DNA from: a virus | Taxonomy: Duplodnaviria; Caudoviricetes | Direction: 5' to 3' (one strand) | Virus record (IMG/VR): IMGVR_UViG_3300043432_000485 | Span: 32,001 to 96,000 of that record | DNA length: 64,000 nt | In this document: positions 1-64,000 of the stretch, in pieces | Numbering within the stretch: the stretch's first letter is position 1 | Layout of the letters: every line of letters begins with the position of its first letter | Position numbers and translations under genes: made by a program | The notes under the pieces: model-generated | The model's input: only the letters and a program-made list of their open reading frames with translations | What the model was told of the DNA's origin: nothing | Databases searched by the model: none

Positions 1-42
1 AGTGGCTCAACTTCCGGCAGCTCGCCAAGGCGCGTGGTTGGC

Positions 43-708
43 TCAAGCTTTGAGGCGTTGCTCGATCATGGCCTTCACGCGGCCATACACGGCTCCGTAC
101 TGATGCATCTCGTTGCAGAGGATGCGCTTCGACCAGCGACCAATCTCGCGGTCAACGGCGCCCTTGAATGGCCAAGAGAAGTAGTACTCGGAACCCGTAA
201 AGCTCTCGGCGATTCGAGCCTTCTCAGCCTGGGGGATCCCACTGCGGCCGTACCAGAATATGACCGCCATAGACATCGCGTAGCCGCGCATCTCGGACTC
301 TTTACGCCACGGAGCCGGAAGGGGGAGGAGGCATACGAGGGCCAGAAGAGGCCACCAGCTCCAAAGTACCGGTGCCAGGAGCGCGAGCAGGGCTAAGCCT
401 TGGGGCATCACGTAGCCAAGCATGAACAGGGCCTTGTTCTCCCGGTAGTCGTTGGCGTGCACGCATTCATGGGCCAGTACTGACCAGGAATGGTGGTAGT
501 TGTTCGCTACCCCTTCCCTGGTGGGGAAGTAGACGGTTTCCCCGATGGTGGTCACGAACCCTCGCATGAAGTCCCGGTTGAAGAACATCAGCGCCCCGAT
601 CAGCTTCATCAGCCAGGACTCGTTTTTGTACCTGACCGTCACTCCCTCCGAACGTGCCAGGTCTTCGAACATCGCTTTGTGGTCAAAATCTGCCATCACG
701 CACCTCAA
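43..708 (-). CDS. Zincin-like (HExxH) putative membrane metallopeptidase
   Basis: HECVH motif followed by a hydrophobic segment (GLALLALLAPVLWSWWPLLALVCLL); true start may be 696 or 699. Confidence 0.5.
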   Translation of the reverse strand: MRCVMADFDHKAMFEDLARSEGVTVRYKNESWLMKLIGALMFFNRDFMRGFVTTIGETVYFPTREGVANNYHHSWSVLAHECVHANDYRENKALFMLGYVMPQGLALLALLAPVLWSWWPLLALVCLLPLPAPWRKESEMRGYAMSMAVIFWYGRSGIPQAEKARIAESFTGSEYYFSWPFKGAVDREIGRWSKRILCNEMHQYGAVYGRVKAMIEQRLKA

Positions 709-770
709 AAGTTGCTAACCCATACCAGAGGCTCAACACAAATGGGTAAGTCATCGGTGTAGTAAAGGCA

Positions 771-1109
771 ATGGAAATCGACAAGAGGGACGAGACAATC
801 GCGATCCTCAGGGAAGCTCTGCGGTTCTACGCGGCCCCAGGGAACTACCACGCCATCAGCTTCATGTTCGACCGGCCGTGCGGAGGCTTCGCGGACGACT
901 TCAGCAAGGACCATGGAGACGAGTTCTACCGCCGTAGGATGCCCGGGGCTCTAGCCCGCCGGGTGCTCCGGGAGAGCGACAGCGGGGTACTTTCACCGGT
1001 CCAATGCGAGGCCCACGGAATACCACTCAGGGTCGAGCCTCAGCTCTTCTGTGACAAGTGCACCGAGGAAGCTTTAGGGGACGAGGAAGCGAGCAGCGAC
1101 TCGCTCTGA
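771..1109 (+). CDS. Hypothetical phage protein
   Basis: ATG lies 7 nt after CGGTGTAGT (755-763); C-terminal CxxH...CxxC. Confidence 0.6.
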   Translation: MEIDKRDETIAILREALRFYAAPGNYHAISFMFDRPCGGFADDFSKDHGDEFYRRRMPGALARRVLRESDSGVLSPVQCEAHGIPLRVEPQLFCDKCTEEALGDEEASSDSL

Positions 1110-2111
1110 AGCTGTCTTCTCTTTGGGCTTCTTCTCGGACTCATCGTCCCCGCCCTTCATCTCGTTGAGGATCTTGGTCAGGTCCTCATCCGAGAGGTCC
1201 TCTTCCAAGGTTTTAGCAACGGCTGCCAGGATGAAGTTGGTCATGACCTCTTCCGGGTTCGCGCCCTTCTTACCCTCTTCCGAGGCGAAGTGCTCCATTA
1301 GGTGAGCGATGCCGTGCCCAACGTGGCCTAGCTCGTCCATTACGTGGAGGTGGCCCATGGACTTGTGCACGGATTTAGCCGCGATGTGCCGGGCCAGACC
1401 CTTGGCAAATATACCGGCGGCCCCAAGAGGTCCCGTCGCCGTGAGAGCTGCCGCTGCACCTCCGATAGCCAGATGCGTAGCAACCGCTCTGAAGGCGTGC
1501 TTCTGGTGCTTGGTCATCTTGCCGCCGGATAGCACTGACTTCACGCCAGCCGCTGCATCCTTGAACTCCTTGACCTCATGCTTGGCCGTATCAACCAAGT
1601 TGTCGAGCATCTTCTTGGGGGTCTTGGCTAGGTGAGAACCTGCTTCCTTCAGGGTGTTCTTGCGGAACTCATGATCCCCCAAGAAGCTCTTGATAGCTTT
1701 GGGGGCCGACTTCGCAAATGACTGAGCGGCATCAGACAGCCCCTTCAAGGTGTCCTTCCATGTCTCCAAACGGCCCGGCTTCGCACCCTTGGGGGCCTCA
1801 TGCTCGTCATGATCCCCGTGCTCGTCATGATGGGGCTTCTTAGCTTCTGGCTTCTTAGCTTCTGGCTTTGGAGCCTTGGGCTCTTCCTTCTTGACCTCCG
1901 GCTTGGGTGCTGGAGGCACTTGCTTCTTCTTGGCAGCGTCCGGGATTGGCGGGGGCTGTTTCTTGCCTGGCCCACCCGGCTTCTTTACAGTGTGCTTGGC
2001 CTTATCCGCGTCCGGATGCTCCTTCAGGTATTCCCTGAGAGCTTCGGGAGATGTGAATTCCTTAGCCTGTCGGGTCGCCCTCTGGACAACCCTCTCTGTA
2101 AGACTCGCCAT
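1074..2111 (-). CDS. Lys/Pro/His-rich protein with shared peptide motif at both ends (possible virion internal protein)
   Basis: 345 aa ORF; N-term MASLTERVVQRA, C-term KTASERVAARF; PEAKK repeats. Confidence 0.7.
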   Translation of the reverse strand: MASLTERVVQRATRQAKEFTSPEALREYLKEHPDADKAKHTVKKPGGPGKKQPPPIPDAAKKKQVPPAPKPEVKKEEPKAPKPEAKKPEAKKPHHDEHGDHDEHEAPKGAKPGRLETWKDTLKGLSDAAQSFAKSAPKAIKSFLGDHEFRKNTLKEAGSHLAKTPKKMLDNLVDTAKHEVKEFKDAAAGVKSVLSGGKMTKHQKHAFRAVATHLAIGGAAAALTATGPLGAAGIFAKGLARHIAAKSVHKSMGHLHVMDELGHVGHGIAHLMEHFASEEGKKGANPEEVMTNFILAAVAKTLEEDLSDEDLTKILNEMKGGDDESEKKPKEKTASERVAARFLVP

Positions 2112-2118
2112 GTCTTGG

Positions 2119-2628
2119 CTATTTCATCGAAGGAACCTCGGAACGCTCGCGAGCCCGGATGAACATCAGCATCCTCCCGAGTTTGTTAAGCCCAGTCCCG
2201 TTCTTGCCGGAACCCCAGTAAGCATCTTTGGGGGCGTTCTCGATCAGCTCGACATCCCCGGTGTCGAGCAGTTTACTGCGCAGTTCTCTTCTCTGAGAGA
2301 ACTTGTGCGTCAGACCCATGAACATCATGTGGTCCTTGGTCAGGTCCAGCATGTAGCCATGCTGATCCCGGAACATCTCACGAAGCGCCGGGGTCCCCAC
2401 CTCGTCTTCCCAATCTGGGCGGCATTCAATCTGCCCGCCCCAGCGCTTGGCTATCCCCGGGGTGAGCGCGCTGCGGATCTGCAGTTGCACTGCCGGGTCA
2501 TCGCTCTTCATGCTCTGGTAGAAGTGCTCAACCGAAGGGTACTGAATGCCCTGGACCTCGAAGATTGCCCCGAAGAAGTTGGACAGGTACCCGTTAGGAC
2601 CCCGGTTGCTGTAGAACTTGAGAGTCAT
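2119..2628 (-). CDS. NADAR (YbiA-like) family protein
   Basis: YLSNF...YPSVEHFYQSMK...KFSQ...L..TGD.ELIENAP.DAYWG.G..G.G.N.LG.MLM; ATG overlaps upstream TGA. Confidence 0.85.
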   Translation of the reverse strand: MTLKFYSNRGPNGYLSNFFGAIFEVQGIQYPSVEHFYQSMKSDDPAVQLQIRSALTPGIAKRWGGQIECRPDWEDEVGTPALREMFRDQHGYMLDLTKDHMMFMGLTHKFSQRRELRSKLLDTGDVELIENAPKDAYWGSGKNGTGLNKLGRMLMFIRARERSEVPSMK

Positions 2629-2948
2629 GCCCACACTCGAATCTGGGCATTGGGATTCTCTATGCAAGCCTCTAGAACTCTAGTCACAAAGTCCACCAAC
2701 CCGTCGTAGGTTCCCCACCCATTCTCGGGGTCCATGGCTTTGAACCTCTCTGGTTCTGCCTTGAGTAGCGCGAGTCCCCTCTCTAGAGTCGTGATGGCGT
2801 CACCGGCCAGTTTGAATGCATTCTCGTCCGGGCGCCAAAGTACCTCGTACAATCCTGCCTCCTTGGCCATGCCAGCAAGATTGTGGGTGACGTTACCGCT
2901 GAACACCTGGGTGGGGCGCATCTCTTCGAGGTAGAAATCTAGGCTCAT
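2625..2948 (-). CDS. Conserved phage hypothetical protein (MSLD...NxTHNL...NGWG)
   Basis: Intact ORF with ATGA overlaps on both sides. Confidence 0.7.
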   Translation of the reverse strand: MSLDFYLEEMRPTQVFSGNVTHNLAGMAKEAGLYEVLWRPDENAFKLAGDAITTLERGLALLKAEPERFKAMDPENGWGTYDGLVDFVTRVLEACIENPNAQIRVWA

Positions 2949-3517
2949 GTCCGGCTCTCCTGGGCTGCCCAGTCTGAAGTGAATGGGGTTGGGTCGTTGG
3001 CAAGTAGTCTCAGCTCATTCAGGTACTGAGGGTCCGAAAACTGTCCCACGAACGGAGCCACCGAGAATGGTTTGCTTCGATGGTGAACCGGAATGCTCAC
3101 GGTGGGGGTTCCTTGTGCGCATGGCGGGAAGGTCAGGGTCGCCCCGAGCTTAGCGGTACGAAGCAGGGACAGCAATCCGGGCTCCTCTTCCATACCCTCA
3201 GGCCACCCATGGTCCTTGTATGGCCAGACTCTGCCATCCCAACCCAAATCCTCCAAGAAGAGGCAAACCTGCCGATCACTCTTGGGTGTGATCGGCAAGC
3301 CCATCGTCAGGCCGCCGATCGCCTTGATGCCCCCTTGTTCCAAGACCGTGAGCTGAAGCCCTAGCACGGGCCAGTTGGCTTTGCGTTGCTTGATCCACCC
3401 CAGCAGCGCGAAGGCGTGGTAACGACCCAAAGGGAACTTCCCATGCGAGACTGAAGCGGTGGGTACATCCTGCACCCCCCAAGCCTGGATGTAGTCCTTG
3501 GTTTGTTGATCGGTCAC
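2945..3517 (-). CDS. Hypothetical protein
   Basis: GTG start 7 nt after GGTGTAAT on the minus strand (3525-3532). Confidence 0.65.
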   Translation of the reverse strand: MTDQQTKDYIQAWGVQDVPTASVSHGKFPLGRYHAFALLGWIKQRKANWPVLGLQLTVLEQGGIKAIGGLTMGLPITPKSDRQVCLFLEDLGWDGRVWPYKDHGWPEGMEEEPGLLSLLRTAKLGATLTFPPCAQGTPTVSIPVHHRSKPFSVAPFVGQFSDPQYLNELRLLANDPTPFTSDWAAQESRT

Positions 3518-3539
3518 CTCTCCTATTACACCAAAACGA

Positions 3540-3569
3540 AGGGGCCAGAAGCTTGCGCTCCCAGCCCCT
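3540..3569 (-). terminator. Intrinsic terminator-like hairpin
   Basis: Minus strand AGGGGCTGGGAGC-GCAA-GCTTCTGGCCCCT followed by TCGTTTT, downstream of the secreted-protein pair. Confidence 0.6.
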
Positions 3570-3590
3570 CTTGGGTGTCACTCAGTCAGA

Positions 3591-3833
3591 TCACTGACTG
3601 CCGTCGTTGCAATCCGGGAGCCCGTCGCCCGCTCCCGTGGAGCAGTCCTCGAATCCGGTATCCGTGAGGGTGCACGAATCGGTGTCGGTCTGATCCGCGG
3701 AGTCCAGGACGCCGTCACCGTCCTTGTCCCCGTTGGTTGCACAAGCGGGAAGGCTGGTGTCGGCGAACCCGATAGCCGGGAACGAGAGCGCAAGCGCGCC
3801 AAGTAGAACGAACGTTGCTGTTAGCTTTTTCAT
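3591..3833 (-). CDS. Small secreted Asp/Cys-rich protein (TSP3-like Ca-binding motif)
   Basis: Signal peptide MKKLTATFVLLGALALSFPAIGFA; DKDGDGVLDSAD. Confidence 0.65.
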   Translation of the reverse strand: MKKLTATFVLLGALALSFPAIGFADTSLPACATNGDKDGDGVLDSADQTDTDSCTLTDTGFEDCSTGAGDGLPDCNDGSQ

Positions 3834-3871
3834 GGTTGTTGATTCCTTGAGAGTTGGCTGTTGGTGATGGC

Positions 3872-6070
3872 TTACTGGCAGGCCTTGGCCCAGCCGATGC
3901 CCTTGTCCCAGACGTTGATGGTGCCGGCGCTGCAGCCGAACTTGATTTCACCGGTGTCACTGCCGCGTTTGCACGCGAGGATTTGGCTGCAGTTGCAGCC
4001 GCCCTTCTGCAGCACTGAGTCACCAACGCTGTTTGGCTTGAGGGACTGAGTTGGAACAGGGCCGGACAGGTTGGTACCCGGGCAGAGGTCCACGTCGTCA
4101 CTCACTCCATCCAGGTCGCTGTCGCTGATGTAGAAGAGCGCCGTATTCTTGAGACCGTTTACGATGAGGGATGTTCCGGCTCCGGTGGAGCGGCACATCG
4201 TGTCTGGGGTGCGCCAAACGATGCAGGCTCCTGGGGCGGGGAGATCCGCCTTCTTGACCTTGACCGCTGTATTGGGGCAAGCACCTTGTGAGTCGATGGT
4301 TGCACCCGGGACGTCGTTGATGCAGAAGTCGCGGTTTGCGTACGGGATCGTGACCGACTTGGTGACACCCGGTGGCAGGGTTGCATTGATAGCGATCGCT
4401 GGCTTGGTGCTGCCCCCGTTACCATCGGACGCGGTCACGGTGATGACCTGAGAACCACCCACGGGTCCGGTACCAGGCGGGAACGTCACTCCGAAGTTTG
4501 AGCCGCCGGGCGTACTGATCGTGGCGGTGGTGGAGCCATCGGGGTTCGGAGTGGTGGTGGAGTTGCCGCCTGAGGTCTGGATGGGGATGCCCTGCACCAG
4601 TGAGCCGTAGCTCAGGACGCGATTGAGAGCATTGTCGACCACGAACAACCGTCCGTAGGTGGCATCCCATGTAACGCTGTTGGGGAACAACATTGATGCG
4701 GCACTTGCCGGCTGGTCCAGCCAGGTGAAGGTGCCGTCCTGGGTGTTTTGACTCACGTGACCACAACCCAGAATCTGATGAACAGGATCTGATCCTGGAT
4801 CAACGGCGCCACCGGTCAAACTCGGGTATCCGAGCACATTGGACGGCGGGAGCCCATTCTGGGTCTTGGTTTGTGCATCTCCGGAGATGTCATAGGAGAC
4901 GACTCGGCAGTTGTAGAAGTCCGCAACGAACAGCCGGCGACCAGCATTGTCCACCGCAGCGGCGGCTGGGGAGTTCAAGTATGGGCCACCACCGTACGTG
5001 ACGGGCAGGGCGTCATAGTTGGGCTGTCCAATGACCCAAGTGGAGGGTGCACCGTTCGCAACCACGGAGGACAGGTTCGCACCCGCCGAGTAACGCCATG
5101 CGCGTACGCCATTTTGGGTCGGAACGTAAAGCGCACCTTCCGTGGGATCCCACGCCGGTTTGCCCGGGAAGTTGATGCCGCACGCGTTGGGGGTGTGCGT
5201 GCCGACTGGGCCTGAACACGGGGCGTCGACTCCGCCTTCAGACACGAGACTCTGTTGTCCGAGGACTTTCACCGCTGCCATGTTGTTCGAAATGCCCGAA
5301 GACAAGTCGAAGAACATCACGCGATTGCCCTCAGCATCGGACACGATGAGGGTCTTGGAGTTCGCCTCGAATGCGAGCCCGAAGGGGGCTAGCGAACAAG
5401 CATTGATGCCAGAGGTGGCAGATCCACTGCAGAAGCGGTTCGGCTCCGTGGTGGTGAAGTCCGACTGACCCAACACGAACACCGAGGTCTCACCGTTGGT
5501 GTTCGTGTCCCCGATGTTGAAAAACAACACGCGGTGCTGCCAGTAGTCACTGACAGCCAGGTACTTCGCAGTACCGAGCTTGATCACCACTACACTGGTT
5601 GGGGAGTACAGGTTGCAAGCGTTAGCCGGACCGGGCCACGGCACATTCGGATCCGTGCTGTTGACGCAACCAACCGCTGGGTTCTGGAAGTTGCGTTCCA
5701 CGCTGGTATACGTGCCTTGGCCGAGCACGAACAGGGTGGGGGCATTGGTTGAGCCGTTGCGGACATCCTTGGCTAGGACCCGCTGGCCCCAGGACTCCAC
5801 GATGTACAGGATGCCGGTCTCAGGGTCGAAGTCCGCATCATTGGGGGCCGTCACCGTCTGGTCACTCGATGGCTGAAGCACCTCGAATGCCTCGATGTCA
5901 GTCAGGGGAACCCCTACCTGTTTCACCGGATGGTTGAGGTCCGGCTGGCCAATGACCCCACCTGCAGGCATCCCGTTGCTCAGAATGAGCTGGGCGGTTG
6001 CACCTGCTGCGATGGCCAACATTGCGCACGTGAACGCAATTGTTGCCGTTTTTGTGAATGGCTTCTTCAT
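3872..6070 (-). CDS. Large secreted NHL-repeat (beta-propeller) protein
   Basis: Signal peptide from MKKPFTK; repeated LxVxD..NRV...VLGQ units; C-terminal DSDLDGVSDDVDLCP. Confidence 0.75.
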   Translation of the reverse strand: MKKPFTKTATIAFTCAMLAIAAGATAQLILSNGMPAGGVIGQPDLNHPVKQVGVPLTDIEAFEVLQPSSDQTVTAPNDADFDPETGILYIVESWGQRVLAKDVRNGSTNAPTLFVLGQGTYTSVERNFQNPAVGCVNSTDPNVPWPGPANACNLYSPTSVVVIKLGTAKYLAVSDYWQHRVLFFNIGDTNTNGETSVFVLGQSDFTTTEPNRFCSGSATSGINACSLAPFGLAFEANSKTLIVSDAEGNRVMFFDLSSGISNNMAAVKVLGQQSLVSEGGVDAPCSGPVGTHTPNACGINFPGKPAWDPTEGALYVPTQNGVRAWRYSAGANLSSVVANGAPSTWVIGQPNYDALPVTYGGGPYLNSPAAAAVDNAGRRLFVADFYNCRVVSYDISGDAQTKTQNGLPPSNVLGYPSLTGGAVDPGSDPVHQILGCGHVSQNTQDGTFTWLDQPASAASMLFPNSVTWDATYGRLFVVDNALNRVLSYGSLVQGIPIQTSGGNSTTTPNPDGSTTATISTPGGSNFGVTFPPGTGPVGGSQVITVTASDGNGGSTKPAIAINATLPPGVTKSVTIPYANRDFCINDVPGATIDSQGACPNTAVKVKKADLPAPGACIVWRTPDTMCRSTGAGTSLIVNGLKNTALFYISDSDLDGVSDDVDLCPGTNLSGPVPTQSLKPNSVGDSVLQKGGCNCSQILACKRGSDTGEIKFGCSAGTINVWDKGIGWAKACQ

Positions 6071-6214
6071 ATGGATTTGCGGCTTCACCCGATGGGTACG
6101 GCAGCCGTTCCGGTGAATGGTTACGAGCATCTAACTACCTGGCCGTTTGGGTTTGGTCAATGGCCTATTCGGCTATTTTGACCCGCCCTGGGGTTTTTCG
6201 GTGTAATGGTGTTC

Positions 6215-6841
6215 ATGCTGATCGATGTGTCGAGAAGACCCGTGCGCCTGATCTTTGAGGAGTGCCCAACCATCATTGTGGTGCGCTCCATGCGAGTTAC
6301 AGGACAGGCTGACGGGCTGCTTCACCAGGACATCTCGTCCATGAACGTGTCTCGTTCTCCAGCGCGAACCAACACACTGGCTCCAAAGGTAGCGTTGCAC
6401 CAGAAGGGGTACGAGTACATCGAGACCATTCTCCCCGGTTCAGAGCAACCCCAGGAGCTTGGCTATCTCGAAAGTGAGGTAGCCCGTACCAGAGAAGCAA
6501 TCAGAAGGGGAGAGGTTAGGATCGCTCCCCCGCGCCCGCGGGTAGCACTGAGCAACGAGCCCTACTATGTGATCTCCGGGCATCAGGATCAGTTCGCAAA
6601 GCAGCTTGGGGTATGGAGGATCAACTTCGTCTCTGGGGCCGGCCCTAAGAGTCAGCGACTGTTGACCCTGTTGGACGAAACGCACGGCACGGTACTGTTC
6701 ACATGCCAGGTCCCTCCGGTATCCACCACAGATGGGATCTTCAAGATCAACACTCCACTGGAGCGCTACATTCGCCGCCCAGATGCAGCCCCTGGGTTGT
6801 GGAAGATGCTGCGGGAAGAGGGCGACGATGAAGTCGACTGA
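6215..6841 (+). CDS. Hypothetical protein
   Basis: ATG 7 nt after CGGTGTAAT (6199-6207); TTGACC at 6178-6183. Confidence 0.65.
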   Translation: MLIDVSRRPVRLIFEECPTIIVVRSMRVTGQADGLLHQDISSMNVSRSPARTNTLAPKVALHQKGYEYIETILPGSEQPQELGYLESEVARTREAIRRGEVRIAPPRPRVALSNEPYYVISGHQDQFAKQLGVWRINFVSGAGPKSQRLLTLLDETHGTVLFTCQVPPVSTTDGIFKINTPLERYIRRPDAAPGLWKMLREEGDDEVD

Positions 6842-7640
6842 CTATAACTGCCGCTGGTATGGAGGTGCCTACGGTAGCTTCAACTATGAGTCCGAATATT
6901 TCACACGTTGGGGAGCCCGTTGGGACTACTCGGCTGTGATCCGTGATTCTGAGGGGCCTAGGGATAGTGCCACCACTGTCATGGGTAGGCTGGACATTGA
7001 CGGGTTCCGTAGCCAGAAGACTAGGCGCTATCGTCCCACTGAATGGTCGGTGAGCTTGGAGTTAGGACACCACAAGCAAGGGGTGGCCACCGGGAAGTGT
7101 CGCTCTCTCCTGCAAGCCATGCGAGATGCCGATGCAGCTCTAACTCAAGACGTGGTAAGCCAGTTCTTGTCCGAGGTGTACTGTCTATCCCCTTTGACCG
7201 AAAGCGTGTATAGGTACGTCCATAAGACCCCTAGCTTGTTTGAACACCTAAGAGCTGGGAGCCCGGCTGAGCTGAAGCGCATCCAACTGCTGAACCCGCG
7301 TAACTGGATTCCTTGGATGTCAGATCTGGGGATTCGAGGGGAATCCAGTTGGGCACTAGGGGGCACGTCCAGCGCGCCCAACACAGGCACCTTCCTAACT
7401 GTCAGCTCTCAGGATGGGAAGCTCCGCGGTAGCATCACCATCCGTGAGAACTGGTCCACCACCTGGCAGTCAGATGAAGGAGTGCAGGAGCTTGCTAGAC
7501 GCCTCGGTTCCTGGACTCACGGATCTGAGTCGAACTCAGATCTTGATAGGGAGACGGGGGCATCGACGAGAACATGTACCGATACTCTTTCGGCACGCCC
7601 TGCAAGATCTCTTCTACATTGTCTTCTCCCCGGGGGTTGA
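6828..7640 (+). CDS. Hypothetical protein
   Basis: Overlaps previous gene end; 3' end overlaps the opposite-strand gene by about 145 nt. Confidence 0.5.
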   Translation: MKSTDYNCRWYGGAYGSFNYESEYFTRWGARWDYSAVIRDSEGPRDSATTVMGRLDIDGFRSQKTRRYRPTEWSVSLELGHHKQGVATGKCRSLLQAMRDADAALTQDVVSQFLSEVYCLSPLTESVYRYVHKTPSLFEHLRAGSPAELKRIQLLNPRNWIPWMSDLGIRGESSWALGGTSSAPNTGTFLTVSSQDGKLRGSITIRENWSTTWQSDEGVQELARRLGSWTHGSESNSDLDRETGASTRTCTDTLSARPARSLLHCLLPGG

Positions 7641-8190
7641 CCAAGAAGCCAACGTAGAGGTTCGACATCTCTTCCAGCATGGGTTGGATCTCGTGACCCC
7701 ACTTCGGGTCCAACAACGTCCGCAGAGAGTCTGTGCCCATGATGATGGTGCACCCCGGAAAGAGTCTGGCTTTCTCCAGGTAGGTGGCTCCTTGATCCAG
7801 GAACAACACATCGCGCTTCCCATGCAACCAATGCAGGCGGTCCAGCATGTCCGACAAAGACAACGGGGGCTTGTGCGGGGCATTGGTTGTGATCTGGAAG
7901 ACTGTGTATTCGTCCCCACAGTGAAAATGACCGTCATGTGCCGGATTGAAAGAGCCCGGGTACAAGACGGGGCTCTTGTCAGTCAGCTCCGCTAGCCTCC
8001 TGCCATCACGGGTGAAGAAAGGTCGGGCCAAGAGGGCCTTGCGGGCGTCGTCCGAGGCATCTACGATCTTGGAATAGCAGTAGCCTGGCAGCTCGGTCTC
8101 GACTCCCGCGGCATGAAGGATCATCATCAACCCGTCGGCGTCGGCGCAGTTACCGTCCCCAACTCTGGCGTCAACCCCTGCCTTGTCCAA
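7495..8190 (-). CDS. Cytidylyltransferase-superfamily nucleotidyltransferase, probably 5'-truncated
   Basis: YPGSFNPAHDGH (HxGH), MGTDS, C-terminal SSTQIR; only a TTG start without a clear RBS. Confidence 0.65.
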   Translation of the reverse strand: MDKAGVDARVGDGNCADADGLMMILHAAGVETELPGYCYSKIVDASDDARKALLARPFFTRDGRRLAELTDKSPVLYPGSFNPAHDGHFHCGDEYTVFQITTNAPHKPPLSLSDMLDRLHWLHGKRDVLFLDQGATYLEKARLFPGCTIIMGTDSLRTLLDPKWGHEIQPMLEEMSNLYVGFLVNPRGEDNVEEILQGVPKEYRYMFSSMPPSPYQDLSSTQIRESRNRGV

Positions 8191-8345
8191 GGTCGTCTCT
8201 GATCTTCTGCGTGCTCTTTCTCGCTGAAGAACTTCATGAACACGTAGGTGACATCACGCCTTTCGCTAGGTCTGGCTTGTGACTTACGTTGTTCTTTTCG
8301 ACGACGTGCGGCTCTTTTGGCTCGCTTTTTTATGGTATTGGACAC
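8127..8345 (-). pseudogene. 5' fragment of a basic protein gene, apparently joined to the nucleotidyltransferase locus
   Basis: GGAGG RBS and GTG start; sequence after ...FFSEKEHAED runs out of frame into the next gene. Confidence 0.4.
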
Positions 8346-8357
8346 TCCTGTCCCTCC

Positions 8358-9110
8358 TCACAGTTCGAAGTTGATTCCACGCCGGGTAGCGCGATCGTAA
8401 GCCTCTTTGTTGAAGCGGTAGAGACGTGCAGCACCACCGGTGCGCCGCTCCTTGACGGTCCCAGTTTCCTCTAAGAAGCCGGCCTTCTTGTTCAAGACAC
8501 GCAGTTTTTTGCGGAAGTTGCTGGGTTCTGGGTAAGGCTTATCAGGGGTCGCCTTACCCAGAATTGCCTGGTAGACCTTGCGGAGCTGTTCCAGCGTGAA
8601 TGTCTCGGGGAGCAGATTGAACCCCACCGGGGCGTAGCGGATCTTGGCCTGCAAGCGCTGCACCGCAGTCCGAAGAATCAGGGCGTGATCGAACGCCACC
8701 GAATCTTTCCCAAAAGACAGCGCCTCCCAAACGTCCACCCACTCGGCGCGGCTCGCGTCGGAACCGGCTTCAGGCTTGTGGTCTTGAGTGCGGACTAACG
8801 CATAGTGCGCCACCGAGAAAACGCGGCCCCGAGGGTCGCGCTCGGGAGCATCAAACGTCCCGAGCTGTTCGAGGTAAGCAACCTCGATGCCCGTCTCCTC
8901 TTGCATCTCGCGGCGCGCTGCTTCGTAAGAGGTCTCGCCCTTGAGGAACTCTATGAAGCCACCGGGGAGCGCCCACTTTCCCTTGAAGGGGTCTTCTGCA
9001 CGCTTGATCAGCACCACCTCCAAGCGCCAATCCGGGGTGAGCCCGAACAGGACACAGTCTACGGTGATGTCCGCTTTGGGGTAGTCGTAGGTGTATTTGG
9101 ATTTGGGCAT
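8358..9110 (-). CDS. nrtR: NrtR-like Nudix hydrolase plus C-terminal winged-helix regulator
   Basis: TVDCVLF, WALPGGF, REMQEETG Nudix box, FDH..I, LPETFTLEQL..VYQAILG, NFRKK, GGAARLYRF. Confidence 0.85.
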   Translation of the reverse strand: MPKSKYTYDYPKADITVDCVLFGLTPDWRLEVVLIKRAEDPFKGKWALPGGFIEFLKGETSYEAARREMQEETGIEVAYLEQLGTFDAPERDPRGRVFSVAHYALVRTQDHKPEAGSDASRAEWVDVWEALSFGKDSVAFDHALILRTAVQRLQAKIRYAPVGFNLLPETFTLEQLRKVYQAILGKATPDKPYPEPSNFRKKLRVLNKKAGFLEETGTVKERRTGGAARLYRFNKEAYDRATRRGINFEL

Positions 9111-9123
9111 CGGTTCTTTCAAT

Positions 9124-9172
9124 GTGGTATCTCTTACCACGTTCGATGAGTGGATTATGGTATCTGGTACCA
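9124..9172. promoter_or_regulatory. Two palindromic operator-like sites (GT-N7-AC core)
   Basis: GTGGTATCTCTTACCAC (9124-9140) and TGGTATCTGGTACCA (9158-9172), both followed by CGTT-containing identical flanks. Confidence 0.7.
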
Positions 9173-9181
9173 CGTTGTCAA
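9154..9181 (-). promoter_or_regulatory. Sigma70-like promoter for the nrtR-like gene
   Basis: Minus strand TTGACA (9181-9176), 16-nt spacer, CATAAT (9159-9154). Confidence 0.55.
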
Positions 9182-9271
9182 CGCGTTTTCTCAACTATCT
9201 TGTAAACGGTTGAAATGTGGCCCATTGCGGGTACTATTGCATATCGGTGTACTAGATGCTACACCGGCCAC

Positions 9272-10189
9272 ATGGGTTGTTTTGACTACAGCTGTGCCAT
9301 CTCTGGGCTGTCCATTGGATCCCAGGATCCCGTGCGCTTCCTGCTACTTACTCAGAACCCTGTCACCGATGAGAAGGGACATCGAGGGTGGAACCCTAAC
9401 TCCTGGTGGGTGCCTCGCTGCTTTCCCGTGCGCGCTCTTTACAGCCACTACGGCACCGTCGAGAACATCGAGCAGGGCGTAGGGTTTGACATCATGTTGG
9501 AGGGGCTCCGCCGGGACATCGTGACCCGGGAAGTCGGGGAGAACGAGTACCATGACGTCCCGGTTTGGCCCGACATGCCGTGGGACAAATTGATGGAGGC
9601 CCTTTGGGAAGAACGGGTCCTGGTCAAGATCGAACCTGCGATTGCGGTCCTCGCGACGATCAAGACCCCGCTTGTCGACTATGCGATGATCAGAGAAGAC
9701 GTGTGGCAGCGCTTGCTCCGCGTTCCCATCATCAACACGTTCACGGACAACACCCTGAGGATCAAGCACTTCCGGAAGGAGATCCGGAAGCTGTACTCAG
9801 AAGCCTTGGCTCACCGAGACGATAGTGTGAGGATCAAGGAGATCATGGACAAGGCGGGACAGCCAGATTTCGATTTCGATCAGGCGTGGGAGGATTTCCA
9901 CCACCCGCTCGCGTCTCTTGGTCTTCAGGTTCAGTTCGTCCCCGGAGTTGAGACTCATTGGCGGCTGCTGGTATCTCGCGGGCTGCCGATCGAGCAGGTT
10001 GAGGGCATCTTGGATTCGATCGCCGAACTCGGCTACTTGACCTGCATGCTGGCCAACCTCGGGCACCAGTGGAGGCCCTCCACCACGTACGGGATGCAAC
10101 ACGGGGACTTCCGTTTTCACACGCAATTCCTGCAGGCACTCGCGCAAGTTGGGAACAAACTTGCCAAGGAGCAAGAACAAAACGATTGA
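9272..10189 (+). CDS. Hypothetical phage protein (MGCF..SC.ISGL.I family)
   Basis: Long intact ORF downstream of CGGTGTACT. Confidence 0.65.
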   Translation: MGCFDYSCAISGLSIGSQDPVRFLLLTQNPVTDEKGHRGWNPNSWWVPRCFPVRALYSHYGTVENIEQGVGFDIMLEGLRRDIVTREVGENEYHDVPVWPDMPWDKLMEALWEERVLVKIEPAIAVLATIKTPLVDYAMIREDVWQRLLRVPIINTFTDNTLRIKHFRKEIRKLYSEALAHRDDSVRIKEIMDKAGQPDFDFDQAWEDFHHPLASLGLQVQFVPGVETHWRLLVSRGLPIEQVEGILDSIAELGYLTCMLANLGHQWRPSTTYGMQHGDFRFHTQFLQALAQVGNKLAKEQEQND

Positions 10190-10231
10190 CCCCCTCCCGA
10201 TCTTAGGTACCATTCATCCAGGAGACAACTC

Positions 10232-10657
10232 ATGCCCGACCAACGCCACGTTCTGCAAACCCTTCTGGAAGATTACGGCCTGCCGACCCGGAGCTACTCG
10301 GGGCGCGGCATGTACGGCAAACCCTGTCTTGGGGTGGAAGCCGGTGACCGGGATCTCCTGAAGGCGGTTTTTGAGATCGGCTTCGAGCTGGGGGAACGCA
10401 CCGGCGAAGATGAAGCGGAGAACAAAGACCGCGACCCGAACTACGCGCTCAAGCAGGAACGTGAGGCCATCACCAAGGCCCTGTCCAGCATGCGCCAAGA
10501 GTCTCTCGGGCTCGGGGTGATCACGTACTTCCCGGGGGTTCCTTTCGTGGAGAATGCGTCGGAGCAAGACTTCGACGGGTGTTCTAACTGTGACCTGCCA
10601 CTCTCCGAATGTGAGTGTTCCAGCTTCAGCATCCGGCTCTGTCGGCGATCGCGTTAG
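10232..10657 (+). CDS. Hypothetical protein (RSYSGRGMYGKxCLG motif)
   Basis: GGAG RBS; motif typical of phage proteins; C-terminal Cys cluster. Confidence 0.65.
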   Translation: MPDQRHVLQTLLEDYGLPTRSYSGRGMYGKPCLGVEAGDRDLLKAVFEIGFELGERTGEDEAENKDRDPNYALKQEREAITKALSSMRQESLGLGVITYFPGVPFVENASEQDFDGCSNCDLPLSECECSSFSIRLCRRSR

Positions 10658-10836
10658 GCATCAGCCTTGTGACGTAGGGACTCGACCCAGAGCTTCTGGT
10701 GCTCTGTCAAGTCCTTCCCATCTCTCAGCTCGGTGGAAAACCCTTCGAACGCAGTCCGCTCCCCCGGCGACAGATTCTTGGAGGCCAACAGCTTCCCGAT
10801 CAGGATCTTGTAGGAGGGCTTCTTCGGTTTGGGCAT
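10654..10836 (-). CDS. Small hypothetical protein
   Basis: ATG 7 nt after GGTGTATG on the minus strand. Confidence 0.6.
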   Translation of the reverse strand: MPKPKKPSYKILIGKLLASKNLSPGERTAFEGFSTELRDGKDLTEHQKLWVESLRHKADA

Positions 10837-10992
10837 CCTGATACATACACCAGTGAAATCGGTCACTTGCCGGTGTAACAGTGACGAAATGTTTCGGCTA
10901 TGAATCTGCGCACCCCATAAGTATTGACAGATGCCCCACTCCGGTGTATTCACAGAGAGCCAGCCTGCAGTCACTAGCAGCAGAGGAACTAC

Positions 10993-11223
10993 ATGATCAT
11001 CGATCACCCAACGATCCGACACGATACGCGTTTTGGCAGTGAATCGGCCAAGATGGTGCAGTGCGACTTTTGCCCCACCACGGCCCCCGTCGGGTTCGAC
11101 ATGCATGAAGCGGTGGACAAGGCGCGCTCGGCCGGGTTCATCACGATCCGCGGGCGGACCGCGATCTCTCCGCGCAAGTGGAGTTGCCCGAAGTGCACCG
11201 TCAGGCGTAACACCGCCTCGTAG
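10993..11223 (+). CDS. Small zinc-finger protein
   Basis: CDFC...CPKC; GAGG RBS. Confidence 0.6.
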   Translation: MIIDHPTIRHDTRFGSESAKMVQCDFCPTTAPVGFDMHEAVDKARSAGFITIRGRTAISPRKWSCPKCTVRRNTAS

Positions 11224-11240
11224 CTGGTGTAGATGGGAGC

Positions 11241-11444
11241 ATGTGGCAATTCATGTTCCCATCTAAAGCTCCCCTGGTGGAGGCTGTGGGGCGTCAGTAT
11301 CGACGCAAGCAGGACACCATGACCTAGGAGCTGGTGGCTATCGACACGACGGCTGACACGGTCAAGCTTCGCGGCCCCGGCTACGGCAAGGGCCACATGA
11401 CGATCAGCCGCACCGAGTTTCAAAAGGATTGGGTAGCAGCATGA
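11241..11444 (+). CDS. Small protein with an in-frame TAG at codon 29 (11325-11327)
   Basis: ATG 7 nt after GGTGTAGA; MWQFMFPSKAPLVEAVGRQYRRKQDTMT*ELVAIDTTADTVKLRGPGYGKGHMTISRTEFQKDWVAA; TGA overlaps the coaD ATG. Confidence 0.6.
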
Positions 11445-11977
11445 CCACAGCAGTTTACGCGGGAAGCTTCGACCCTGTTACATTGGGGCATCTGGACTTG
11501 ATCCTCAAGGCCAGCAAGTCGTTTCAAGAGGTCATCGTAGGAGTAGGTGCCAACTCCCAGAAGAAGCAGCCCTTGTTCGATCAAGACGAGCGAATCAAGC
11601 TGGTCCGAGGGGCCTTATCAGAGATTAGTGCCACGAAGTCAGGGCTCCTGAGCAACAGCACTCGGGACCGCATCTATGTGATGCCATTTAATGGCTTGCT
11701 GGTGGACTTCTGCCTAGCACAATCGGCAACCGTGATCGTGCGCGGGCTGCGCGCCGTAAGTGACTTCGAGGTCGAGATGGCTATTGCACATGCCAACAGC
11801 AGCATGTGCCAGCACATCGATACCGTGTTCTTCCCCACCAAGCCCGAGCACTCTTTCGTGTCCAGCTCCACCGTCAAAGAGATCGCCTTCCATCCCAGCA
11901 CCACCGGATGGGCCAGCCTTCACCAATACGTGACCTCCAATGTGTTGGAAGCTCTTCGAGAGAAGAAGTTCAAATGA
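11441..11977 (+). CDS. coaD: Phosphopantetheine adenylyltransferase
   Basis: AVYAGSFDPVTLGHLD, IVRGLRAVSDFEVE, FVSSSTVKEIA. Confidence 0.9.
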   Translation: MTTAVYAGSFDPVTLGHLDLILKASKSFQEVIVGVGANSQKKQPLFDQDERIKLVRGALSEISATKSGLLSNSTRDRIYVMPFNGLLVDFCLAQSATVIVRGLRAVSDFEVEMAIAHANSSMCQHIDTVFFPTKPEHSFVSSSTVKEIAFHPSTTGWASLHQYVTSNVLEALREKKFK

Positions 11978-12216
11978 GCCCCCTACTTGGGCTCTACTGC
12001 ATCGGCGCCATCGTGGCTGGGATCATTGAGGGTCACTATCAGTACGGGCGATTCAAGAATCGAGCCCAGCTGGGATTGAGTACCTCCGAAGCGGTCCAAG
12101 AAGCCGCATTCTACGTGCTGGGGACTGCCATCTCTTGGCCGCCCGTCGCTGCATTCTGGTTGCTCATGGTGCTGATCTTCAAATTGTGGGATCTCTACGT
12201 CGCATGGAAACGTTGA
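11974..12216 (+). CDS. Small membrane protein
   Basis: Two hydrophobic segments; ATGA overlap with coaD. Confidence 0.55.
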   Translation: MSPLLGLYCIGAIVAGIIEGHYQYGRFKNRAQLGLSTSEAVQEAAFYVLGTAISWPPVAAFWLLMVLIFKLWDLYVAWKR

Positions 12217-12234
12217 GTCGGTGTAGTCTAGGGT

Positions 12235-12747
12235 ATGCGAAAACCCATTGTCTATACTGCCGGTCCGCTCGGGTTCTCTGAGGTTGGCCGCGCTTTCCAC
12301 AACGGCACGTTCGTACCCATGCTTGAGCGGCTCGGCTTCGAGGTGCTGGATCCTTGGAAACTGACCCCTGATGAGTTGGTGCGCCCCGTGCTGGACATGC
12401 CGTACGGGCAAGCCAAGAAGAGCACCCTTGAGACCCTCAACATCGTGATCGGGCGGAACAACCGCAATGCGATCCAAGCCTGTGACCTGGTGGTCGCCGT
12501 GCTGGATGGAACCGACGTTGACAGTGGGACCGCGGCAGAGGTCGGCTACGCGGCCGGGCTCAACAAGCCGATCGAGGGCTATCGGGGAGATTTCCGCCGG
12601 GCATCAGACAACGACGGCAGTGTGGTGAACCTGCAGGTCGAGTTCTTCATGATGCATCATTCGTACCATGGTCGGATTGCAACCAACATGAGTGAGCTGG
12701 AAGCCAACCTTCTCGGGTACTTGAGAATGTTCTCGGCTCTGAGGTGA
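12235..12747 (+). CDS. Nucleoside 2-deoxyribosyltransferase / deoxynucleotide N-glycosidase family
   Basis: YTAGPLGFS, CDLVVAVLDG..VDSGTAAEVGYA..LNKP. Confidence 0.85.
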   Translation: MRKPIVYTAGPLGFSEVGRAFHNGTFVPMLERLGFEVLDPWKLTPDELVRPVLDMPYGQAKKSTLETLNIVIGRNNRNAIQACDLVVAVLDGTDVDSGTAAEVGYAAGLNKPIEGYRGDFRRASDNDGSVVNLQVEFFMMHHSYHGRIATNMSELEANLLGYLRMFSALR

Positions 12748-12759
12748 TGAGTCTACTGG

Positions 12760-13218
12760 CTAGCTGTGGTCACGATTGTTCCGCCCACAAAAAGTTGGAG
12801 ATTGGGAGTCGCAGTTGGGGCACACGAAACGGAGATTGTCAATCCGATCATCATTGCGTTCACCGTTAATGTGGTCTAAACGCAGGACAAGAGGTTTCCC
12901 TCTCCACTCTGGTCCCATGCCACATTCTGCGCAATTGTAGGGAATCAGACTATGAGTCAGGATCACGCGTTTCAGAGTCTTACGGGCATAGGATCCGTTG
13001 GGAACAAGAGCCGACTCCGGAGTAGCCAGTGGACGTCGAGTCACCGCTTTCCAGTGTTCTGTACTCAACCCTAGCTTCTGTACCGTGTTTCTTACTAGCG
13101 CATAGCTCGTGCCAACTCTGGCTATCCCCAGATATTGGATGGCTCTCAGAGTGGATGTGGTACGAGAGACCGCTTCTATGATTTCTTGTTCAGTAGGTGT
13201 ACGAGATTTTTTACCCAT
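12760..13218 (-). mobile_element. HNH homing endonuclease immediately downstream of the tRNA
   Basis: CAEC...LRLDHINGERNDDRIDNLRFVCPNCDS; AT-richer than flanks. Confidence 0.85.
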
Positions 13219-13238
13219 ATGTAGGTTAGGACTTAGAA

Positions 13239-13313
13239 TGGCGGTCCCGAGGTGATTCGAACACCCCTACTGCAATTTTAGAGGTTGCTGCCTGGCCACT
13301 AGGCTACGGGACC
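13239..13313 (-). tRNA. tRNA with CUA anticodon (amber suppressor type), encoded CCA end
   Basis: GGTCCCG/CGGGACC acceptor stem; GCCT/AGGC D stem; GCAAC-CT CTA AA-ATTGC anticodon arm; GGGTG-TTCGAAT-CACCT T arm; G73-CCA. Confidence 0.88.
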
Positions 13314-13426
13314 ATGTCCTACATCTACACCATTTTATGGATTCTGTCGCGCTCTTTTGTCTGGAGTTTTTGACCGCCCAAGTGTCTTAGGGGTAAGACT
13401 TCCCTCTGAACCAAAGGACACTGAAC

Positions 13427-14299
13427 ATGGGTAAGACAGCAATCAAGGCTCCTCGCGGCAAGACCAGCTTCCGGCTCGATCCGAACGACCCGCGCCTGCG
13501 TCTCATCGGGCACGACACCAACCACAAGGATGGCGAGCACATCTGCTACCAGGAGCGCGCCCACCTTCCGGTGGATGAGGAGTTCGCGCAGTACATGGCG
13601 GTCCATGGCTGCACCAGCGTCCTCATCGTCTTCCGGGACGGGGACTTCCTGGACATCGTGGTCGGCCGCCGCCGTCTCAAGGCTGCACGCCGCGCCAACG
13701 AGATCCGAGCTGAGCGCGGGCTGGACCCGATCCGCATCGAAGTCCAGGTCTTCGACGGTACGCCCCTCGAAGTTCTGGCCCTCATGATCACCGAGAACTC
13801 GCGGCGTCTCGAACCGCACGCCATTCAGATGGCGCTCGATCTCAACCGCTTCCTCCGCCTGGGGGCGACTCTTACGGAGGCAGCGTTCACGATCGGCAAG
13901 TCCGAGCAGACGGTCACCAACTACATCAGCCTTCTGCGCCTCTCGACTCCGGTGCAGGAAGCGGTTGCCCGCGGTGACCTCGCGGTGTCGGCGGCCATCG
14001 AACTGCTGAGCCTCACACGCGACGAGCAGACGGTCGAGCTGGTGAGCTTGCTGGCAAAGGGCGAGCGCCCGACGGCCGCCAACGTCAACGCGGCGGTCCG
14101 TACCAAGAAGTCCGGTGAGGCGGTTTCCCCCGCGCCCAAGACGCGCACTCTCCGCAAGCTGATCGCAGCGGAGGGCGCCGAGGAAGTGCTCGGGGAGAAC
14201 GGGATCGCGCTCATCCGCTTCGTGCTCGGCGAGCTGCCGGCGCGCAACATCAAGGGCCTGACCGAGCTGCTCCGCAAGGTGGAGAGCAAGAAGGCCTGA
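13427..14299 (+). CDS. ParB/Spo0J-like protein with HTH
   Basis: IVVGRRRLKAA, ITENSRRLEP, IGKSEQTVTNYISLLRL; strongly GC3-biased codons. Confidence 0.75.
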   Translation: MGKTAIKAPRGKTSFRLDPNDPRLRLIGHDTNHKDGEHICYQERAHLPVDEEFAQYMAVHGCTSVLIVFRDGDFLDIVVGRRRLKAARRANEIRAERGLDPIRIEVQVFDGTPLEVLALMITENSRRLEPHAIQMALDLNRFLRLGATLTEAAFTIGKSEQTVTNYISLLRLSTPVQEAVARGDLAVSAAIELLSLTRDEQTVELVSLLAKGERPTAANVNAAVRTKKSGEAVSPAPKTRTLRKLIAAEGAEEVLGENGIALIRFVLGELPARNIKGLTELLRKVESKKA

Positions 14300-14309
14300 C
14301 CAACAACCA

Positions 14310-14337
14310 ACGCCGCCCGGGGAAACCTGGGCGGCGT
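14310..14337 (+). terminator. GC-rich hairpin after the ParB-like gene
   Basis: ACGCCGCCCGGG-GAAA-CCTGGGCGGCGT; no strong U tract. Confidence 0.5.
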
Positions 14338-14355
14338 ATCGGTGTAATCATAGCG

Positions 14356-15036
14356 GTGCGGAACAGAGCCCACAAGAACCTATCCCTGAGTTACTACCAA
14401 GAAGGTGGTGCCCCAGAGGTATGCGCCACGCTCAATCTGACACCTCCGGATACCAGGCAGTACGTGCTCCGGATGTTGGTGCACCACCCCATACATGGGT
14501 GGGAGATCCCGTCAGACTTGGCTTGGTTGGCCCCCGGGATCGCGCTGGCCGTCGACTACCAAAAGTCGGTACTGCACAGAGAGGTGGCCTACTGCTATGT
14601 CACCGTCCGACATGGGGAGGTAACCTCCAGCACGGATGATGTATGGCATGTGGACGGCTTTTCGATGCGAGAACCTCACTTGCCGGAGCACGACTACCTC
14701 TGGTGTGACCGCAGTCCTACCGAGTGTTACACGGCAGGCGTGCGTGTGCCGGATGACTTTGATCCGATGCACCACAACCTACACTGGCTCTTCCAGGACG
14801 TGATCCCTGAGGGAGCCCCCGTTCACACTTTACCGACACGAACGCTGGTGGTGATGGACCCCTACCACATCCACCGGCGGCCCAAGATGCCCATGGGAGC
14901 GCATCGAACTCTGGTGCGTATCTCCATGTTACCTATACCCATTTTGACCCCGGATTGCGCCGTCAACCCGGCATACCCTCCGACGGTGTTGGACCGAGAA
15001 GACATTCGTCTGAAGTTGGCGCGGTACCCAATTTAA
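14356..15036 (+). CDS. Putative 2OG-Fe(II) oxygenase-fold protein
   Basis: WHVDG (HxD), distal IHRRP, RTLVRIS; GTG start 7 nt after CGGTGTAAT. Confidence 0.55.
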   Translation: MRNRAHKNLSLSYYQEGGAPEVCATLNLTPPDTRQYVLRMLVHHPIHGWEIPSDLAWLAPGIALAVDYQKSVLHREVAYCYVTVRHGEVTSSTDDVWHVDGFSMREPHLPEHDYLWCDRSPTECYTAGVRVPDDFDPMHHNLHWLFQDVIPEGAPVHTLPTRTLVVMDPYHIHRRPKMPMGAHRTLVRISMLPIPILTPDCAVNPAYPPTVLDREDIRLKLARYPI

Positions 15037-15072
15037 CCCTGGAGTTCTTTCGCGCTGAAGTGTAGTAAAGGC

Positions 15073-16785
15073 ATGCCCTGCTACGAAGTACAATACCACA
15101 TGAACAAACCATCTAAAACCCGATTCTGCCCTCTCAACCGCAAGCTCCTTGCCGCATATCCAAGCGGAGAAGAGCAGATCGCCCTCGGAGAGCAAGTGGC
15201 CCTCAAGGTGTTCAAAAGCCGGGCCACGTTCCCCTACACTCGCATCATCGAGATCGTGGGGATGATGCAGGTGGGTAAAACTCTTACCGTCAAGGCGGCG
15301 ATCAACAAGCTGACTAGTCTCGCCCCGGAACTGCGCCCATTGCTCATGTACTTCATGAGCCAGAACCAGAACATCAATAAGGTTCAAGCTGAGGACGATC
15401 TAGATCCTGACCCGAGTTCCAAGGACATAGGATGTGAACCTAACGCCATGTGTGAAGATTACATCGGCTTACACCCAAGTGCATTGAAGCAGTTCCTTGG
15501 TGGGAGGTTGGCTGGTAAACGCGCAGACGATGATGGAAAGCTTCGTTATTTTAGGGACTGGCGCAAATTGTTAGCTCGTGGTCATCAGCTCATCTTAGCG
15601 TTTGACGAGGACCATCAAGCGCTGAATCGGAACGGGCAACTTAGCAAGCTCTTTTCAGCACTTGGCATCAGCTTCCGCGACGGGCAAGAAACCATCCCGG
15701 AAAACGTAATGATATTGGCCATAGGTGCCACTGGGTGGCCTACGCGCCTAAAAGGTGTTGAGCGAGTGAAGGTGCCGGAGACCAGGGACTACTTGAGTCC
15801 TGAGGGTCTCTTTCCCCGTCTTCATCACATTACCGAGGAAGTTGTGGATGACAATGGGGAGGTCACCACTTCGTTCACAAAGTTTCTCAAGAGGTGTGCC
15901 AAAAAGCAGCCTATGAGCCTGGTCGTTCAAGCTTCTGGAGACAAGCACCTACGTGGGCACCAGGCTATAGCAAAGGCATATCGGGCTCACTACAAGAGTT
16001 TGGGGGTTCCGCGGGTCTCAGTGGTGTCCTACGGATCTACCGTTGCTTGCGACAAGCCGGTAGAGGAGTTTCGAAAGGACATGCTCCGTAAGCCTACGGA
16101 GCCAACCCTCAGACTGCTCATCAACAGCTACGGTTGTGGCATGCGTCTTGACGCTGAGATGTCCAGGTACATCTGTGGTCGCTGGCTAGGTTGTGGGGTG
16201 AAGCCGGGACAGTCGTTTGCGGACGTCCAAGCCGATGTGTGGGCTCAACGTCTGGGCCGAGATTGTGGACGTAGAAAGCGTCATCTAACCTATCCAATCG
16301 CTTGTCACGCCGAGTTCATGAAGTGGGTGATAAAGCAGATGCGCGCTGACATCCCACTCAAAGGAACCTACACGACCTCCAAAGTCAAAGGACGGCGCAC
16401 TCAAGGTGGGGTGAAGGTTTATCGAGAACTAGTGGCGGTCACTGAGAAAGTCGCACGCGCACGCTACTGGTCTGAAAAGGATGGAGAGAAACTTCCCAAC
16501 TGCGTGCGGCCAGGTGGCCGTACCGTCAGTACAGGTAAGAGAAATCGTGACATCTTTCGCCTGATGCTTGGCGGCAACTCTATCGGCACAAGGCATCACC
16601 ATCGTGAGTTTTGCTACATCGAAGTGCCGACTCCAGGGTATGAAGATTCATTTAAAGAGTTCAAGGCCAAGTACCCGGAATTCTTCAAAGAAAATGGCGG
16701 TACCGGTTACGTGGAAATGGTCCGCGTCACGGCGGCAAACGACACGTTCACAGTCCCGCACAAAAAGTCAAGCATGATGGCCTGA
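15073..16785 (+). CDS. SF2 helicase-like ATPase
   Basis: GMMQVGKT (Walker A-like), AFDEDH (DExH), IGAT, QRLGR. Confidence 0.55.
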   Translation: MPCYEVQYHMNKPSKTRFCPLNRKLLAAYPSGEEQIALGEQVALKVFKSRATFPYTRIIEIVGMMQVGKTLTVKAAINKLTSLAPELRPLLMYFMSQNQNINKVQAEDDLDPDPSSKDIGCEPNAMCEDYIGLHPSALKQFLGGRLAGKRADDDGKLRYFRDWRKLLARGHQLILAFDEDHQALNRNGQLSKLFSALGISFRDGQETIPENVMILAIGATGWPTRLKGVERVKVPETRDYLSPEGLFPRLHHITEEVVDDNGEVTTSFTKFLKRCAKKQPMSLVVQASGDKHLRGHQAIAKAYRAHYKSLGVPRVSVVSYGSTVACDKPVEEFRKDMLRKPTEPTLRLLINSYGCGMRLDAEMSRYICGRWLGCGVKPGQSFADVQADVWAQRLGRDCGRRKRHLTYPIACHAEFMKWVIKQMRADIPLKGTYTTSKVKGRRTQGGVKVYRELVAVTEKVARARYWSEKDGEKLPNCVRPGGRTVSTGKRNRDIFRLMLGGNSIGTRHHHREFCYIEVPTPGYEDSFKEFKAKYPEFFKENGGTGYVEMVRVTAANDTFTVPHKKSSMMA

Positions 16786-16872
16786 TTAGCGTTGCAGGGC
16801 CGCATGGAGGCCAGTCGACGGTGTATAGAAGAGTGTTCGGGTGCATCGGCTAGGTGTAAGTAAAGGGGCGCG

Positions 16873-17052
16873 ATGGAATCCATCAAACCCGCCCCATCAC
16901 CTGATTCCGTGCGCCATGCGATGGTCCTGCACCGTCTGGCGAAGCACCCTTTCGAGAGAAGGATTCCAGGCCGCCTCGTACAACAAGACGGCCTGGATAT
17001 CCACATGGTATGCGGGGTATGCTCAGAAGTGATCTATGTGCTGAGCAACTAG
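16873..17052 (+). CDS. Small hypothetical protein (59 aa, CxxC near C-terminus)
   Basis: Read manually: MESIKPAPSP...HMVCGVCSEVIYVLSN*; downstream of GGTGTAAG. Confidence 0.5.
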   Translation: MESIKPAPSPDSVRHAMVLHRLAKHPFERRIPGRLVQQDGLDIHMVCGVCSEVIYVLSN

Positions 17053-17402
17053 CGGGAGAGGGCCAGGGGTAGAGAGCTAGTGATCCTCCTCCCCTCGGGT
17101 CCGAGCGCGATTGCAGTCAGCTCGTTGTTGCGATCCGGCTCCCTGAATCTGGACACCTGGATGTACCGGCCTTCAGCTTTCTTGGCCAGTGCCTCCAAGG
17201 CATCCTCATTGGGAGCCACCAGTAGCGCTAGGGTGTTGGACTCTTGGTGCCATTGCTTGGCTACCTATCCATGTTCGAAAATGAACTCGGTTATGGCATG
17301 TATTGATTGTACTGCCTGTTGTGCATAGCTTAGATCAGACCTTACAATCACGTATAGTTTCGAGATACGTGATCGCCGTTCGCATTGCTGTGGTGTTGTC
17401 AT
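17049..17402 (-). CDS. Peptidyl-tRNA hydrolase 2 (PTH2)-like protein with an in-frame TAG at 17267-17265
   Basis: Read manually: KLYVIVRSDLSYAQQAVQSIHAITEFIFEHG*VAKQWHQESNTLALL...FREPDRNNELTAIALGP...SSLPLAL; absent from the ORF track. Confidence 0.7.
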
Positions 17403-18003
17403 GAAAATATCCTAGTCCTTGGTTACAGGGGTTACACAGAAGTCCACGAACCCTGCCTGAGACATGGTCGTGATCTACATCGAATCTATTTGGGGTGCCC
17501 CTACATATTGCACATACCCCACCTTGAAAAGCTAACATGTCATTGTATTCATTTAGGGTTATGCCATGTGTTTTCAATAGGTAGCCATTTTTCCTACGTT
17601 CTTGGTTCTTAGCTACCCAGGCTTGCCATACGATTTTTCTCTTCTCTGGATTGGAATTTCTCCAGGCAGTATTTTTAGCCTTTTGGCACGCTTTGCAACA
17701 GCTTTGGAGGCCTCCTTCACCCGACTTGCTGAGGTGATACTCAGTGACTGGTTTAGTTTCCATACAGGTAGAGCAACGTTTGGAGCCGGTTGTTCTAACC
17801 GGGGCGCCATTCTCGGCTCTGGACTTTCTCCATTCCTTAGTGCGTTCCCTCTGACAAAGCTTACAGTAGGCTCCAACCCCCTGGCTACCCCTGGAAGCTT
17901 TGTGAAAGGAATCTATGGGCAACTCTTCTTGACATCTCGAACATTTCTTCATACAGCAGCAGAGCAACAAGAATAGTATTGAGTCAACAGGCTTAGAGGC
18001 CAT
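17335..18003 (-). mobile_element. Endonuclease VII-like homing endonuclease inserted at the 5' end of the PTH2-like gene
   Basis: CAIC...DVDHDHVSGRVRGLLCNPCNQGLG; repeated CxxC; AT-rich. Confidence 0.85.
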
Positions 18004-18541
18004 CTGGACCTCCAAAGAGCTTCTGACAGATGGCACGGCCCCGCCGGTCAATCTGTTTCCACTTGATCTTGAATGACGTGCTCTCTGGGCCTCCAAACAT
18101 GGAGGCGTTTGCGTGGATTTCCGCTAGGCCTGAGATCAACAACGTGGGTGCTTCCGGAAGAGCGCAGAACGCATCTATCCCATCAGCTTTCAAGGTGTGG
18201 ATCTTCATGTCGAGCCGCATCAGATTGGCGGAGGCCTGGGTTCCACCTACGCCAAGCCACGTACGGTACGAGACCTCAGCGTGCTCCGGGAACTTGGTTA
18301 TGCCATCTGACTGGCAGTAAGGCTTCCCACAGTCATGATAGGTCGTGTACTCCTCGATGATGTCGATTGGAGCCAACGCGCTTAACAGCTGCCCTCGATA
18401 CTGTTTGATCCAACTGGGCAGTACCCACCAACCCTCTAGATGCCCTCCTTGCAAATAGGAGATCAACTGGAGGGTGTGCCAACGGACTGACAATCCATGG
18501 TCAAACACTGACTGACCTTTGGTTTGTTGACAGTCCTGCAT
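17993..18541 (-). CDS. HD-domain protein
   Basis: HDCGKPYC...FPEHAEVS...DMKIH. Confidence 0.7.
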   Translation of the reverse strand: MQDCQQTKGQSVFDHGLSVRWHTLQLISYLQGGHLEGWWVLPSWIKQYRGQLLSALAPIDIIEEYTTYHDCGKPYCQSDGITKFPEHAEVSYRTWLGVGGTQASANLMRLDMKIHTLKADGIDAFCALPEAPTLLISGLAEIHANASMFGGPESTSFKIKWKQIDRRGRAICQKLFGGPDGL

Positions 18542-18554
18542 GTCTTGGATGAGG

Positions 18555-18881
18555 TCAATCTACGTCATCGGAGTCCTCATCAGCATCAGGGTCCATACCG
18601 GCTAGAATCATGGCATCGAAGTCCAGGTAGCGGACTGCCCACCAGCCTATGATTTCTTTGTCCTTGAGATCCGGGTACCGGGGCCTGTCCTTAGCGTCGT
18701 AGTACCTGGCTTTCAGGTCCTCCATCGTGTAAGGGATGTGCGTTTCATGTCTGCGACGTCGACCATCTTCATAGGTATAGCGCCGCAGCCCTAGGATGGA
18801 TTCGAAAAGCTCATGGTTGGCACATGAGACCTGATACTCTTCCGCACTCATCGGAACCACACCAAACACGCGGGCCGCCAT
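18555..18881 (-). CDS. Hypothetical protein
   Basis: Intact ORF in a tightly packed minus-strand run. Confidence 0.55.
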   Translation of the reverse strand: MAARVFGVVPMSAEEYQVSCANHELFESILGLRRYTYEDGRRRRHETHIPYTMEDLKARYYDAKDRPRYPDLKDKEIIGWWAVRYLDFDAMILAGMDPDADEDSDDVD

Positions 18882-19210
18882 TGGTGTGCCATCTGGATCT
18901 GGGTCGACGCTCCCTTCACCAATACAGTCGAACCAGTGAGGGGCTCTAGCTCGTTCTGGATGAAACGACGCCGGTAGCGGAAGGCGTCTATCACTCCAGT
19001 CTGCAGCTCTACGAGCCGGTTCAGATCAGTGTGCTCCAGAGTCCTTAGCCACACCTCATAGTCCGAGGCTCCTCCGAACCCGTGCCCTTTCTCTTTGGAG
19101 AAAAGCAGGGACAGGCCGCCCCTTTTCATGGGGGTGGCTTGGAACACTAGACGCTGGAGACGTTTGATCTCAGCCTGCAGCTGTTGAATGGTTTGCTCTT
19201 GCTCGGTCAC
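18848..19210 (-). CDS. Hypothetical protein with N-terminal coiled coil
   Basis: GTGA overlap with the upstream stop. Confidence 0.55.
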   Translation of the reverse strand: MTEQEQTIQQLQAEIKRLQRLVFQATPMKRGGLSLLFSKEKGHGFGGASDYEVWLRTLEHTDLNRLVELQTGVIDAFRYRRRFIQNELEPLTGSTVLVKGASTQIQMAHQWRPACLVWFR

Positions 19211-19566
19211 TCGGCAGCCTCCGTGACCTGGGCCACTACCGGCGCCGCTGCATTCAACCACTGCTCGATAGCTTCGCTGGAAAGTGCCAGCCCTCGCTGA
19301 TCAGCCATGGCTTTCATCCCACGGTTGATCCAGTAGAGGACATTGCGATCGTACTTGGGCTCCACCACATGATGGGGGATTCCGCGCAACATCGCGTAGC
19401 ACAACAACAGGCATCGGGTGTCGCGGCCGTAGCTGCGCTTGTCGTCCCAATGCTGCCAGCGGTCCATACCGCTAGACCCATGGATCAGCTTGCGGATCTC
19501 GCGACTCTCCGCTTCACGTTGACGTAACTCTGCTTTCAATTCCGGGAACTTAGACTTCTTGCTCAT
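19207..19566 (-). CDS. Hypothetical protein
   Basis: AGGAG RBS; TTGACA...TATATT promoter-like sequence upstream at about 19690-19714. Confidence 0.65.
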   Translation of the reverse strand: MSKKSKFPELKAELRQREAESREIRKLIHGSSGMDRWQHWDDKRSYGRDTRCLLLCYAMLRGIPHHVVEPKYDRNVLYWINRGMKAMADQRGLALSSEAIEQWLNAAAPVVAQVTEAAE

Positions 19567-19731
19567 GACAATTTCTCCTGTGACTGGGTGTTGACTCGTT
19601 GAAGACAACACGTCACAGGAGGGCCACGCGCGCGAGCCCAACTAGCAATCTACCAGAGATGTCCGTGAATCTGCATAGTGGGCCTAATATAGTGGCTATT
19701 GCCTACCTGTCAAGAGACAAGTAGAAAAATC

Positions 19732-20076
19732 TCACCAATCCCGGTCTTCGTCCATCTCATGACGGCGGCGGCTGCCCTTGTGCTGCTTTCGCGGCCGTGA
19801 AGGCATCTCGGGCGCGGGCTCATACCTGGGCTGCGAACGGTAGACTTCGGGGGCGGGCGCAGCGCGATGCTGGGCGGCTCCGGGATTGAACCCCTGTCCG
19901 GCTGCAGCGGCCTTGCGCTTTGCTCGGCAGCTCGGGCACCGGGTGGGAGGGTTGAACTGCTTCTCGGCAAAGAATGCCTGTTCCCCTGCTGTAAACACAA
20001 ACTTTTCGGGACAATCCCGACACATCTTTTCCTGATCTACGTAATCCGACACTGACTCAGTCTCCTTTGGTTGCAA
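19732..20076 (-). CDS. Zinc-ribbon protein (CxxC-x17-CxxC)
   Basis: CRDCPEKFVFTAGEQAFFAEKQFNPPTRCPSCR. Confidence 0.8.
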   Translation of the reverse strand: MQPKETESVSDYVDQEKMCRDCPEKFVFTAGEQAFFAEKQFNPPTRCPSCRAKRKAAAAGQGFNPGAAQHRAAPAPEVYRSQPRYEPAPEMPSRPRKQHKGSRRRHEMDEDRDW

Positions 20077-20080
20077 ATGG

Positions 20081-20497
20081 TTAGGGCCTCATTTTAGAGA
20101 GGCGGCTCGCTACTTCCTGGGAACCCTTTGAGGAGAGCCCAGATTGACGTCGTATGTTTACCCGCATAACAGGTTCCGCGCTAGTGTTCACAGTGTAGTT
20201 AATGGTGCGCGGAACCGATTCTTCTAGTCCCGGGCGCGCTTGGCGCCGAGCCAGGTCTTTTGAGACCCGCGTCACCAGCAAGAACAGCTCGCTCTTAGCG
20301 GGGTCCCCCTGATTGTGATCGGGGTGCAGCTCTAGGGCAGCCTTCTTGTAGTTCTTGCGTACCTTAATCTTCAGCTTCTTGAGGGATGCCTCTCCTTCCA
20401 GAAAGGGGGCATTTTCTATGCTCTTCAGTTCCGCCTCGGTGACACCAAGGACCTGGTAGGCTCTCTGAAGATCGTATGCTGAAAGTGGCGCGGGCAT
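20081..20497 (-). CDS. J-domain (DnaJ-like) protein
   Basis: YQVLGV...YKKAALELHPD. Confidence 0.75.
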   Translation of the reverse strand: MPAPLSAYDLQRAYQVLGVTEAELKSIENAPFLEGEASLKKLKIKVRKNYKKAALELHPDHNQGDPAKSELFLLVTRVSKDLARRQARPGLEESVPRTINYTVNTSAEPVMRVNIRRQSGLSSKGSQEVASRLSKMRP

Positions 20498-20560
20498 GTG
20501 GGTTGAGGCCGGTGGGCCTCACTCAATCAACATAGTGGGGGCACAAAAGCAAACGTGCTA

Positions 20561-20959
20561 TTAGGAACGCCCATAGTTAGTGTAGAACACGAGTCCGGAA
20601 GGCATCTCCATAGGCTTGATTTCAACCTCCCCAATCTGAAACAACCCAAAACTGGACGGTGGAGACTCTGGCTTAGGGGGGTACTCTAACAATAGTCCGG
20701 GGTTCTCATTATTGATGAGTGCATAAGCCTCCTTTACCGGCAAAGACAGTCCCCGAGCCGTGTTGGTAGCGGTCGATGAATGATGATCATGGCTGCATCT
20801 GGGTTTGTGAATCACCCAACCAAGGGCTTCTAACTCAGCCTCGTTGTGGGCATGCACCTTCTTAGATTCAATCAGCCATTGACGCTCGCGCTCGAAATCC
20901 TCTGGTGCCCAATTATCTACGCCGAGTCTGCGGATCCCTGGGAATGTTTGTTCGGTCAT
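20561..20959 (-). CDS. Hypothetical protein
   Basis: ATGA overlap; TAA-TAG double stop. Confidence 0.55.
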   Translation of the reverse strand: MTEQTFPGIRRLGVDNWAPEDFERERQWLIESKKVHAHNEAELEALGWVIHKPRCSHDHHSSTATNTARGLSLPVKEAYALINNENPGLLLEYPPKPESPPSSFGLFQIGEVEIKPMEMPSGLVFYTNYGRS

Positions 20960-21540
20960 ACCAAACTATCCTTTTTGCTCCATTGGGACAGCTTCACAGC
21001 TGCGCGCTTCAAAGCGTCGGGCTGACTGGCAACCTTCACGCCTGGCAAGCTCAACGGGAACTTGATCACAAGACGGCCAGTGCCTCGGTTGGAGCCCCAG
21101 AGCAGCAGCTCGTGCGCCCCCCAAGAGATCTCCGGGATCTCTCCATCGTAATGAGCTTCAGGGTCCGGATCGTAGGCCAACGTCACGTGGGGCTTGTACT
21201 CCGGATAGTTGTTCGAGTAGGGCATCTTCGCCGCATCGAGCTTGGCCTTTAGTGCATCCCGAAAGTCATGCAGCTCGGGCGAGAAGACCCTGCAGATCAC
21301 TGGCGTACCATCATCGCCCGCTGGGAAGCTGGAAACCCAATTGGTAGACACCGAGAAGGGGAGCGTCTTGGACGTCACTTCATACAACAAGGGAAGCATC
21401 TCCGAGATGCGTTCAATCGGGACGTCCTTTCCAAGATGAATCACCGTGATGTGAGAATGCTGCTCTCGCTTACCCTCTACAGGGATCTCCTGCAGGATTC
21501 TGGACGTCTCTTCGGGGACCGCGATCATCAATGCTGCCAT
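20956..21540 (-). CDS. 2H phosphoesterase (2'-5' RNA ligase / Acb1-like)
   Basis: Two HxT motifs: SHITV and PHVTL. Confidence 0.8.
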   Translation of the reverse strand: MAALMIAVPEETSRILQEIPVEGKREQHSHITVIHLGKDVPIERISEMLPLLYEVTSKTLPFSVSTNWVSSFPAGDDGTPVICRVFSPELHDFRDALKAKLDAAKMPYSNNYPEYKPHVTLAYDPDPEAHYDGEIPEISWGAHELLLWGSNRGTGRLVIKFPLSLPGVKVASQPDALKRAAVKLSQWSKKDSLV

Positions 21541-21558
21541 GTTGTCCTCACTAGGCGG

Positions 21559-22032
21559 TTACACAAGAGGTTCCCGCGACAGGAGACGCCGGGGCATCCA
21601 GTCCGGAAGCACATCGTCACCTGAGAACCCGAAAGCCACCCAGTACTGAGGCTCGCGCTGGAGCTGCAGCAAGCGTCCGGTCAGCGTCACCTTCTTGAAG
21701 AGCTGGCTGTACCCGCGCACCATCTTGGCTGTCTGTTCGGGATATTTTTTGCACACCTCAAACACAGAGGTGACCATCTTGTCGAATTGGTCCAGGAGCC
21801 ACTTCTCATGCTTGATCGGGGCCAGTACCAGCACCTTGTCATTGGCAAAGCCTGAACACAGAGCCAGTACTAGAACGCTCTCAGCAATCTGGGGGTCCAA
21901 TGTCCGATCGGCAATTCCCCTATATTTTGGGTAACTGTCGTATAGGCACAACTGATCATCCGTAGGTTCGGTTTCCAGCAAGGTCCTATGCCAAACATGG
22001 GCAGTTGGAGCCGGGCTCAAAAAGTCGGGCAT
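21559..22032 (-). CDS. Hypothetical protein
   Basis: ATG 7 nt after CGGTGTAAC on the minus strand. Confidence 0.6.
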   Translation of the reverse strand: MPDFLSPAPTAHVWHRTLLETEPTDDQLCLYDSYPKYRGIADRTLDPQIAESVLVLALCSGFANDKVLVLAPIKHEKWLLDQFDKMVTSVFEVCKKYPEQTAKMVRGYSQLFKKVTLTGRLLQLQREPQYWVAFGFSGDDVLPDWMPRRLLSREPLV

Positions 22033-22066
22033 GTGATTGGTTACACCGAACAGAAGGAAGCAGCGT

Positions 22067-22456
22067 ATGAAAATGCACGAACTAGTCGAACTCCGGACCC
22101 GGTTGTGGTCCGCAAAGACCCACGGATTCAAGGTGGGGGCTGCCGCCGGATTGGTCGCGTCCCTTGAGGCAATGGTTGGCCCGGTAGGCGGGGAACATCA
22201 GCGCGGCTCGGTGGATCACCTAATCGCCCTGGTGGAAAAAGCCATCAAGGCTCCGAGCGCCCCAGTCCACAAGCCAGCACCGGCATCCAAGCCCGCCCCA
22301 GCGGCGGCTAAACCGGCCCCGGCGCCCGCGGCGAAGCCCGCCGCACCCGCTCCGGCGAAGCCTGCAGCGCCTAAGCCCGCTGAAGCTCCAAAGCCAGCTC
22401 CCAAAGAGGAAGCACCCGCGGCGGAAGAGCCAGCCAAGGATCATTCAGAGAGCTGA
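22067..22456 (+). CDS. Pro/Ala/Lys-rich low-complexity protein
   Basis: AAGGA RBS; repeated KPAP(A). Confidence 0.6.
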   Translation: MKMHELVELRTRLWSAKTHGFKVGAAAGLVASLEAMVGPVGGEHQRGSVDHLIALVEKAIKAPSAPVHKPAPASKPAPAAAKPAPAPAAKPAAPAPAKPAAPKPAEAPKPAPKEEAPAAEEPAKDHSES

Positions 22457-22512
22457 ACGGTGTAGGAAGAAAGCAATCCGGATGGGTCACGGCCCTATTG
22501 CCATTCCGGGGC

Positions 22513-22538
22513 TGTGTTCGGGTGGGCTGACCCGAACA
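22513..22538. terminator. Perfect 10-bp hairpin between convergent genes
   Basis: GTGTTCGGGT-GGGCTG-ACCCGAACAC. Confidence 0.5.
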
Positions 22539-22542
22539 CGAC

Positions 22543-23091
22543 CTAGCCTTTAGCGGCTGCGATGAACAACGCCGCGGTGGCCTGATTGCGTGCCGCTTGT
22601 ACGCCGGTGCGGGAACACTGCTTGGCCGCAGTAGACCAGTCACCCTTGGCGCATGCAGCACGCAACGAAGGCCACTTGGTCAAGAGTGCCCCGGCCCCTA
22701 GATTGAAGGCCATGTCCAGGAGCGCAACTTGCGCTGACTCAGGGTACTGTTGTAGCTGGTAGCCCTTCGACAGAATGGATGCAAAATCCTGCACCCGGCG
22801 ATCGAACTCGGCGCGCAGCCCCTTTGGAGGCAAGACGCAAACCGTGTGATCCTTGTACCAAGCCGCAACCTTGCCAGGTGGGCACGCCTTCACCGCTGCC
22901 CAATCTAGAGCCACGTGATCCGCCGGCACGAAGCCCAGCTTCGCGGCATCGGCCGGACTGAACAGGGCAAAGCCGATACCACAGGTCACGACTCCAACAG
23001 TATCGAGGTACATGTGATTGATGCAACCCTCGAATGGAGAAGTAAAGGCAAACAACCTGTCAAGAACTTGCTGAGAGATGTTACCCATCAT
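22543..23091 (-). CDS. Phage lysozyme (T4-type muramidase)
   Basis: EGCINHMYLDTVGVVTCGIG (E-x8-D-x5-T); ALLDMAFNLG. Confidence 0.8.
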   Translation of the reverse strand: MMGNISQQVLDRLFAFTSPFEGCINHMYLDTVGVVTCGIGFALFSPADAAKLGFVPADHVALDWAAVKACPPGKVAAWYKDHTVCVLPPKGLRAEFDRRVQDFASILSKGYQLQQYPESAQVALLDMAFNLGAGALLTKWPSLRAACAKGDWSTAAKQCSRTGVQAARNQATAALFIAAAKG

Positions 23092-23110
23092 AATGGGTAG
23101 AGCACAAGAG

Positions 23111-23695
23111 CTATTTCGATGCCCATGTTCTCAGATAGGCCTGCCAAGCACTCGTCAAAGGGTGTTCCAGATTACCTATGGCGAGGTTACAACGTTGGCA
23201 CAGAACCGCTCTAGTTTGACCTGTTTGGTGGTTATGGTCAGCGTGGCCTCCGCCTTTGGTTGAGGCCAGCACGTTCTCGCAGCCATCGATTGCGCATTTC
23301 CCACCCTGAAGTCTGACGCACTCTTCAAAATGCTCTTGCGTGAACCCGGTGGTTTTCAGCCTGTGATGGCGTCGTTGCCCCTCCTTGATAGGTTCAGGGT
23401 TGGCCACGTAAGCCTCCTTGCGAGCCCTCAGCCTCGTCGCTCTTTCCTCGGATGTCTCAGAGGCTCGGGTCTGTTTACGCGCCGCGGATACAATATGCTT
23501 AGTCTCAGCATAGTACCGCTGGTTCCTTTCCTTTATGTTATCAAGGTTGTCCCTTCGGTATGCCTTAGCCCTGGCAAGTCCCTGGTCACGATTGGCCCAA
23601 TATGCAGACTTACTGACAGCAATGGACGTGCAAACAGTGCAAGGCTCTTCGATGGTGCAAGGGCCGGCACAAGGGCGGGTTCTTTTTCTTCCCAT
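23111..23695 (-). mobile_element. Endonuclease VII-like homing endonuclease
   Basis: CAIDGC...HADHNHQTGQTRAVLCQRCNLAIG. Confidence 0.85.
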
Positions 23696-23722
23696 GTACC
23701 TGAATACGCATAAGTGCTATAT

Positions 23723-24256
23723 TCAGGTACATAGACGAACGATATCCGTCCATGTTGCAAGTTGGACTTGCTCAGCAGTATGGAACAATTCTTGCCCTAT
23801 CTCGCTCTGGAAGCCGTCCCATACTGCCCTGATCAGTCTCTCCAAGGCAGACTTGTCTTCTAGAGTCTCCTTGAGCACGCGTCGCTTCAAAAGATGACGC
23901 AGCTTGTGTGTTCCTTCCTTTTGCGCTCTCTCAAAATCTCCCTTAGCATGCAGATTGGCTATATCCTTTCTACCGTTCCATACCACCTCTCCCGCCCAGC
24001 CAGAGTAGAGCATGCGCAAACGCCCTTCCACAGTGGGATGCCCTTGATAATCGAAGCCACCAGGACAGCAAATATTTCCAGGATGTTTGCTTAGGAAGAT
24101 CCCAAGGTCTCCTCTCTTTTTCCCCTCAGGAGTTAGAGTTCCAGGAATTAGCCCCAAACGAACCGCCTGAAGGGCATGCCCGCATTCGTGGGCTATGACC
24201 AGATCCCACCTCTCTTGTTCCCATTGGTACCCAGAGTTTGAAGAAGACTCAGGCAT
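23723..24256 (-). CDS. HExxH metallopeptidase-like protein (M41/M50-like)
   Basis: IAHECGHA; later AGE and GD motifs; AT-richer. Confidence 0.55.
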   Translation of the reverse strand: MPESSSNSGYQWEQERWDLVIAHECGHALQAVRLGLIPGTLTPEGKKRGDLGIFLSKHPGNICCPGGFDYQGHPTVEGRLRMLYSGWAGEVVWNGRKDIANLHAKGDFERAQKEGTHKLRHLLKRRVLKETLEDKSALERLIRAVWDGFQSEIGQELFHTAEQVQLATWTDIVRLCT

Positions 24257-24899
24257 ACCGAGCCATGAACTCTCGAACGGCTGCCCGCAGATCTTCCAGG
24301 GTCCCAGAGTTCTGGATCACGTGATCGAACTCCGAGTCCGGGATGCTCGCCTGCTCTGTCTCGGATGGGTGCAGCTCGCGCCCGCCTGATAGCCCGGCGC
24401 CCGGCCGCGTGATGCGCAGCACCTTGCCGCCCGCGGCCCGGATTGCGATCATCTCATTGCGGAAGCGGCAGTCCGGGATCACTACGCCCTTCGTGGTCAT
24501 GGTGTTACCAGCCGTGGTACCACCTAGCTCGTCCAGAAAGTAGAGCCCCTGCTTCTGGTCGTAGCGCGCAATCGGCTCGGTCAGCAGCGTTTGGGCGGTA
24601 CGTACGCAAAGTTCTGCCCACGTATTGGGGTAACAGTTGCGACCCCATTCGGTGCCCAAAGTCTGCAGCGCCTCACGCGGGGACAGGCATGTCCCATTCG
24701 GGCGAGGATAGCGCGAGTCTTCAGCGTTGCGAAACTGGCTAGGCCCCCATAGCTGCTGATCCGTGAATGCGTACACGTTGCGGCAGATCTGCTTCAGTGG
24801 GTCCGCGAGGGAGATTCGGATGAACCCGTGATCCTCGATCAGATACGTTGCAGTTTGGTCTTTACCCGAGCCAGCGAGTCCTGAGATTCCTATGAGCAT
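24249..24899 (-). CDS. Deoxynucleoside monophosphate kinase
   Basis: IGISGLAGSGKD, LADPLK, REALQTLGTEWGR, IPDCRFRNE, HPSE. Confidence 0.85.
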   Translation of the reverse strand: MLIGISGLAGSGKDQTATYLIEDHGFIRISLADPLKQICRNVYAFTDQQLWGPSQFRNAEDSRYPRPNGTCLSPREALQTLGTEWGRNCYPNTWAELCVRTAQTLLTEPIARYDQKQGLYFLDELGGTTAGNTMTTKGVVIPDCRFRNEMIAIRAAGGKVLRITRPGAGLSGGRELHPSETEQASIPDSEFDHVIQNSGTLEDLRAAVREFMARYA

Positions 24900-24930
24900 G
24901 TAGCCTCCTGTTCGAGGGCGCTACACCAAC

Positions 24931-25446
24931 TCAGGGAACTCGGATCCCAACTTCCCAGTGCATTCCGTCAATTCTTCCACCAACGAATGTCCCGCCCCAC
25001 ACGATGTCATGCTTCTCCGCGAACGGAACCAGCTCCAAGAGACACCCGCGAACCCCAATCTCCGCGGGCGGGCGCCCCATCCGATTCCAGTTTGCGTTCA
25101 GGTCCATCGCAGTGCCCCACGCATGATTCGAGAGGTTGTCGTCCGTTCCAGTCTTTCCTCGTTTGTATCTGGCACAGAACCCGCCGTCAAAAGTCAACAC
25201 CCGATCAAGGAGCCCAGCGGCTTCCCAATCATGCCAAAGTGCCATGAACTGGTCAGCGGCCAGCCGGTGAACCCTAGTCTTCCGCCCGTGCCACGGTAGA
25301 GGTAGCTCAATGGTCACTAGGTTGGCGGCTTCCCAACCGTCAGTAATTACAATGGCCTCCTGGTTATCGGCAACGGGTTGAGGCCGATATGCGAAGCGCC
25401 CAAACCTGGCACAACGCTCTTGGTGGGTCATCGTCCTAAGGGGCAT
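24931..25446 (-). CDS. M15 family peptidase (peptidoglycan endopeptidase-like)
   Basis: SNHAWGTAMDLN...DGMHWE. Confidence 0.85.
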   Translation of the reverse strand: MPLRTMTHQERCARFGRFAYRPQPVADNQEAIVITDGWEAANLVTIELPLPWHGRKTRVHRLAADQFMALWHDWEAAGLLDRVLTFDGGFCARYKRGKTGTDDNLSNHAWGTAMDLNANWNRMGRPPAEIGVRGCLLELVPFAEKHDIVWGGTFVGGRIDGMHWEVGIRVP

Positions 25447-25457
25447 GACCTAGAACC

Positions 25458-25486
25458 TTGACAAGAGCTTCCGGATTCGGTGTAGT
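25458..25486 (+). promoter_or_regulatory. Promoter: TTGACA-17 nt-TGTAGT
   Basis: Canonical -35 with the recurring TGTAGT hexamer in the -10 position. Confidence 0.65.
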
Positions 25487-25494
25487 AGGAGGGT

Positions 25495-25857
25495 GTGACC
25501 AAAATCAACCTAGATGAGATCGAGGCCCGCGCCAAAGCCGCCACCCCGGGACCGTGGACCGTGTGTCCAATGGACATGTACATTTTTGGTGGTGACGGTC
25601 ACATGATCGCGTCTAACTGCCCCATGGAAGATACCTGGCAAGTCCGGGGCGCGGGAGCCGAAGGCAGCGGCCAGCGGCCAGAAGGGTCCCAGGACGCAAA
25701 CGCGGCCTTCATTGCGGCTGCTCGCGAGGACATCCCTCGTTTGATCGCGGAAGTCCGACGGTTGCAAGCGCAAGTGAATGGTGAGCCGCCACCATTACGA
25801 GGGCGCTCGGATGTGGTACAGTACATCGACGACCCTGCATGGGAGAAGAAACCATGA
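25495..25857 (+). CDS. Ead/Ea22-like phage protein
   Basis: AKAATPGPW...ANAAFIAAAREDIPRLIAEVRRL. Confidence 0.75.
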   Translation: MTKINLDEIEARAKAATPGPWTVCPMDMYIFGGDGHMIASNCPMEDTWQVRGAGAEGSGQRPEGSQDANAAFIAAAREDIPRLIAEVRRLQAQVNGEPPPLRGRSDVVQYIDDPAWEKKP

Positions 25858-26252
25858 TCTACACACCATTCGAAGAAGAGCAGATCCTACTCAACAGCGG
25901 CCTTCTGGACGAGATCACCCATCAGGCGTTGGAGGCGGTCCACGACAACTACAACGAGCCACATCGCCACTACCATGCGTGGCACCACGCCCTGTCCACC
26001 ATTTCCTGGGTCAACTACTGCGCGGGGGAAACCAGGCTCAGGGGCTACACGCACTTGGAGATGGCTCTCGCGGCTCTCTACCATGACGCGGTTTACGACA
26101 CCGCGGGCTCGCCCTCCAATGAGGAGCGCAGCGTTCAGTTCCTGAGGCAGCACAATCAAGGTTACAACACGGCAGCCACCGAGCGGCTCATCATGCTCAC
26201 GGCTAAGCATGGCAAGTTGGAGCGGCTCGGTCACCATCACCTGGGAGAATGA
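25854..26252 (+). pseudogene. HD-superfamily phosphohydrolase, C-terminally truncated
   Basis: YNEPHRHYH..HH, LYHDAVY, SNEERS; lacks the usual distal DADL segment. Confidence 0.55.
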
Positions 26253-26299
26253 TGACCCAGAAGTCGAACCAGAAGTCGAACCGGAAGACGAGTTCCTAG

Positions 26300-26785
26300 A
26301 TGCCGGCTGAATGCTTCCTATTGGACGGCACCGAGGTGCCGCTGACCATGTGCCCAGACTGCGGGGCGGCTCCCTTCGAGCCGTTCTTGAGGGGTGAGGT
26401 CCAACGGTCCAAGCGCACTCTATTCTCATGGCCACCATTCAAGGTTCGCCCGTATTGCGCTTTGATCTGCCGGGCTTGCAAGAACATCGTGGGGCATGAA
26501 ATGCCCTATGTGCTAAGTTCCATGGAGAAGAGCGAGCTTCTCCGCGAAGCCGGGTTCGGTGAAAGGTTGATAGCAGAAGTGGCAGCCCTAGATCAAGTGA
26601 AGCAACGTGAGACCTTCGACCCAAACGCCGTGCGTTGGTTGCTGGACGCGGTAGCCGAGGAATACAAGATCTCCCCGGACCTGGACGCCCTTGAGGTCGA
26701 GGTGCTGCGCGCAGCTGCGGTGGTCCGGGCTTCAGAGTTCAAACCAACGCAAGAGCCCAAGCCAATTCTAGGGCTCTGGAAGTAA
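26300..26785 (+). CDS. Zinc-finger hypothetical protein
   Basis: CPDC...C..ICRAC. Confidence 0.55.
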   Translation: MPAECFLLDGTEVPLTMCPDCGAAPFEPFLRGEVQRSKRTLFSWPPFKVRPYCALICRACKNIVGHEMPYVLSSMEKSELLREAGFGERLIAEVAALDQVKQRETFDPNAVRWLLDAVAEEYKISPDLDALEVEVLRAAAVVRASEFKPTQEPKPILGLWK

Positions 26786-26795
26786 GGAACTGCTC

Positions 26796-26990
26796 ATGTG
26801 CTACCTGTGCCTCAAGGAAAACCCCTTCTCTACCATCGTTCCCCCGAATAGCTTGGACGAGAAGAAGAAGCGTCTTCGGGAGATCAAGCAAGTTCTCCGC
26901 GAAGCCAAAGGTCTCGACAAGTGCGGGACTGGAGACTCCATCGTCGAGGCTCTGATCAAAGAGCAGTACGACCTAGCCAAGGAATTGTGA
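26796..26990 (+). CDS. Small hypothetical protein
   Basis: AAGGA RBS; MCYLC start. Confidence 0.55.
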   Translation: MCYLCLKENPFSTIVPPNSLDEKKKRLREIKQVLREAKGLDKCGTGDSIVEALIKEQYDLAKEL

Positions 26991-26991
26991 C

Positions 26992-27432
26992 ATGCCGCGC
27001 AAGACAATCGCCCAATGTGAAGAACAGATCCGTAAGCTCCAGAAGGACAACGAGTTCTTATCCAAACGTGTGAACCACCTCTCCAGCTCCGCCCCGCAGA
27101 AGGAAATCGAAGCCCTGAAGCAGAGCGTGGAGATCCTCGGAAATGAGATCGTGAAGCGCAACGCATTCATCCTGGAGGTGGAGGCTAAGCTGGCTGCCGC
27201 CACGGGGACCGCTCAGGAAGAGGAGCCCCATCATATCCGAGTCCGACTGCACAAAGACGTGGTTGCGATTGCAGAACGTCTGCAGAAGACGCTGAGCATC
27301 TACACCCCCGGTGACGTTGTGGCCCACGCGCTCAACGCACTGGAGGAGCGTGAGAAGTCCACCTTGCACCACCTGAAGAATCAGGTACGCTATCTGTGGT
27401 CACAAGTTGTCGAGATCACACGTTCACGCTGA
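26992..27432 (+). CDS. Coiled-coil hypothetical protein
   Basis: Heptad pattern; tight packing. Confidence 0.6.
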   Translation: MPRKTIAQCEEQIRKLQKDNEFLSKRVNHLSSSAPQKEIEALKQSVEILGNEIVKRNAFILEVEAKLAAATGTAQEEEPHHIRVRLHKDVVAIAERLQKTLSIYTPGDVVAHALNALEEREKSTLHHLKNQVRYLWSQVVEITRSR

Positions 27433-27443
27433 AGGAGTCTCAA

Positions 27444-27698
27444 ATGAAGACGCTGTCTCTGATCATGGTTCTGGGACTGGTTGGCTGTGCCTCCACTGAG
27501 GTGACGTCACGCCCCATCTCTTACCCGTGGCTGTGTGAGCAGGATCACGTTGCTCATCAATGCACGCGGCTCGGCTACGAAGTCAACACCGACGAACCCG
27601 CGTTGGTGATGGCTCAGGCCCGAGACGTCTGCCCTCAGGGAGCCAAGTCCTTCACGAGCAACGAGCACACGCACAAGACCTTGATCGTCTGCAAGTAG
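27444..27698 (+). CDS. Putative lipoprotein
   Basis: AAGGAG RBS; MKTLSLIMVLGLVG-C lipobox. Confidence 0.65.
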   Translation: MKTLSLIMVLGLVGCASTEVTSRPISYPWLCEQDHVAHQCTRLGYEVNTDEPALVMAQARDVCPQGAKSFTSNEHTHKTLIVCK

Positions 27699-27701
27699 CT
27701 C

Positions 27702-28523
27702 ATGACCACCATCCTTGTCACGAAGCGGTCTGTGTGGGAGCAGTACAACCGGGAACGGGAGCTGTTCGGCAACATCAGCAAGGCTTCGTTGAAGAGGATG
27801 CATGACAGCCATCTGCGCCATCGAAGGATGGTGGACGAGGTTGCAGGGGAGCTGAAGAGACTCAAGATCAAGTACTGGCTGGTGGAGGGGGCTGACATCT
27901 CCTTCAAGACACAACCCGGGGACGAAGTCGTGTGCGTGGGAGGGGATGGCACCGTGCTATCCTCCAGCCACAACTGCGGCCCCGGGGTGGATCTCATGGC
28001 CATCAACAGTGATCCGTTGTTGAGCAAGGGCCGGCTCTGCAACGCTATCTTCGCAGACGTCCGGCACATTCTCGACAAGAAGCGCAAAGTGACTCTCATA
28101 CCTCGGATGCAGGTAGAGGTCGATGGTCAGGTAGTCAGCAAACGAGTTCTCAATGAGGCCCTGTTCAGTCATACCTGCCCAGCAGCGATGACCCGATTTT
28201 CGGAGGGGAAGACTCGTTATGCGTGCTCGGGGATGTGGGTTGGCACTGGAGCGGGATCAACCGGCGCCATCAAATCGGCTGGCGGTGAGGTGCTTCCCAT
28301 TGGATCCAAGCTACTCCAGGCAGTGATTCGAGAGCCCTTCGATCACCCGGACGGCAAAACCATCTCTACGGTTGACCACAAGTTCAAGTTCACTAGCAAG
28401 ACAGCGGACGCTACCCTCTACCTGGACGGCCCCTTCCTTCGGGTCCCAGTGGGGTTTGATCAGACCATGCGATTCACTCAGTCTCCGGAGCCACTCCGGA
28501 TGATTGGGCCAGAGCCGCAATGA
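27702..28523 (+). CDS. nadK: NAD(+) kinase family protein
   Basis: VGGDGTVL, LNE, GTGAGSTGAIKSAGG, DG motif. Confidence 0.8.
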   Translation: MTTILVTKRSVWEQYNRERELFGNISKASLKRMHDSHLRHRRMVDEVAGELKRLKIKYWLVEGADISFKTQPGDEVVCVGGDGTVLSSSHNCGPGVDLMAINSDPLLSKGRLCNAIFADVRHILDKKRKVTLIPRMQVEVDGQVVSKRVLNEALFSHTCPAAMTRFSEGKTRYACSGMWVGTGAGSTGAIKSAGGEVLPIGSKLLQAVIREPFDHPDGKTISTVDHKFKFTSKTADATLYLDGPFLRVPVGFDQTMRFTQSPEPLRMIGPEPQ

Positions 28524-28530
28524 GATCGTC

Positions 28531-29376
28531 ATGGGGATCGTTTATCTGATACGTAACCGTGAAAATGGGATGGGGTATGTAGGTCAGACCTCAAGTACCT
28601 TGGAGAAACGGTGGCGCCAGCACAAACTTCCTGGATCGGAGTGTCGGGCGATATCTGAAGCTATCCGGGACCACGGGACAGATGCTTTCGAGTGCAGCGT
28701 ATTGGAGCAAGTGAATGACCACGTTCAGCTGAAAGAACGGGAGGCCCATTGGGTAGAGGCTCTCGGCACCCTAGCCCCTAAAGGGTATAACCTGATGCTC
28801 GGATCAGTGCATTCCCCGGCGTCCCGCCGCAAGGCTTCCCAATCAATGCGTAGAGCATTGGCTGAAAAGGGCGCAACTGGGGCGCCAAGAGGGCAGTCCA
28901 CGCTAGATGCTCAGGATGTACGGGATATCTTTCGTAGATTTGATATTGGAGAGACTCAGAAGAGCGTCGCGCAGAGCTATGGGGTGGATAAATCCACGAT
29001 CAGCCACATTCTCCGAGGCACCACTTGGAGCCATCTCGGGCTGAAGCGGAAGAAACCCATCGTCAGGGCACTCACAGCGCTCCAACTGGCGGCAATAAGC
29101 AAGCTTTACAACCAGGGCCTGACCTACTCTCAGATCTCCAAAGAAGTGGGGCGCCCTCTTGGTACCATCAAAAAGGCATTGAAAAGGGCTAGGCGGGGCG
29201 GGATCACAACGCACAAACCAGTTCCACAATGGTGGGTTCAGATCAAGGCACTGTATGAAAGAGGCCTGACATACGCTCAGGTAGGAGAGAAGCTAGGTAA
29301 GTCCGAGCCAGCCGTGGCCCAAGCAGCAAAGCGGCTCGGGGTCGTGAGTCGCCCACCCGGGACTCGGTGTAAGTGA
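28531..29376 (+). mobile_element. GIY-YIG homing endonuclease with HTH/NUMOD-like tail
   Basis: GIVYLIRN..NG.GYVGQT...RW.QH...E..W....PKGYN. Confidence 0.85.
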
Positions 29377-29927
29377 GGCCCATGGACTTGTGGGCCATCT
29401 ATCAAAAGTGCTGGGTCAGAGCCAACGCCTCTCTGTACTACTACGACACGTTGCAGGATCGCTACGACGCAAAGCAGATGTGGCTCGACGGCTTGACTAC
29501 GGTTGTCGTAAGCGGCCTTAGCGTTGAGCTTCTGCTTGAAGCCTGCAGTTTGCTGCCCATCCTCACTTTGTTGTTGAGGTTCACTTGGTCCGCTTTCGGA
29601 CTTGGGCTTGTCATCATGAACATGCAGCTGGCACCTGGACGTAGAGCCGAGAGATGCCAGGTTCTGTCTAATCACTGGAGGAGAAGGTTCGAGTTCTGGG
29701 ACCGCCTGGATCTGAGCACTACCTCTATAGAAATACTACAACAGGCCCAAAAAGAAGACTGGGACTACGATAACCCGAGAATTTCAACCAATGACAAACT
29801 ACTCAAAAGATCAACCGTCGAAGCCACGCACAGATTCGAATGTGGGTCCAGCAACGGACATACCCCGAGTTCTTCCGCCGCCTCCGCCTCCGCCTCCGCC
29901 TCCTCCGCTGAAGAGGTGAGCCCATGA
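29373..29927 (+). CDS. Two-TM membrane protein
   Basis: Two hydrophobic helices; Ala/Ser tail from a CCGCCT microsatellite. Confidence 0.5.
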   Translation: MRPMDLWAIYQKCWVRANASLYYYDTLQDRYDAKQMWLDGLTTVVVSGLSVELLLEACSLLPILTLLLRFTWSAFGLGLVIMNMQLAPGRRAERCQVLSNHWRRRFEFWDRLDLSTTSIEILQQAQKEDWDYDNPRISTNDKLLKRSTVEATHRFECGSSNGHTPSSSAASASASASSAEEVSP

Positions 29928-30589
29928 TCCCGACTAACATCCAGGCTGCCATCGACGCATGCGAGTTCACACTAGGGTCGGACGAGTGCGGACTCGGAAG
30001 CTGGGCCGGTCCCCTCTGCGTATGTGCGGCAGTCACGCCCAGGGATTGGAAGTACCCAGGGGTGATGGACTCAAAGCAGCTCACGCGAGCCGCCCGAGAG
30101 AAGGTCTACCCGAAGTTGATCGAGGAGGTCACCTTCTACTACGTTCAAATCGAACCCCAGGAGATCGATTCTCTGGGAGTGGGGGCAGCGCTGAGGCAGG
30201 GGCACATGCTGGCCACTCTAGCGGCTATCAGGAGCCACCAAGAGAAGGGCCACACCGATACCCCATGTTGCATTGTGGATGGCACCAAGCCTGTGCCAAT
30301 GCCTCCTGGATACCCGGTGATCTTGACACTACCCAAAGCGGATGCTCTGATCCCGGCTGTGAGCGCGGCCAGCATCATCGCCAAAGTCCGACATGATTGG
30401 GAGATGGATGAGCTGGATCGAAAGTACCCAGGATACTCCCTAAGCAAGGGAGCCGGATATGGGACAGCCGCCCATCAGGAAGGACTGAAGAAGTTGGGTT
30501 GCAGCCCCGCTCACCGTATGAGCTACGCCCCCATGAAGGACATGCTCAAGAATGCGGAGTCAGACATCTTCGCAGGCATGGAGGAGTGA
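29924..30589 (+). CDS. rnhB: Ribonuclease HII
   Basis: GSDECGLGSWAGP, DSKQL, VDG, KADA..PAVSAASIIAKV, GYGT..H. Confidence 0.88.
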   Translation: MIPTNIQAAIDACEFTLGSDECGLGSWAGPLCVCAAVTPRDWKYPGVMDSKQLTRAAREKVYPKLIEEVTFYYVQIEPQEIDSLGVGAALRQGHMLATLAAIRSHQEKGHTDTPCCIVDGTKPVPMPPGYPVILTLPKADALIPAVSAASIIAKVRHDWEMDELDRKYPGYSLSKGAGYGTAAHQEGLKKLGCSPAHRMSYAPMKDMLKNAESDIFAGMEE

Positions 30590-31287
30590 TGAGGACCCTC
30601 CCCGGAAAAATCACCCTCACTGAGTTCATCTTGGAGGCAGCCAATCGGCTGTCAAATCCTAACCCCCAGTTGAAGACTCTGTTACATACTGCTCTAGAGA
30701 CGTCAGATCCGAGAAGCTGGCGCGAGGTGCTGAACCACGTTTTGTGCTGCAAGAATGCCTCGGATGCCGCCCTGGAAGATGAATATTGGGTACCGTCTTA
30801 CATCCCAGGTTTTGATGTCTCTAATCTTGGTCGCGTGAGATCACATGTGTGGTGGAGATCCGGAAAAACTAGACCAGATCGTTCGTATCTCCCCAAGTTG
30901 CGCCACCCCACTAGGAATAAGGATGGGCATCTGTGTTTGGGGGTTCACGTGGAGGGAGTTCACAGCTCTCATTTCGTCCACACTCTGGTTTGCACAGCCT
31001 TTCATGGGCCAAGACCTGATCCTGAATTGGTATGCAGGCATCTCGACGGCAATCCAGAGAACAATAAGCCAGGGAACCTCGCTTGGGGCACATCCGAAGA
31101 GAACGTCGCAGACGCTATTCGTCATGGGCGCCGCAGGTCAGGAGCCGCGAGTAGTTGTGCAGCACTGACTGAAGGTGATGTGGCTTACATCTTGTCTAGC
31201 TCAGCTACTGGAACGGCTCTGTCAGAAGAACTGGGAGTCTCTCAGGCCACCGTGAGTCGAGTCAGGAGTGGAGTCCGTTATGGCTAA
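30589..31287 (+). mobile_element. NUMOD4/HNH homing endonuclease
   Basis: VSNLGRVRS; VH.LVCTAFHG; CRHLDGNPENNKPGNLAWGT..EN. Confidence 0.85.
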
Positions 31288-32143
31288 GCCCATGACCAAA
31301 TGGGTTGGCGGGAAGACTCAACTCCTCCCCGATCTAATACGTCTTATTCCAGCCACTAAGGGAACCTACTATGAGCCTTTTGTTGGAGGCGGGGCTGTCT
31401 TTTGGAGACTTCAAGAGCTGGGCCGATTCGGTCGTGCAGTCCTGAACGACGTCAACCCCGAAGTGATCAACACCTATATGATGGTCCGAGATCAGCTGCC
31501 TGGTCTGATCGAGCGCCTTGATCTGGTGCTGGGTCTACCGTGGAACACGTCTGAGTACTTCTACGAAGTGCGCGCCAGCAAGCCGTCGCAACCGATCGAT
31601 CGCGCGGTCCGGTTCCTCTACCTGCTCAAGACGTGCTTCAATGGGCTCTATCGCATCAACCGCAAAGGCGAGTTCAACACGCCGTTCGGAAAGTACACGA
31701 ACCCCAAGCTCTACAGCGCAACCGAGTTGCAAGCCTGCTCGGTTGCGCTGCAAGGTGTCGAGCTGCGGGTCGGTAACTTCCGTGATGCGGTGAGCGACGT
31801 CCAAGCCGGGGACGTCGTGTACTTTGACCCGCCTTACGTGCCACTATCCTCAACAGCAAACTTCACCGCGTACGCTGGCCAGTTCGGTCCGCAAGAACAG
31901 CAGGAGCTGGCTGACACGTTCCGCGCGTTAGTCGCCCGAGGAGTGGTGTGTGTACAATCCAACTCAGATGCCCCGTTGGTCCGTGAGCTGTACAGTGACT
32001 TTCAGCTGAACGTGGTGGGCGCCCGCCGGTCCGTGAATGCAAATGGGGATAAGCGTGGAAAAATCAATGAATTAGTCGTTGTTGGGCTTCCGGTTGGATT
32101 TCAACCACCCGATATTACTACTGTTTTTGACTTGTTTGACTAA
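31280..32143 (+). CDS. dam: DNA adenine methyltransferase (D12 class, Dam-like)
   Basis: KWVGGKTQL, YYEPFVGGGAV, FNGLYRIN..GEFNTPFG, YFDPPY. Confidence 0.88.
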   Translation: MAKPMTKWVGGKTQLLPDLIRLIPATKGTYYEPFVGGGAVFWRLQELGRFGRAVLNDVNPEVINTYMMVRDQLPGLIERLDLVLGLPWNTSEYFYEVRASKPSQPIDRAVRFLYLLKTCFNGLYRINRKGEFNTPFGKYTNPKLYSATELQACSVALQGVELRVGNFRDAVSDVQAGDVVYFDPPYVPLSSTANFTAYAGQFGPQEQQELADTFRALVARGVVCVQSNSDAPLVRELYSDFQLNVVGARRSVNANGDKRGKINELVVVGLPVGFQPPDITTVFDLFD

Positions 32144-32196
32144 GCTTTCTATGGGCTGGCTCATAGTGTCTCTCTGAGACAGGAGTTACATCAATC

Positions 32197-32445
32197 ATGC
32201 GCGTTGGACATTTGGAACGTGACGTGGACTGTTCTGGCGTAAGCGGCACAGGCCGCGTAGCCGAGTTGGTCCGCTTCTCTGATGGTTCAGTGGCGATTCA
32301 CTGGATGAGTGAACATCCATGCACTACCGTCTACAACAATCTGGAAGATCTGATTTACGTGCACGGTCACGGAGGAGCGACGCGAGTGGTTTGGGACGTT
32401 CAAGAAATTGAACCCAACGCCAAGGAATCTGTCGAAGCTCACTGA
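32197..32445 (+). CDS. Conserved phage hypothetical protein (D.SGVSGTG.VAE...FSDG..A..W)
   Basis: AGGAG RBS; recurring phage motif. Confidence 0.7.
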   Translation: MRVGHLERDVDCSGVSGTGRVAELVRFSDGSVAIHWMSEHPCTTVYNNLEDLIYVHGHGGATRVVWDVQEIEPNAKESVEAH

Positions 32446-32467
32446 GCCATCGGTGTAGGTAGGGGGA

Positions 32468-33355
32468 ATGAAACCCTACCTAGATCTGCTGAGAACCGCA
32501 CTGAATGGACGCGAACGAACCGACCGTACTGGAGTCGGTACCGTTGGCGTGTTCGGGTATCAGCTACGTGTGAACTTGGCCGATGGGTTCCCCCTGTTGA
32601 CGACCAAGAAGATGTTCACCAAGGGCATCATTCACGAGCTGCTGTGGTTCATCAGCGGTGACACCCAAGTCAAATACCTGCAGGACAACGGGGTCAAGAT
32701 CTGGGACGAATGGGCGACCGCAGAGCAATGCGCTCGCTTCAATCGTCTTCCGGGTGATCTTGGACCCGTCTATGGTTGGGCATGGCGGAGGTTCGGCGCG
32801 GCCCCCAACACAGAGCGCTTCTTCGATGCTCAAGGGGAGCTGCGCCAAGGCCCAGGCTATGTTACGGAAGGCTCACGCGCTGGCGTTGATCAGTTGGCTC
32901 GCGTGGTTGAGGACATCAAGCGCACTCCCGATAGCCGCCGGTTGATCGTGAGCGGCTGGCATCCAGAGTACGCGACCAAAGTCGCTCTTCCGCCGTGCCA
33001 CACGCTGTTTCAGTTCTACGTGCAAGACGGCGAGCTTAGCTGCCAGCTCTATCAGCGCTCAGCGGACATCTTCCTGGGCGTGCCGTTCAACATCGCGAGC
33101 TACGCTCTCTTGACAATGATGATCGCTCAGGTCACAGGACTCAAGCCCGGTGAGTTCATCCACACGTTTGGGGATGCTCATGTGTACAAGAACCACTTGA
33201 AGCAAGCTGAAGAGCAGCTCTCCAGGGATGCACGCCCGCTTCCCACCATGACCCTCAACCCAGACGTCAAGAGCCTCTTCGATTTCCGGTATGAGGACTT
33301 CAAACTCTCCGGGTACGATCCTCACCCAGCCATCAAAGCAGAGATCGCAGTATGA
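32468..33355 (+). CDS. thyA: Thymidylate synthase
   Basis: [41 protein letters not shown]. Confidence 0.95.
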
Positions 33356-33392
33356 CCTGGGGGTTCAATGATACCGAGCCCCGGGGAGAACC

Positions 33393-33536
33393 GTGGCCTC
33401 TCGAAGTATCCTAAAGATCCTAGAAGGGTTGCAGAAGAAGCGGGATAGGGATGATGACCTGGATCAGGCAATTGGAGCCGCGATAGCGGTTGGTCTGGTG
33501 GCCCTCGTATACATATGGCTATTCGTCACAAGATAG
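33393..33536 (+). CDS. Small single-TM protein
   Basis: Read manually: GGAG RBS, GTG start, ...IGAAIAVGLVALVYIWLFVTR*. Confidence 0.45.
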   Translation: MASRSILKILEGLQKKRDRDDDLDQAIGAAIAVGLVALVYIWLFVTR

Positions 33537-33544
33537 GAAACAGC

Positions 33545-34030
33545 ATGAAGACAGAATCAGAAGCCCGTTGGGACAAGAAGTTCATGGACCTAGCCCTACA
33601 CATCAGCAGTTGGAGCAAGGATCGCTCCAGGAAAGTTGGTTGCGTGGTCGTAGGCCCGGACCATGAAGTACGGTCCATAGGTTACTCTGGGTTCCCACGT
33701 GGAGTCGACGATACCAAAGAGGAGCGCCACCAGCGCCCTGCAAAGTATGGTTGGACAGAGCATGCTGAACGCAATGCATTCTACAATGCGGCCCGCACAG
33801 GTACGTCCGTTTCCGGATGCACCATCTACATCCCCTGGTACCCATGTATCGATTGTGCCAGGGGTATAGTGCAAAGCGGCATCTCTCGCATGGTGGTCAC
33901 CGAGCCCAACTGGAATGACTCCATATGGGGGGACCAGTTCAAGATGGTCCGAGAAATGTTCGATGAGATCGGGCCTGGGGTCGTACAGGTGGACTTCGTG
34001 GATGGGCCGTCCATGGGTGACGCAAAATGA
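33545..34030 (+). CDS. dctD: dCMP deaminase
   Basis: SKDRSRKVGCVVV, GYSGFPRG, HAERNA, PCIDC. Confidence 0.88.
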   Translation: MKTESEARWDKKFMDLALHISSWSKDRSRKVGCVVVGPDHEVRSIGYSGFPRGVDDTKEERHQRPAKYGWTEHAERNAFYNAARTGTSVSGCTIYIPWYPCIDCARGIVQSGISRMVVTEPNWNDSIWGDQFKMVREMFDEIGPGVVQVDFVDGPSMGDAK

Positions 34031-34488
34031 ACCTCACCCTCGTAGCAGCGATGACCCCGTCTCGTGTGATCGGACTCAACGGGGGCATCCCGTGGCATCT
34101 CCCGGAAGACATGAAGCACTTCCGGGCTGTCACCACCGGGCATCCCATCATCATGGGGCGCAAGACCTTTGATTCTATCGGCAAGCCTCTGCCCAAGCGT
34201 CGCAACATTGTGATCAGCCGAGACGCAAGCTTGAAGATCGAGGGGACCGAGGTCGTGGGAGACTTGCTATCCGCCCTCAATCTCACCAGGGAAGAGTCCC
34301 CGAGGATCATTGGAGGAGCGCAGATCTATGCCCTGGCCATGCCTATAGCCACCGAGATGATCCTCACCCTGCTCAAAGCAGAACACGAGGGGGACACATT
34401 CTTCCCGAAGTGGGACGCCGGGGAATGGACCCAGGTCGCATCTACCGAGACTGAAGCAGCCCACTACATCACGTATCAGAGGACGTGA
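34027..34488 (+). CDS. folA: Dihydrofolate reductase
   Basis: VIG..GGIPWHLPEDMKHF, IMGRKTF.SIGKPLP.RRNIV, IIGGAQIY, GDTFFP. Confidence 0.93.
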   Translation: MNLTLVAAMTPSRVIGLNGGIPWHLPEDMKHFRAVTTGHPIIMGRKTFDSIGKPLPKRRNIVISRDASLKIEGTEVVGDLLSALNLTREESPRIIGGAQIYALAMPIATEMILTLLKAEHEGDTFFPKWDAGEWTQVASTETEAAHYITYQRT

Positions 34489-34887
34489 ATGAAACCCCAC
34501 CTTCATGCCAAGAACTCCGCCAAGAAGTATGGCGGAGTTCCTGAGGACTACCAAGAGGTGCACGACTTCTTCGACAGCTCCAAGGCAGCTGTTCCGGACG
34601 TTCGGCACAGGGCGATCCTCCATAGTGCCTTCGGGATCTTCCTCCTGGAGAGGGTGTTCGGTATCACGATCACCAACTCAGAGGGCAAGAAGGTATCGGT
34701 CCGAGACCTAGGCGAGGATCACGTATTGGAGGATCTCGGGTTCATCCCCACCATGGAACGCTGGCTCAAGAACATGCCAATCGAGGGTTGGATGGGTGGG
34801 GCGCGACGCAAGCAAGTTCACCGTTTTGAGGCCTACACGAAAGAGGAACAAGATGACAACGCAAACGACGCTCAAAGAGTTGACTGA
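34489..34887 (+). CDS. DUF6915-like protein
   Basis: HA..SAKK.GG..EDY..VHDF.DSSK...D.RHRA.LH..FG...E.HV.EDLG.IP. Confidence 0.7.
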   Translation: MKPHLHAKNSAKKYGGVPEDYQEVHDFFDSSKAAVPDVRHRAILHSAFGIFLLERVFGITITNSEGKKVSVRDLGEDHVLEDLGFIPTMERWLKNMPIEGWMGGARRKQVHRFEAYTKEEQDDNANDAQRVD

Positions 34888-35302
34888 TCAGTTGGAAGCC
34901 CTTCGGGCGCGGTTCGCCGTAGAAGGTAAGGCAGCCGTCCATGAGTCCCTGAAGGACCTGTTTCAGAAGCACCCGTTGCTCAGTGAGATCCATTGGACTC
35001 AGTACACACCATGGTTCAATGACGGGGAGCCTTGCGTATTCCACACGCATGACATCGACTACACGTTTGATGGCACCGAGTATGAGTCGTACGATGACCC
35101 CGGCAAGAAGTGGGATCGCGTGGGTCAAAAGTACGTGTCCGTTCAAGTCCCCGCTCCGCTGGCCGACGCCTACCGGGCTGTCAAAGAGTTGCACGATCAG
35201 TTCTCGTCCGCCGAAGAGGTCATGCAACAAGTGTTCGGGGATCACGTCAAGGTGACAGCCACCAAGGACGGTATCTCAGTCGATGAGTACGAGCACGACT
35301 GA
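34853..35302 (+). CDS. Conserved phage protein partnering the DUF6915-like gene
   Basis: WTQYTPWFNDGEPCVF...FGDHVKV. Confidence 0.7.
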   Translation: MTTQTTLKELTDQLEALRARFAVEGKAAVHESLKDLFQKHPLLSEIHWTQYTPWFNDGEPCVFHTHDIDYTFDGTEYESYDDPGKKWDRVGQKYVSVQVPAPLADAYRAVKELHDQFSSAEEVMQQVFGDHVKVTATKDGISVDEYEHD

Positions 35303-35305
35303 ACT

Positions 35306-36190
35306 TCAGACCTGGAGCCACGTGGAACGATGCATCCATGGCTCCAGGGCATGCAAGAAGATCCCGACCGCCTTACGCCATTTCTCCTGATTGTGCTTGG
35401 CCAAGACCTCGAACAGTCCTTGGCCAAGCATCGAGAACTCGGGGGTGAGAGCACGGGGAATTACGACCTTCCTCTTCGCTCCCCTCGTGTAGAGCGCCAG
35501 TAACTCCGGGAGTCGTTTTTGAATGTCGTCTCGGGTGGCCGGAGCATCTTCTAGATCAGGATCTCCGGTCCGTTCGTATTCCAAGGCCATGTCCCGGATG
35601 TGCCGGAGCTTGTTCTCCCACTTGCGGATCTCATCCTTGAGCACAGTGTAGAACTCGACGTCATCCAGTCGGTGCCGAGTGAACTTGTCCCCCCTGGCAT
35701 TCTGATCGACCTCATCCAGCATACGAGCTGGAGGGACACCGGGTTTTGCCGGCACCCCCGCCGCGTCCAGGACTTCGCCCATGAAATGTTGGGTCCAGTG
35801 AGTCAGCTCATGCTCGACTGTTTCCACGTCAGGCCCGGATGAAAGGACTGTTGGGAACAGCTCGATCAACCTAGTCCCATGGTTGCGACCACCGACGGCT
35901 TGGGATTTGGGTTTGAACTGGACCTTCACAGTCAAGGAGACCGGTAGGACTGAGTCCAAAGCTTCCTTCAGACTAGACATGCGAGGATAGTACCGCCACC
36001 CTTGCAAGGTATGATCGGTGACCTCGAATGTCTTAGAGACAACGTTCTTGGGCTTCTTGGCCCCTTTTCTCTCGGCCCACACGCCAGTGAGCCAATCGAG
36101 GATGTCCTGTAGCAAGAGAGGCGGGACCGCCACTAGTCCGGCATGTCTCAGGAACCTGTCCAGCACAACCTGGGAAGAGACCGTGTCCAT
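35306..36190 (-). CDS. Zincin-like (HELTH) protein with N-terminal shared motif
   Basis: EHELTHWTQ...DVEF; N-term SSQVVLDRF. Confidence 0.6.
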   Translation of the reverse strand: MDTVSSQVVLDRFLRHAGLVAVPPLLLQDILDWLTGVWAERKGAKKPKNVVSKTFEVTDHTLQGWRYYPRMSSLKEALDSVLPVSLTVKVQFKPKSQAVGGRNHGTRLIELFPTVLSSGPDVETVEHELTHWTQHFMGEVLDAAGVPAKPGVPPARMLDEVDQNARGDKFTRHRLDDVEFYTVLKDEIRKWENKLRHIRDMALEYERTGDPDLEDAPATRDDIQKRLPELLALYTRGAKRKVVIPRALTPEFSMLGQGLFEVLAKHNQEKWRKAVGIFLHALEPWMHRSTWLQV

Positions 36191-38391
36191 CAGTCGTCCA
36201 GCTTGTCGATGATGGTGCCGTCTTTCATGTACGCGGGCTCCATCCCCGGAGCCAGGTACTGATTGCTCAGCGTGCTGGGTTCGTGCCCGAGTTCCTCTGC
36301 AACCTCTTCCAAGGCCTCTTCGAACTCGGCCTTGAGCTTCTCTTCCTTATCCTTGGGGTCAGACGGGAGAGTGCCTTTACGCGCCTTCTTGAGGGCCTTC
36401 TGCATGAGACTGTTGGCACTTAATCCGCGCAAGTCCTTGGCTGTGATCTCAAATGGCTCAAGGTACTCATTCACCTTGGCGGCCGTTATCGTTACATCGT
36501 CATTCGAGAACAGGCAGCCATCCTTGCCATCGGCTTCTTTGTATGCCTGACGCAACGCCGATAGGATAGCAGGGGTTGACACGGTCTTCTCGTGTTTCAC
36601 TCCGGACTTCCCCACGTACTTGATGGCCGCGCTCCCGGACCCCAACGTGATGTGGCTCTTCTTCCAGCCAGTCACCCCGTAGTGGGGATCACCTGAATCG
36701 TTCTTCTCACCCTTGGCTGACTCCTCGTTGCCCACTCGTTCATGGGTCTCGTCAATCAAGGCAACCGCCAAAGCAACCATTCTAGTTTCGGGGTCCTTTG
36801 CCTTCAGGTCCGACTTGTACTTGGCACGCAGCTTGTCCACCTTGCCACTGAATTTCTCCAGACGCTCGGCCTTGTCATTGTTCCGCTTGGAGACGGCCTT
36901 GTCAGAGTAGACATAGACGGTAGTCTTCCCCTTGCCGTTGGCCTTAGGGACTTCCTTCTTCTCCGTGTACTTGGCCAGCACCACATTGGGCAGATCAGCC
37001 GGACTCAACTCCAGGTTGCCGTCCAACAGCGCATCGGCCATCGAGTCATTGTCGTCCCAGTTGAAAGCTCGGCCCTCGCTAGGCAAGTTGGCCGGCACAC
37101 CGGTGAACCGCTCCAGCACTTTGAGAGAGATGTTGAGTGCGTTTCGGTAGCGTGATAGGACTTTCTCAGCCTGGCTCGCTGTCCTGACTCCAGGAAGGAT
37201 CATCTGCAACCAGTGCAACACCAATGGGTCAACGGTGCGGGGGCCATAACCAACCAACATCCCGATTGCTTCACAGAAAGCCTCCTCAGGATTCTTACCG
37301 GCATACCCGGTGATTGGATTCTGAGGGACGGTGAACACCTTGCCAGCCGCGAGTGCCGCCTCGAACTCTTCCCTAGATTGGATGTCCCTGGAGGACCGGT
37401 CATGGTTGCGCCCCAGCAGGTCCATCTGGATCGCGAGCGTTGGATCCTTGTCCTTCAGTAGCTCTGGCATTTGAAACAGCCAAGCCCCCTTGGGCCAAAT
37501 TTCCAATGCTCGTTGAGCGTCAAAGGGTCCATAGTTACCCCTGACGGCAGTGTTCCAGAACTCCTGGTCTGAGCCACTAAGATAGACACGATACAAGTGA
37601 TGCCCCATCTCATGGGCTATCACGTGAGCCATCTCGTTTCCGTGCTTGTAATCCCCAAAGGCGGACATGATGATCTCGATATGGTCACCCTTGTAGATCC
37701 CGCCCTCATCAAGCTTACGCAGGTACGCGATCAGCTTGATCGGCAGCATAGTCTTCAGCATCAGCGGAAGCACCTGTTGAGCCCGCTTCTTGAAGATTTT
37801 CAGGCCCTCTCGGAAGCGCTCCATATACTCGGCTTGACGCTCTTGATTGGACTCATAGTCGTAACCCACCACCGTGACAGTGAACCCCTCGATAGTGACC
37901 TTCTCCTGGTCCGGTATCTTTGCAGAGAACCCAGGCTTCTTGGTCACGCGCTGGTAGTACTGCAGGCACTCATCGAAGTCCTTCCAGAATACTCGCGCTT
38001 TGCCCTTGATCCGGGTGGCCCACTTCTCACTCTTGGTACTCAGAGTGTAGAGAGCCGCTCCCTCGGACATACTGTCGTACTCACCTCCCACCGTCGGTAG
38101 AGGGAAATCCAGTTCGATGTAGAAACCCCAAGCTGACTTGCGCAGCTTCTTGTCAATGTACTGCTTGTCGCTGTCTGACAGGTCTTCACTGTACTTGAAG
38201 TCATGGTTCAAGAAGTGATCGAAGAACACCTCGTTGAAGTTGCGCTTGAACGTCTTGACTGCATCCCTAAGGAGAGCCCCGTCCTGGTAGGTCTTGACCC
38301 TCGGGACGTTCTTCATCAAGGTCAGGAAGTCCTTGCGCAGCTTCTCGATGTAGGGTGAATCGAGGGTGATCTCTTTGGCCGTCTTGTTCAC
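36190..38391 (-). CDS. Fusion: zincin-like peptidase plus DNA topoisomerase IB
   Basis: HEMGH...GYAGKNPEEAFCE, then ERVGNE, YVGKSG, TAKDLR, LGH...QY; no stop between domains; GTGA overlap at start. Confidence 0.8.
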   Translation of the reverse strand: MNKTAKEITLDSPYIEKLRKDFLTLMKNVPRVKTYQDGALLRDAVKTFKRNFNEVFFDHFLNHDFKYSEDLSDSDKQYIDKKLRKSAWGFYIELDFPLPTVGGEYDSMSEGAALYTLSTKSEKWATRIKGKARVFWKDFDECLQYYQRVTKKPGFSAKIPDQEKVTIEGFTVTVVGYDYESNQERQAEYMERFREGLKIFKKRAQQVLPLMLKTMLPIKLIAYLRKLDEGGIYKGDHIEIIMSAFGDYKHGNEMAHVIAHEMGHHLYRVYLSGSDQEFWNTAVRGNYGPFDAQRALEIWPKGAWLFQMPELLKDKDPTLAIQMDLLGRNHDRSSRDIQSREEFEAALAAGKVFTVPQNPITGYAGKNPEEAFCEAIGMLVGYGPRTVDPLVLHWLQMILPGVRTASQAEKVLSRYRNALNISLKVLERFTGVPANLPSEGRAFNWDDNDSMADALLDGNLELSPADLPNVVLAKYTEKKEVPKANGKGKTTVYVYSDKAVSKRNNDKAERLEKFSGKVDKLRAKYKSDLKAKDPETRMVALAVALIDETHERVGNEESAKGEKNDSGDPHYGVTGWKKSHITLGSGSAAIKYVGKSGVKHEKTVSTPAILSALRQAYKEADGKDGCLFSNDDVTITAAKVNEYLEPFEITAKDLRGLSANSLMQKALKKARKGTLPSDPKDKEEKLKAEFEEALEEVAEELGHEPSTLSNQYLAPGMEPAYMKDGTIIDKLDD

Positions 38392-38891
38392 TGGGTGCCA
38401 CCAATTCTGCGCAGGTCCCGCAGCGCTGCCTTCAGCGACGGCCAGCCCATGTCCTCGCACCAAACGGATCCGCTGCGGTGCAAGGATTGGAACCGCTGCG
38501 GCCCGGACCCCATGTCCTGGATCCGGCACATCCCATCCTCGCTAGCCCAGACCGTTATCCCCGCGGGATCATCGTCCTCGACAAATTGGGAGGCCTGGGC
38601 CGTGCGGTATCGGGAGGCAACCGCCGCCTTCTTCTTTCGAAGCTGCTCGGTTTCCTCATCGTAGATCTTCTTGAACTTGGCCGAATCTTCCTCATTCATA
38701 AGCCGATAAGGTAGTAGATTCCTAGTCTTAGACTTCTTCCGCCCCTTGGGGACGGGCTCTATCTCTACCTTGAGGGTCTCCCCTTCACGGCGCACGTCCG
38801 TGATGATGCCCGCCCGGTTCTTGAACCGTCCGAACCACACGAACATGCCCGGCTTCGGGTCAGGGATCTTGATCGTGGTTTCTTCGGTCAT
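38388..38891 (-). CDS. Hypothetical protein (SH3/KOW-like N-terminus, shared motif internally)
   Basis: PGMFVWFGRFKNRAGII; KAAVASRY. Confidence 0.6.
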   Translation of the reverse strand: MTEETTIKIPDPKPGMFVWFGRFKNRAGIITDVRREGETLKVEIEPVPKGRKKSKTRNLLPYRLMNEEDSAKFKKIYDEETEQLRKKKAAVASRYRTAQASQFVEDDDPAGITVWASEDGMCRIQDMGSGPQRFQSLHRSGSVWCEDMGWPSLKAALRDLRRIGGTQ

Positions 38892-38927
38892 CCTGATAGG
38901 ACCTTTGATAAGAGCACTACTCCAGAG

Positions 38928-39248
38928 TCAGAACCAGATCTCGGTGATCTCTAGGTCAGGTACACCGACTGGCACCCGGATCAACCCGTAGGGAATGACC
39001 GCCCTCGCTTCCAGCATTGAGTCCGAGCGGATCCTAGGTTCCGTGGCTGTCCGGATCTGACCCGTAGGGGACACTTGCCAGTGCCGCACCACGAAGGACA
39101 GGTACGGATTGGTTTCCCTGTGGACCACCCAGATATTGGTGGCTCCACAGGAGTCCGTTCGTACCCTCCACTCGGCTGGGATCTGGGTACCAAGAGGGCC
39201 TACGATGGCTCTCACCCATCTAGGCTTGTATGGCTGCCGCGGCGACAT
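38928..39248 (-). CDS. Hypothetical protein
   Basis: ORF from MSPRQPYK, overlapping the DHH gene stop. Confidence 0.45.
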   Translation of the reverse strand: MSPRQPYKPRWVRAIVGPLGTQIPAEWRVRTDSCGATNIWVVHRETNPYLSFVVRHWQVSPTGQIRTATEPRIRSDSMLEARAVIPYGLIRVPVGVPDLEITEIWF

Positions 39249-40278
39249 TGGACTCGTATCTTCCAAGAGCAGACGCAAACAGGGAGTAAGGATCCTGGCT
39301 TCCAGTTCTTGGGTCAAACTGTATAGCGAAGCCTGCAGCCTTAGTATGACCGCCACCGCCCAGTGACTTGCAGAAAGATGCGCAGTCGAAGTCGGTGTGG
39401 GATCTGACTGAGAATACGACTTTGGCGACTCCATCTGCCTCGATGCCCACGTAACCGAAGCCGACAACCAGGTCAGCCTCCCGCCCGAGCAACTCAGCCG
39501 CGTCACTAGCGATGGGGGAATGGCCCGAGAACAGCTTCACCCGGGTGCCACGGGGTGTGGTGAAACCGTAGGCACCCTCGACGGCGCGCTTGACCGTCTT
39601 CTGATGCTTTTCAATCAGAACCTTTCCAAGTGACTTTCGATCCTGCCACAGCTTCAAGTTGGCTTCCTTGAACGGGCGCTTGATGGCCAGCCAGGCTTCG
39701 ATTGGCATGAATCGAAGGGCCTCCACCAGCACGCTGGCATCCCCCCAAAACGGGTCCTTGGTCTGCCAGGTGTCACGCACCCCGGACAGATGCGCGAAAT
39801 GGGCTGCTTCCGCTACCTCGTAGAGTGAGTCCTGTCTCAGCTCGTCAAGGTCATCCTCTTCTGTCAAAGTCCCTGCATAGGCCAAAGCATCAAGGTCCAG
39901 TCGAACTTGATGCAGGGGCAGCCAGACCTCCCGATAGGCCAGCACCGCCCCGCACACTCCGGGATCCGTGACCTCATCACCGAACACCCCATTCTCACCG
40001 AACATCGCTACAACAGCTTTGGCCGTCTTATGATGGTCAAGCACCAGGGCGCCAGCATCAACAAACTCCTGAGCGCGCTCCGGGAGAGGAGAGAAGTCAC
40101 ACCACAGTTGGTTGGGGCCAGGGGTAAACGCCCGGTACTCTGGGGTGTTGTATTGCAGGAAGTGGATCTTCACATCCGGAAGCACATCGTGGATCAAGAT
40201 CGCTGTCGCAACCCCATCCGCACAAGAGTCATGCGTGATGACATCGGTGATAGTCAGTAGCTTGGAGATTGGAATCAT
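39220..40278 (-). CDS. DHH/DHHA1 family phosphoesterase
   Basis: CADG, CDFS, LDHH, FSVRS, GGGGHTKAAGF. Confidence 0.85.
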   Translation of the reverse strand: MIPISKLLTITDVITHDSCADGVATAILIHDVLPDVKIHFLQYNTPEYRAFTPGPNQLWCDFSPLPERAQEFVDAGALVLDHHKTAKAVVAMFGENGVFGDEVTDPGVCGAVLAYREVWLPLHQVRLDLDALAYAGTLTEEDDLDELRQDSLYEVAEAAHFAHLSGVRDTWQTKDPFWGDASVLVEALRFMPIEAWLAIKRPFKEANLKLWQDRKSLGKVLIEKHQKTVKRAVEGAYGFTTPRGTRVKLFSGHSPIASDAAELLGREADLVVGFGYVGIEADGVAKVVFSVRSHTDFDCASFCKSLGGGGHTKAAGFAIQFDPRTGSQDPYSLFASALGRYESNVAAAAIQA

Positions 40279-40302
40279 AGGTCATAGATGTACACCGATA
40301 GT

Positions 40303-40812
40303 TCAACCGAAGTCGTATACTGTCACTGAAACATCTGAGAGTTGTCGGACGATGATGGGCTCAACAGCATCCCAACTTCCCCCACCGAGACCTGTTCCGA
40401 TCCTGGGCATGAACACAGACGCTCCTAGTTGTTTGGCCAACACTGCCACCTTTCCCAAGCACTTTTCCAGAGCCCCATATCGTATGGGTGGGGTCGAATT
40501 AGGTACCGACGATTGGTGCAAAGCTTGGTTGTTTATCCCATAACCAGACTGTGCAATGCAATTCACTACATGAAGGTTAGGCGCGACTTTAATCGCTTGA
40601 ATGTTCCCAAGTTCGAACGCCTGACCCTCCCAGTACTTCTGGCGGAACCACTGTCGATAGGCTGCTTCAGGTTCAGGCCAACGCTTGGAGATTGCAAGTA
40701 CGAATCCGGCGCCCCATCCATTTTTGTCGTTTGACACGTGTACGAGCAGACCGTGTTGCTCAGGGGTTACACCAGGTCTAGTTGCGTCCCCTTTTTTGTA
40801 CGTGATTGCCAT
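40303..40812 (-). CDS. Macrodomain ADP-ribosylhydrolase (SCO6735/TARG1/DarG-like class)
   Basis: KGDAT, HVSND..GWGAGFVLAISKRWPEPEAAYR, MPRIGTGLGGGSW. Confidence 0.85.
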   Translation of the reverse strand: MAITYKKGDATRPGVTPEQHGLLVHVSNDKNGWGAGFVLAISKRWPEPEAAYRQWFRQKYWEGQAFELGNIQAIKVAPNLHVVNCIAQSGYGINNQALHQSSVPNSTPPIRYGALEKCLGKVAVLAKQLGASVFMPRIGTGLGGGSWDAVEPIIVRQLSDVSVTVYDFG

Positions 40813-41963
40813 GCTGTCACCTTCCTACACCAATCTCTGAATTCTGGTATTGTCAGGGTGCGACGCATGAGATTGATGCGCTTGGACACCCATTGAACGT
40901 TGTCTATAGTGTACCCAAGATTATTGTCGATTCGATCAAGAGAGGCGGTCGTGTTATGTCCGGAACTCGCAGACCCGAAATAAATAGGCTCCAGGGACAG
41001 AGCGCAAACTTTTCCTTGGGACTCAAAAAGTGACCAAGCATCCCCTACAGATAGTTGAAACGGTAATCTTCTCCGGGTAGCACTGTCTATATACCCAGCC
41101 CACAGAGAACCCCTAATCTCTCGGAATCCGGTGAATTGCAAGCAGCCACACGATTGAGTTGTGCCCCTTACGATCGAATCCAAGCGAGCCGTGATCACGA
41201 CCCCACAGGCGCACAATGCTTCCGCATAAAGTGCCGCATAGGGCAAAGCTTGACGAGACACAGATAGGATCTTCAAACGACTAAAAGAGGCTCCAATATA
41301 CTTAGAGTACTTTGGCTCCCTCAAGGGCTGTACTTGAATGCTGTCAAGCACTGAAGCCGTACGAAACTCCACGGGATTGGTCACTTGGGCACATAGAGAA
41401 ATAAAAGCGTCTACCGATAGCTTGTGCCTCATCAAGTTGATTGTCTTGTGCGTCCACTGCAGATTACCGATCTCGTACCCTATAGATGAATCCAACCTAT
41501 CCAGTGAGGCGGTGGTTTCCGACGGCTTCGCCACTCTGCCGAATCCGATCTGTACCCCAGACATCTTACACATACGAGATTGAGACTCATACAAATCCCA
41601 ACCATGCTCTATGGAAATATGGAATGCTAGGCCTCTTCTCTCAGCGTCACGGCGATAACCATACCACACTTTGCCCCGCAGTTCCTTGTAGCCTTGATAC
41701 CCTGCATTACGTTCACCGAGACTCTGTTCACCAGCTCGTTCACGATGATAGCAGCCACAGGATACGGTCTTTCCGTGCCGCAAGGCTGCTGTCTTGACAT
41801 CTTTGGTCGTCCCGCAATCACATCTGCACGTAGCTTTGTAGCTCCAAACTCCAGGGCGGTTACCGGGGATGTGCTTCAAAGACAATATGGTCAATCGACC
41901 GAATTTTACACCAATCAGATATTCTGGTGGCCTGGGTTTACTTCCTTGGCGGGGCATACCCAC
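40767..41963 (-). mobile_element. HNH-like homing endonuclease with tandemly duplicated domain
   Basis: Two copies of SCGC...W..Y...A.RR...F...SLDR.D...GY..GN/DN.QW.....NLMR. Confidence 0.8.
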
Positions 41964-42009
41964 CAGATACTACAAAACCTTTATTGGATCTCCCATAGTT
42001 ATACAAATG

Positions 42010-42285
42010 TCATCTGAAGCAGGGGTGATTGAGGATGAGCCAAGCCCCCTTCTCGGTCAGCAGGATATTCCCATGATGGTGCCATCCCATCCCCCCACCT
42101 CTGATAAGGCCGTGCTCGGCCAACAATTTGGCCACAGACATAGATTCCTGATCCACGTGTAAGGATAACTGTCGAGGGGGCCGGCCATCCGCTATGACCA
42201 TGTCAGCCAAGGCCCTAAACAGAGCAACTTCTGGGCCTGTCAGGTAAGTGCCATCATCTAAGGTTAGGGCCTCTGCTTCATCCAT
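42010..42285 (-). CDS. Small hypothetical protein
   Basis: ATG 7 nt after GGTGTAGA on the minus strand. Confidence 0.55.
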   Translation of the reverse strand: MDEAEALTLDDGTYLTGPEVALFRALADMVIADGRPPRQLSLHVDQESMSVAKLLAEHGLIRGGGMGWHHHGNILLTEKGAWLILNHPCFR

Positions 42286-42293
42286 GAGTACCT

Positions 42294-42689
42294 CTACACC
42301 ATCGGGAACAGGATCTCGAACCGCACGCTTGCCGCCCAGAGCTTCTCCATCATGTCGTGCGTCCCTCGATTCTGGGTTTTCGTCACCGGCCCGGTAGAGA
42401 ACCCATATGCCTTGTCAAGCTTGACTCCGGAGCTATCGGGGTGCTCGGAAGCCAGCATCTTCGCGTTGCGCATGTGACCGGCTGCCTTTCCGAACTCATC
42501 CCACTCCTCAGGGGTCACCGGATACGCTCGAATTTCAAACCCTAGGGATCTGCCCACTCGGTCTGCCGCCTTATCGGCTCCGCGAGCATTGCCGTGGATC
42601 AGAATGGTGTCCTTGGGTAACTTGGACAGGATCCGAAGAATCACCCCTTCCTGCGCCCATTCTCTAGATCCGAAAACCAAGACCTTCAT
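42294..42689 (-). CDS. SLOG family protein (DUF2493/YspA-like)
   Basis: VFGSRE, IHGNARGAD, AAGHMRNAKML, GT.DM. Confidence 0.8.
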   Translation of the reverse strand: MKVLVFGSREWAQEGVILRILSKLPKDTILIHGNARGADKAADRVGRSLGFEIRAYPVTPEEWDEFGKAAGHMRNAKMLASEHPDSSGVKLDKAYGFSTGPVTKTQNRGTHDMMEKLWAASVRFEILFPMV

Positions 42690-43141
42690 AGCTGAATGAG
42701 CTTGGCCCTGATGGCATCCAATAGTTCGTTGCGCAGAGCTTGGGTCACGATCTTGTCCCGCTCCGGTTTGGTCCTCGCATACCAGGCATTGATGGTATCC
42801 CTCGACGTGAACCCCTTCAGCTGCTCCATGAGGGTTACCTGGATCTCTTGCTCCTGAAACTGAGCCGGAGCACTCTTGAGGGTTTCAGCAATCGGGCTCG
42901 TGCTGGCCTCGGGAGCTTCCCCTAGCTTGCTGGTCAGGTCAGTGGCCCGCCGCGCCACTTCGATGGACATAGCGAGAGCCTTGATGGCATCCTCTTCTTG
43001 GGCTTTGTTGCCATTGAAGATTGCGTTGAGCACCAGCTTCGTGGACTCAAGGGCATTCATGGCGGCATCGTACTGAGCCTGGGATTTGATGCCGGGGAAG
43101 CCTCGGCGAATCACCTCGGACATGACTTGTTCTGGGGTCAT
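42686..43141 (-). CDS. Hypothetical protein
   Basis: ATGA overlaps. Confidence 0.6.
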   Translation of the reverse strand: MTPEQVMSEVIRRGFPGIKSQAQYDAAMNALESTKLVLNAIFNGNKAQEEDAIKALAMSIEVARRATDLTSKLGEAPEASTSPIAETLKSAPAQFQEQEIQVTLMEQLKGFTSRDTINAWYARTKPERDKIVTQALRNELLDAIRAKLIQL

Positions 43142-43353
43142 CTTGATCTCCGGTTCTCTAGGACGCGAGCCAAGGCCATTTCCAGCGCATGGTCACACGC
43201 GATATGGCTGGATGGATGGTCCCCCATAGGAGAACCAACACACCTGATGCAGTGGCATTGATGCCTAGCTTCTTCGATGTACCCCATCAATGCCTTGAGC
43301 CTGAGGAAAAGGGGATCGTTGGGACGCTTGGCGGTTCGGCGCTCTGGTTGCAT
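43138..43353 (-). CDS. Small Cys/His-rich hypothetical protein
   Basis: ATG directly follows the upstream in-frame TAG. Confidence 0.45.
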   Translation of the reverse strand: MQPERRTAKRPNDPLFLRLKALMGYIEEARHQCHCIRCVGSPMGDHPSSHIACDHALEMALARVLENRRSR

Positions 43354-43647
43354 CTACTGGAGCTTTCTGGTCGCCGACTGGAGCAAGCGCTTGTGAAAGA
43401 GGTCAGCCATCGCGGTGGCATTAGGTACACCGGCGGCCCGCAGATTGCGTTCGAACAGGCCACGAAGGATCTGGGACCCTTGCTGAAGGTTCTCGGCGAC
43501 ACCCAGACAAGGCTTGCAGTAGTGCACCTCGGTGGGCGGGTTGGGACCCATGAGGGCTCTCTCGGCTTCCGTTAGGGTGAAGGACCTGCCGACCGGGAAC
43601 TCCCGGCCGCACATGCAGCACTTCTTTGGTTTGGGGTCAGACTCCAT
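43354..43647 (-). CDS. Zinc-finger hypothetical protein
   Basis: CCMC...CKPC; AAGGA RBS. Confidence 0.6.
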   Translation of the reverse strand: MESDPKPKKCCMCGREFPVGRSFTLTEAERALMGPNPPTEVHYCKPCLGVAENLQQGSQILRGLFERNLRAAGVPNATAMADLFHKRLLQSATRKLQ

Positions 43648-44254
43648 GGAGGTTCCTTGTGTGCTGCTGGTCTGACTCCTCGATCGTGAGCTTTCCAGTG
43701 TCGATCTCCTCACCCATCAAGAGGGCCTCTGCTAATGGCATGAGGGAACCGAATACCCCAACTCGCTTCAAGAAGTTGCGGGCTTCCTTGGTATACTGGA
43801 CCACTGTGCTCACGTTAGGAACCATAGGGGTAGTGACTCCTAACCGGTGTGGGTGACATTCAGCTGGATCCCCAGTAGAGAACGTGACCCGGCAATGAAG
43901 GGGGCGGCCATTGTATGCGGTGCATTGGTTGGTAGTGGGATCCAACAGAGGGCAGGGGATGTTGCTCATGAGCCACACCTCAAAACTCAGCCCTGTGGTT
44001 TTGCCGCGGACTTCCTCAGCTCGCTGCCGCACTTGCTTGGACCACTGGCCGTTCTCCACCAGCCAACGATACAGGAGGATCCCCTCCGATATGGTGATCA
44101 GAAATGGGTGGTGACAACAAGCAGAGCACCCGGATTTGCACGACGTCTTTACGTTGGCCTTCTTGAGTCCAATCTCGAACTCTAGGCCAGTCTGGGTCTG
44201 CATCACTTGAGTGTCAGACAGTACCCGTTCCACCAAAATAGGTAAGCGCCTCAT
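43637..44254 (-). CDS. YkgJ family putative Fe-S/Zn-chelating protein
   Basis: CKSGCSACC, CPLL...CTAYNGRPLHCR. Confidence 0.8.
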   Translation of the reverse strand: MRRLPILVERVLSDTQVMQTQTGLEFEIGLKKANVKTSCKSGCSACCHHPFLITISEGILLYRWLVENGQWSKQVRQRAEEVRGKTTGLSFEVWLMSNIPCPLLDPTTNQCTAYNGRPLHCRVTFSTGDPAECHPHRLGVTTPMVPNVSTVVQYTKEARNFLKRVGVFGSLMPLAEALLMGEEIDTGKLTIEESDQQHTRNLHGV

Positions 44255-44781
44255 CAGTCGTCATCCTTCTCTTCCCGTAGGAGATCAAACACTGTGGGCG
44301 GCTTAGGGGGCGGAGGCGGAGCATTCAACGCTTGCTGCCTCTCATGCCGCCTTTGCTTGATGCCCAATGACGCGAAGTTCCGTGGGATCTCCACCGGGAA
44401 TCCGGACGTGCGCCCTGACCCGGACATCTCGTATGTGACCGTTAGGCGATCCCGATACCCGAACCGGAGTTCTGGGTTCAGAAGCAACACGCCCCCGATC
44501 TGAAACTCATCGAGCTTCACCCAGTCTCGGAACCTAACTAGTGGTCGGCCAGAGAATGACACTCCAGTCAGGCGAGCGCTGCGTTTAGAGGGGAGCGGAG
44601 CGGACGGCCAGTCACGCACGGGATTGCAAACCACCTGGCACAGTCCCGCGATGTCACCATCCTGGTCCATGACATCGGTGGCACCGTCTTCAGATTCCAG
44701 GAAGGAGGTGGCGACCGCTTCGTCGATCTTACGGACTATCCAAAGCTTGTCCTGCCATCGAACTAGGTCGCCTACGTCCAT
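44254..44781 (-). CDS. Hypothetical protein
   Basis: GGTGTAAA 8 nt upstream; TGATG overlap. Confidence 0.6.
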   Translation of the reverse strand: MDVGDLVRWQDKLWIVRKIDEAVATSFLESEDGATDVMDQDGDIAGLCQVVCNPVRDWPSAPLPSKRSARLTGVSFSGRPLVRFRDWVKLDEFQIGGVLLLNPELRFGYRDRLTVTYEMSGSGRTSGFPVEIPRNFASLGIKQRRHERQQALNAPPPPPKPPTVFDLLREEKDDD

Positions 44782-44834
44782 CCATTCCCTTTACACCACT
44801 ACGGGAGCGTCGGCCCCCGTAGTGGTCATTGCTC

Positions 44835-45506
44835 TCAGCTCAACTGAGAGGAAACCAACGCTGCCACATCCAGGCCTTGAGACGCGAACAAAGCGTCCGC
44901 CTGATTCTTGCCAGACTCGACTAGCAGAACCTCGGGGTCCTTGGCCGGTGCCGGGGTACCGCGCAGCCCTGCCATGATGGCGTCCGGATCGATCTTCGTT
45001 ACCTGGTACCGGCCGCGATCCACCTTCGTGAACACGAGTACGCGGACCACATCGTTGGTGTTCGGGTCACGCAGCGGCTGCCCTTGAGCGTCCCGCACCT
45101 TCACGGTCTGCTGGCTCAGCAACGTGCTGATGTAGCCCCGGACGTTGTTGCTCGTCGGGGAGTAGCCGGCCTTGTCCAAAGCCGTCTCCACTTCACCGGC
45201 GCTCATCGTGTCGTTCCCCATGACCTTGATGATCTTGTCGATCAACGTCATGTCACTCTTGGGCTTGGCGATTGCGGTCTTGGGTTCCTTGGCAGGTTTG
45301 GCAGGAGGTAGAATCGTCTCCTCGATCGGGAACAGGATGAGGAACTGCTGATACTTGCTGTTCAGCTGTTCGAACTCCTCCTTCGCGGTGGCGAGAGCGG
45401 TGGTAGCTGCGGCGAGCTGTTGCTCAGCCTTATCGAATCGGCCCTTGGCGGCAGCAACTTCAGTGGCCAGGGCTTTCTGTGCTTTTTGAAAAATCTCGTT
45501 TGACAC
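44835..45506 (-). CDS. Coiled-coil plus winged-helix-like protein
   Basis: GGAG RBS; TLIDKIIKVM..MSAGEVETAL...VRGYISTLL. Confidence 0.6.
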   Translation of the reverse strand: MSNEIFQKAQKALATEVAAAKGRFDKAEQQLAAATTALATAKEEFEQLNSKYQQFLILFPIEETILPPAKPAKEPKTAIAKPKSDMTLIDKIIKVMGNDTMSAGEVETALDKAGYSPTSNNVRGYISTLLSQQTVKVRDAQGQPLRDPNTNDVVRVLVFTKVDRGRYQVTKIDPDAIMAGLRGTPAPAKDPEVLLVESGKNQADALFASQGLDVAALVSSQLS

Positions 45507-45619
45507 GGGCAATCTCCATCTACATATGGGGAACGACAGGGGAATCATTCCCAGGACCAGTGGGTTATAGTTGCAACCCCCAGGGCGGCAACAGATCTAG
45601 AGGGACTTTCTGAGACTCT

Positions 45620-45862
45620 CTAGGGCTTGACCGGGAACTCTCGGTCAATGTCCACGTCATGAATTACACCGAGTCGACGCAAGTGTGCTTCGGCTTTCCC
45701 ATCAGCCAGCGCTCTTTTTAGCCCTTCCAGCCGGCGATCCCCGATGGTCTCCGCCCGCTGAATCGTGCGCCGCAAGAGCAGCTGCCAGTCAGCCTGCCGT
45801 TCCGGAGCCTGAATCCGATTCTGTGGTCTCTGATTGGTTGCCCCTAGCCGTCTCGATGCCAT
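45620..45862 (-). CDS. Small hypothetical protein
   Basis: ORF overlapping the end of the upstream gene. Confidence 0.45.
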   Translation of the reverse strand: MASRRLGATNQRPQNRIQAPERQADWQLLLRRTIQRAETIGDRRLEGLKRALADGKAEAHLRRLGVIHDVDIDREFPVKP

Positions 45863-46202
45863 TCGTGCTCTCCTTGAGGATCTGGTCCTGTATCTGGGAC
45901 TCCAACAAACGAATCGATTCCATGGACGCCACTGGCAGCCCGATGAAGCCGTGGATGAGACGCATGGTGACCTCGCGCTGAAGAGCCAGCTCGGCTTTCA
46001 GCGCGGAGTTCTCGATCTCCACCTGACGCAAGACCGAGATCGTGTCGTCCACCTTGGACGCCAGCTTCTCGATCTCAGCCAGATATGGCCGGAGCCGGTC
46101 CGCCACATCGGAGAACTCATGCAGGGCGGCCATCGTCTTGACGACATGGCTAGGAAGCTTCTTGTCAGAAGCCGCTTGGGCTCGTTTCATGTGTCTGTTC
46201 AT
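45789..46202 (-). CDS. Coiled-coil hypothetical protein
   Basis: MNRHMKR start; heptad pattern. Confidence 0.6.
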   Translation of the reverse strand: MNRHMKRAQAASDKKLPSHVVKTMAALHEFSDVADRLRPYLAEIEKLASKVDDTISVLRQVEIENSALKAELALQREVTMRLIHGFIGLPVASMESIRLLESQIQDQILKESTNGIETARGNQSETTESDSGSGTAG

Positions 46203-46223
46203 ATTTGATCTGGCTGTTGAGAG

Positions 46224-46616
46224 TTACTGCGGGAATGGAGGTTGACCACGGAAGATCGAGTAGAAGGGGATCGAGCCGGAGTTGTGCGGCTGATTGAGCA
46301 AGGCTTGCTCAATGTCGTTCTGCTCTGGCGTCGGGAGACTCGGGACCGTCCGCGCCATCTCCAGCAGGTCCGGGTCAGAAGTGACGGTCAACAGGTCAGC
46401 GCGAGCCTGTGGGTCTCGTTCGAGAGTGTTGATGACCTGCTCCTTAGTCATCGTGTCCAGCATGCAAATGCCCGGCGCCGTGACATCGTTGGGGCTGTCC
46501 CCTCTCTCTACCCATACATTCTTGGACCCAGGGACGTAGCGGTCACATTTTGTGACGGGTGCTACAGGGCACGTCGGGGGACCAGAGCAAGGGGTATTCT
46601 GACAAGAACAGGACAT
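46224..46616 (-). CDS. Cys/Pro-rich N-terminus hypothetical protein
   Basis: MSCSCQNTPCSGPPTCP; GGTGTAGA 8 nt upstream. Confidence 0.6.
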   Translation of the reverse strand: MSCSCQNTPCSGPPTCPVAPVTKCDRYVPGSKNVWVERGDSPNDVTAPGICMLDTMTKEQVINTLERDPQARADLLTVTSDPDLLEMARTVPSLPTPEQNDIEQALLNQPHNSGSIPFYSIFRGQPPFPQ

Positions 46617-46642
46617 GGTGTACCTCTACACCAAGCCGTAGC

Positions 46643-47089
46643 TCAAGAAGATTCTTGCACCCAATCAGCCCGGATCAAAAGCCGCGTCTCCGGATGCCTC
46701 TCCGCACAGGAAAGCGCCACACGCCAGTACAGGATCCGGTTTTTTATCCGCAAATGCTGCATCACCGGCTCCACGGGACCCTGGCAAGTGGGACAGAGCT
46801 GCGCTCGAATATGCGCAATCACACGGTCGACGCTAGGGAGGGGGATAGCCTTCTCCACATCCTGATCAGTCAGGTCGTCTGAATCCCCATAGAGTTCATC
46901 CAGAACCCCAGGAGGGAGGCCCGCCCCAACTTCACTATCCCCTTCAAGCTTAGCTTTTTCCATCCACCACTCCTTGGTGCGGTTGAACTTGGTGTTGATC
47001 CGAATCGGCTTCAGGCTGTGCCCTAGGGCTCTTGGCTTGTCAGGACCTTGATACGGCCCATCTTCCCACCACTCATCTCGTTTAGTCAT
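46643..47089 (-). CDS. Hypothetical protein with C-terminal Zn ribbon
   Basis: CPTC...CAERH. Confidence 0.55.
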   Translation of the reverse strand: MTKRDEWWEDGPYQGPDKPRALGHSLKPIRINTKFNRTKEWWMEKAKLEGDSEVGAGLPPGVLDELYGDSDDLTDQDVEKAIPLPSVDRVIAHIRAQLCPTCQGPVEPVMQHLRIKNRILYWRVALSCAERHPETRLLIRADWVQESS

Positions 47090-47310
47090 TGGTTACCGGC
47101 CGGCAGACTCTTGATAGCCACCACAGGAAGAGTTTCCATGGCCAGCCGAGCATGCACTTCAAAGAGTGCCACAAGGGCTTTACGGTCTCTCACCACCGGG
47201 GCGCTTCTCCAACCGCAGCTGCAGACGATGCGATCCGCATTGTCATGGTAGTAGAAACCACCATCCCCAAAGGTGCACGGTTGAAAGCTGGTCACTTCGT
47301 GGTTCGACAT
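47086..47310 (-). CDS. Small Zn-binding hypothetical protein
   Basis: ATG 7 nt after CGGTGTAGT; CSCGW...H. Confidence 0.6.
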   Translation of the reverse strand: MSNHEVTSFQPCTFGDGGFYYHDNADRIVCSCGWRSAPVVRDRKALVALFEVHARLAMETLPVVAIKSLPAGNQ

Positions 47311-47328
47311 GGCCCCTACTACACCGAC

Positions 47329-48156
47329 TCAGCGGATTACCGGGAGACTCTTGGTTGAGTTGCGCTTCTTCACGGCCAGTCCCTGATCCCCTGCATAGCA
47401 GTACTGACAGCCGAAAGAGCACGTCTCGTTGATGGTGAACGGGTCCACCATCAGCACGCAGCCGCAGCGCTCATAGGCTGGGCTCGCACCGGGGAAGTCC
47501 TTAGGCGGTACGCAAACGTCCACGGTGAAGCGCTGATCAGTTGCGTCAATGAAGGACAGGTCGTCCTGGCACAGCGCGATCTGGACCCCCGCCTGAGCCG
47601 CCTCATCGGCAAGCTCATTCAACAGCGCGAAGCGTTGCTCCTTGGTGCGCGTCTCGGGGATCCGATCATTGGGCTGCAAGAACGACACGAACACTTCTTT
47701 GAGCCCAGCGGTAGAGGCGTATCCGAGCAAGATCTTGAAGCGCTCCAGCACGACCCAATCCGGCAACAGGGGGATGGGGCTGAACCTCCAACGCACCAAG
47801 GAGAACGCCTTAGCGGTCTCGATCAAGAGATGCCCGGCATCCTCCAACGACGGGGCGCCGCGCTCGACTTCAGACCAGCCGGTGGCCGTCACGTGAACCG
47901 ACACATCGTAGTCTTGGAGCCTGAGCTGAGCCGCGATCAGGTTCCTGGGGTCCTTGGTCCAGAATACCAGGCCCAGCGTGTCCTCGGGGCGCAAGGACCA
48001 GACTGAGGGCACCCCGGTGCGCGGGTCGAACGCGATCATCTGGCCGAAAGCCAGGCACTGCTCGAACCATTGCCACTTTTGAGTTGATCCAGGAAGATCA
48101 GTCCAACGTGAGAGGCTGTAAGGTATCCCTTCGACCCGGCCGCTTCGTAAAATCAT
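47329..48156 (-). CDS. DUF1848-like (radical SAM-related) protein
   Basis: SLSRWTDLP, FWTKDP, WRFSPI, C-terminal CSFGCQYCYA. Confidence 0.75.
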   Translation of the reverse strand: MILRSGRVEGIPYSLSRWTDLPGSTQKWQWFEQCLAFGQMIAFDPRTGVPSVWSLRPEDTLGLVFWTKDPRNLIAAQLRLQDYDVSVHVTATGWSEVERGAPSLEDAGHLLIETAKAFSLVRWRFSPIPLLPDWVVLERFKILLGYASTAGLKEVFVSFLQPNDRIPETRTKEQRFALLNELADEAAQAGVQIALCQDDLSFIDATDQRFTVDVCVPPKDFPGASPAYERCGCVLMVDPFTINETCSFGCQYCYAGDQGLAVKKRNSTKSLPVIR

Positions 48157-48806
48157 GATCTATGCCTATCGGCTACGAGCCTACACAAGGTAAGAAACTC
48201 TTCATAAGGTAAATCAAGCTTGGCCAAGTTGCAGTGCTTACATGCGGTTACTACATTCTCTGGTGTGTAACCAAGTGCTGAGTCCACCCTATCTATCCCA
48301 TTGAGAGGTACCGTCTCAGTACGCAGCCCTTTTGGCTTACGTGCAGAGAATGGAAGCCGCCCACAATAATGGCAGCTACCGGTAACCAAAGTCGATACAT
48401 CGGCTTCGGTAAGACGAAACTCCCTGCCAAACTTGTTGGCTGATTGACGGTAGCTCACATAGCAGAATCTGATTGCAGCCTCTTTGTCCGTTCTCCTTGA
48501 CATAATGCTTTTTACGCCAAGTGGCTGCATTTTTTGCGCATTTAGAGTCTGTCTGACTGACCTCGGCAGGGTGGCGGATACCTTGCTCCCAACTATTTGA
48601 ACCGACTTCATATTCTCTGTCCTCTTACAGCCACAGGAAGTCGTGTGACCGTTCCTAAGATCGGAACTAGAAACAACCACCTCTGTAGAGCAATCGCACT
48701 TGCACAGCCACTGAGCTTGGCGCCTCCCTCTAATGGGAGCTTGTTCAAGGACGAACAGATGCCCGAACTTAGCACCTTTTACGTCTATGGGTTTACGACC
48801 GCCCAT
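48153..48806 (-). mobile_element. HNH-like homing endonuclease
   Basis: GAKFGHL.V...CKCDC...SCGC; CHYCG...NGIDRVDSALGY..ENVV.ACKHCN. Confidence 0.85.
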
Positions 48807-48849
48807 GGGCCAAGGTTAGCCCGAAATCGGTCAGATGTACAACCCTAGC

Positions 48850-49278
48850 CTACACTTTGTGCGTTTTTGGCTGATACCCGTGACTGCACGGTTTGACCGT
48901 GTACCGCAGCGCGTAACCGATCGATTGCAGGACCTGGAGGGTAACGGAAGCTGAAGCCGCTGCAGAGCCGTCGACTCCGAGGGGGTACTCCACGTCCACC
49001 CTGATTTGCCGGCGCAAGCCTGACTTCTCCTGGGCGGCCGTAAGGGGTCCGGAGGACTGGTGCCCCACAACCTTGAGGGGCACCGCAACGTCGAAGTCCT
49101 GTCCCTCAATCTGGATGTCCAAGGACTCCCCGTTAATTGAACGGATCACATCAATGTTGAAAGGTTTCGCAATTTTGCGGCCCTCCTCGAACAGCACGGA
49201 CATGACCTTGGTCTGAGGGCCGGCGGCGGTGCGGTCAGCGTACTTGCGCGCGACTTCTTCTGCCAAGCCCTTGCTCAT
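48850..49278 (-). CDS. Hypothetical protein with N-terminal shared motif
   Basis: Starts MSKGLAEEVARKYADRTAA (ATGA overlap with upstream stop). Confidence 0.6.
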   Translation of the reverse strand: MSKGLAEEVARKYADRTAAGPQTKVMSVLFEEGRKIAKPFNIDVIRSINGESLDIQIEGQDFDVAVPLKVVGHQSSGPLTAAQEKSGLRRQIRVDVEYPLGVDGSAAASASVTLQVLQSIGYALRYTVKPCSHGYQPKTHKV

Positions 49279-49778
49279 GACCCCTCGATGAAGCGGGCGG
49301 CCACCGCGGCGCCCACGAACCTGTTCGTCACACGCTCGGAAGCCGTCTTGGGCGCCGTGTGGGTGTACCGGGGCTCGAATTCCTTGGCCAGGTAGTTGAT
49401 GTAGTCGGCCAGGTACTTGCAGACTTGAGCCGGTGTGCCCGTCTTGGCCCGGAACTTCTTGGGCTGCTTCTCTCCGTGCCCCGCGTAGAGGGAGATGCTC
49501 ATCTCTACCTTCACCTTGCCGGTCGGGGCCGGCGCGTTCTCGTCCTTCTTGTCCCACCCGTCCACGAAGAACAGCGCCCGGTTGTTCTCGGCCTCGGCAC
49601 CACCGCCCGCCGAACCCACCCCAGGAGGCAAGTTGACGAAATTGATGGACATCATGTCGGATTGACCGAGGGAGTTACGACGCACCTTGACTTGGCGGCC
49701 GTTTGCTTTGGTCAATTTTTCCAACTCGGCGGAAAAATCGGCAGAACTGAGAATTTCGGCAGCAGCTTTGTTGGTCAT
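49275..49778 (-). CDS. Hypothetical protein with two C-terminal shared motifs
   Basis: KTASERVTNRFVGAAVAARF. Confidence 0.65.
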   Translation of the reverse strand: MTNKAAAEILSSADFSAELEKLTKANGRQVKVRRNSLGQSDMMSINFVNLPPGVGSAGGGAEAENNRALFFVDGWDKKDENAPAPTGKVKVEMSISLYAGHGEKQPKKFRAKTGTPAQVCKYLADYINYLAKEFEPRYTHTAPKTASERVTNRFVGAAVAARFIEGS

Positions 49779-49808
49779 ACCCTTACTAGACAGTATGCCA
49801 TCAAAACT

Positions 49809-51080
49809 CTACCCATGCGCAACCGATTTTCGCATCACGACAGCGGAACCGGGTTTGGCCACAGCTTCCGCGGTGATCCGGATGCTGGCGATGTCCTGGT
49901 CCTCTGGGGCCTCGTAGCTGTAGGGCTTTAGCACCTGTTCTACCACCGTTCGAAGCGCTCGGGCGCCTGTGCTGTATTGCTTGGCCTTGCGAGCGATCGC
50001 CAACAGCGCTTCGGGGTCAAACTGCAGGTCAATGCCGTCCAGGGAGAAGAGGGCTCGGAACTGCTTGCACAGGGAATGGTCAGGCTTGACCAACACGTCG
50101 ATCATCTCGGCCTCGGTCAGCTCAAAGGTGCTGCTCACGATGGGGAGCCGGCCCACGATCTCCGGAATGAGTCCGAACTCTTCTAGGTCCTGTACCGTGA
50201 CTTGGTGGTAGAGATCCGACTTCTCGAATTTCTTGCGGCCTTCCTGCCCAAAACCCATCCCGGAACTCTTGTTGAGCCGCTGCTCGATCAATGGCTCGAT
50301 CCCGGCGAAGCTGCCCGCACAGATGAACAGGATGTTGGTGGTGTCTATGACGTCGATCGTAGACATTCCGGAGACGGCCCTGGATCCTTGACCCCGAGGC
50401 ACCGGTACCTTGGAACCCTCCAGGAGCTTCAATAGGGATTGCTGCACCCCTTCCCCGGTAACGTCCCTGTATCCGGATGCGCTGCGCCCGCTCTTACGCG
50501 CGAGCTTGTCGAACTCGTCCAGGAACACAATGCCCCATTGGGCACGCTCAACATCCTGCTGAGAGTCGGCAAACAGTCCCTGAAGGATGGATTCCACGTC
50601 ATCCCCAACGTATCCAGCTTGCGTGAGGCGGGTAGCGTCGGCGACAAAGAAGGGGACGTCCAGCATGCGGGCGATCGCCCGAGCTAACAAAGTCTTTCCC
50701 GAACCGCTCGGTCCGAGCAACAAGATGTTCGACTTCTCGATCTCCACGGCCTCCCCATCGAGCAGGATGGCCCCGTTTTGCTGGTGCTCAACCTCTCGGC
50801 GGCGGTAGTGCCGATATACCGCGATCGCCAGCTCGCGCTTAGCCTCTGCTTGCCCGATGACCTGACGATCAAGTAGGGCGGTGATCTCCCGGGGCTTCTT
50901 GAGGACCTTCTGCGCCGGTTGCCCAGCCGCGGACTTCAGCTCTTCCTTGCGGAGAGTCTCCGCGGATCTGACGATGCACGTGTTGCAGATGTTGGATCCG
51001 TCCGGGCTCCCGATGAGGTTTTTGACCTCATTACGGGGGCGCCCACAGAAGTTGCACCGCTTGCTTGGATCCTGAGCCAT
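49809..51080 (-). CDS. clpX: ATP-dependent Clp protease ATP-binding subunit ClpX
   Basis: Zn-binding CNFC...CNTC, VIGQ, KSNILLLGPSGSGKT, LDEFDK, RDVTGEGVQQ, GARALR. Confidence 0.92.
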   Translation of the reverse strand: MAQDPSKRCNFCGRPRNEVKNLIGSPDGSNICNTCIVRSAETLRKEELKSAAGQPAQKVLKKPREITALLDRQVIGQAEAKRELAIAVYRHYRRREVEHQQNGAILLDGEAVEIEKSNILLLGPSGSGKTLLARAIARMLDVPFFVADATRLTQAGYVGDDVESILQGLFADSQQDVERAQWGIVFLDEFDKLARKSGRSASGYRDVTGEGVQQSLLKLLEGSKVPVPRGQGSRAVSGMSTIDVIDTTNILFICAGSFAGIEPLIEQRLNKSSGMGFGQEGRKKFEKSDLYHQVTVQDLEEFGLIPEIVGRLPIVSSTFELTEAEMIDVLVKPDHSLCKQFRALFSLDGIDLQFDPEALLAIARKAKQYSTGARALRTVVEQVLKPYSYEAPEDQDIASIRITAEAVAKPGSAVVMRKSVAHG

Positions 51081-51097
51081 TCCCCATATTACACCGA

Positions 51098-52333
51098 TCA
51101 GGAGAGGATCGGGTCAAGCATCGCCTTCAAAGGGGCAGAAAGCTTCCCGATGGCCAAGAAGGATACCATCTCTGCAAAGTTCTCGTCTGGGTGCGTGCCA
51201 GCGTAGCCGGTCACGAAGCTCATGTCTGGGTCAGCCTTGGGTACTGGCAGCTTCATCATCCGCAGCCAGTTGTCCAGAGGCGTGGAGAAACGGTGGGTCG
51301 TGTTGCCCTCTTCCATCCAATTCACAACGACTTTGCGCCGACTGATCTCCACCTTGGAGACGGTCAGCGTCTTGCCCTTGTAGTCGACCTTGTCCCCGGC
51401 CTTCGGGTATAGCTCGGAAGGAATCGGAGGCGGCTCGCTGGAATGGCGAAGCTTCCGGTACATGTCGTTGATCATCGAGCCGCGGCCCGAGAGGAACTTG
51501 TGCTGCAGTCGATGTGCAAGCTCATGGCAAACGATGCGCACGGTATCCCAGTTGTCCGGGGTGTTGGAGCGCACGAACATCTCATCAGCCGATGGCAGAT
51601 AGAATGCAGCCACGTTCTTCTTGTTGTTCACCGTCTGGCTGATGTGGATGTCCCCGTAACACACCTTGCCCAGCCCGATGGAACGCATGGCAGCCTCGGC
51701 CTTGGTGACGAGGTCAACGGCCTTCGCCATCACACTCTTGTCGAACCCGCCGGTGTTGATCAACGTGAACGAACCCGCGGGATATTTGACCTGCTCGGCT
51801 AGCTCTGGGTCCGAGTTGAGCTTCCCCTTGGCGATCGCGGCCTCAGCGGCACCTACTTGCTTGCGGAACTCCAAGCACACCTGCAGATACTTCTGCAGAT
51901 ATTCGAGATCAGCATCGTAAGTCCCGCTGTTGCTCTTGATCCGGATGCTCAGCTTCTTCTTCGTCCAGAAACGAGCCGCGCCCTCGATGGTCTTGCGCAG
52001 CTGAGCGGGCAGAACGTAGGATTGCAAGATGGCCAGGAACAGAAGCATCCCAGTGGTCTGAATTCTCCGGTACTGATACCCGGCTTGAAACTCACCCTTG
52101 ATCTCGTAGCGCATCCGGGAGGTTTGGGTAAGCTCCGCTGATAGCGCTTTGGATGTGTCGAAGTCCTGACGCTTCATCGCGTCAATGAATCCGGTGAGCT
52201 TCTCGATGTCCTTCTTGGCGGGCTCCTCGTTTTGCGTATAGCGCTCTACGTCGAACTTGAACTTCACCAGATCCGATGTGACGTCGGCGATGGCTTTGGC
52301 GGACAGGAAGCGAGCTACGATTCTGTCGTTCAT
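51098..52333 (-). CDS. Zincin-like peptidase paralogue with N-terminal shared motif
   Basis: MNDRIVARFL; HELAH...GYAGTHPDENFAE. Confidence 0.7.
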   Translation of the reverse strand: MNDRIVARFLSAKAIADVTSDLVKFKFDVERYTQNEEPAKKDIEKLTGFIDAMKRQDFDTSKALSAELTQTSRMRYEIKGEFQAGYQYRRIQTTGMLLFLAILQSYVLPAQLRKTIEGAARFWTKKKLSIRIKSNSGTYDADLEYLQKYLQVCLEFRKQVGAAEAAIAKGKLNSDPELAEQVKYPAGSFTLINTGGFDKSVMAKAVDLVTKAEAAMRSIGLGKVCYGDIHISQTVNNKKNVAAFYLPSADEMFVRSNTPDNWDTVRIVCHELAHRLQHKFLSGRGSMINDMYRKLRHSSEPPPIPSELYPKAGDKVDYKGKTLTVSKVEISRRKVVVNWMEEGNTTHRFSTPLDNWLRMMKLPVPKADPDMSFVTGYAGTHPDENFAEMVSFLAIGKLSAPLKAMLDPILS

Positions 52334-52336
52334 CGC

Positions 52337-53092
52337 TCAAACCTCCCCGTACACTATGCAATCTTTTTCCCACAAGAGTCCGTCACAATTGACAGTCCCA
52401 TCCTTGTAGATGATACAGATCCCGCCCTCGCCGAAGTTGTTGGGAACCTCCCGGCCATATCGATTCGATACGATCAGGGTGGTCTTGTTATTGCGCACGA
52501 AATCCATCCAGGCGGTGGCCGGGAACCCGCCATCACCCCAGTTGGCTGAGAGGCAAACAATGTCCGCGTCCCCCGGCTCATAGAAGGAGTTCCAGTTCGA
52601 GTCCTTCTTGTCCCTGACGTCACGGCAGATGAGCAAGCCTACCTTGTAGACTTTCCCGTCAACCACTATGCGCCGGATCGGGGGGTTGGCGCGGCCCTCG
52701 GTGGCCCAGAGCCAATCCGCCGAAAAGAAGTTCACCTTCGAGTAGGCCTCAAATGTGCCATCTGGACACATCATGACTTGAGAATTAAACAGGTTTCCAG
52801 TGGCCAGAGAACGTTCAAGCACTCCCCACACAATGTGAACTCCATGCTTAGCCGCTAATGCTCGGAACACCGTCAAGCTGTGAAGCCCGTCATCTGAAGG
52901 GTACTGCAGAACTTCTGCGTACGGCTCTGCGTCAGTGCGCCCCATGAAACTATATCCGGTGGTGCACAACTCAGGTAGGACAATCAACTTGGCTCCCGCC
53001 CTAGCAGCGGAGCTGACCATGGAGGCTAGTTTGCGCAAGTTGGAGAGGCGGTCTTTGAATACCGGACTCATCTGGATCGTAGCAACCTTCAC
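52337..53092 (-). CDS. Carbon-nitrogen hydrolase (nitrilase family)
   Basis: LIVLPEL, YSKVN, LLICRD (E-K-C triad). Confidence 0.88.
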   Translation of the reverse strand: MKVATIQMSPVFKDRLSNLRKLASMVSSAARAGAKLIVLPELCTTGYSFMGRTDAEPYAEVLQYPSDDGLHSLTVFRALAAKHGVHIVWGVLERSLATGNLFNSQVMMCPDGTFEAYSKVNFFSADWLWATEGRANPPIRRIVVDGKVYKVGLLICRDVRDKKDSNWNSFYEPGDADIVCLSANWGDGGFPATAWMDFVRNNKTTLIVSNRYGREVPNNFGEGGICIIYKDGTVNCDGLLWEKDCIVYGEV

Positions 53093-53970
53093 TCGACACC
53101 TCCCTTATGGGTGGGCAAAGGACGATTAGTGGCAACCCTATGACACCACTGAATGAACACATCCAGGGGCAAGTCCATCCTCATCAGGTTCAAATCACGA
53201 TGTACCCATTGAACATTGTCGATAGAGTACCCTAGACTTGAGTCTATCCTGTCCAGAGAGGCGGTTCTGCTGTGCTCCTTCCGGGAAGTTTGGTTTGGCC
53301 CAAACTTCAGCTCAACCCCAGTCAGGGCGCACCGCCGTTTCTGAGTCAAGAACAGCCTCCAAGCATCTTCTACGCTCAAGTTGAAGCTTAGCTTACGGGT
53401 TCTCGCGCCCTCCTGAACCTTCTTCCAATACCCGCTACGGATCTCACCGTGGCCCATGAACTGGTAATTCTTGTTCCCAGTGACCTCCGAATAGTCGCGT
53501 GAGCAGCCACAAGAGGTGGTCTTACCCAGGGCACTCTGAAAAATCTCGAACTCGGTCCCACATTGGCATCGCACCAAGGCCTTGTGGAAGCGCTTCCCAT
53601 CGGCTCTCTGGTATGGGGTTAGGCCCAGCACCTCCAAACAATGAAATGACCTCCCAATGAGCTGCAGGGCCTTCCGAGAAGGGGCCTTTGATGGCGTGGT
53701 CAAGAAATGACCAGAGCCCTTCCATTGGATGTTTCCGGGTTCAAAGTTACCCTTCTTATCCAGGCGTTCCAACCGAGAGTCGGGAGTCGGGCGCGGGCCT
53801 ACATCTTGAAAGAAGGCCTCGAACTCATGCCATGGTTCATACAGAGTTATGCCCCTGCCGCCAAAGCGCGGATAAGCCCGGTTCTTGGAGTTCAGGCACT
53901 TGTTCTTGATAGCCGCCCAGATGGGGTATTCTGGGGTATCACTCAACCCGTGCAAACGATGGTTAGCCAT
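53089..53970 (-). mobile_element. HNH-like homing endonuclease
   Basis: HGLSDTPEY.IW..IK..C...YGGRGI-like region; SLDRIDSSLGY..DNVQWVH..LN.MR. Confidence 0.8.
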
Positions 53971-54002
53971 ACCCTAGACGAAAGATAAGTGGAACCCATC
54001 TT

Positions 54003-54641
54003 TTACCTATGGCCCCTGTGGTGAGTATCTGCAATCCTTTTGGCCACATAGAGAGTGTCAAATAGATACCCTACCAGATCAGTAATCTCCTGCGCAGTTT
54101 CCAGGGACACTCCTCTGATATTAGGGTGCGCTCCATCATTCCCTATCCATCTGGCGGCGTCACACCATCGTCTTTGGTCTTCAGTGATCTTACGATTTTG
54201 ATCCAACCAAGCAATTTGTTGGGCTAGAGTGTGGCCGTGGGGGGCGCCTTGTTCAATACAAGCTGATTGCAGCGCTCTGCGGGCCATCACCACAGCTGAG
54301 TTATAGGATCCAGAGGCCAAGTTCTTTCTGGCCTCCTCCAGATCTTGCCGTGCCTCTAGAGGCACTTCTTCCGGAACGGGCTTTGGTGAGGGAGCGGGGT
54401 ACACTACCACTCCATCCTCAGCAATGAGCATGGGCATAGTGCATGCATGGCATTTTCCTATCCACCATCTCATACCAGTGTTTTGCCGATAGAAGTTAGT
54501 CGTGACCTTGTCAATGTGTGTACCCCTACCCCCATATCCTGAGGTCGTAGTTTCCCCATGGGTTAGTGCGTTTGTCACTTCTGTGTGACGCCGGCAATGA
54601 GGGCAGTAGAGGGAGATCGATAGAGAGAATGCAGAAATCAT
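54003..54641 (-). CDS. DUF4145 (HEPN-like) protein
   Basis: EARKNL...SAVVMARRALQ, L..QI..L, RWIGNDGAH. Confidence 0.8.
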   Translation of the reverse strand: MISAFSLSISLYCPHCRRHTEVTNALTHGETTTSGYGGRGTHIDKVTTNFYRQNTGMRWWIGKCHACTMPMLIAEDGVVVYPAPSPKPVPEEVPLEARQDLEEARKNLASGSYNSAVVMARRALQSACIEQGAPHGHTLAQQIAWLDQNRKITEDQRRWCDAARWIGNDGAHPNIRGVSLETAQEITDLVGYLFDTLYVAKRIADTHHRGHR

Positions 54642-54663
54642 CTGCTTTCATACACCAAAAACC

Positions 54664-55491
54664 TCACACGACAGCGAACTGTTGCTTCCAGCGCTGAATC
54701 CGGGTCCCCACAAAGGTCTGACCGAACCCCAGCTTGTGACTAGAGTTCATGGTGGTCGTGGGGTACTTCCCGCTTCTACCGTCCTGGAAATTTACCACAT
54801 AGCTCCCTGTGGAGTCGGCGGAGACTCGGCTACGGTTGGTCATCTTCTCCAGCACCTTGCTCAGGTCAGCCACGTCCGAACGGATACGAACGAAGGCAGT
54901 GGTACCGATCGCCATGATGTCCATCACCTGGAGCTTGCGGAAGAGCACACCCGATTCCTCAGCGGCGAACAGGAATGCCTTGACCACGTCCCTGTAGGAC
55001 TCCCCGCGCAGGATCTGGATCGCGAAGTATGACCCCAAGACAACGGGCTCCACGTCGACCTTTGGTGCCACCGCTTGTTTCGGAGTCACCGGCTCGGGCG
55101 GCGCTGGTGGGGGCGGCGGAAGAGTCTCAACCTTGGGTTGTGCTTTCTGAGGGATTGGCATGGGGGTGATCATCTTGGGCTTGGGAGAGGGTGTCTTGAC
55201 CGGGGGTTTGGGAGCCACCTTGGCTGGAGTGCTTGGTGCGGGCTTGGCCGTTTTGACCACCGGTTTTTGCTTTGGGGCTGGCTTTGCGGGTGGATTTTTG
55301 CTCGGCTTTGGCAGCACCACCGGTTTGTTGCTGGAAACCTTGACCACAGGCTTCTTTGGAGGGGGTGGGGCCTCTTGACGCAACCTCCAAACCGTTTTGC
55401 GACTCGTGCCAAACTGATTGGCGATCGCGGTGTCCGACGTCTCATGCGGAAGCTTGGCAAGTATCTTTTGGCGTAATTTGTCAGTTAGCAC
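54664..55491 (-). CDS. HTH plus Pro/Lys-rich linker protein
   Basis: SDTAIANQFGTSRKTVWRLR. Confidence 0.6.
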   Translation of the reverse strand: MLTDKLRQKILAKLPHETSDTAIANQFGTSRKTVWRLRQEAPPPPKKPVVKVSSNKPVVLPKPSKNPPAKPAPKQKPVVKTAKPAPSTPAKVAPKPPVKTPSPKPKMITPMPIPQKAQPKVETLPPPPPAPPEPVTPKQAVAPKVDVEPVVLGSYFAIQILRGESYRDVVKAFLFAAEESGVLFRKLQVMDIMAIGTTAFVRIRSDVADLSKVLEKMTNRSRVSADSTGSYVVNFQDGRSGKYPTTTMNSSHKLGFGQTFVGTRIQRWKQQFAVV

Positions 55492-55527
55492 AGCAGTATC
55501 CTAGGTAGAAGGTTCTAACCCCCGCAC

Positions 55528-56097
55528 TCACAAAGCTTTAACCCGAATCAGCACCTCGGGCCATGTCCTAACACGGAAATGATCACATTGCCGCATATTT
55601 TCTGTGTTCGGGGTGGCCCAAAGCAGTCCTGCACCTTGGGGGTGCTCTTCCTTCCAGGCCAACACGTTTTCCGGATTGTCATCTAGCAGAGCGTCCCCGC
55701 GTATCATGTGCTTAGCAGCCGTGTTGATGATGGTGTGCTCGGTGAATCCGAAGTGATCAATCAGCCAATGCATCCGCTCGTAAACCCACGTGGGGCTGAT
55801 AAACGGGCGGGTCGCTACCACCACATCAACCACTTGGCGAAGCTCTTCAATCGCATCCTGGGCGCCTTCATTGGGGAGTAATCCGGCGCAGTACCCAGGA
55901 CGGGAGATCTCCCGAAACAGAATGATCCGCTGCTCTTCGGTCAGCAGCGCGAATACATCCCAGTGATGCAACTCCTCCAAGACCACCTCGATCCCAAACA
56001 GCTCCTGAATGAGAGCTATGACGGGTGTCTTGAAGTCACAGAGTACATCATCGACATCTACTAGAAACCGTTTCTTACGTGGCTTGTTAGGGAGCAC
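55528..56097 (-). CDS. 5'(3')-deoxyribonucleotidase (NT5C, HAD family)
   Basis: LVDVDDVL, ALLDDNPEN, RVRTWPE. Confidence 0.85.
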   Translation of the reverse strand: MLPNKPRKKRFLVDVDDVLCDFKTPVIALIQELFGIEVVLEELHHWDVFALLTEEQRIILFREISRPGYCAGLLPNEGAQDAIEELRQVVDVVVATRPFISPTWVYERMHWLIDHFGFTEHTIINTAAKHMIRGDALLDDNPENVLAWKEEHPQGAGLLWATPNTENMRQCDHFRVRTWPEVLIRVKAL

Positions 56098-56116
56098 GTT
56101 TCCCTAGGTACACCAG

Positions 56117-56446
56117 CTAGAGCGCTCCGTACGAACGATCTTCTGGAGGCAGGATCTCAAGCCCAGCCGGCGTGACGAAATACCCATGCTTGAACCCAGA
56201 CTGCTTCAGCTCGTCCTTGGTCGCGGGTCTCAAAACCCCCTCAAGCACCAAATGCTCTAGCAACTCCTCCACGCGGTCCAGGTCTAGACCACCACGGAGC
56301 CAAAGGGAGATAGGGCCGGCTCTCAGCATCTTGTCGGGTTCCCGACGAATGTGCTGCAGAAGAGAATCGCGCGCCAGTTTAGCCGAAGCCTCATCGCGAA
56401 GATGTGCCAATCTCACCTCACCCTTGATTAAATACAAGGATTTCAT
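56117..56446 (-). CDS. Small winged-helix-like hypothetical protein
   Basis: ATGA overlap; intact ORF. Confidence 0.55.
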   Translation of the reverse strand: MKSLYLIKGEVRLAHLRDEASAKLARDSLLQHIRREPDKMLRAGPISLWLRGGLDLDRVEELLEHLVLEGVLRPATKDELKQSGFKHGYFVTPAGLEILPPEDRSYGAL

Positions 56447-57585
56447 GACACTACCTCCACCGTTAGACCCGAAACCGGCACGTCTCTAAAACGAAATGCC
56501 TTGGACACCCCCAAATCTAGATAGAGGGTAAGATCGAAACCGGCCGCCACCTCCCAGCGCCCCCGGCGCTCCAGGGACTCACAGACATAGGACTCCTGAT
56601 GGATTCTCAGGTATGGGCCGTCGAACAACATCACAGCCGGGGATTCCTCCACCGGGAGAGTGAGCAGATGGGGGAGGGCCATCGATGTGTCTGGGTCACA
56701 GATCAGCAGAGCATCTGGAAACTCGTCCTCTAGGGTGACTTCTTGGACCGATTGCTGACAGTACGAGAAGCTGGCAACCTGCCGTGCGATGTTCCGGACC
56801 CACTGCGCCCTTACACGTTCCTTCAGTGCCGTGTAAGGATCGTGCTGAAGGTTCAAGGACAACTGATCCGTGATCGGCACAGAGGCGTGAGCAATAATTC
56901 TCAGTTCGTGCCCTGGAGTATCCTGCACAGCTGGGCAACCGGACCCATCGGTATCGATTTGACAGAGCTTCAGGAACTCACCTAGGCGCCCTGGAATCTG
57001 TTCGAGCAACAGCTGAGGCAGCTCGGAGCGCAGCCGATCTGCCAACTGCTTGCGTCCCTTGTAGGTTGCCACCAAGGTTCTGGGGTCTCCCTCTTGCTTC
57101 ATCAGCTCGGTGACAGGGCCGCGTTCCTGTAGCGCCTTAGTGACGCTGGATTCATGTCCTCGATTGAAGTTGGCTTGGACGATCGCGGACTCTATCTCTG
57201 GGCGCAGCCTAGGCGCCGGGGTGACCAGCTGATCGGTCCCCTCTCTCGCTACCGGAGGCGGCTGGTAAAAGGCGTCTTGCGGAACCTCCGCCACCGCGAA
57301 ACCTGTCTCCGCGGACACGATCATGGTCTTGGTCTTGTCCCGTTGAGAGAACTCCTCAGCTAGGAATCTGGCCACCGTAGGCAGGCCTTCTTGTTCCAGC
57401 AAGAACTCAGGGAGGGTCTCCAGCAGCTGCTGGGAAAGCATATCGGTGCTCCACTGTTCAGTGGTGGCACGGTCAAAAACGGATTGGAGTTCTGGGCTAC
57501 AGCTGATAGCGATTCGAGCGGCACGCAAGGACGCCGTGGGCGGGACGGCGAGAGCGGAGGATTGGAGTTCAACTAGGTCGGTCAT
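56443..57585 (-). CDS. Hypothetical protein
   Basis: Long ORF from MTDLVELQ overlapping the upstream gene end. Confidence 0.6.
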   Translation of the reverse strand: MTDLVELQSSALAVPPTASLRAARIAISCSPELQSVFDRATTEQWSTDMLSQQLLETLPEFLLEQEGLPTVARFLAEEFSQRDKTKTMIVSAETGFAVAEVPQDAFYQPPPVAREGTDQLVTPAPRLRPEIESAIVQANFNRGHESSVTKALQERGPVTELMKQEGDPRTLVATYKGRKQLADRLRSELPQLLLEQIPGRLGEFLKLCQIDTDGSGCPAVQDTPGHELRIIAHASVPITDQLSLNLQHDPYTALKERVRAQWVRNIARQVASFSYCQQSVQEVTLEDEFPDALLICDPDTSMALPHLLTLPVEESPAVMLFDGPYLRIHQESYVCESLERRGRWEVAAGFDLTLYLDLGVSKAFRFRDVPVSGLTVEVVS

Positions 57586-58132
57586 GCGCGGTTCGACTCC
57601 GTGTGAAGTTGTAGTGAGGGATGAAATCGTGCACCCCAGGCCACCAAAAGCCCCAGGGCTCTTTGACACGAGAACCGGTGAAGAACAAGGTCCACGCACC
57701 CCGAGTTGGGTCGAGCAGCTCCACACGATGGAAGTCGTCGGCCATGATGCGGTTGATCGAACCCGGGCGAAGCGTCCGCGTGATGACAGTTTTCGTCTTC
57801 GAGTCCCAGCGCTCCTCACGGTACCCATTGGTCAAGATCAAGCTGTAGCTCCGACGCCACGGATGGTTATGCAGGGAGGCGTCCTCATCCCCTCGATGGA
57901 AATAGTGGAGGTACACGCTTAGATACTTGTTGAGCTTCTTTTCTCTGAACCCGGCAACCCCCTCCTCATCGAAGTCATCATCCGAGCGCCCTTTGCGGAT
58001 GAGGTAGAAGCGGCTCAGGTAAGGCGCCCCCTCGTTCTCGATCGTGAACTTTGGCAGCCTGTTGCCGAGGGCTTTGCAGCCCCGGATGAGCAGGCTCTCA
58101 CTCTTCTCGAACAGCCAATTGATCGCCGACAC
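57569..58132 (-). CDS. Cupin-fold phage protein
   Basis: YLHYFHRGD....HNHPW...GY.E...FHRVEL...AWTLF. Confidence 0.7.
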   Translation of the reverse strand: MSAINWLFEKSESLLIRGCKALGNRLPKFTIENEGAPYLSRFYLIRKGRSDDDFDEEGVAGFREKKLNKYLSVYLHYFHRGDEDASLHNHPWRRSYSLILTNGYREERWDSKTKTVITRTLRPGSINRIMADDFHRVELLDPTRGAWTLFFTGSRVKEPWGFWWPGVHDFIPHYNFTRSRTAHDRPS

Positions 58133-58140
58133 CTAGCACC

Positions 58141-59688
58141 TCATACGACTGAGAATCTTCGTTCCTGTCCGCTGGGGTCAGCGGCGAAGCGCGCCCGCAC
58201 CCCATCATCCACGTCCGGGTCATAGCCGATCCACTCCAAAGTCTCGTTGATCTCGGCCACCATGGTTTTCACGATTCGTGGCTTGCGCGCTAGCTCGGCC
58301 GTGAACAGTTCCTCATCGAGCCCGCCCTTTGGGTTCTTGTGGAAGCTGGCGGTCATCGCTGCCTTGACGCATTGCTCGATCTCGCGACCCACCAGAGACT
58401 TGGAAGTCTCAGCTAGGCTGTCCAGGTTGAAGCGAGAGGGCTCTTGCCCGCGCTTCTGGAGATGGATCTTCAGAATGTCGATGCGGTCCTCCTTCGAAGG
58501 CAGGTCGAAGAACCAGCGCTCATCCATGCGGTTCACGAATTCCACGGGGAGGGTCTTGAGGGAGTTGGCAGTCATGGCCATGCAAATCTGAGACTTGGTC
58601 TCCTGCATCCAGGTGGACAAAATACCAATCGCCCTGCTCGCGGTGCCAGCATCTGTGTGGGCGGAAGACTGTCCGCCTGACAAGCTCTTCTCCGCCTCAT
58701 CGATCCACACGATGCAAGGCGCCATAGCCTCTATGACCTTGATGGCCCGATACACGTTGCCCTCGGTATCACCTACACCAGAAGACCGTAGTTTCCCCAT
58801 CTCCAGCTGGATCACGGGGAGCCCCCAGACATTACCCAGCGTCTTGATGGACAGGGATTTTCCGGTGCCCCAGATCCCAACTGCCAAGATACCCTTGGGT
58901 GGCTCCAACCCGAATGCGCGGCCTTCCGAACTCCACGCCGCTTTGGTGAGCAAGGCCCATTCCTTGAAGCGAGAGATACCGCCGATCTCTTGGAATGAGT
59001 ACTCCGACGTATCGATGTACTTGACCAGATTCGTTTTTCTCAGCTGGCGGAATCGATAGGCAGCCAAGAGACGGGGGTCCGCCGACTTCACCTTCATGAA
59101 GGTCTGGATCATGGCGGTTTGAATCTCGAACGATGTCAGTCCCTGGAACAAGGCGTCCGGTTCCTTGGGGGCATCGATCTTGAGGGAGTCACATGTGCTG
59201 GTGACGATCTGGAGAATCTCGTCAGAGCTGAGGCTGGAATCCTGGATCACTTCCGTGTACCGGGTCAGCTTCTCCGGGATCTGTTGCCGGCTACCAACAC
59301 AGATCAGGATCTTCACCGTCTGCTCATCGTTGTGGGCCTGATGCATGATGTTCATGACCCGGCGCTGGACCTGCTCATCTTTCAACCACCGGTCAGGGTC
59401 CGTAATCACGTAGACCTTGCGCTCATGCGGGGTCTCATCCTTGTAGATGGAGATGAGAGCATCGTGGATGTTCACCGTCTTGTTGTCGGTGGGGTGTGCC
59501 TTCTTCTTCCAATCGTCAATCAGGTCAGTCAAAGGGAGCAGTCCGAACGCCGAGTTGTAAACCTTGGCATTCGCGACCTTTTCCTTCAGAGCGTCCCGCA
59601 GCTGCACAAGGAACCGATCTTCCTCCTCGGTGACGAAGTAGATGAGCCGGGTTACCGCTTTCAGATGGAATTTTAGCTCTGGGAACAT
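58141..59688 (-). CDS. AAA+ ATPase (Ycf46-like)
   Basis: IGG...FK.W, PKGILAVGIWGTGKS, WIDEAEK, TAN, RMDE.WFFDLP; ATG 7 nt after CGGTGTAGT. Confidence 0.85.
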   Translation of the reverse strand: MFPELKFHLKAVTRLIYFVTEEEDRFLVQLRDALKEKVANAKVYNSAFGLLPLTDLIDDWKKKAHPTDNKTVNIHDALISIYKDETPHERKVYVITDPDRWLKDEQVQRRVMNIMHQAHNDEQTVKILICVGSRQQIPEKLTRYTEVIQDSSLSSDEILQIVTSTCDSLKIDAPKEPDALFQGLTSFEIQTAMIQTFMKVKSADPRLLAAYRFRQLRKTNLVKYIDTSEYSFQEIGGISRFKEWALLTKAAWSSEGRAFGLEPPKGILAVGIWGTGKSLSIKTLGNVWGLPVIQLEMGKLRSSGVGDTEGNVYRAIKVIEAMAPCIVWIDEAEKSLSGGQSSAHTDAGTASRAIGILSTWMQETKSQICMAMTANSLKTLPVEFVNRMDERWFFDLPSKEDRIDILKIHLQKRGQEPSRFNLDSLAETSKSLVGREIEQCVKAAMTASFHKNPKGGLDEELFTAELARKPRIVKTMVAEINETLEWIGYDPDVDDGVRARFAADPSGQERRFSVV

Positions 59689-59707
59689 ACTCATTACTAC
59701 ACCGAAG

Positions 59708-60244
59708 CTATCTGTTCTTGTGGCGGGCCAGATATTCAATTCCGGACTGCAGTACATGAGGATCCTCCTTGGCGGCCCCCAACATCAAATTACAATGTCG
59801 GTGAATCAACCCTCTCACGCACTTTCCACAAGATTTGGATTTATCGCCAGGGCAGCATTTTCTATTGTGATCCACGCAAACTGATTCAGGGCTCACTCCG
59901 CGATTCTCCATTGGTCGGTGGCAAGATGCACACAGTCCGCCTTGCTGCTCCCACATCTGGTCAAACTCTATGTGGTACCTGGCCCATAGCTCATTTCTTC
60001 TGGCACGATCTGGATTAGCAATTTTCCATGCCCTTCTTCTTGCCGAAAACTTCTCAGGGTTAGCGTCCCGCCATTTCTTCGACCTCAAGTTGTTCTTCTC
60101 TGTCTCCGCAGCTGCTCTAGCTATGTTGTCGGAGTTGGTGCACAACTTGCACATTGGCCTAGGAGCATTACCCCTTTTCTTCTGTAGATGAAAATCTGCT
60201 AGGGGCTTAGTCTCCTTACATTTGGTACATTCCTTGACGCTCAT
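59708..60244 (-). mobile_element. Endonuclease VII-like homing endonuclease
   Basis: CASC...CVDHNRKCC...VRGLIHRHCN.MLG. Confidence 0.85.
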
Positions 60245-60319
60245 GTGATACGCGTTTGATAAAACGATTACGGGTGAGACTTTCGTCCCACCCGTAAGAA
60301 ACAGTGCTATATGGCCGAA

Positions 60320-60646
60320 TTAAGCCATGTGCCACATGAGAATGATGTTGCCCTCTTGATCCGTCTGGCGCTCGTCGATCATCACGCCCTGCTTGGCGCA
60401 CTCGCTCTTGACCACCGCCTCGGAGTAGTACTGGCGAAGCATGCCCAGAGACTCCTTGGTGTGGCCGTGGTCAGAGTCACCGGAGATCATGCCGGTGTTC
60501 AGGTTCAGCACCGCGTTGGCCAAAGCCCCCGACTTGAAGTAGATGCTGTTGCCTTGGACCTGGTGATCGATGCCAGCCATTTGCAGAGCATGGAGGGCGA
60601 TGGCCTTGTCCGTGATGTTGGTTTGATTGGTGATGCGTCGTGACAT
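60320..60646 (-). CDS. DUF1257 (Ycf35-like) protein
   Basis: MSR..T.QT.ITD...L..AL...Q.Y......V..E..K.G.......D..G.I.L. Confidence 0.7.
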   Translation of the reverse strand: MSRRITNQTNITDKAIALHALQMAGIDHQVQGNSIYFKSGALANAVLNLNTGMISGDSDHGHTKESLGMLRQYYSEAVVKSECAKQGVMIDERQTDQEGNIILMWHMA

Positions 60647-60686
60647 AGCTGGTACCTTTTCTTTCAGTCGTTGGTTCTTGGGGTTG

Positions 60687-60860
60687 TTACTCTTGGAAGG
60701 TCTCGTGGACCGTATCGCAGTCCGGACCCGTTACGTCCTCGTTGGTCTGAGGACCGAGGTGCGTGGTGAGCTTGAAGACTTCCTTGCAGTCCCCGCCTTC
60801 ACGGTCGAGGACCTCCGTGACGACTTGCCCATCCTTCATGATCGTTGTTTTGCCCTTCAT
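60687..60860 (-). CDS. DUF2997-like small protein (57 aa)
   Basis: Read manually: MKGKTTIMKDGQVVTEVLDREGGDCKEVFKLTTHLG...; directly upstream of the DUF1257-like gene. Confidence 0.6.
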   Translation of the reverse strand: MKGKTTIMKDGQVVTEVLDREGGDCKEVFKLTTHLGPQTNEDVTGPDCDTVHETFQE

Positions 60861-60914
60861 GGTTTCATTCTCCGGTGAGTGGTTCGAGTAGCGTTCCTTC
60901 CTTACTACACCGAG

Positions 60915-61523
60915 TCAGGAGCCGATTTTGATCTTGGCCCCCGTTTTTACGACTTGAGCGTCTGGCACGGGGTGCGACAATGCTGGGGGAGGGGTAGCCC
61001 AGTCCTTGGCCGTGGGCTGCGCCGATTTGCCCCCTAGCATCTGGCCTTTTTTGACCGGCGTGTTGGTAGTCGCCAGCTGCGTTCTTGGGGCCAATGGCTC
61101 CTGAGGGACAGGGGGCTGAGGGGGCTCGGGTTGGGCCGCGGGCTCCGGCGCAACCACTACAGGGGGAGGGACAGGCGTCGAGACCGCCGCCGGTAAGCTC
61201 CGCGGCACCTGTATCATGGGTTTGGCTTCTAGATCCCGGGGATCTACCCAAGCGCTGGCCGTGCCAGGAGACACGGGATCGATGAGCAAGAAACGCTGCC
61301 CAGCAATCTTGCCGAACCTCTCGTCATCTGGCAACATTCTCGGCACCTTGGTGAACAGGCGTTCATGCCAATTCTGAACCCGGTCCTCGAAGCGCGTCTT
61401 GCCGTACATGCTTCGAGTGCAATCAGGGTTGACGCAGCGGGAGCAACACTCGCTCCGGAAGAGTTCTTCCGGAGCCTGCCCTAGGTTGCACTCCGCATAG
61501 AGATCAAGCTGACGCCGAGTCAT
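60915..61523 (-). CDS. Cys-rich N-terminus, Pro-rich hypothetical protein
   Basis: ECNLG...CCSRCVNPDC. Confidence 0.6.
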   Translation of the reverse strand: MTRRQLDLYAECNLGQAPEELFRSECCSRCVNPDCTRSMYGKTRFEDRVQNWHERLFTKVPRMLPDDERFGKIAGQRFLLIDPVSPGTASAWVDPRDLEAKPMIQVPRSLPAAVSTPVPPPVVVAPEPAAQPEPPQPPVPQEPLAPRTQLATTNTPVKKGQMLGGKSAQPTAKDWATPPPALSHPVPDAQVVKTGAKIKIGS

Positions 61524-64000
61524 TTTCCAAATCCGATAGGCACAAGAGATTCCGCTCAACCAGCTGTTCAATGAGTTTCTCCTTAACCACCGGAAAGCGG
61601 CCAGGCTCGATCAGGGTCACGTTCCCCACCACGTCGGTTATGTGCAAGTCGTAACCCTCGTCATTATCAATACAATCTATAATGATTCTGCATACTTGCT
61701 CGGCAGTGTGGTCGTTGAGCTTTTCCAGCCGGAGCTTCAGCACGCGGGGGTTCTGCTTGGCTCTTTGGGCCGCAGAGGTGGGCGGGCTGCTGGGCTGGCG
61801 CTGCACGACTGGCGCTGGGGAAGCCGCCACCGACTCTTTGCTCGGGGGTAGAATCGAGGTAGGCGGGACATCTCTAGGCGTTCCGCCACTCGGTTCTGTT
61901 GGAGAAGGGGTAGAGTTGGCCGAGACTACCCAGGGGGCGTCGATGATCCTGAAGACCTGCTTGGTTTCACCCTTGGACACAACCTCCTGGATGATCTCGT
62001 TCTGATCGAGGTTCTCTACGATCTCGTCCTTTTTGTTCGTCTTGGGCTTGCGAGTGAGGCTGTAGATGAAGCCGTTCATCAGAACCTCGTGCTCCTTGGG
62101 CACCTGGTCCTTGTGGGCACGCTCGGCCTTGTACCCGCTGGCCCAGTTGAACCCCACCAAGGGCTCAACCACAAGCGGCACCTGCCATTTCGGATTCTGT
62201 GGAATGCGCCACGGGGACTCCATGATGTCCACGATGATGGGCACCGCCTCAGCTACGCGATCGTTCCGAATCTCGAACACGATTTCATCGTGCACGCACA
62301 GAAGCATGCGCACCGAGTCATCCCCGCCATTGCGAAGCCAACCCATCTTATGGAACTTCTTGTGCAGCAACACCATGCTGATCTTCAGGATGTCTGCACC
62401 GGCACCCTGGATTGGGTAGTTGGTCGAGTAGCGCTCGCACGCCGAACGAACGGCGCCGTCCGGGCTGTTTGCATCCGGAATCGCCAACCAGCGCTTGAAC
62501 GCAGTGGTGACCCCGAGGTCCTCCTTGACCTTCTTGTGCTGGCGCTTGGACCACTCTATGAAGGTGGGAACTGACTTGTCGAAACCCTGCTTCCTGCGCT
62601 TGCCCTCCAGCTCATCGCAACCGGTGTTTCGCATGACTGCCTTGGGGCCACCGCCATAGATGAGCAAGAAGTTGACGATCTTGCCGACGTTACGTTCCTC
62701 TTTGCTCAGCTCCTGTTTACCGAAGATGCTGCGCCCAGTGATGGTGTGCAGGTCACCGGTGCCGTGCAGGAACTCCTTGATCCACACCTGCTCGTCAGAT
62801 ACGTTGGCTGCGATTCGCAGCTCTTCGGCCGCGTAGTCCGCCTTGACGATCGTGTATCCAGTGCGACCCACGAAACTACGGCGGACTTCCGAATCCCCTG
62901 GGATACCGTGAATCGGGATGCCGGAGTAGCCATGGTCAGGCTTGCCACCTGGGGCTGAAAACCGGCCGCTGCCTGCACCGGTCTGCTTGAAGGAAAACCG
63001 AAGCTCATCGTTCTCATCCGGATTGTTCACCAATCCCAGCAAGTACGTCCCGATGAACTTCTCCGCCTCGCGATACTCCACGATGTCCTTCAAGATCGTC
63101 GGAGCGTTCGGCAACTTGGCCAACCCTGACAGTGTATCGCCGTCGGTCTTGAATTGCTGACTAGCCTCATTCCTCTCAGGCTTCGGGCGCAAGTCCAATC
63201 CTTTGGGCAGGTCTCCGAACAGGAACTCCCCGAGCTGCTTGGGGCTGTTCGGGTCCAGGTCGGTCAAACCACGCTCTTCCAGCGCGAACTTGCGAATGCG
63301 CTCCAACAGGTCAGCCTTGAGGGCTTCCTTCTCTAGCAGGATCTCTCTGACCTTGTCCCGGGCGATCCGTACGCGGCTGCGCTCCATCGGACGCAGTGCG
63401 CATGCCACCTGCTTCTCTAGCCGGTACGTGAACGAGAACTTGTTCTTGTGGCATTCTGCAACGATGTTAGGAAGCTTGCACAAGAGGTAGGTGCAGATAG
63501 CGTCTGAACCTGCGTAGCGCAGAACGCCGGGCTCGTCCGGAGCGAGTTTGTCAAATCGAATCTCCCTGGACTTGCCGAAGAACAGCTCCTTCAACTCGAT
63601 CATTTCATATGGGTTGCCGTCCTTGTCCCGCAAGAACTGCTTGGCCTTGGGCTTCAAGCCGATGCCCTTGTCACCAGCGTTTATCACGAAGCTGGCGAGC
63701 ATCCCGCACTCGAAGGATTCCGGGTGCCACCAATCAATGCCAGTGACAGGATAGAGGAACTCCTGGTCAAACTGAGCGTTCCAGAAGTAGATCACGAGCT
63801 TGGGCGGAGAGCACTTGTACGATAGGGCGTCTTTGTCCTTGTCGTCTTGAGTACCCTCAGGGATCGCGGCATGGCACAACCTAGAGATGGCTTGCTCTAC
63901 TTCCGCCAAAGGACCCACGTTGAGATCCGGGTAACCATCATTGGGCTTATGCCGGATCGGGATGTAGAACCCGGTGTGCCCGTCGTAGGAAATACAGAAC
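61504..64000 (-). CDS. polA: Family A DNA polymerase (5' end beyond the window)
   Basis: Exonuclease FWNAQFD and YAGSDA; motif A ADYAAEELR, motif B R...K.VNF...YG, motif C VHDEI; frame stays open to 64000. Confidence 0.92.
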   Translation of the reverse strand, partial: FCISYDGHTGFYIPIRHKPNDGYPDLNVGPLAEVEQAISRLCHAAIPEGTQDDKDKDALSYKCSPPKLVIYFWNAQFDQEFLYPVTGIDWWHPESFECGMLASFVINAGDKGIGLKPKAKQFLRDKDGNPYEMIELKELFFGKSREIRFDKLAPDEPGVLRYAGSDAICTYLLCKLPNIVAECHKNKFSFTYRLEKQVACALRPMERSRVRIARDKVREILLEKEALKADLLERIRKFALEERGLTDLDPNSPKQLGEFLFGDLPKGLDLRPKPERNEASQQFKTDGDTLSGLAKLPNAPTILKDIVEYREAEKFIGTYLLGLVNNPDENDELRFSFKQTGAGSGRFSAPGGKPDHGYSGIPIHGIPGDSEVRRSFVGRTGYTIVKADYAAEELRIAANVSDEQVWIKEFLHGTGDLHTITGRSIFGKQELSKEERNVGKIVNFLLIYGGGPKAVMRNTGCDELEGKRRKQGFDKSVPTFIEWSKRQHKKVKEDLGVTTAFKRWLAIPDANSPDGAVRSACERYSTNYPIQGAGADILKISMVLLHKKFHKMGWLRNGGDDSVRMLLCVHDEIVFEIRNDRVAEAVPIIVDIMESPWRIPQNPKWQVPLVVEPLVGFNWASGYKAERAHKDQVPKEHEVLMNGFIYSLTRKPKTNKKDEIVENLDQNEIIQEVVSKGETKQVFRIIDAPWVVSANSTPSPTEPSGGTPRDVPPTSILPPSKESVAASPAPVVQRQPSSPPTSAAQRAKQNPRVLKLRLEKLNDHTAEQVCRIIIDCIDNDEGYDLHITDVVGNVTLIEPGRFPVVKEKLIEQLVERNLLCLSDLENDSASA

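What the first reader, a model, noticed from the sequence alone, without database searches (positions are those of the whole stretch)
13239..13313. tRNA with a CUA anticodon (amber suppressor type)
Seen in sequence: a complete cloverleaf on the minus strand with a perfect 7-bp acceptor stem, G73, an encoded CCA and a canonical T arm. The 7-nt loop CT-CTA-AA puts U at 33 and CUA at 34-36; C31-A39 is mismatched. The recurring GGTGTA promoter motif lies 10 nt upstream. Established: CUA decodes UAG, and suppressor tRNAs are reported in large phages. The arm lengths are canonical, so it is not tRNA-Pyl-like. Inference: G73 and the D arm fit a Gln/Glu-type origin, but the charged amino acid cannot be determined here. 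TAG also ends many normal genes in this window (NADAR, lysozyme, 7495, 56117), so this looks like selective readthrough rather than full recoding.
Basis: partly seen in the sequence, partly recalled or inferred. Interest (0 to 1): 0.85.

Follow-up and report, generated by a model that had tools for sequence, protein, structure and literature searches.

The report
Phage amber-suppressor tRNA keyed to gated operon
This is a real phage tRNA that reads the UAG stop codon; it does not rewrite the phage's genetic code but appears to switch on one small operon whose leader and two genes carry in-frame UAG codons, which gives "orphan" suppressor tRNAs of giant phages a likely target.

Summary
The tRNA(CUA) at 13239-13313 (-) is real: ARAGORN, Rfam at 51 bits, and an identical contig in an independent wetland metagenome. 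It is the only tRNA in a 203 kb fragment of a roughly 450 kb freshwater megaphage. TAG is a normal terminator here (35 of 198 genes; 14 of 19 testable ends coincide with orthologue ends). No conserved structural or replication gene has an in-frame TAG, and there is no release factor or Glu/Gln-tRNA synthetase, so this is not code 15.

The tRNA belongs to a conserved module. Between 3.7 and 6.4 kb upstream on the same strand lies an operon with three in-frame TAGs:
- A leader, M-Q-I-H-G-H-L-W-TAG-...-R-G-P-P, whose Pro-Pro codons start a hairpin that hides the next gene's Shine-Dalgarno.
- An HD-type gene that starts ATG-ACG-TAG.
- A Pth2-like hydrolase gene with TAG at codon 46 (Glu in the orthologue).

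In 81 related loci, 65 have a tRNA(CUA) nearby and 7 have UUA or UCA suppressors (control: 1 of 44). The leader's stop matches the tRNA's anticodon (CUA-TAG 10 of 10, UUA-TAA 3, UCA-TGA 1).

This scan found the same module before on other DNA. I found no published description. The inserted amino acid is unknown, and nothing has been tested experimentally.

The parts
13239..13313 (-). tRNA with anticodon CUA (amber suppressor type), CCA encoded
   Evidence: ARAGORN; Rfam RF00005 at 51.3 bits; identical in an independent metagenome contig
13278..13280 (-). Anticodon CUA, inside the loop C32-U33-CUA-A37-A38
   Evidence: The loop CUCUAAA is shared by 39 of 61 distinct Pth2-associated CUA tRNAs, and A37-A38 by 53 of 61
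13326..13332 (-). YGGTGTA upstream motif, 12 nt before the tRNA 5' end (candidate phage promoter or initiator element)
   Evidence: The motif lies within 40 nt upstream of 34 of 196 genes (2.0 expected), peaking at -15/-16. It is conserved in G004, G003, G005 and G001. A promoter function is inferred, not shown
12760..13218 (-). HNH endonuclease gene 20 nt downstream of the tRNA (probably a homing-type mobile gene; a neighbour, not part of the switch)
   Evidence: Weak Pfam HNH_3/HNH hits. The best match within the clade lies inside the tRNA array of relative G001
19686..19713 (-). Sigma-70-like promoter TTGACA-16-TATATT in front of the leader
   Evidence: 11 of 12 consensus matches, the only hit in the region. 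Function is inferred
19563..19676 (-). Leader ORF M-Q-I-H-G-H-L-W-TAG-I-A-S-W-A-R-A-R-G-P-P... The in-frame TAG is at 19650-19652 and the RGPP codons at 19617-19628. Its TGA overlaps the ATG of the next gene
   Evidence: Sequence. The same leader is in G004 and similar ones in distant loci. The leader's stop codon co-varies with the suppressor anticodon. RGPP is a proven arrest motif (PMC12992588)
19575..19622 (-). Hairpin pairing the Pro-Pro codon region (CCUCCUGUGAC...) with ...GUCACAGGAG, which sequesters the AGGAG Shine-Dalgarno (19575-19579)
   Evidence: RNA fold z = -2.96 in G000 and -4.12 for the G004 counterpart
18555..19566 (-). Three small genes of unknown function behind the leader: 19207-19566 (starts MSKKSKF...), 18848-19261 and 18555-18881
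   Evidence: ORFs. Homologues of the first gene follow such leaders in G004 and in loci L303, L319, L358, L370 and L377
17993..18568 (-). HD-motif gene with an 'amber head': ATG ACG TAG (TAG at 18560-18562), six codons, then ATG at 18539-18541
   Evidence: The same head (ATG, 2-3 codons, TAG, exactly 6 codons, ATG) occurs in 6 of 6 homologues from other phages. The fold is HD-like or like the tRNA nucleotidyltransferase body, on weak evidence
17335..18096 (-). Endonuclease VII/HNH-type gene inserted between the HD and Pth2-like genes (mobile insertion)
   Evidence: Pfam Endonuclease_7, E 1e-22. It is absent from this position in G004 and in 8 other loci, where the HD stop overlaps the Pth2-like start
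17049..17402 (-). Pth2-like peptidyl-tRNA hydrolase homologue with an internal in-frame TAG (17265-17267, codon 46) and a terminal TAG
   Evidence: Pfam PTH2 at 31 bits across the TAG. The G004 orthologue is intact, 56% identical, with Glu at that position. The profile hits Pth2 structures in the PDB

Best explanation
The gene encodes a functional amber-suppressor elongator tRNA of a roughly 450 kb standard-code freshwater phage. It does not recode the genome. It most likely acts in trans on one operon on the same strand (window 19676-17049).

Proposed mechanism:
1. The operon's mRNA starts with a short leader. Without the suppressor, the leader ends at UAG after eight codons.
2. With the charged tRNA(CUA), ribosomes read through and translate R-G-P-P, a strong arrest motif.
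3. The stalled ribosome sits on the 5' arm of a hairpin. This frees the Shine-Dalgarno of the next gene.
4. Two further genes of the operon each need UAG read-through to give a full product from the upstream start: an HD-type, possibly tRNA-binding protein and a divergent Pth2-like peptidyl-tRNA hydrolase.

The operon is therefore expressed in proportion to suppressor activity. The most likely purpose is to sense and limit that activity, or to clean up after it, in a genome where UAG also ends about 18% of genes.

Shown: the tRNA, the in-frame TAGs, their conservation, the linkage of the Pth2-like gene to suppressor tRNAs, and the stop/anticodon co-variation. Inferred: charging, arrest, SD unmasking, and what the HD and Pth2-like proteins do.
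For: - The tRNA is real and verified in an independent assembly.
- A relative with about 55% protein identity (G004) has a lone tRNA(CUA) at the equivalent place, about 1 kb from the CoaD-like gene. Only about 52% of its bases are shared, yet it keeps CUA, A37-A38 and G73.
- The Pth2-like gene occurs only in the two clade members that have the tRNA. G003 lacks both although the flanking genes are conserved.
- Of 81 loci holding a Pth2-like homologue, 65 have a tRNA(CUA). The median distance is 314 nt and 64 of 65 are on the same strand. Seven more loci have UUA or UCA suppressor tRNAs.
- Of 24 loci with exactly one tRNA, 22 have a suppressor. The control of CoaD-anchored loci gave 1 of 44.
- N-terminal gates in the Pth2-like family: 41 TAG, 1 TAA, 0 TGA among 65 distinct sequences. 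A purine follows the stop in 40 of 42.
- The HD amber head is present in 7 of 7 sequences with fixed six-codon spacing.
- Leader stop against anticodon: CUA-TAG 10 of 10, UUA-TAA 3, UUA-TAG 1, UCA-TGA 1; Fisher p = 0.011; 1 opposite-strand match in 82 loci.
- The SD-sequestering hairpin is present in both G000 and G004.
- RGPP arrest is established experimentally (PMC12992588, PMC10951233).
Against: - Nothing is experimental. Expression, charging, arrest and read-through are all inferred.
- In G000 the tRNA is 3.7 kb from the Pth2-like gene, separated by plus-strand genes, whereas most relatives have them adjacent.
- G000's Pth2-like gene lacks the family's N-terminal TAG. Its single internal TAG could be a recent nonsense mutation.
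- G004 and L289 have no TAG inside the Pth2-like domain.
- In mycobacteriophages Catera and Myrna the Shine-Dalgarno is better placed for a GTG just after the TAG, so there the TAG may lie outside the ORF.
- The HD gene has its own in-frame ATG six codons after the TAG, so it could be made by re-initiation.
- The C31-A39 mismatch may weaken the tRNA.
- G000 and G004 show no back-up-stop adaptation to read-through (p = 0.86).
- Only 16 of 82 loci show the strict leader pattern.
- 57% of the genome is not in hand.
Confidence: 0.62

Rival explanations
1. General nonsense-suppression insurance, or a step towards recoding. The tRNA gives low-level UAG read-through across the whole genome, as in the Borges et al. 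model where a suppressor is acquired before TAG codons accumulate in genes. The TAG in the Pth2-like gene is simply the first tolerated nonsense mutation.
For: Borges et al. report suppressor tRNAs in some standard-code relatives of recoded phages. G000's Pth2-like TAG corresponds to Glu (GAG or GAA) in G004, which is at most a one-base change. The 72 codons downstream of the TAG are still conserved.
Against: That model starts from low GC and a depleted stop codon. Here GC is 56% and TAG ends 18-22% of genes. It does not explain the tight, strand-specific linkage to one gene family in 72 of 81 loci, the fixed early position of the TAGs, or the stop/anticodon co-variation in the leaders. There are no in-frame TAGs in other conserved genes.
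Confidence: 0.12
2. The TAGs are true stops of mini-ORFs. The heads (M-T-stop, M-K-stop) and the leader are uORFs that end at UAG, and the downstream genes are made by termination-reinitiation or from non-AUG starts. Such minigenes shed peptidyl-tRNA, as the lambda bar minigenes do (from my own knowledge of that literature). The Pth2-like enzyme deals with that, and the tRNA(CUA) only modulates termination.
For: In Catera and Myrna the Shine-Dalgarno spacing favours the GTG after the TAG. The HD gene has an in-frame ATG 18 nt after the TAG. ATT or ATA, which are rare start codons, follow the TAG in 25 of 42 gates.
Against: Re-initiation does not need the same frame, yet the HD spacer is always in frame and exactly six codons, with a conserved residue pattern. 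RGPP downstream of the leader's stop would have no purpose if it were never translated, and the stop type tracks the anticodon. Most Pth2-like genes have no canonical start after the TAG.
Confidence: 0.13
3. The tRNA is aimed at others. It causes read-through of host UAG terminators, or premature expression of TAG-recoded genes of co-infecting phages, as a host-takeover or competition weapon. The gated operon only protects the phage's own translation.
For: The tRNA has its own copy of the phage-specific upstream motif. Relatives carry a tmRNA and a second, canonical Pth2, which suggests investment in ribosome rescue. Borges et al. mention suppressor tRNAs as possible signals between co-infecting phages.
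Against: There is no direct evidence. The phage's own 35 or more TAG-terminated genes would be hit as well, and they show no back-up stops. The host is unknown.
Confidence: 0.08
4. The tRNA is a non-functional relic or has a non-translational role, such as a decaying hitch-hiker of the neighbouring HNH homing gene, an attachment site or a primer.
For: It has a C31-A39 mismatch. It is an accessory gene, absent from G003. It sits next to an HNH gene. The record is flagged as a provirus.
Against: The cloverleaf is intact and the CCA is encoded. The anticodon loop CUCUAAA is kept across dozens of diverged homologous contexts. CUA is kept in G004 despite 48% sequence divergence with compensated stems. 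There is no adjacent integrase, and a full tRNA with a CUA anticodon is not expected to match a host attachment-site tRNA.
Confidence: 0.05

Closest known systems
Suppressor tRNA(CUA) of TAG-recoded (code 15) phages: crAss-like phages, Lak megaphages and others (Borges et al., bioRxiv 10.1101/2021.08.26.457843)
   Same: It is a phage-encoded tRNA with a CUA anticodon in a phage that presumably infects a standard-code host, probably charged by a host synthetase. Borges et al. also propose suppressor-dependent timing of gene expression.
   Different: In this phage TAG is a frequent, genuine terminator, and no structural, lysis or replication gene has an in-frame TAG. GC is 56% rather than low. 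No RF2 or synthetase 'code-change module' is present. The targets are a leader and two small genes of a single operon.
Orphan CUA suppressor tRNAs of cultured standard-code jumbo phages, e.g. Xanthomonas phage XacN1 (PMC5852040)
   Same: These are amber suppressor tRNAs in a large standard-code phage. The authors read through 18 amber stops in silico and found no target. The Pth2-like family found here also matches Xanthomonas, Ralstonia, Aeromonas and Prevotella (Lak) phage records and about 200 cluster-C mycobacteriophages.
   Different: Here candidate targets are identified. They would be missed by extending annotated C-termini, because the TAGs lie at codons 3-5 or in an unannotated leader. 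I did not inspect the XacN1 locus itself.
RAPP/RGPP ribosome-arrest leader peptides that unmask a downstream Shine-Dalgarno (ApdA, ApdP, ApcA; SecM and MifM in principle) (PMC12992588, PMC10951233, PMC7897499)
   Same: It is a short uORF ending in R-G-P-P, directly followed by a hairpin that hides the SD of the next gene.
   Different: Known arrest peptides monitor protein export or membrane insertion, and arrest is relieved by pulling force. Here the arrest motif lies behind an in-frame stop codon, so it can be reached only if a suppressor tRNA decodes that stop. The input would be suppressor activity.
prfB (RF2) autoregulation through an in-frame UGA (from my own knowledge of this system)
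   Same: An in-frame stop codon early in a gene lets the cell measure the competition between termination and an alternative decoding event, and sets expression of a translation factor accordingly.
   Different: prfB uses a +1 frameshift and senses a release factor. Here a dedicated tRNA reads the stop, and the regulated genes are a Pth2-like hydrolase and an HD protein.
Archaeal/eukaryotic-type peptidyl-tRNA hydrolase Pth2 (PDB 1rzw/3erj, 2zv3, 1q7s)
   Same: The partner gene matches Pfam PTH2 above its cut-off and matches Pth2 structures over the full length.
   Different: It is very divergent: NCBIfam equivalog scores are far below their cut-offs. The canonical G-K and D-A-G motifs are replaced. 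The genome also has a separate canonical Pth2. Its substrate is unknown.

Membership tests
Canonical elongator tRNA (Rfam RF00005) | Cloverleaf scoring above the family's gathering threshold, with a 7-bp acceptor stem, G18G19 and a T-loop GTTCGAAUC | tested here: met
   51.3 bits against a threshold of 29, model positions 1-71 of 71; ARAGORN; sequence
tRNA-Pyl | Six-bp anticodon stem, 3-nt variable loop, very small D loop without G18G19, and one base between the acceptor and D stems (features recalled from established knowledge) | tested here: not met
   It has a 5-bp anticodon stem, a 5-nt variable loop, a 7-nt D loop with GG, and two bases (U8 A9) between the stems. ARAGORN's 'Pyl' label follows from the anticodon alone
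tRNA-Pyl | Co-occurring pylS/pylBCD genes | not tested
   No search was made. The structural features already exclude membership
Bacterial initiator tRNA (read as a UAG-start tRNA) | A 1-72 mismatch and three consecutive G-C pairs at the bottom of the anticodon stem (established knowledge) | tested here: not met
   G1-C72 is paired. The anticodon stem is GCAAC/AUUGC with A-U pairs and a C-A mismatch
Suppressor tRNA of a TAG-recoded (code 15) phage | CUA anticodon | tested here: met
Suppressor tRNA of a TAG-recoded (code 15) phage | Many genes, typically structural or lysis genes, with in-frame TAG; better gene models under code 15 | tested here: not met
   There are no in-frame TAGs in conserved genes of G000 or G004. 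Other candidates were rejected by orthologues. 14 of 19 TAG ends coincide with orthologue ends. Only 43% of the genome is held
Suppressor tRNA of a TAG-recoded (code 15) phage | TAG depleted as a terminator; accessory RF2 or synthetase in some lineages | tested here: not met
   TAG ends 18% of genes. There is no RF-1/RF-2 domain and no Glu/GlnRS in five clade records
Suppressor-tRNA / Pth2-like UAG-gated module (defined in this scan; no publication found) | A divergent Pth2-like gene on the same strand near the suppressor tRNA | tested here: met
   The Pth2-like gene is at 17402-17049 (-), 3.7 kb from the tRNA. The family-wide median is 314 nt, so this copy is unusually distant
Suppressor-tRNA / Pth2-like UAG-gated module (defined in this scan; no publication found) | In-frame TAG at codons 2-5 of the Pth2-like gene | tested here: not met
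   G000 has an ATG start without an early TAG, because an Endo VII gene is inserted at the 5' end. Instead it has a TAG at codon 46
Suppressor-tRNA / Pth2-like UAG-gated module (defined in this scan; no publication found) | A leader uORF with an in-frame stop that matches the tRNA's anticodon, then R-[AG]-P-P, then an SD-sequestering hairpin | tested here: met
   Leader at 19676-19563 with TAG, RGPP and the hairpin
Suppressor-tRNA / Pth2-like UAG-gated module (defined in this scan; no publication found) | An HD-type gene with ATG-x(1-3)-TAG-x6-ATG head immediately upstream of the Pth2-like gene (a subgroup feature) | tested here: met
   The head is at 18568-18539, the same as in 6 of 6 homologues
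RAPP-type arrest peptide | R-A/G-P-P near the C-terminus of a small uORF upstream of a co-oriented gene | tested here: met
   RGPP is at 19628-19617. The leader continues for 17 more codons to a TGA that overlaps the next ATG
RAPP-type arrest peptide | Demonstrated ribosome arrest at the motif | not testable with these tools
   This needs toeprinting, a PURE system or reporter assays
Gln-, Glu- or Trp-derived suppressor (identity of the charged amino acid) | E. coli-type identity sets (established knowledge). Gln: U1-A72, G2-C71, G3-C70, G73, U35. Glu: G1-C72, U2-A71, C4-G69, no base 47. Trp: A1-U72, G73, C34, A36 | tested here: inconclusive
   The tRNA has G1-C72, G2-C71, U3-A70, C4-G69, G73, U35 and a 5-nt variable loop, so it fits each set only in part. 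It has no closest isotype among about 90 clade tRNAs. In the associated tRNA family N73 varies: A 31, G 20, U 7, C 3

The most novel reading that the evidence does not exclude
The tRNA and the operon form a self-referential circuit that measures stop-codon read-through. The leader's in-frame UAG followed by an RGPP arrest motif turns suppressor-tRNA activity into SD unmasking. The induced Pth2-like and HD proteins, each itself UAG-gated, then act on the suppressor tRNA or on its by-products, for example by deacylating it, trimming it, or releasing peptidyl-tRNA. This would hold UAG read-through at a set level in a genome that still uses UAG as a terminator. It would be a natural stop-codon-readthrough sensor, a type of regulator not described so far, present in about a hundred large-phage lineages including cultured mycobacteriophages and jumbo phages.
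Probability: 0.4. Interest if true: 0.88.

Novelty: new variant of a known kind. Interest (0 to 1): 0.74.

Why it matters
Amber-suppressor tRNAs in standard-code jumbo phages have been reported as puzzles with no target (XacN1, PMC5852040). They are otherwise read as steps towards genome recoding. This locus, with 81 related loci, points to a specific and conserved target set: a UAG-interrupted RGPP arrest leader and UAG-headed HD and Pth2-like genes. The type of stop codon follows the tRNA's anticodon.

If confirmed, it would be a natural switch driven by a suppressor tRNA. It combines two known principles, arrest-peptide control of a Shine-Dalgarno and stop-codon competition, in a way only built synthetically so far. 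It would also explain how a phage can carry a suppressor while still using that stop codon as a terminator.

The idea is directly testable in cultured phages that carry the same genes, such as cluster-C mycobacteriophages. It also affects annotation: in Catera and Myrna the CUA tRNAs are deposited as tRNA-Arg and tRNA-Ser.

Tried and rejected
1. Full or block-wise TAG recoding. Rejected on stop usage, orthologue C-termini and a strict tblastn test for in-frame stops.
2. A first tblastn screen using all ORFs was swamped by off-frame alignments and was discarded.
3. Coding-TAG-coding junction scan. There was no excess over G003, which lacks the tRNA. Individual candidates failed the orthologue check. 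The 193-aa and 1948-aa ORFs are separate genes, because they lie in different frames in G004. For the 100-aa and 273-aa pair, relatives align only downstream of the stop. The 'small gene' TAG at window 11325, from note e1-5365893, has no homologue and a start two codons after the TAG, so it is unsupported.
4. Back-up stop adaptation. None was found.
5. Ancestry of the tRNA. Acceptor-stem matches in bacteria are Arg and Asp tRNAs with different D arms. D-arm matches are scattered over isotypes. There is no closest isotype in the clade. The Gln/Glu and 'Trp-like scaffold' readings are therefore unsupported.
6. Strain variants with another anticodon. None were found in IMG/VR or in the metagenome collection.
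7. tRNA-Pyl and initiator-tRNA readings. Rejected on structure.
8. Attachment-site reading. There is no integrase nearby, and ParB-like and HNH genes flank the tRNA.
9. The ParB-like neighbour as an anchor for finding relatives gave nothing.
10. A release factor or Glu/GlnRS in the clade. None were found.
11. Testing the HD N-terminus through G004 failed because G004's HD gene is a C-terminal remnant. This was resolved later with other homologues.
12. Identity of the HD protein. Pfam and NCBIfam gave nothing. PDB sequence and fold hits are only weak.
Full report
**Observation.** ARAGORN finds exactly one tRNA in the window, at 13239-13313 on the minus strand, with anticodon CTA. Rfam's tRNA model matches 13242-13313 end to end at 51.3 bits against a threshold of 29.
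- a 7-bp acceptor stem GGUCCCG/CGGGACC, G73 and an encoded CCA
- a 4-bp D stem with a 7-nt loop containing GG
- an anticodon stem GCAAC/AUUGC with a C31-A39 mismatch, and the loop C-U-CUA-A-A
- a 5-nt variable loop and a canonical T arm

A plain thermodynamic fold recovers the helices. The window is part of a 203,362-bp IMG/VR virus record (43% complete by CheckV, GC 56%, no Ns), and this is its only tRNA. Public runs place the phage in freshwater, wetland and sediment metagenomes. A contig from an independent 2017 wetland study covers 13037-13505 with no difference, so the anticodon is not an assembly artefact. Scans of IMG/VR and of the metagenome collection with the anticodon left free found no copy of this tRNA body with another anticodon.

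**Not a recoded genome.** I built a codon-usage gene caller.
- It gives 198 genes, 85% coding, with stops TGA 123, TAA 40 and TAG 35.
- Five related records were fetched whole: G004, G003 and G005 at about 55% mean protein identity, G001 at 45% and G006 at 38%. All use TAG for 18-30% of genes.
- Of 19 TAG-ending G000 genes with an orthologue, 14 end exactly where the orthologue ends. The orthologue usually stops at TGA or TAA there. These include the 1948-aa and 1411-aa proteins.
- A strict tblastn test used queries restricted to predicted genes and required the subject frame to be the best coding frame. It finds no in-frame TAG in conserved genes of G000 or G004.
- Coding-stop-coding junctions are not enriched for TAG relative to G003. 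The individual candidates fall to orthologue checks.
- There is no shift towards nearby back-up stops behind TAG terminators (p = 0.86).
- The clade has no release factor and no Glu/Gln-tRNA synthetase.

**A conserved anticodon in a variable body.**
- G004 (208 kb) also has a single tRNA, again CUA. It lies about 1 kb from the same CoaD-like gene and in the same relative orientation.
- The two tRNAs share only about 52% of their bases, with compensated stems. They keep CUA, A37-A38, G73, A26, a 7-nt D loop and a 5-nt variable loop.
- G003 is close to G004 and has the same flanking genes, but it has two other ORFs there and no tRNA.
- G005 and G001 carry arrays of 42 and 48 tRNAs plus a tmRNA, but no CUA tRNA in the sequence held.

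**Ancestry and the charged amino acid are undetermined.**
- Bacterial tRNAs with the same acceptor stem and G73 are Arg and Asp tRNAs with different D arms.
- The D arm recurs in several isotypes.
- Identity to about 90 tRNAs of the clade is flat.

**The targets.** Reading the minus strand upstream of the tRNA shows a frame that matches Pfam PTH2 at 31 bits (cut-off 23) straight across an in-frame TAG at 17265-17267.
- The gene starts at the ATG at 17402, overlapping the 3' end of an inserted Endo VII-type gene.
- G004 has an intact syntenic orthologue, 56% identical, with Glu at the TAG position. The 72 codons after the TAG are as conserved as those before it.
- Within the clade this Pth2-like gene occurs only in G000 and G004, the two genomes with the tRNA.
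- An unrelated 137-kb, 63% GC contig that turned up by chance (L289) has a homologue ending about 65 nt before its own tRNA(CUA).

At this point notes from this scan on other genomes reported the same pairing. I treated them as a lead and tested the pairing on independent data.

**Family-wide test.** A profile of the three Pth2-like proteins retrieved 80 IMG/VR loci and one 'MAG' contig.
- Of the 81 loci, 65 hold a tRNA(CUA). The nearest one is a median 314 nt away, within 1 kb in 59 of 65, and on the same strand in 64 of 65.
- Seven more loci hold a UUA or UCA suppressor instead.
- Of 24 loci with exactly one tRNA, 18 have CUA and 4 have UUA.
- In the control of 44 loci anchored on the CoaD-like gene, only G004 has a CUA tRNA, 1 of 59 tRNAs in all.
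- Among 65 distinct Pth2-like sequences, 42 begin with a start codon, one to three codons, an in-frame stop, and no further start before the conserved K-L-Y-V-I-T-R core. That stop is TAG 41 times, TAA once and TGA never. It is most often codon 3, and a purine follows it in 40 of 42 cases, ATT in 22.

From established knowledge, a purine 3' of UAG favours suppression. A36-A37-A38, present in 53 of 61 of the associated tRNAs, is the determinant for the i6A37 modification that efficient suppressors need.

**The HD gene.** G000's gene upstream of the Pth2-like gene has an HDxGK motif (H-D-C-G-K). It is preceded in frame by ATG ACG TAG, then six codons, then the ATG usually taken as its start, with a GAGGA box five bases before the first ATG.
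- I first rated this weak, because G004's copy is a C-terminal remnant.
- Eight other loci carry a full-length homologue (52-65% identity) immediately upstream of the Pth2-like gene.
- All six distinct homologues show the same head: ATG, two or three codons, TAG, exactly six codons with the pattern x-x-L-[IT]-x-[DQ], then ATG. Their nucleotide sequences differ.
- In those loci the HD stop overlaps the Pth2-like ATG. G000 has an Endo VII/HNH-type mobile gene inserted at that junction.
- An AlphaFold model of the HD protein (pLDDT 79) finds class-II tRNA nucleotidyltransferase entries 3wfo-3wfs and HD phosphodiesterases, with high Foldseek probability but weak E-values. A sequence profile hits the same entries at E 0.02. 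I take this as weak, concordant evidence for an HD-type, possibly tRNA-binding protein.
- The Pth2-like profile matches solved Pth2 structures over the full length, but the G-K and D-A-G motifs are not conserved.

**The leader.** The block starts with a sigma-70-like promoter, TTGACA-16-TATATT, and a short ORF: M-Q-I-H-G-H-L-W-TAG-I-A-S-W-A-R-A-R-G-P-P.... Its TGA overlaps the ATG of the next gene.
- G004 has the same leader, M-Q-I-F-G-H-L-W-TAG-I-R-G-L-A-R-G-P-P.
- In both phages the RNA beginning at the Pro-Pro codons pairs with ...GUCACAGGAG, burying the AGGAG Shine-Dalgarno (z = -3.0 and -4.1).
- RGPP is experimentally the strongest RAPP-like arrest motif. It is resistant to EF-P and strongly avoided in proteomes (PMC12992588; PMC10951233).
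- Across the 82 loci I searched for ATG, up to nine codons, a stop, up to ten codons, then R-[AGS]-P-P, within 3.5 kb upstream of the Pth2-like gene. This gives 16 distinct leaders.
- Leader stop against the locus's suppressor: CUA-TAG 10, UUA-TAA 3, UUA-TAG 1 (a UUA anticodon also reads UAG), UCA-TGA 1, and one TAG leader in a locus with no tRNA found. Fisher p = 0.011.
- The same pattern gives one match on all opposite strands.

This co-variation is the strongest evidence that the suppressor tRNAs decode these stops.

**Mechanism (inferred).** The tRNA carries its own copy of YGGTGTA, 12 nt before its 5' end. This motif lies within 40 nt upstream of 34 of 196 genes (2.0 expected), peaks at -15/-16, and is conserved in four relatives. 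The operon has a host-type promoter.

I propose that operon mRNA is translated productively only once charged tRNA(CUA) is present. Read-through of the leader's UAG brings ribosomes to RGPP, where they stall and open the hairpin. The HD and Pth2-like proteins then also need UAG read-through to be made in full from the upstream start. Given what these proteins resemble, the operon most likely limits or cleans up suppressor activity. That would explain how a phage tolerates a suppressor while 18% of its genes end in UAG. This last step is speculation.

**Caveats.**
- G000's Pth2-like gene lacks the early TAG, and its internal TAG could be a recent mutation.
- G004 and L289 have no TAG inside the domain.
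- In Catera and Myrna the Shine-Dalgarno favours a GTG after the TAG.
- The strict leader pattern is seen in only 16 of 82 loci.
- The tRNA has a C31-A39 mismatch.
- 57% of the genome is missing.

**Comparison with what is known.** Phage suppressor tRNAs are well known in TAG-recoded phages. They are occasionally seen in standard-code relatives, where they are read as a step before recoding in low-GC lineages.
- XacN1, a cultured standard-code jumbo phage, has two CUA tRNAs for which the authors found no target.
- A PTH2-like gene was noted in about 96% of cluster-C mycobacteriophage tRNA arrays, without any link to a CUA tRNA. In Catera and Myrna ARAGORN finds a CUA tRNA 130-250 nt downstream of that gene, deposited as tRNA-Arg and tRNA-Ser.
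- Seven literature searches found no description of the tRNA/Pth2-like pairing or of a stop-interrupted arrest leader. The library is limited to open-access papers and bioRxiv.
- The scan itself has reported the module on other DNA. This report adds an independent test and a new, dispersed example.

**Verdict.** As a tRNA, it is a new member of a known kind. As part of a UAG-gated arrest-leader operon, it is a new variant that appears to be unpublished.

Noticed in passing
whole window and relatives; e.g. 13326-13332 (-), 12220 (+), 14341 (+), 25479 (+), 32452 (+): A clade-specific motif YGGTGTA sits 15-16 nt before the start codon of about 17% of genes (34 of 196 against 2.0 expected). It is usually followed by a purine-rich SD. 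It is conserved in G004, G003, G005 and G001 but absent in G006. It may be a promoter or initiator for a phage-specific transcription machinery with very short leaders.
   Followed up: partly
12760-13218 (-) and 17335-18096 (-): Two HNH/Endo VII-type, probably homing, endonuclease genes flank parts of the module. One lies 20 nt downstream of the tRNA, and its best clade homologue lies inside G001's tRNA array. The other is inserted between the HD and Pth2-like genes, overlaps the Pth2-like 5' end and replaces the family's usual amber head.
   Followed up: partly
L378 3111-3184 (Catera, NC_008207.1) and L379 2987-3058 (Myrna, NC_011273.1): In these deposited mycobacteriophage records, the tRNAs that ARAGORN reads as CUA (amber suppressor type) are annotated tRNA-Arg and tRNA-Ser. 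They lie 130-250 nt downstream of the Pth2-like gene (gp153 and gp84).
   Followed up: partly
L134 / L377 (JBAZJM010000003.1, 'Lentisphaeria MAG' contig, 69 kb): This contig carries a phage-like tRNA array, a DNA polymerase 40% identical to this phage's, and the Pth2-like gene with a CUA tRNA and a leader. It is probably a large-phage contig binned into a bacterial MAG.
   Followed up: partly
G005 (L191-L207) and G001 (L208-L230): Relatives carry 42 and 48 tRNA genes plus a phage-encoded tmRNA (tags ANYNGFAQAA and ANDNSIADRLVA). G000 and G004 probably have similar arrays in the missing half of their genomes.
   Followed up: no
G004: L297 about 7778-8044 (G004:130250-130519): G004's HD gene is only a C-terminal 89-residue remnant, while its Pth2-like gene and leader are intact. 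The module is therefore being remodelled within the clade. G003 has lost the operon block and the tRNA altogether.
   Followed up: partly
outside the window: G000 25859-26296 (+): The genome also encodes a second, canonical Pth2 (145 aa, ending in TAG at the family-typical C-terminus). It is distinct from the divergent Pth2-like gene of the module.
   Followed up: no
L249, L251, L266, L267, L271, L287 (CoaD-anchored loci): The CoaD-like cytidylyltransferase-fold gene (window 11429-11977) lies next to ordinary tRNA arrays in several distant large phages, which hints at a tRNA-related role for it. L251 also has an ARAGORN call with a four-base anticodon (gttt).
   Followed up: no
L301, L303, L304, L314, L370 (UUA) and L316 (UCA): Some members of the module use ochre-type (UUA) or opal-type (UCA) suppressor tRNAs, several with long variable arms (91-95 nt). 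Their leaders carry TAA or TGA accordingly.
   Followed up: partly

What the first reader, a model, noticed from the sequence alone, without database searches (positions are those of the whole stretch)
17049..17402. Hidden PTH2-like gene interrupted by one TAG
Seen in sequence (missed by the ORF track): the minus strand encodes KLYVIVRSDLSYAQQAVQSIHAITEFIFEHG*VAKQWHQESNTLALL...FREPDRNNELTAIALGP...SSLPLAL, with TAG at 17267-17265 and the sequence after it still looking intact. Established: PTH2-fold enzymes recycle peptidyl-tRNA, and similar small proteins occur beside HD genes in large phages. Inference: this is a second readthrough candidate, linking amber suppression to translation rescue. 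Caveat: the gene is also hit by an endonuclease insertion, so it may simply be decaying.
Basis: partly seen in the sequence, partly recalled or inferred. Interest (0 to 1): 0.7.

Follow-up and report, generated by a model that had tools for sequence, protein, structure and literature searches.

The report
Amber-interrupted phage PTH2-like gene
A small tRNA-hydrolase-like gene of a 203-kb freshwater phage has one UAG stop inside it and a homing-endonuclease gene inserted at its start, yet is otherwise fully conserved; the phage carries its own UAG-reading tRNA, and many unrelated phages keep UAG codons in this same gene beside such a tRNA, so it is more likely read through than dead.

Summary
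On the minus strand, 17360-17052 encodes a Pth2-fold protein with one in-frame TAG (17267-17265). The gene ends at a second TAG (17051-17049). An endonuclease VII-type homing endonuclease gene of 634 nt sits after codon 4 and has taken over the original start.

There is no other lesion. The part after the TAG scores above 93% of 120 homologues, and the lineage shows no faster protein change than its relatives.

The genome uses the standard code: TAG ends 45 of 215 crude genes. Its only tRNA has a CUA anticodon.

I surveyed 69 distinct phage PTH2-like genes.
- 48 have a tRNA(CUA) nearby, usually within 1 kb downstream.
- 25 carry in-frame TAG and none carries an internal TGA or TAA. The TAG is at codon 3-5 in 20 clusters and internal in 8.
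- Several internal TAGs lie in the same loop as here, including in the published huge phage LR756501.

Best reading (0.6): the gene is live and the phage's own suppressor tRNA reads its UAG. Whether the UAG is a deliberate gate or a tolerated mutation is open. Main rival (0.3): a very recent pseudogene.

The protein is not a canonical Pth2; the genome has one elsewhere. This scan has already noted the same cassette on other DNA (81 notes, at least 53 genomes). I found no published description.

The parts
17052..17360 (-). Body of the PTH2-like gene (residues K15 to R117 of the read-through protein), homologous over its full length to ~104-aa phage and bacterial PTH2-like proteins
   Evidence: Pfam PF01981 at 33.9 bits. 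537 homologues, best 69% identical. Subfamily profile score 167.3 bits, equal to the median of the homologues. Predicted structure has pLDDT 93.3, and its 15 best PDB matches, all with E of 7.4e-4 or better, are 14 Pth2 chains (TM 0.60-0.78) and one protein of unknown function, 2gax.
17265..17267 (-). In-frame TAG (codon 46 counted from ATG 17402), followed by G (TAG GTA). It lies at the junction of helix 1 and helix 2.
   Evidence: The aligned column is variable in 120 homologues (E 50, D 15, A 12, Q 7, V 6 and others). Other phages have TAG in the same loop: L085, the L061 group, L079, L014 and LR756501. Helix junction from the model.
17049..17051 (-). Terminator TAG at the family-typical C-terminus, followed by T. 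A second in-frame TAG lies 4 codons later (17036-17034).
   Evidence: So TAG is both internal and terminal in this one gene.
17400..17402 (-). Candidate replacement start codon (ATG) inside the endonuclease gene. AGGA lies at 17413-17410, 7 nt upstream. It would add a 14-residue leader that the model predicts to be disordered.
   Evidence: An SD-like motif precedes 10.6% of all ATGs and 34% of called starts, so this is weak support. N-terminal pLDDT is about 60. Intact homologues also have 10-20-residue N-terminal extensions.
17335..18003 (-). Endonuclease VII-type (HNH) homing endonuclease ORF of 222 aa. It begins with the original PTH2 start (M-A-S-K, ATG GCC TCT AAG, overlapping the HD gene's TAA) and ends inside the resumed PTH2 frame.
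   Evidence: Pfam Endonuclease_7 at E 1.1e-22. PHROG endonuclease VII at E 8.7e-46. L001 and L002 have HD then PTH2 directly coupled, with no insert. About 10 paralogues in the genome.
17358..17991 (-). The 634-nt insertion relative to L001 and L002. Its boundaries are ambiguous by 6 nt because the Ser-Lys codons are duplicated (TCT AAG and TCG AAA). Its length is not a multiple of 3.
   Evidence: Comparison of junction sequences. No Rfam intron or other RNA family match at E up to 10.
17993..18568 (-). HD-like gene (phrog_14850). Its best start is ATG 18568 with GAGGA 5 nt upstream, and its third codon is TAG (18562-18560). In the relatives it is translationally coupled to PTH2.
   Evidence: ATG ACG TAG (A/G)TT is conserved in the window, L001 and L002. 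PHROG hit at E 1.2e-47. HD-like and PTH2-like genes are adjacent in several other phage clusters.
13239..13313 (-). tRNA with anticodon CUA, the only tRNA of the 203-kb genome, 3.7 kb from the PTH2-like gene
   Evidence: ARAGORN. Rfam tRNA at 51.3 bits. tRNA(CUA) genes sit at the syntenic place beside ParB in L001 and L002; L003 has one 3.9 kb from its PTH2-like gene.

Best explanation
This is a live member of a distinct phage 'PTH2-like' subfamily, and its internal UAG is decoded by the phage's own amber-suppressor tRNA(CUA). Full-length protein is therefore made only while, and as far as, that tRNA is active.

Shown:
- The gene is intact apart from the TAG.
- It has the Pth2 fold.
- The genome uses the standard code and carries one tRNA, with anticodon CUA.
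- Across phages, this subfamily is physically linked to suppressor tRNA genes and repeatedly carries in-frame TAG, never TGA or TAA. The TAG sits either at codon 3-5 or in the same helix1-helix2 loop as here.

Inferred:
- A homing endonuclease gene inserted after codon 4 and captured the native start, which was coupled to the HD-like gene.
- The PTH2 body is now translated from ATG 17402 inside the endonuclease gene.
- The UAG (context UAG-G) is partly suppressed, while the terminator UAG (context UAG-U, with a second UAG 4 codons later) mostly terminates.

I cannot tell whether this particular UAG is a selected gate or a nonsense mutation tolerated because the suppressor buffers it; I put these at roughly even odds. 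The enzyme's substrate (peptidyl-tRNA, or the suppressor tRNA itself) is unknown.
For: 1. No decay. All 21 columns invariant in the 26-sequence alignment are kept, 14 of them after the TAG. The C-terminal part scores 117.0 bits, above 93% of 120 homologues, and the whole protein scores at their median. Unique amino-acid changes are 10 for the window against 11 for L002 with L001 as outgroup, and 6 against 7 with L003.
2. The TAG column tolerates 16 different residues and lies at a helix junction.
3. Suppressor. The only tRNA has anticodon CUA, and the relatives keep one too.
4. Family pattern in 69 clusters at 80% identity. 48 have a tRNA(CUA) in the flank, and 33 of those lie within 1 kb downstream on the same strand. 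25 have in-frame TAG and none has internal TGA or TAA. TAG makes up only 35% of single-step nonsense paths, so eight internal TAGs out of eight has P of 2.5e-4. Seven further clusters have a tRNA(UCA) or tRNA(UUA) beside the gene.
5. These loci use the standard code, as does this genome.
6. TAG recurs in the same loop in lineages only 37-56% identical: L085, the L061 group, L079, L014 and LR756501.
7. The base after an in-frame TAG is a purine in 26 of 28 cases, against 19 of 32 terminator TAGs (p 0.003). Here the internal TAG is followed by G and the terminator TAG by T.
8. The neighbouring HD-like gene has a conserved TAG as codon 3. A second lineage-specific TAG, at an invariant Trp, sits in the small gene at 11325, and a 98%-identical variant has Trp there. 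TAG mutations are thus tolerated in this phage.
Against: - The native start codon and its coupling to the HD gene now serve the endonuclease. The replacement start is only a plausible ATG with AGGA (likelihood ratio about 3). Its sequence is also dictated by the conserved endonuclease motif G-L-G-Y-F-H-D.
- Two lesions in one gene is the classic look of a pseudogene.
- The closest relatives, L001 and L002, have no TAG in this gene, so this TAG is not conserved within its own clade.
- For the window taken alone, a random nonsense hit would be TAG about 35% of the time.
- The genome has a canonical pth2 elsewhere, which might make this gene dispensable.
- TAG ends 32 well-scored genes with no extra back-up stops, so strong suppression should be costly.
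- The link between in-frame TAG and a tRNA(CUA) in the flank is only marginal (odds ratio 3.3, p 0.06).
- Nothing is experimental. It is not shown that the tRNA is expressed or charged, or that the protein is made.
Confidence: 0.6

Rival explanations
1. Recent pseudogene. The homing endonuclease insertion cut the gene off from its start and killed it. The TAG is the first neutral hit afterwards, and the good conservation only means that too little time has passed.
For: The native start is captured by the endonuclease ORF, and the 634-nt insert shifts the frame. The TAG is absent from L001 and L002. The intact endonuclease ORF suggests a recent invasion. A canonical pth2 exists elsewhere in the genome. 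A single nonsense hit is TAG about 35% of the time by chance. The N-terminal part scores only at the 12th percentile of homologues.
Against: There is no second substitution-type lesion, no indel and no loss of any conserved residue. The lineage shows no faster protein change. The one stop is the codon that the phage's own tRNA reads. It lies in the loop where other phages carry TAG and in a purine context typical of the family's in-frame TAGs. A usable ATG with AGGA exists.
Confidence: 0.3
2. The 634-nt insert is a self-splicing intron (or is otherwise removed from the RNA), so that the mature message again reads M-A-S-K-L-Y-V-I-V from the native start. The TAG is then still read by the suppressor.
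For: Removing the insert restores the family-typical N-terminus exactly. Homing endonuclease genes often ride in group I introns (general knowledge).
Against: No group I, group II or other Rfam family matches at E up to 10 over 16900-18700. The endonuclease ORF fills the whole insert and leaves no room for a ribozyme core. The ORF is fused in frame to the host gene's first four codons, which is typical of a free-standing insertion.
Confidence: 0.04
3. The phage has reassigned TAG genome-wide (code 15), and this TAG is an ordinary sense codon.
For: The only tRNA reads UAG.
Against: TAG ends 45 of 215 crude genes, including genes of 1948 and 1411 codons. In-frame TAG shows no excess over TGA or TAA between coding-like flanks. 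This gene itself ends at TAG at the family-typical C-terminus.
Confidence: 0.01
4. The TAG is a sequencing or assembly error.
For: None found.
Against: A JGI contig is identical, and so is a contig from another sample and study that covers the TAG.
Confidence: 0.01

Closest known systems
Archaeal and eukaryotic peptidyl-tRNA hydrolase Pth2 (Pfam PF01981; structures 2zv3, 3erj, 1wn2, 1q7s, 1xty)
   Same: Same fold: TM 0.70-0.78 and rmsd 2.0-2.6 A to the closest Pth2 crystal structures, 2zv3, 3erj and 1wn2. The N-terminal Lys in strand 1 and the Q/H-A helix motif are kept. Profile match at E 1.3e-8.
   Different: It scores far below the equivalog cut-offs (23.6 bits against 126). The canonical D-A-G-x-T loop is replaced by an invariant E-P-D-R-x-N-E with a 4-residue deletion, and the G-K insertion of helix 1 is missing. 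The genome has a separate canonical-type pth2 that does not match the subfamily profile. Activity is untested.
Mycobacteriophage Bxz1-type 'peptidyl tRNA hydrolase' (for example Breeniome gp159) with the tRNA(cta) that follows it
   Same: Same subfamily (40% identity). A tRNA(CUA) lies 300 nt downstream, as the first tRNA after the gene. ATG TAG directly precedes the annotated GTG start.
   Different: It is cultured and annotated as an uninterrupted gene, with no internal TAG and no endonuclease inside the gene. In the window the tRNA is 3.7 kb away.
TAG-recoded (code 15) phages with phage-encoded suppressor tRNAs (Borges et al., bioRxiv 10.1101/2021.08.26.457843)
   Same: A phage-encoded tRNA(CUA) reads UAG inside phage genes, and recoding is proposed to act as a regulatory device.
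   Different: There, TAG is reassigned in many genes (structural and lysis genes), mostly in low-GC gut phages where TAG is rarely a stop. Here the genome has 56% GC, uses TAG as a normal stop, and only a few genes near the tRNA carry in-frame TAG. That paper does not mention a hydrolase.
Suppressor tRNAs of standard-code jumbo phages with no known target (Xanthomonas phage XacN1, PMC5852040)
   Same: A standard-code large phage with tRNA(CUA) and a peptidyl-tRNA hydrolase gene.
   Different: The authors read through terminal amber codons only and found no target. Here, and in the survey, the targets are in-frame TAGs inside or at the start of the PTH2-like gene.
Genes split by a free-standing homing endonuclease that stay functional (Aeromonas phage Aeh1 nrdA split by mobE; recalled from memory, not checked here)
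   Same: An HNH-type endonuclease gene is inserted inside a phage gene, and the downstream piece gains its own start.
   Different: Here the split comes after only four codons, so it amounts to a replaced N-terminus. Function after the split is not shown.
prfB (RF2) autoregulation through an in-frame UGA (general knowledge)
   Same: An in-frame stop codon early in a translation-factor gene makes synthesis depend on how that stop is decoded.
   Different: prfB uses a +1 frameshift and senses its own product. Here read-through needs a separate suppressor tRNA, and no feedback is shown.

Membership tests
Pfam PTH2 (PF01981) superfamily | HMM score at or above the gathering cut-off | tested here: met
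   33.9 bits against a cut-off of 23, E 3.9e-8, residues 15-105 on profile positions 2-102 of 115
Pfam PTH2 (PF01981) superfamily | Pth2 alpha/beta fold | tested here: met
   AlphaFold model with pLDDT 93.3 and pTM 0.85. The 15 PDB matches with E of 7.4e-4 or better are 14 chains of Pth2-family structures (TM 0.60-0.78, probability 1.0) and one protein of unknown function, 2gax.
Canonical Pth2 (NCBIfam NF003314, TIGR00283 equivalogs) | Score at or above the equivalog cut-off | tested here: not met
   23.6 bits against 126, and 18.7 bits against 82. A different gene of the genome (25859-26296) has the canonical motifs and does not match the subfamily profile.
Canonical Pth2 | Catalytic Lys in strand 1 and Asp in the D-A-G-x-T loop (residue roles recalled from the S. 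solfataricus work) | tested here: inconclusive
   K15 aligns with the canonical Lys. The canonical Asp aligns with the invariant E88, next to the invariant D90. The G-x-T part is absent and the loop is 4 residues shorter.
Canonical Pth2 | Hydrolysis of peptidyl-tRNA | not testable with these tools
   No biochemical data exist for this subfamily as far as I found.
Phage PTH2-like and suppressor-tRNA cassette (unpublished class seen in this survey and in earlier scan notes) | Member of the K-L-Y-V-I-V-R / F-R-E-P-D subfamily | tested here: met
   167.3 bits against a profile of 120 homologues, equal to their median
Phage PTH2-like and suppressor-tRNA cassette | Suppressor tRNA gene close to the PTH2-like gene | tested here: met
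   tRNA(CUA) lies 3.7 kb away. That is farther than the usual distance under 1 kb (33 of 48 clusters), but the relatives L001, L002 and L003 have a tRNA(CUA) at a similar distance, 2.6-3.8 kb.
Phage PTH2-like and suppressor-tRNA cassette | In-frame stop matching the tRNA's anticodon, with intact sequence after it, in a standard-code genome | tested here: met
   TAG at codon 46, with the C-terminal part above 93% of homologues. The genome uses the standard code.
Phage PTH2-like and suppressor-tRNA cassette | The stop codon is actually read through by the tRNA | not testable with these tools
   No RNA or protein data; no RNA holder was listed
Decaying pseudogene | Several independent lesions or relaxed constraint | tested here: inconclusive
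   The start is displaced and there is one TAG. There are no frameshifts, no other stops, no loss of conserved residues and no faster protein change. dS is saturated, so dN/dS says nothing about recent history.
Group I or II intron carrying a homing endonuclease | Ribozyme core detectable around the ORF | tested here: not met
   No Rfam match at E up to 10 over 16900-18700. The ORF fills the insert.
Intein | In-frame insertion at both junctions | tested here: not met
   The insert is 634 nt, not a multiple of 3, and the frame changes at the 3' junction.
Code 15 (TAG reassigned) phage | TAG is rare or absent as a terminator and frequent inside genes | tested here: not met
   TAG ends 45 of 215 crude genes. 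In-frame TAG shows no excess over TGA or TAA.

The most novel reading that the evidence does not exclude
The PTH2-like protein is not a general peptidyl-tRNA hydrolase but a dedicated partner of phage suppressor tRNAs of all three anticodons. The matching in-frame stop in its own gene would make a sensor or feedback loop. The enzyme would be made only when the suppressor is active. It would then act on the suppressor's own aminoacyl- or peptidyl-tRNA, or on the products of read-through, to hold suppression at a level that a standard-code phage can bear. The window would show that the loop is robust enough to survive loss of the native start to a homing endonuclease, and that the gate can sit inside the protein at a tolerant helix junction.
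Probability: 0.2. Interest if true: 0.85.

Novelty: new variant of a known kind. Interest (0 to 1): 0.6.

Why it matters
Suppressor tRNAs in phages that use the standard code have had no known targets; the XacN1 authors looked and found none (PMC5852040).

This locus and the survey around it point to a specific, recurrent target. It is a small Pth2-fold gene that sits next to the suppressor tRNA and carries the matching stop codon. That would be a natural, gene-specific use of stop-codon suppression as a switch, distinct from genome-wide recoding.

It can be tested in cultured mycobacteriophages of the Bxz1 type, which carry the same gene-tRNA pair.

For annotation, it means that such 'broken' PTH2-like genes should not be called pseudogenes by default. 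This window adds two things: an internal gate position shared with distant phages, and a homing endonuclease that has taken over the gene's start.

Tried and rejected
- Nucleotide search of 15000-21000 against the phage collection: no match.
- The tRNA against the phage and E. coli collections: no match.
- tRNA isotype by similarity to 188 other tRNAs in the loci: inconclusive. The nearest are other suppressor-like tRNAs (UCA, UUA) and a short tRNA(UAA). Discriminator bases and lengths differ among the 60 distinct tRNA(CUA) sequences, so I assign no amino acid.
- Genome-wide screens for other in-frame TAGs by coding potential: no excess over TGA or TAA, and most candidates are adjacent genes in one frame.
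- Back-up stops after TAG terminators: not enriched.
- TAG-interrupted genes in relatives within the shared 20-40 kb: none convincing apart from PTH2.
- dN/dS on the 3' half: pS is 0.69-0.77, so dS is saturated and the ratio is uninformative.
- Sequencing runs: no RNA holder was listed. Run X3 has identical short contigs, but none covers the TAG.
- Closer relatives: the only identical fragment outside the genome (L015) is the same phage at 100% identity.
- Promoter scan of 16600-19000: nothing. Rfam at lax threshold: only a chance microRNA hit.
- The small ORF at 11241-11444 against my loci: no homologue. The protein database search did resolve it.
- Reinitiation at GTG 17351 was considered and set aside, because it would remove K15, which is conserved in at least 90% of homologues.

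Full report
**The observation**

The window is bases 32001-96000 of a single 203,362-bp contig with 56% GC. On the minus strand the frame from ATG 17402 reads a 14-residue leader, then K-L-Y-V-I-V-R-S-D-L and onward to E-H-G. TAG follows at 17267-17265, then V-A-K-Q-W through F-R-E-P-D-R-N-N-E-L-T-A-I-A-L-G-P to L-P-L-A-L-S-R, and TAG at 17051-17049.

Read through, the protein matches Pfam PTH2 above the gathering score (33.9 bits against 23, E 3.9e-8). It has 537 homologues of about 104 residues, the best 69% identical. A profile of 120 of them finds this frame as the only hit in the six-frame genome (E 2.9e-51).

The TAG is not an assembly slip. A JGI contig of the same phage is identical. 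A 250-nt contig from another sample and study covers 17138-17387 without a difference.

**Anatomy**

In two syntenic relatives (L001, a 108-kb contig, and L002) a 181/182-residue HD-like gene is followed directly by the PTH2-like gene. The PTH2 ATG overlaps the HD stop.

In the window the same ATG GCC TCT AAG overlaps the HD stop, but it runs on into a 222-residue endonuclease VII-type homing endonuclease (Pfam E 1.1e-22, PHROG E 8.7e-46). After 634 nt the PTH2 sequence resumes at a second copy of the Ser-Lys codons, in another frame, overlapping the last 26 nt of the endonuclease ORF.

So the endonuclease gene went in after codon 4 and took the native, translationally coupled start.
- It is not an intein, because 634 is not a multiple of 3.
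- Rfam finds no intron.
- The genome holds about ten paralogous endonuclease genes.
- The only plausible new start is ATG 17402, with AGGA 7 nt upstream. Such a motif precedes 10.6% of all ATGs and 34% of called starts, so this is weak support.
- The added leader is predicted to be disordered. Intact homologues also have N-terminal extensions of 10-20 residues.

**Is the gene decaying?**

All 21 invariant columns of a 26-sequence alignment are kept, 14 of them after the TAG. I scored the window against a profile built without it.
- The whole protein scores 167.3 bits; the homologues' median is 168.2.
- The part after the TAG scores 117.0 bits, above 93% of homologues.
- The part before the TAG scores at the 12th percentile.

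A relative-rate count gives 10 unique amino-acid changes for the window against 11 for L002 with L001 as outgroup, and 6 against 7 with L003. Synonymous sites are saturated, so dN/dS says nothing about recent history. There are no frameshifts or other stops. If the gene is dead, it died very recently.

**The TAG site**

The aligned column is variable: E 50, D 15, A 12, Q 7, V 6, G 5, S 5, K 4, R 4 and others among 120 homologues. In a confident model (pLDDT 93.3) it lies at the junction of helix 1 and helix 2. The model's 15 PDB matches with E of 7.4e-4 or better are 14 chains of Pth2-family structures (TM 0.60-0.78, the best about 0.75) and one protein of unknown function, 2gax.

**Genetic code and the tRNA**

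The genome's only tRNA has anticodon CUA (13239-13313, minus strand; Rfam 51.3 bits).

The genome is not recoded.
- TAG ends 45 of 215 crude genes, including genes of 1948 and 1411 codons.
- In-frame TAG between coding-like flanks is no commoner than TGA or TAA.
- TAG terminators have no extra back-up stops.

L001 and L002 each have a tRNA(CUA) at the syntenic place beside ParB, and L003 has one 3.9 kb from its PTH2-like gene. I could not assign its amino acid.

**The family pattern**

A scan of IMG/VR with the alignment gave 80 loci. Together with the earlier loci these make 69 clusters at 80% identity.
- 48 have a tRNA(CUA) within the 6-10 kb flank. In 33 of these it lies within 1 kb downstream on the same strand. 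CUA is by far the commonest anticodon in these loci, 53 of 228 tRNAs.
- Seven of the remaining clusters have a tRNA(UCA) or tRNA(UUA) beside the gene. Two of those have an early TGA.
- 25 clusters carry in-frame TAG. In 20 it is codon 3-5 (M-x-TAG-I/V), and in all but a few no ATG, GTG or TTG lies between the TAG and the conserved domain. In 8 it is internal. No cluster has an internal TGA or TAA.
- TAG makes up 35% of single-step nonsense paths in these genes, so eight internal TAGs out of eight has P of about 2.5e-4.
- The loci use the standard code. ORF tiling under code 11 covers 0.64-0.92 (0.73 or more in all but one of 31 loci), and reading TAG as sense gains no more than the TGA or TAA controls, over 27-65% GC.
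- Internal TAGs in the window's loop occur in L085, the L061 group, L079 and L014, which are only 37-56% identical to one another and to the window.
- The base after an in-frame TAG is a purine in 26 of 28 cases, against 19 of 32 TAG terminators (p 0.003). From memory of the classical context studies (Bossi 1983; Miller and Albertini 1983), a 3' purine favours amber suppression. Here the internal TAG is followed by G and the terminator TAG by T.

**Published genomes show the same**

- In mycobacteriophage Breeniome (Bxz1 type) the 'peptidyl tRNA hydrolase' gene is followed 300 nt later by tRNA(cta). ATG TAG directly precedes its annotated GTG start.
- The huge phages LR756504, LR756500, LR756501 and LR745206 have TAG at codon 3-4.
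- LR756501 also has an internal TAG at the window's column, and two tRNA(CUA) genes.

**The operon in this window**

The HD-like gene (phrog_14850) has its best start at ATG 18568, with GAGGA 5 nt upstream. Its third codon is TAG. The string ATG ACG TAG (A/G)TT is conserved in L001 and L002, although it overlaps the end of the upstream gene.

In this clade the HD-PTH2 pair was therefore already behind an early amber codon. After the insertion, the endonuclease inherits that coupling (inference).

A third lineage-specific TAG lies in the small gene at 11325. Three homologues have Trp there, one of them otherwise identical to the window's protein. That is not incompatible, but it gives no positive evidence for one shared amino acid. 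It does show that TAG mutations persist in intact genes of this phage, as expected if the suppressor buffers them.

**What the protein is**

It has the Pth2 fold, but it fails the canonical Pth2 equivalog models (23.6 bits against 126). It has E-P-D-R-x-N-E where Pth2 has D-A-G-x-T, with a 4-residue deletion. It coexists with a canonical-type pth2 at genome 25859-26296 that does not match the subfamily profile. PHROGs file it under unknown function or hydrolase. 'Peptidyl-tRNA hydrolase' is therefore a lead, not a finding.

**Literature**

- The stop-codon recoding survey of Borges et al. does not mention a hydrolase.
- The XacN1 paper could not find targets for its tRNA(CUA) genes.
- The jumbo-phage overview of Iyer et al. 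lists PTH2 as part of RNA repair, with no link to suppressors.
- I found no paper describing the pairing.
- Earlier notes of this scan describe the same cassette on other DNA: 81 notes in at least 53 genomes. So within the scan this is a further case, with two special features: an internal gate position and a start captured by an endonuclease.

**Verdict**

- Most likely (0.6): a live gene whose UAG is read by the phage's own suppressor tRNA. Whether the UAG is a selected gate or a buffered mutation is undecided.
- Main rival (0.3): a very recent pseudogene made by the endonuclease insertion.
- Minor rivals: splicing of the insert (0.04), genome-wide recoding (0.01) and sequencing error (0.01).

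Noticed in passing
window 18560-18568 (minus strand); L001 about 9436-9444; L002 about 1556-1564: The HD-like gene upstream of PTH2 has ATG ACG TAG (A/G)TT as its best start, with GAGGA 5 nt upstream in the window. This is conserved in three relatives. It overlaps the last codons of the upstream 108-residue gene, which could also explain the conservation.
   Followed up: partly
window 11319-11327 (plus strand): The small gene coupled to the coaD-like gene has TAG where three homologues (98%, 79% and 54% identical) have an invariant Trp. The local string is ATG ACC TAG GAG, which resembles the early-TAG motif, but the upstream residues are conserved as protein.
   Followed up: partly
genome 25859-26296 (window -6141 to -5704, outside the window): A second pth2 of canonical type (145 codons by the longest ORF, ending at TAG). 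It does not match the PTH2-like subfamily profile.
   Followed up: partly
L060, L093, L022, L023, L027, L037, L073: PTH2-like genes without a tRNA(CUA) nearby have a tRNA(UCA) or tRNA(UUA) beside them. L060 (two tRNA-UCA) and L093 have a TGA just upstream of the conserved domain. Stop codon and anticodon may change together.
   Followed up: partly
L099 (LR756500.1), just downstream of the PTH2-like gene: The next ORF also begins ATG AAG TAG ATT (M-K-TAG-I-K-I-T-I-R-G), so early amber codons are not confined to the PTH2-like gene.
   Followed up: no
L005, L006 (10802-10875); L099 (9822-9897): A short, type-I-length tRNA with anticodon UAA lies next to the PTH2-like gene. ARAGORN calls it Leu, but it lacks the long variable arm of bacterial tRNA-Leu.
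   Followed up: no
window 12604 to about 13200 (minus strand): An HNH-type endonuclease ORF lies directly downstream of the tRNA(CUA). Endonuclease VII-type genes also lie 400-900 nt from PTH2-like genes in L032 and L080. The genome has about ten endonuclease VII paralogues.
   Followed up: partly
window 19834-19881: The other assembly of this phage (L015) lacks 48 bp here, inside the 114-codon gene 19732-20076. It is otherwise 100% identical over 8.3 kb.
   Followed up: no
window 17993-18541 (minus strand): The HD-like protein matches only positions 90-267 of the 270-position PHROG 14850 profile, so family members elsewhere have about 90 more N-terminal residues. The upstream 108-residue gene has no family hit.
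   Followed up: no
window 17412-17414 (minus strand): Another in-frame TAG lies four codons upstream of the candidate start ATG 17402, inside the AGGA-containing stretch (C-TAG-GA). With read-through the frame stays open further upstream.
   Followed up: no
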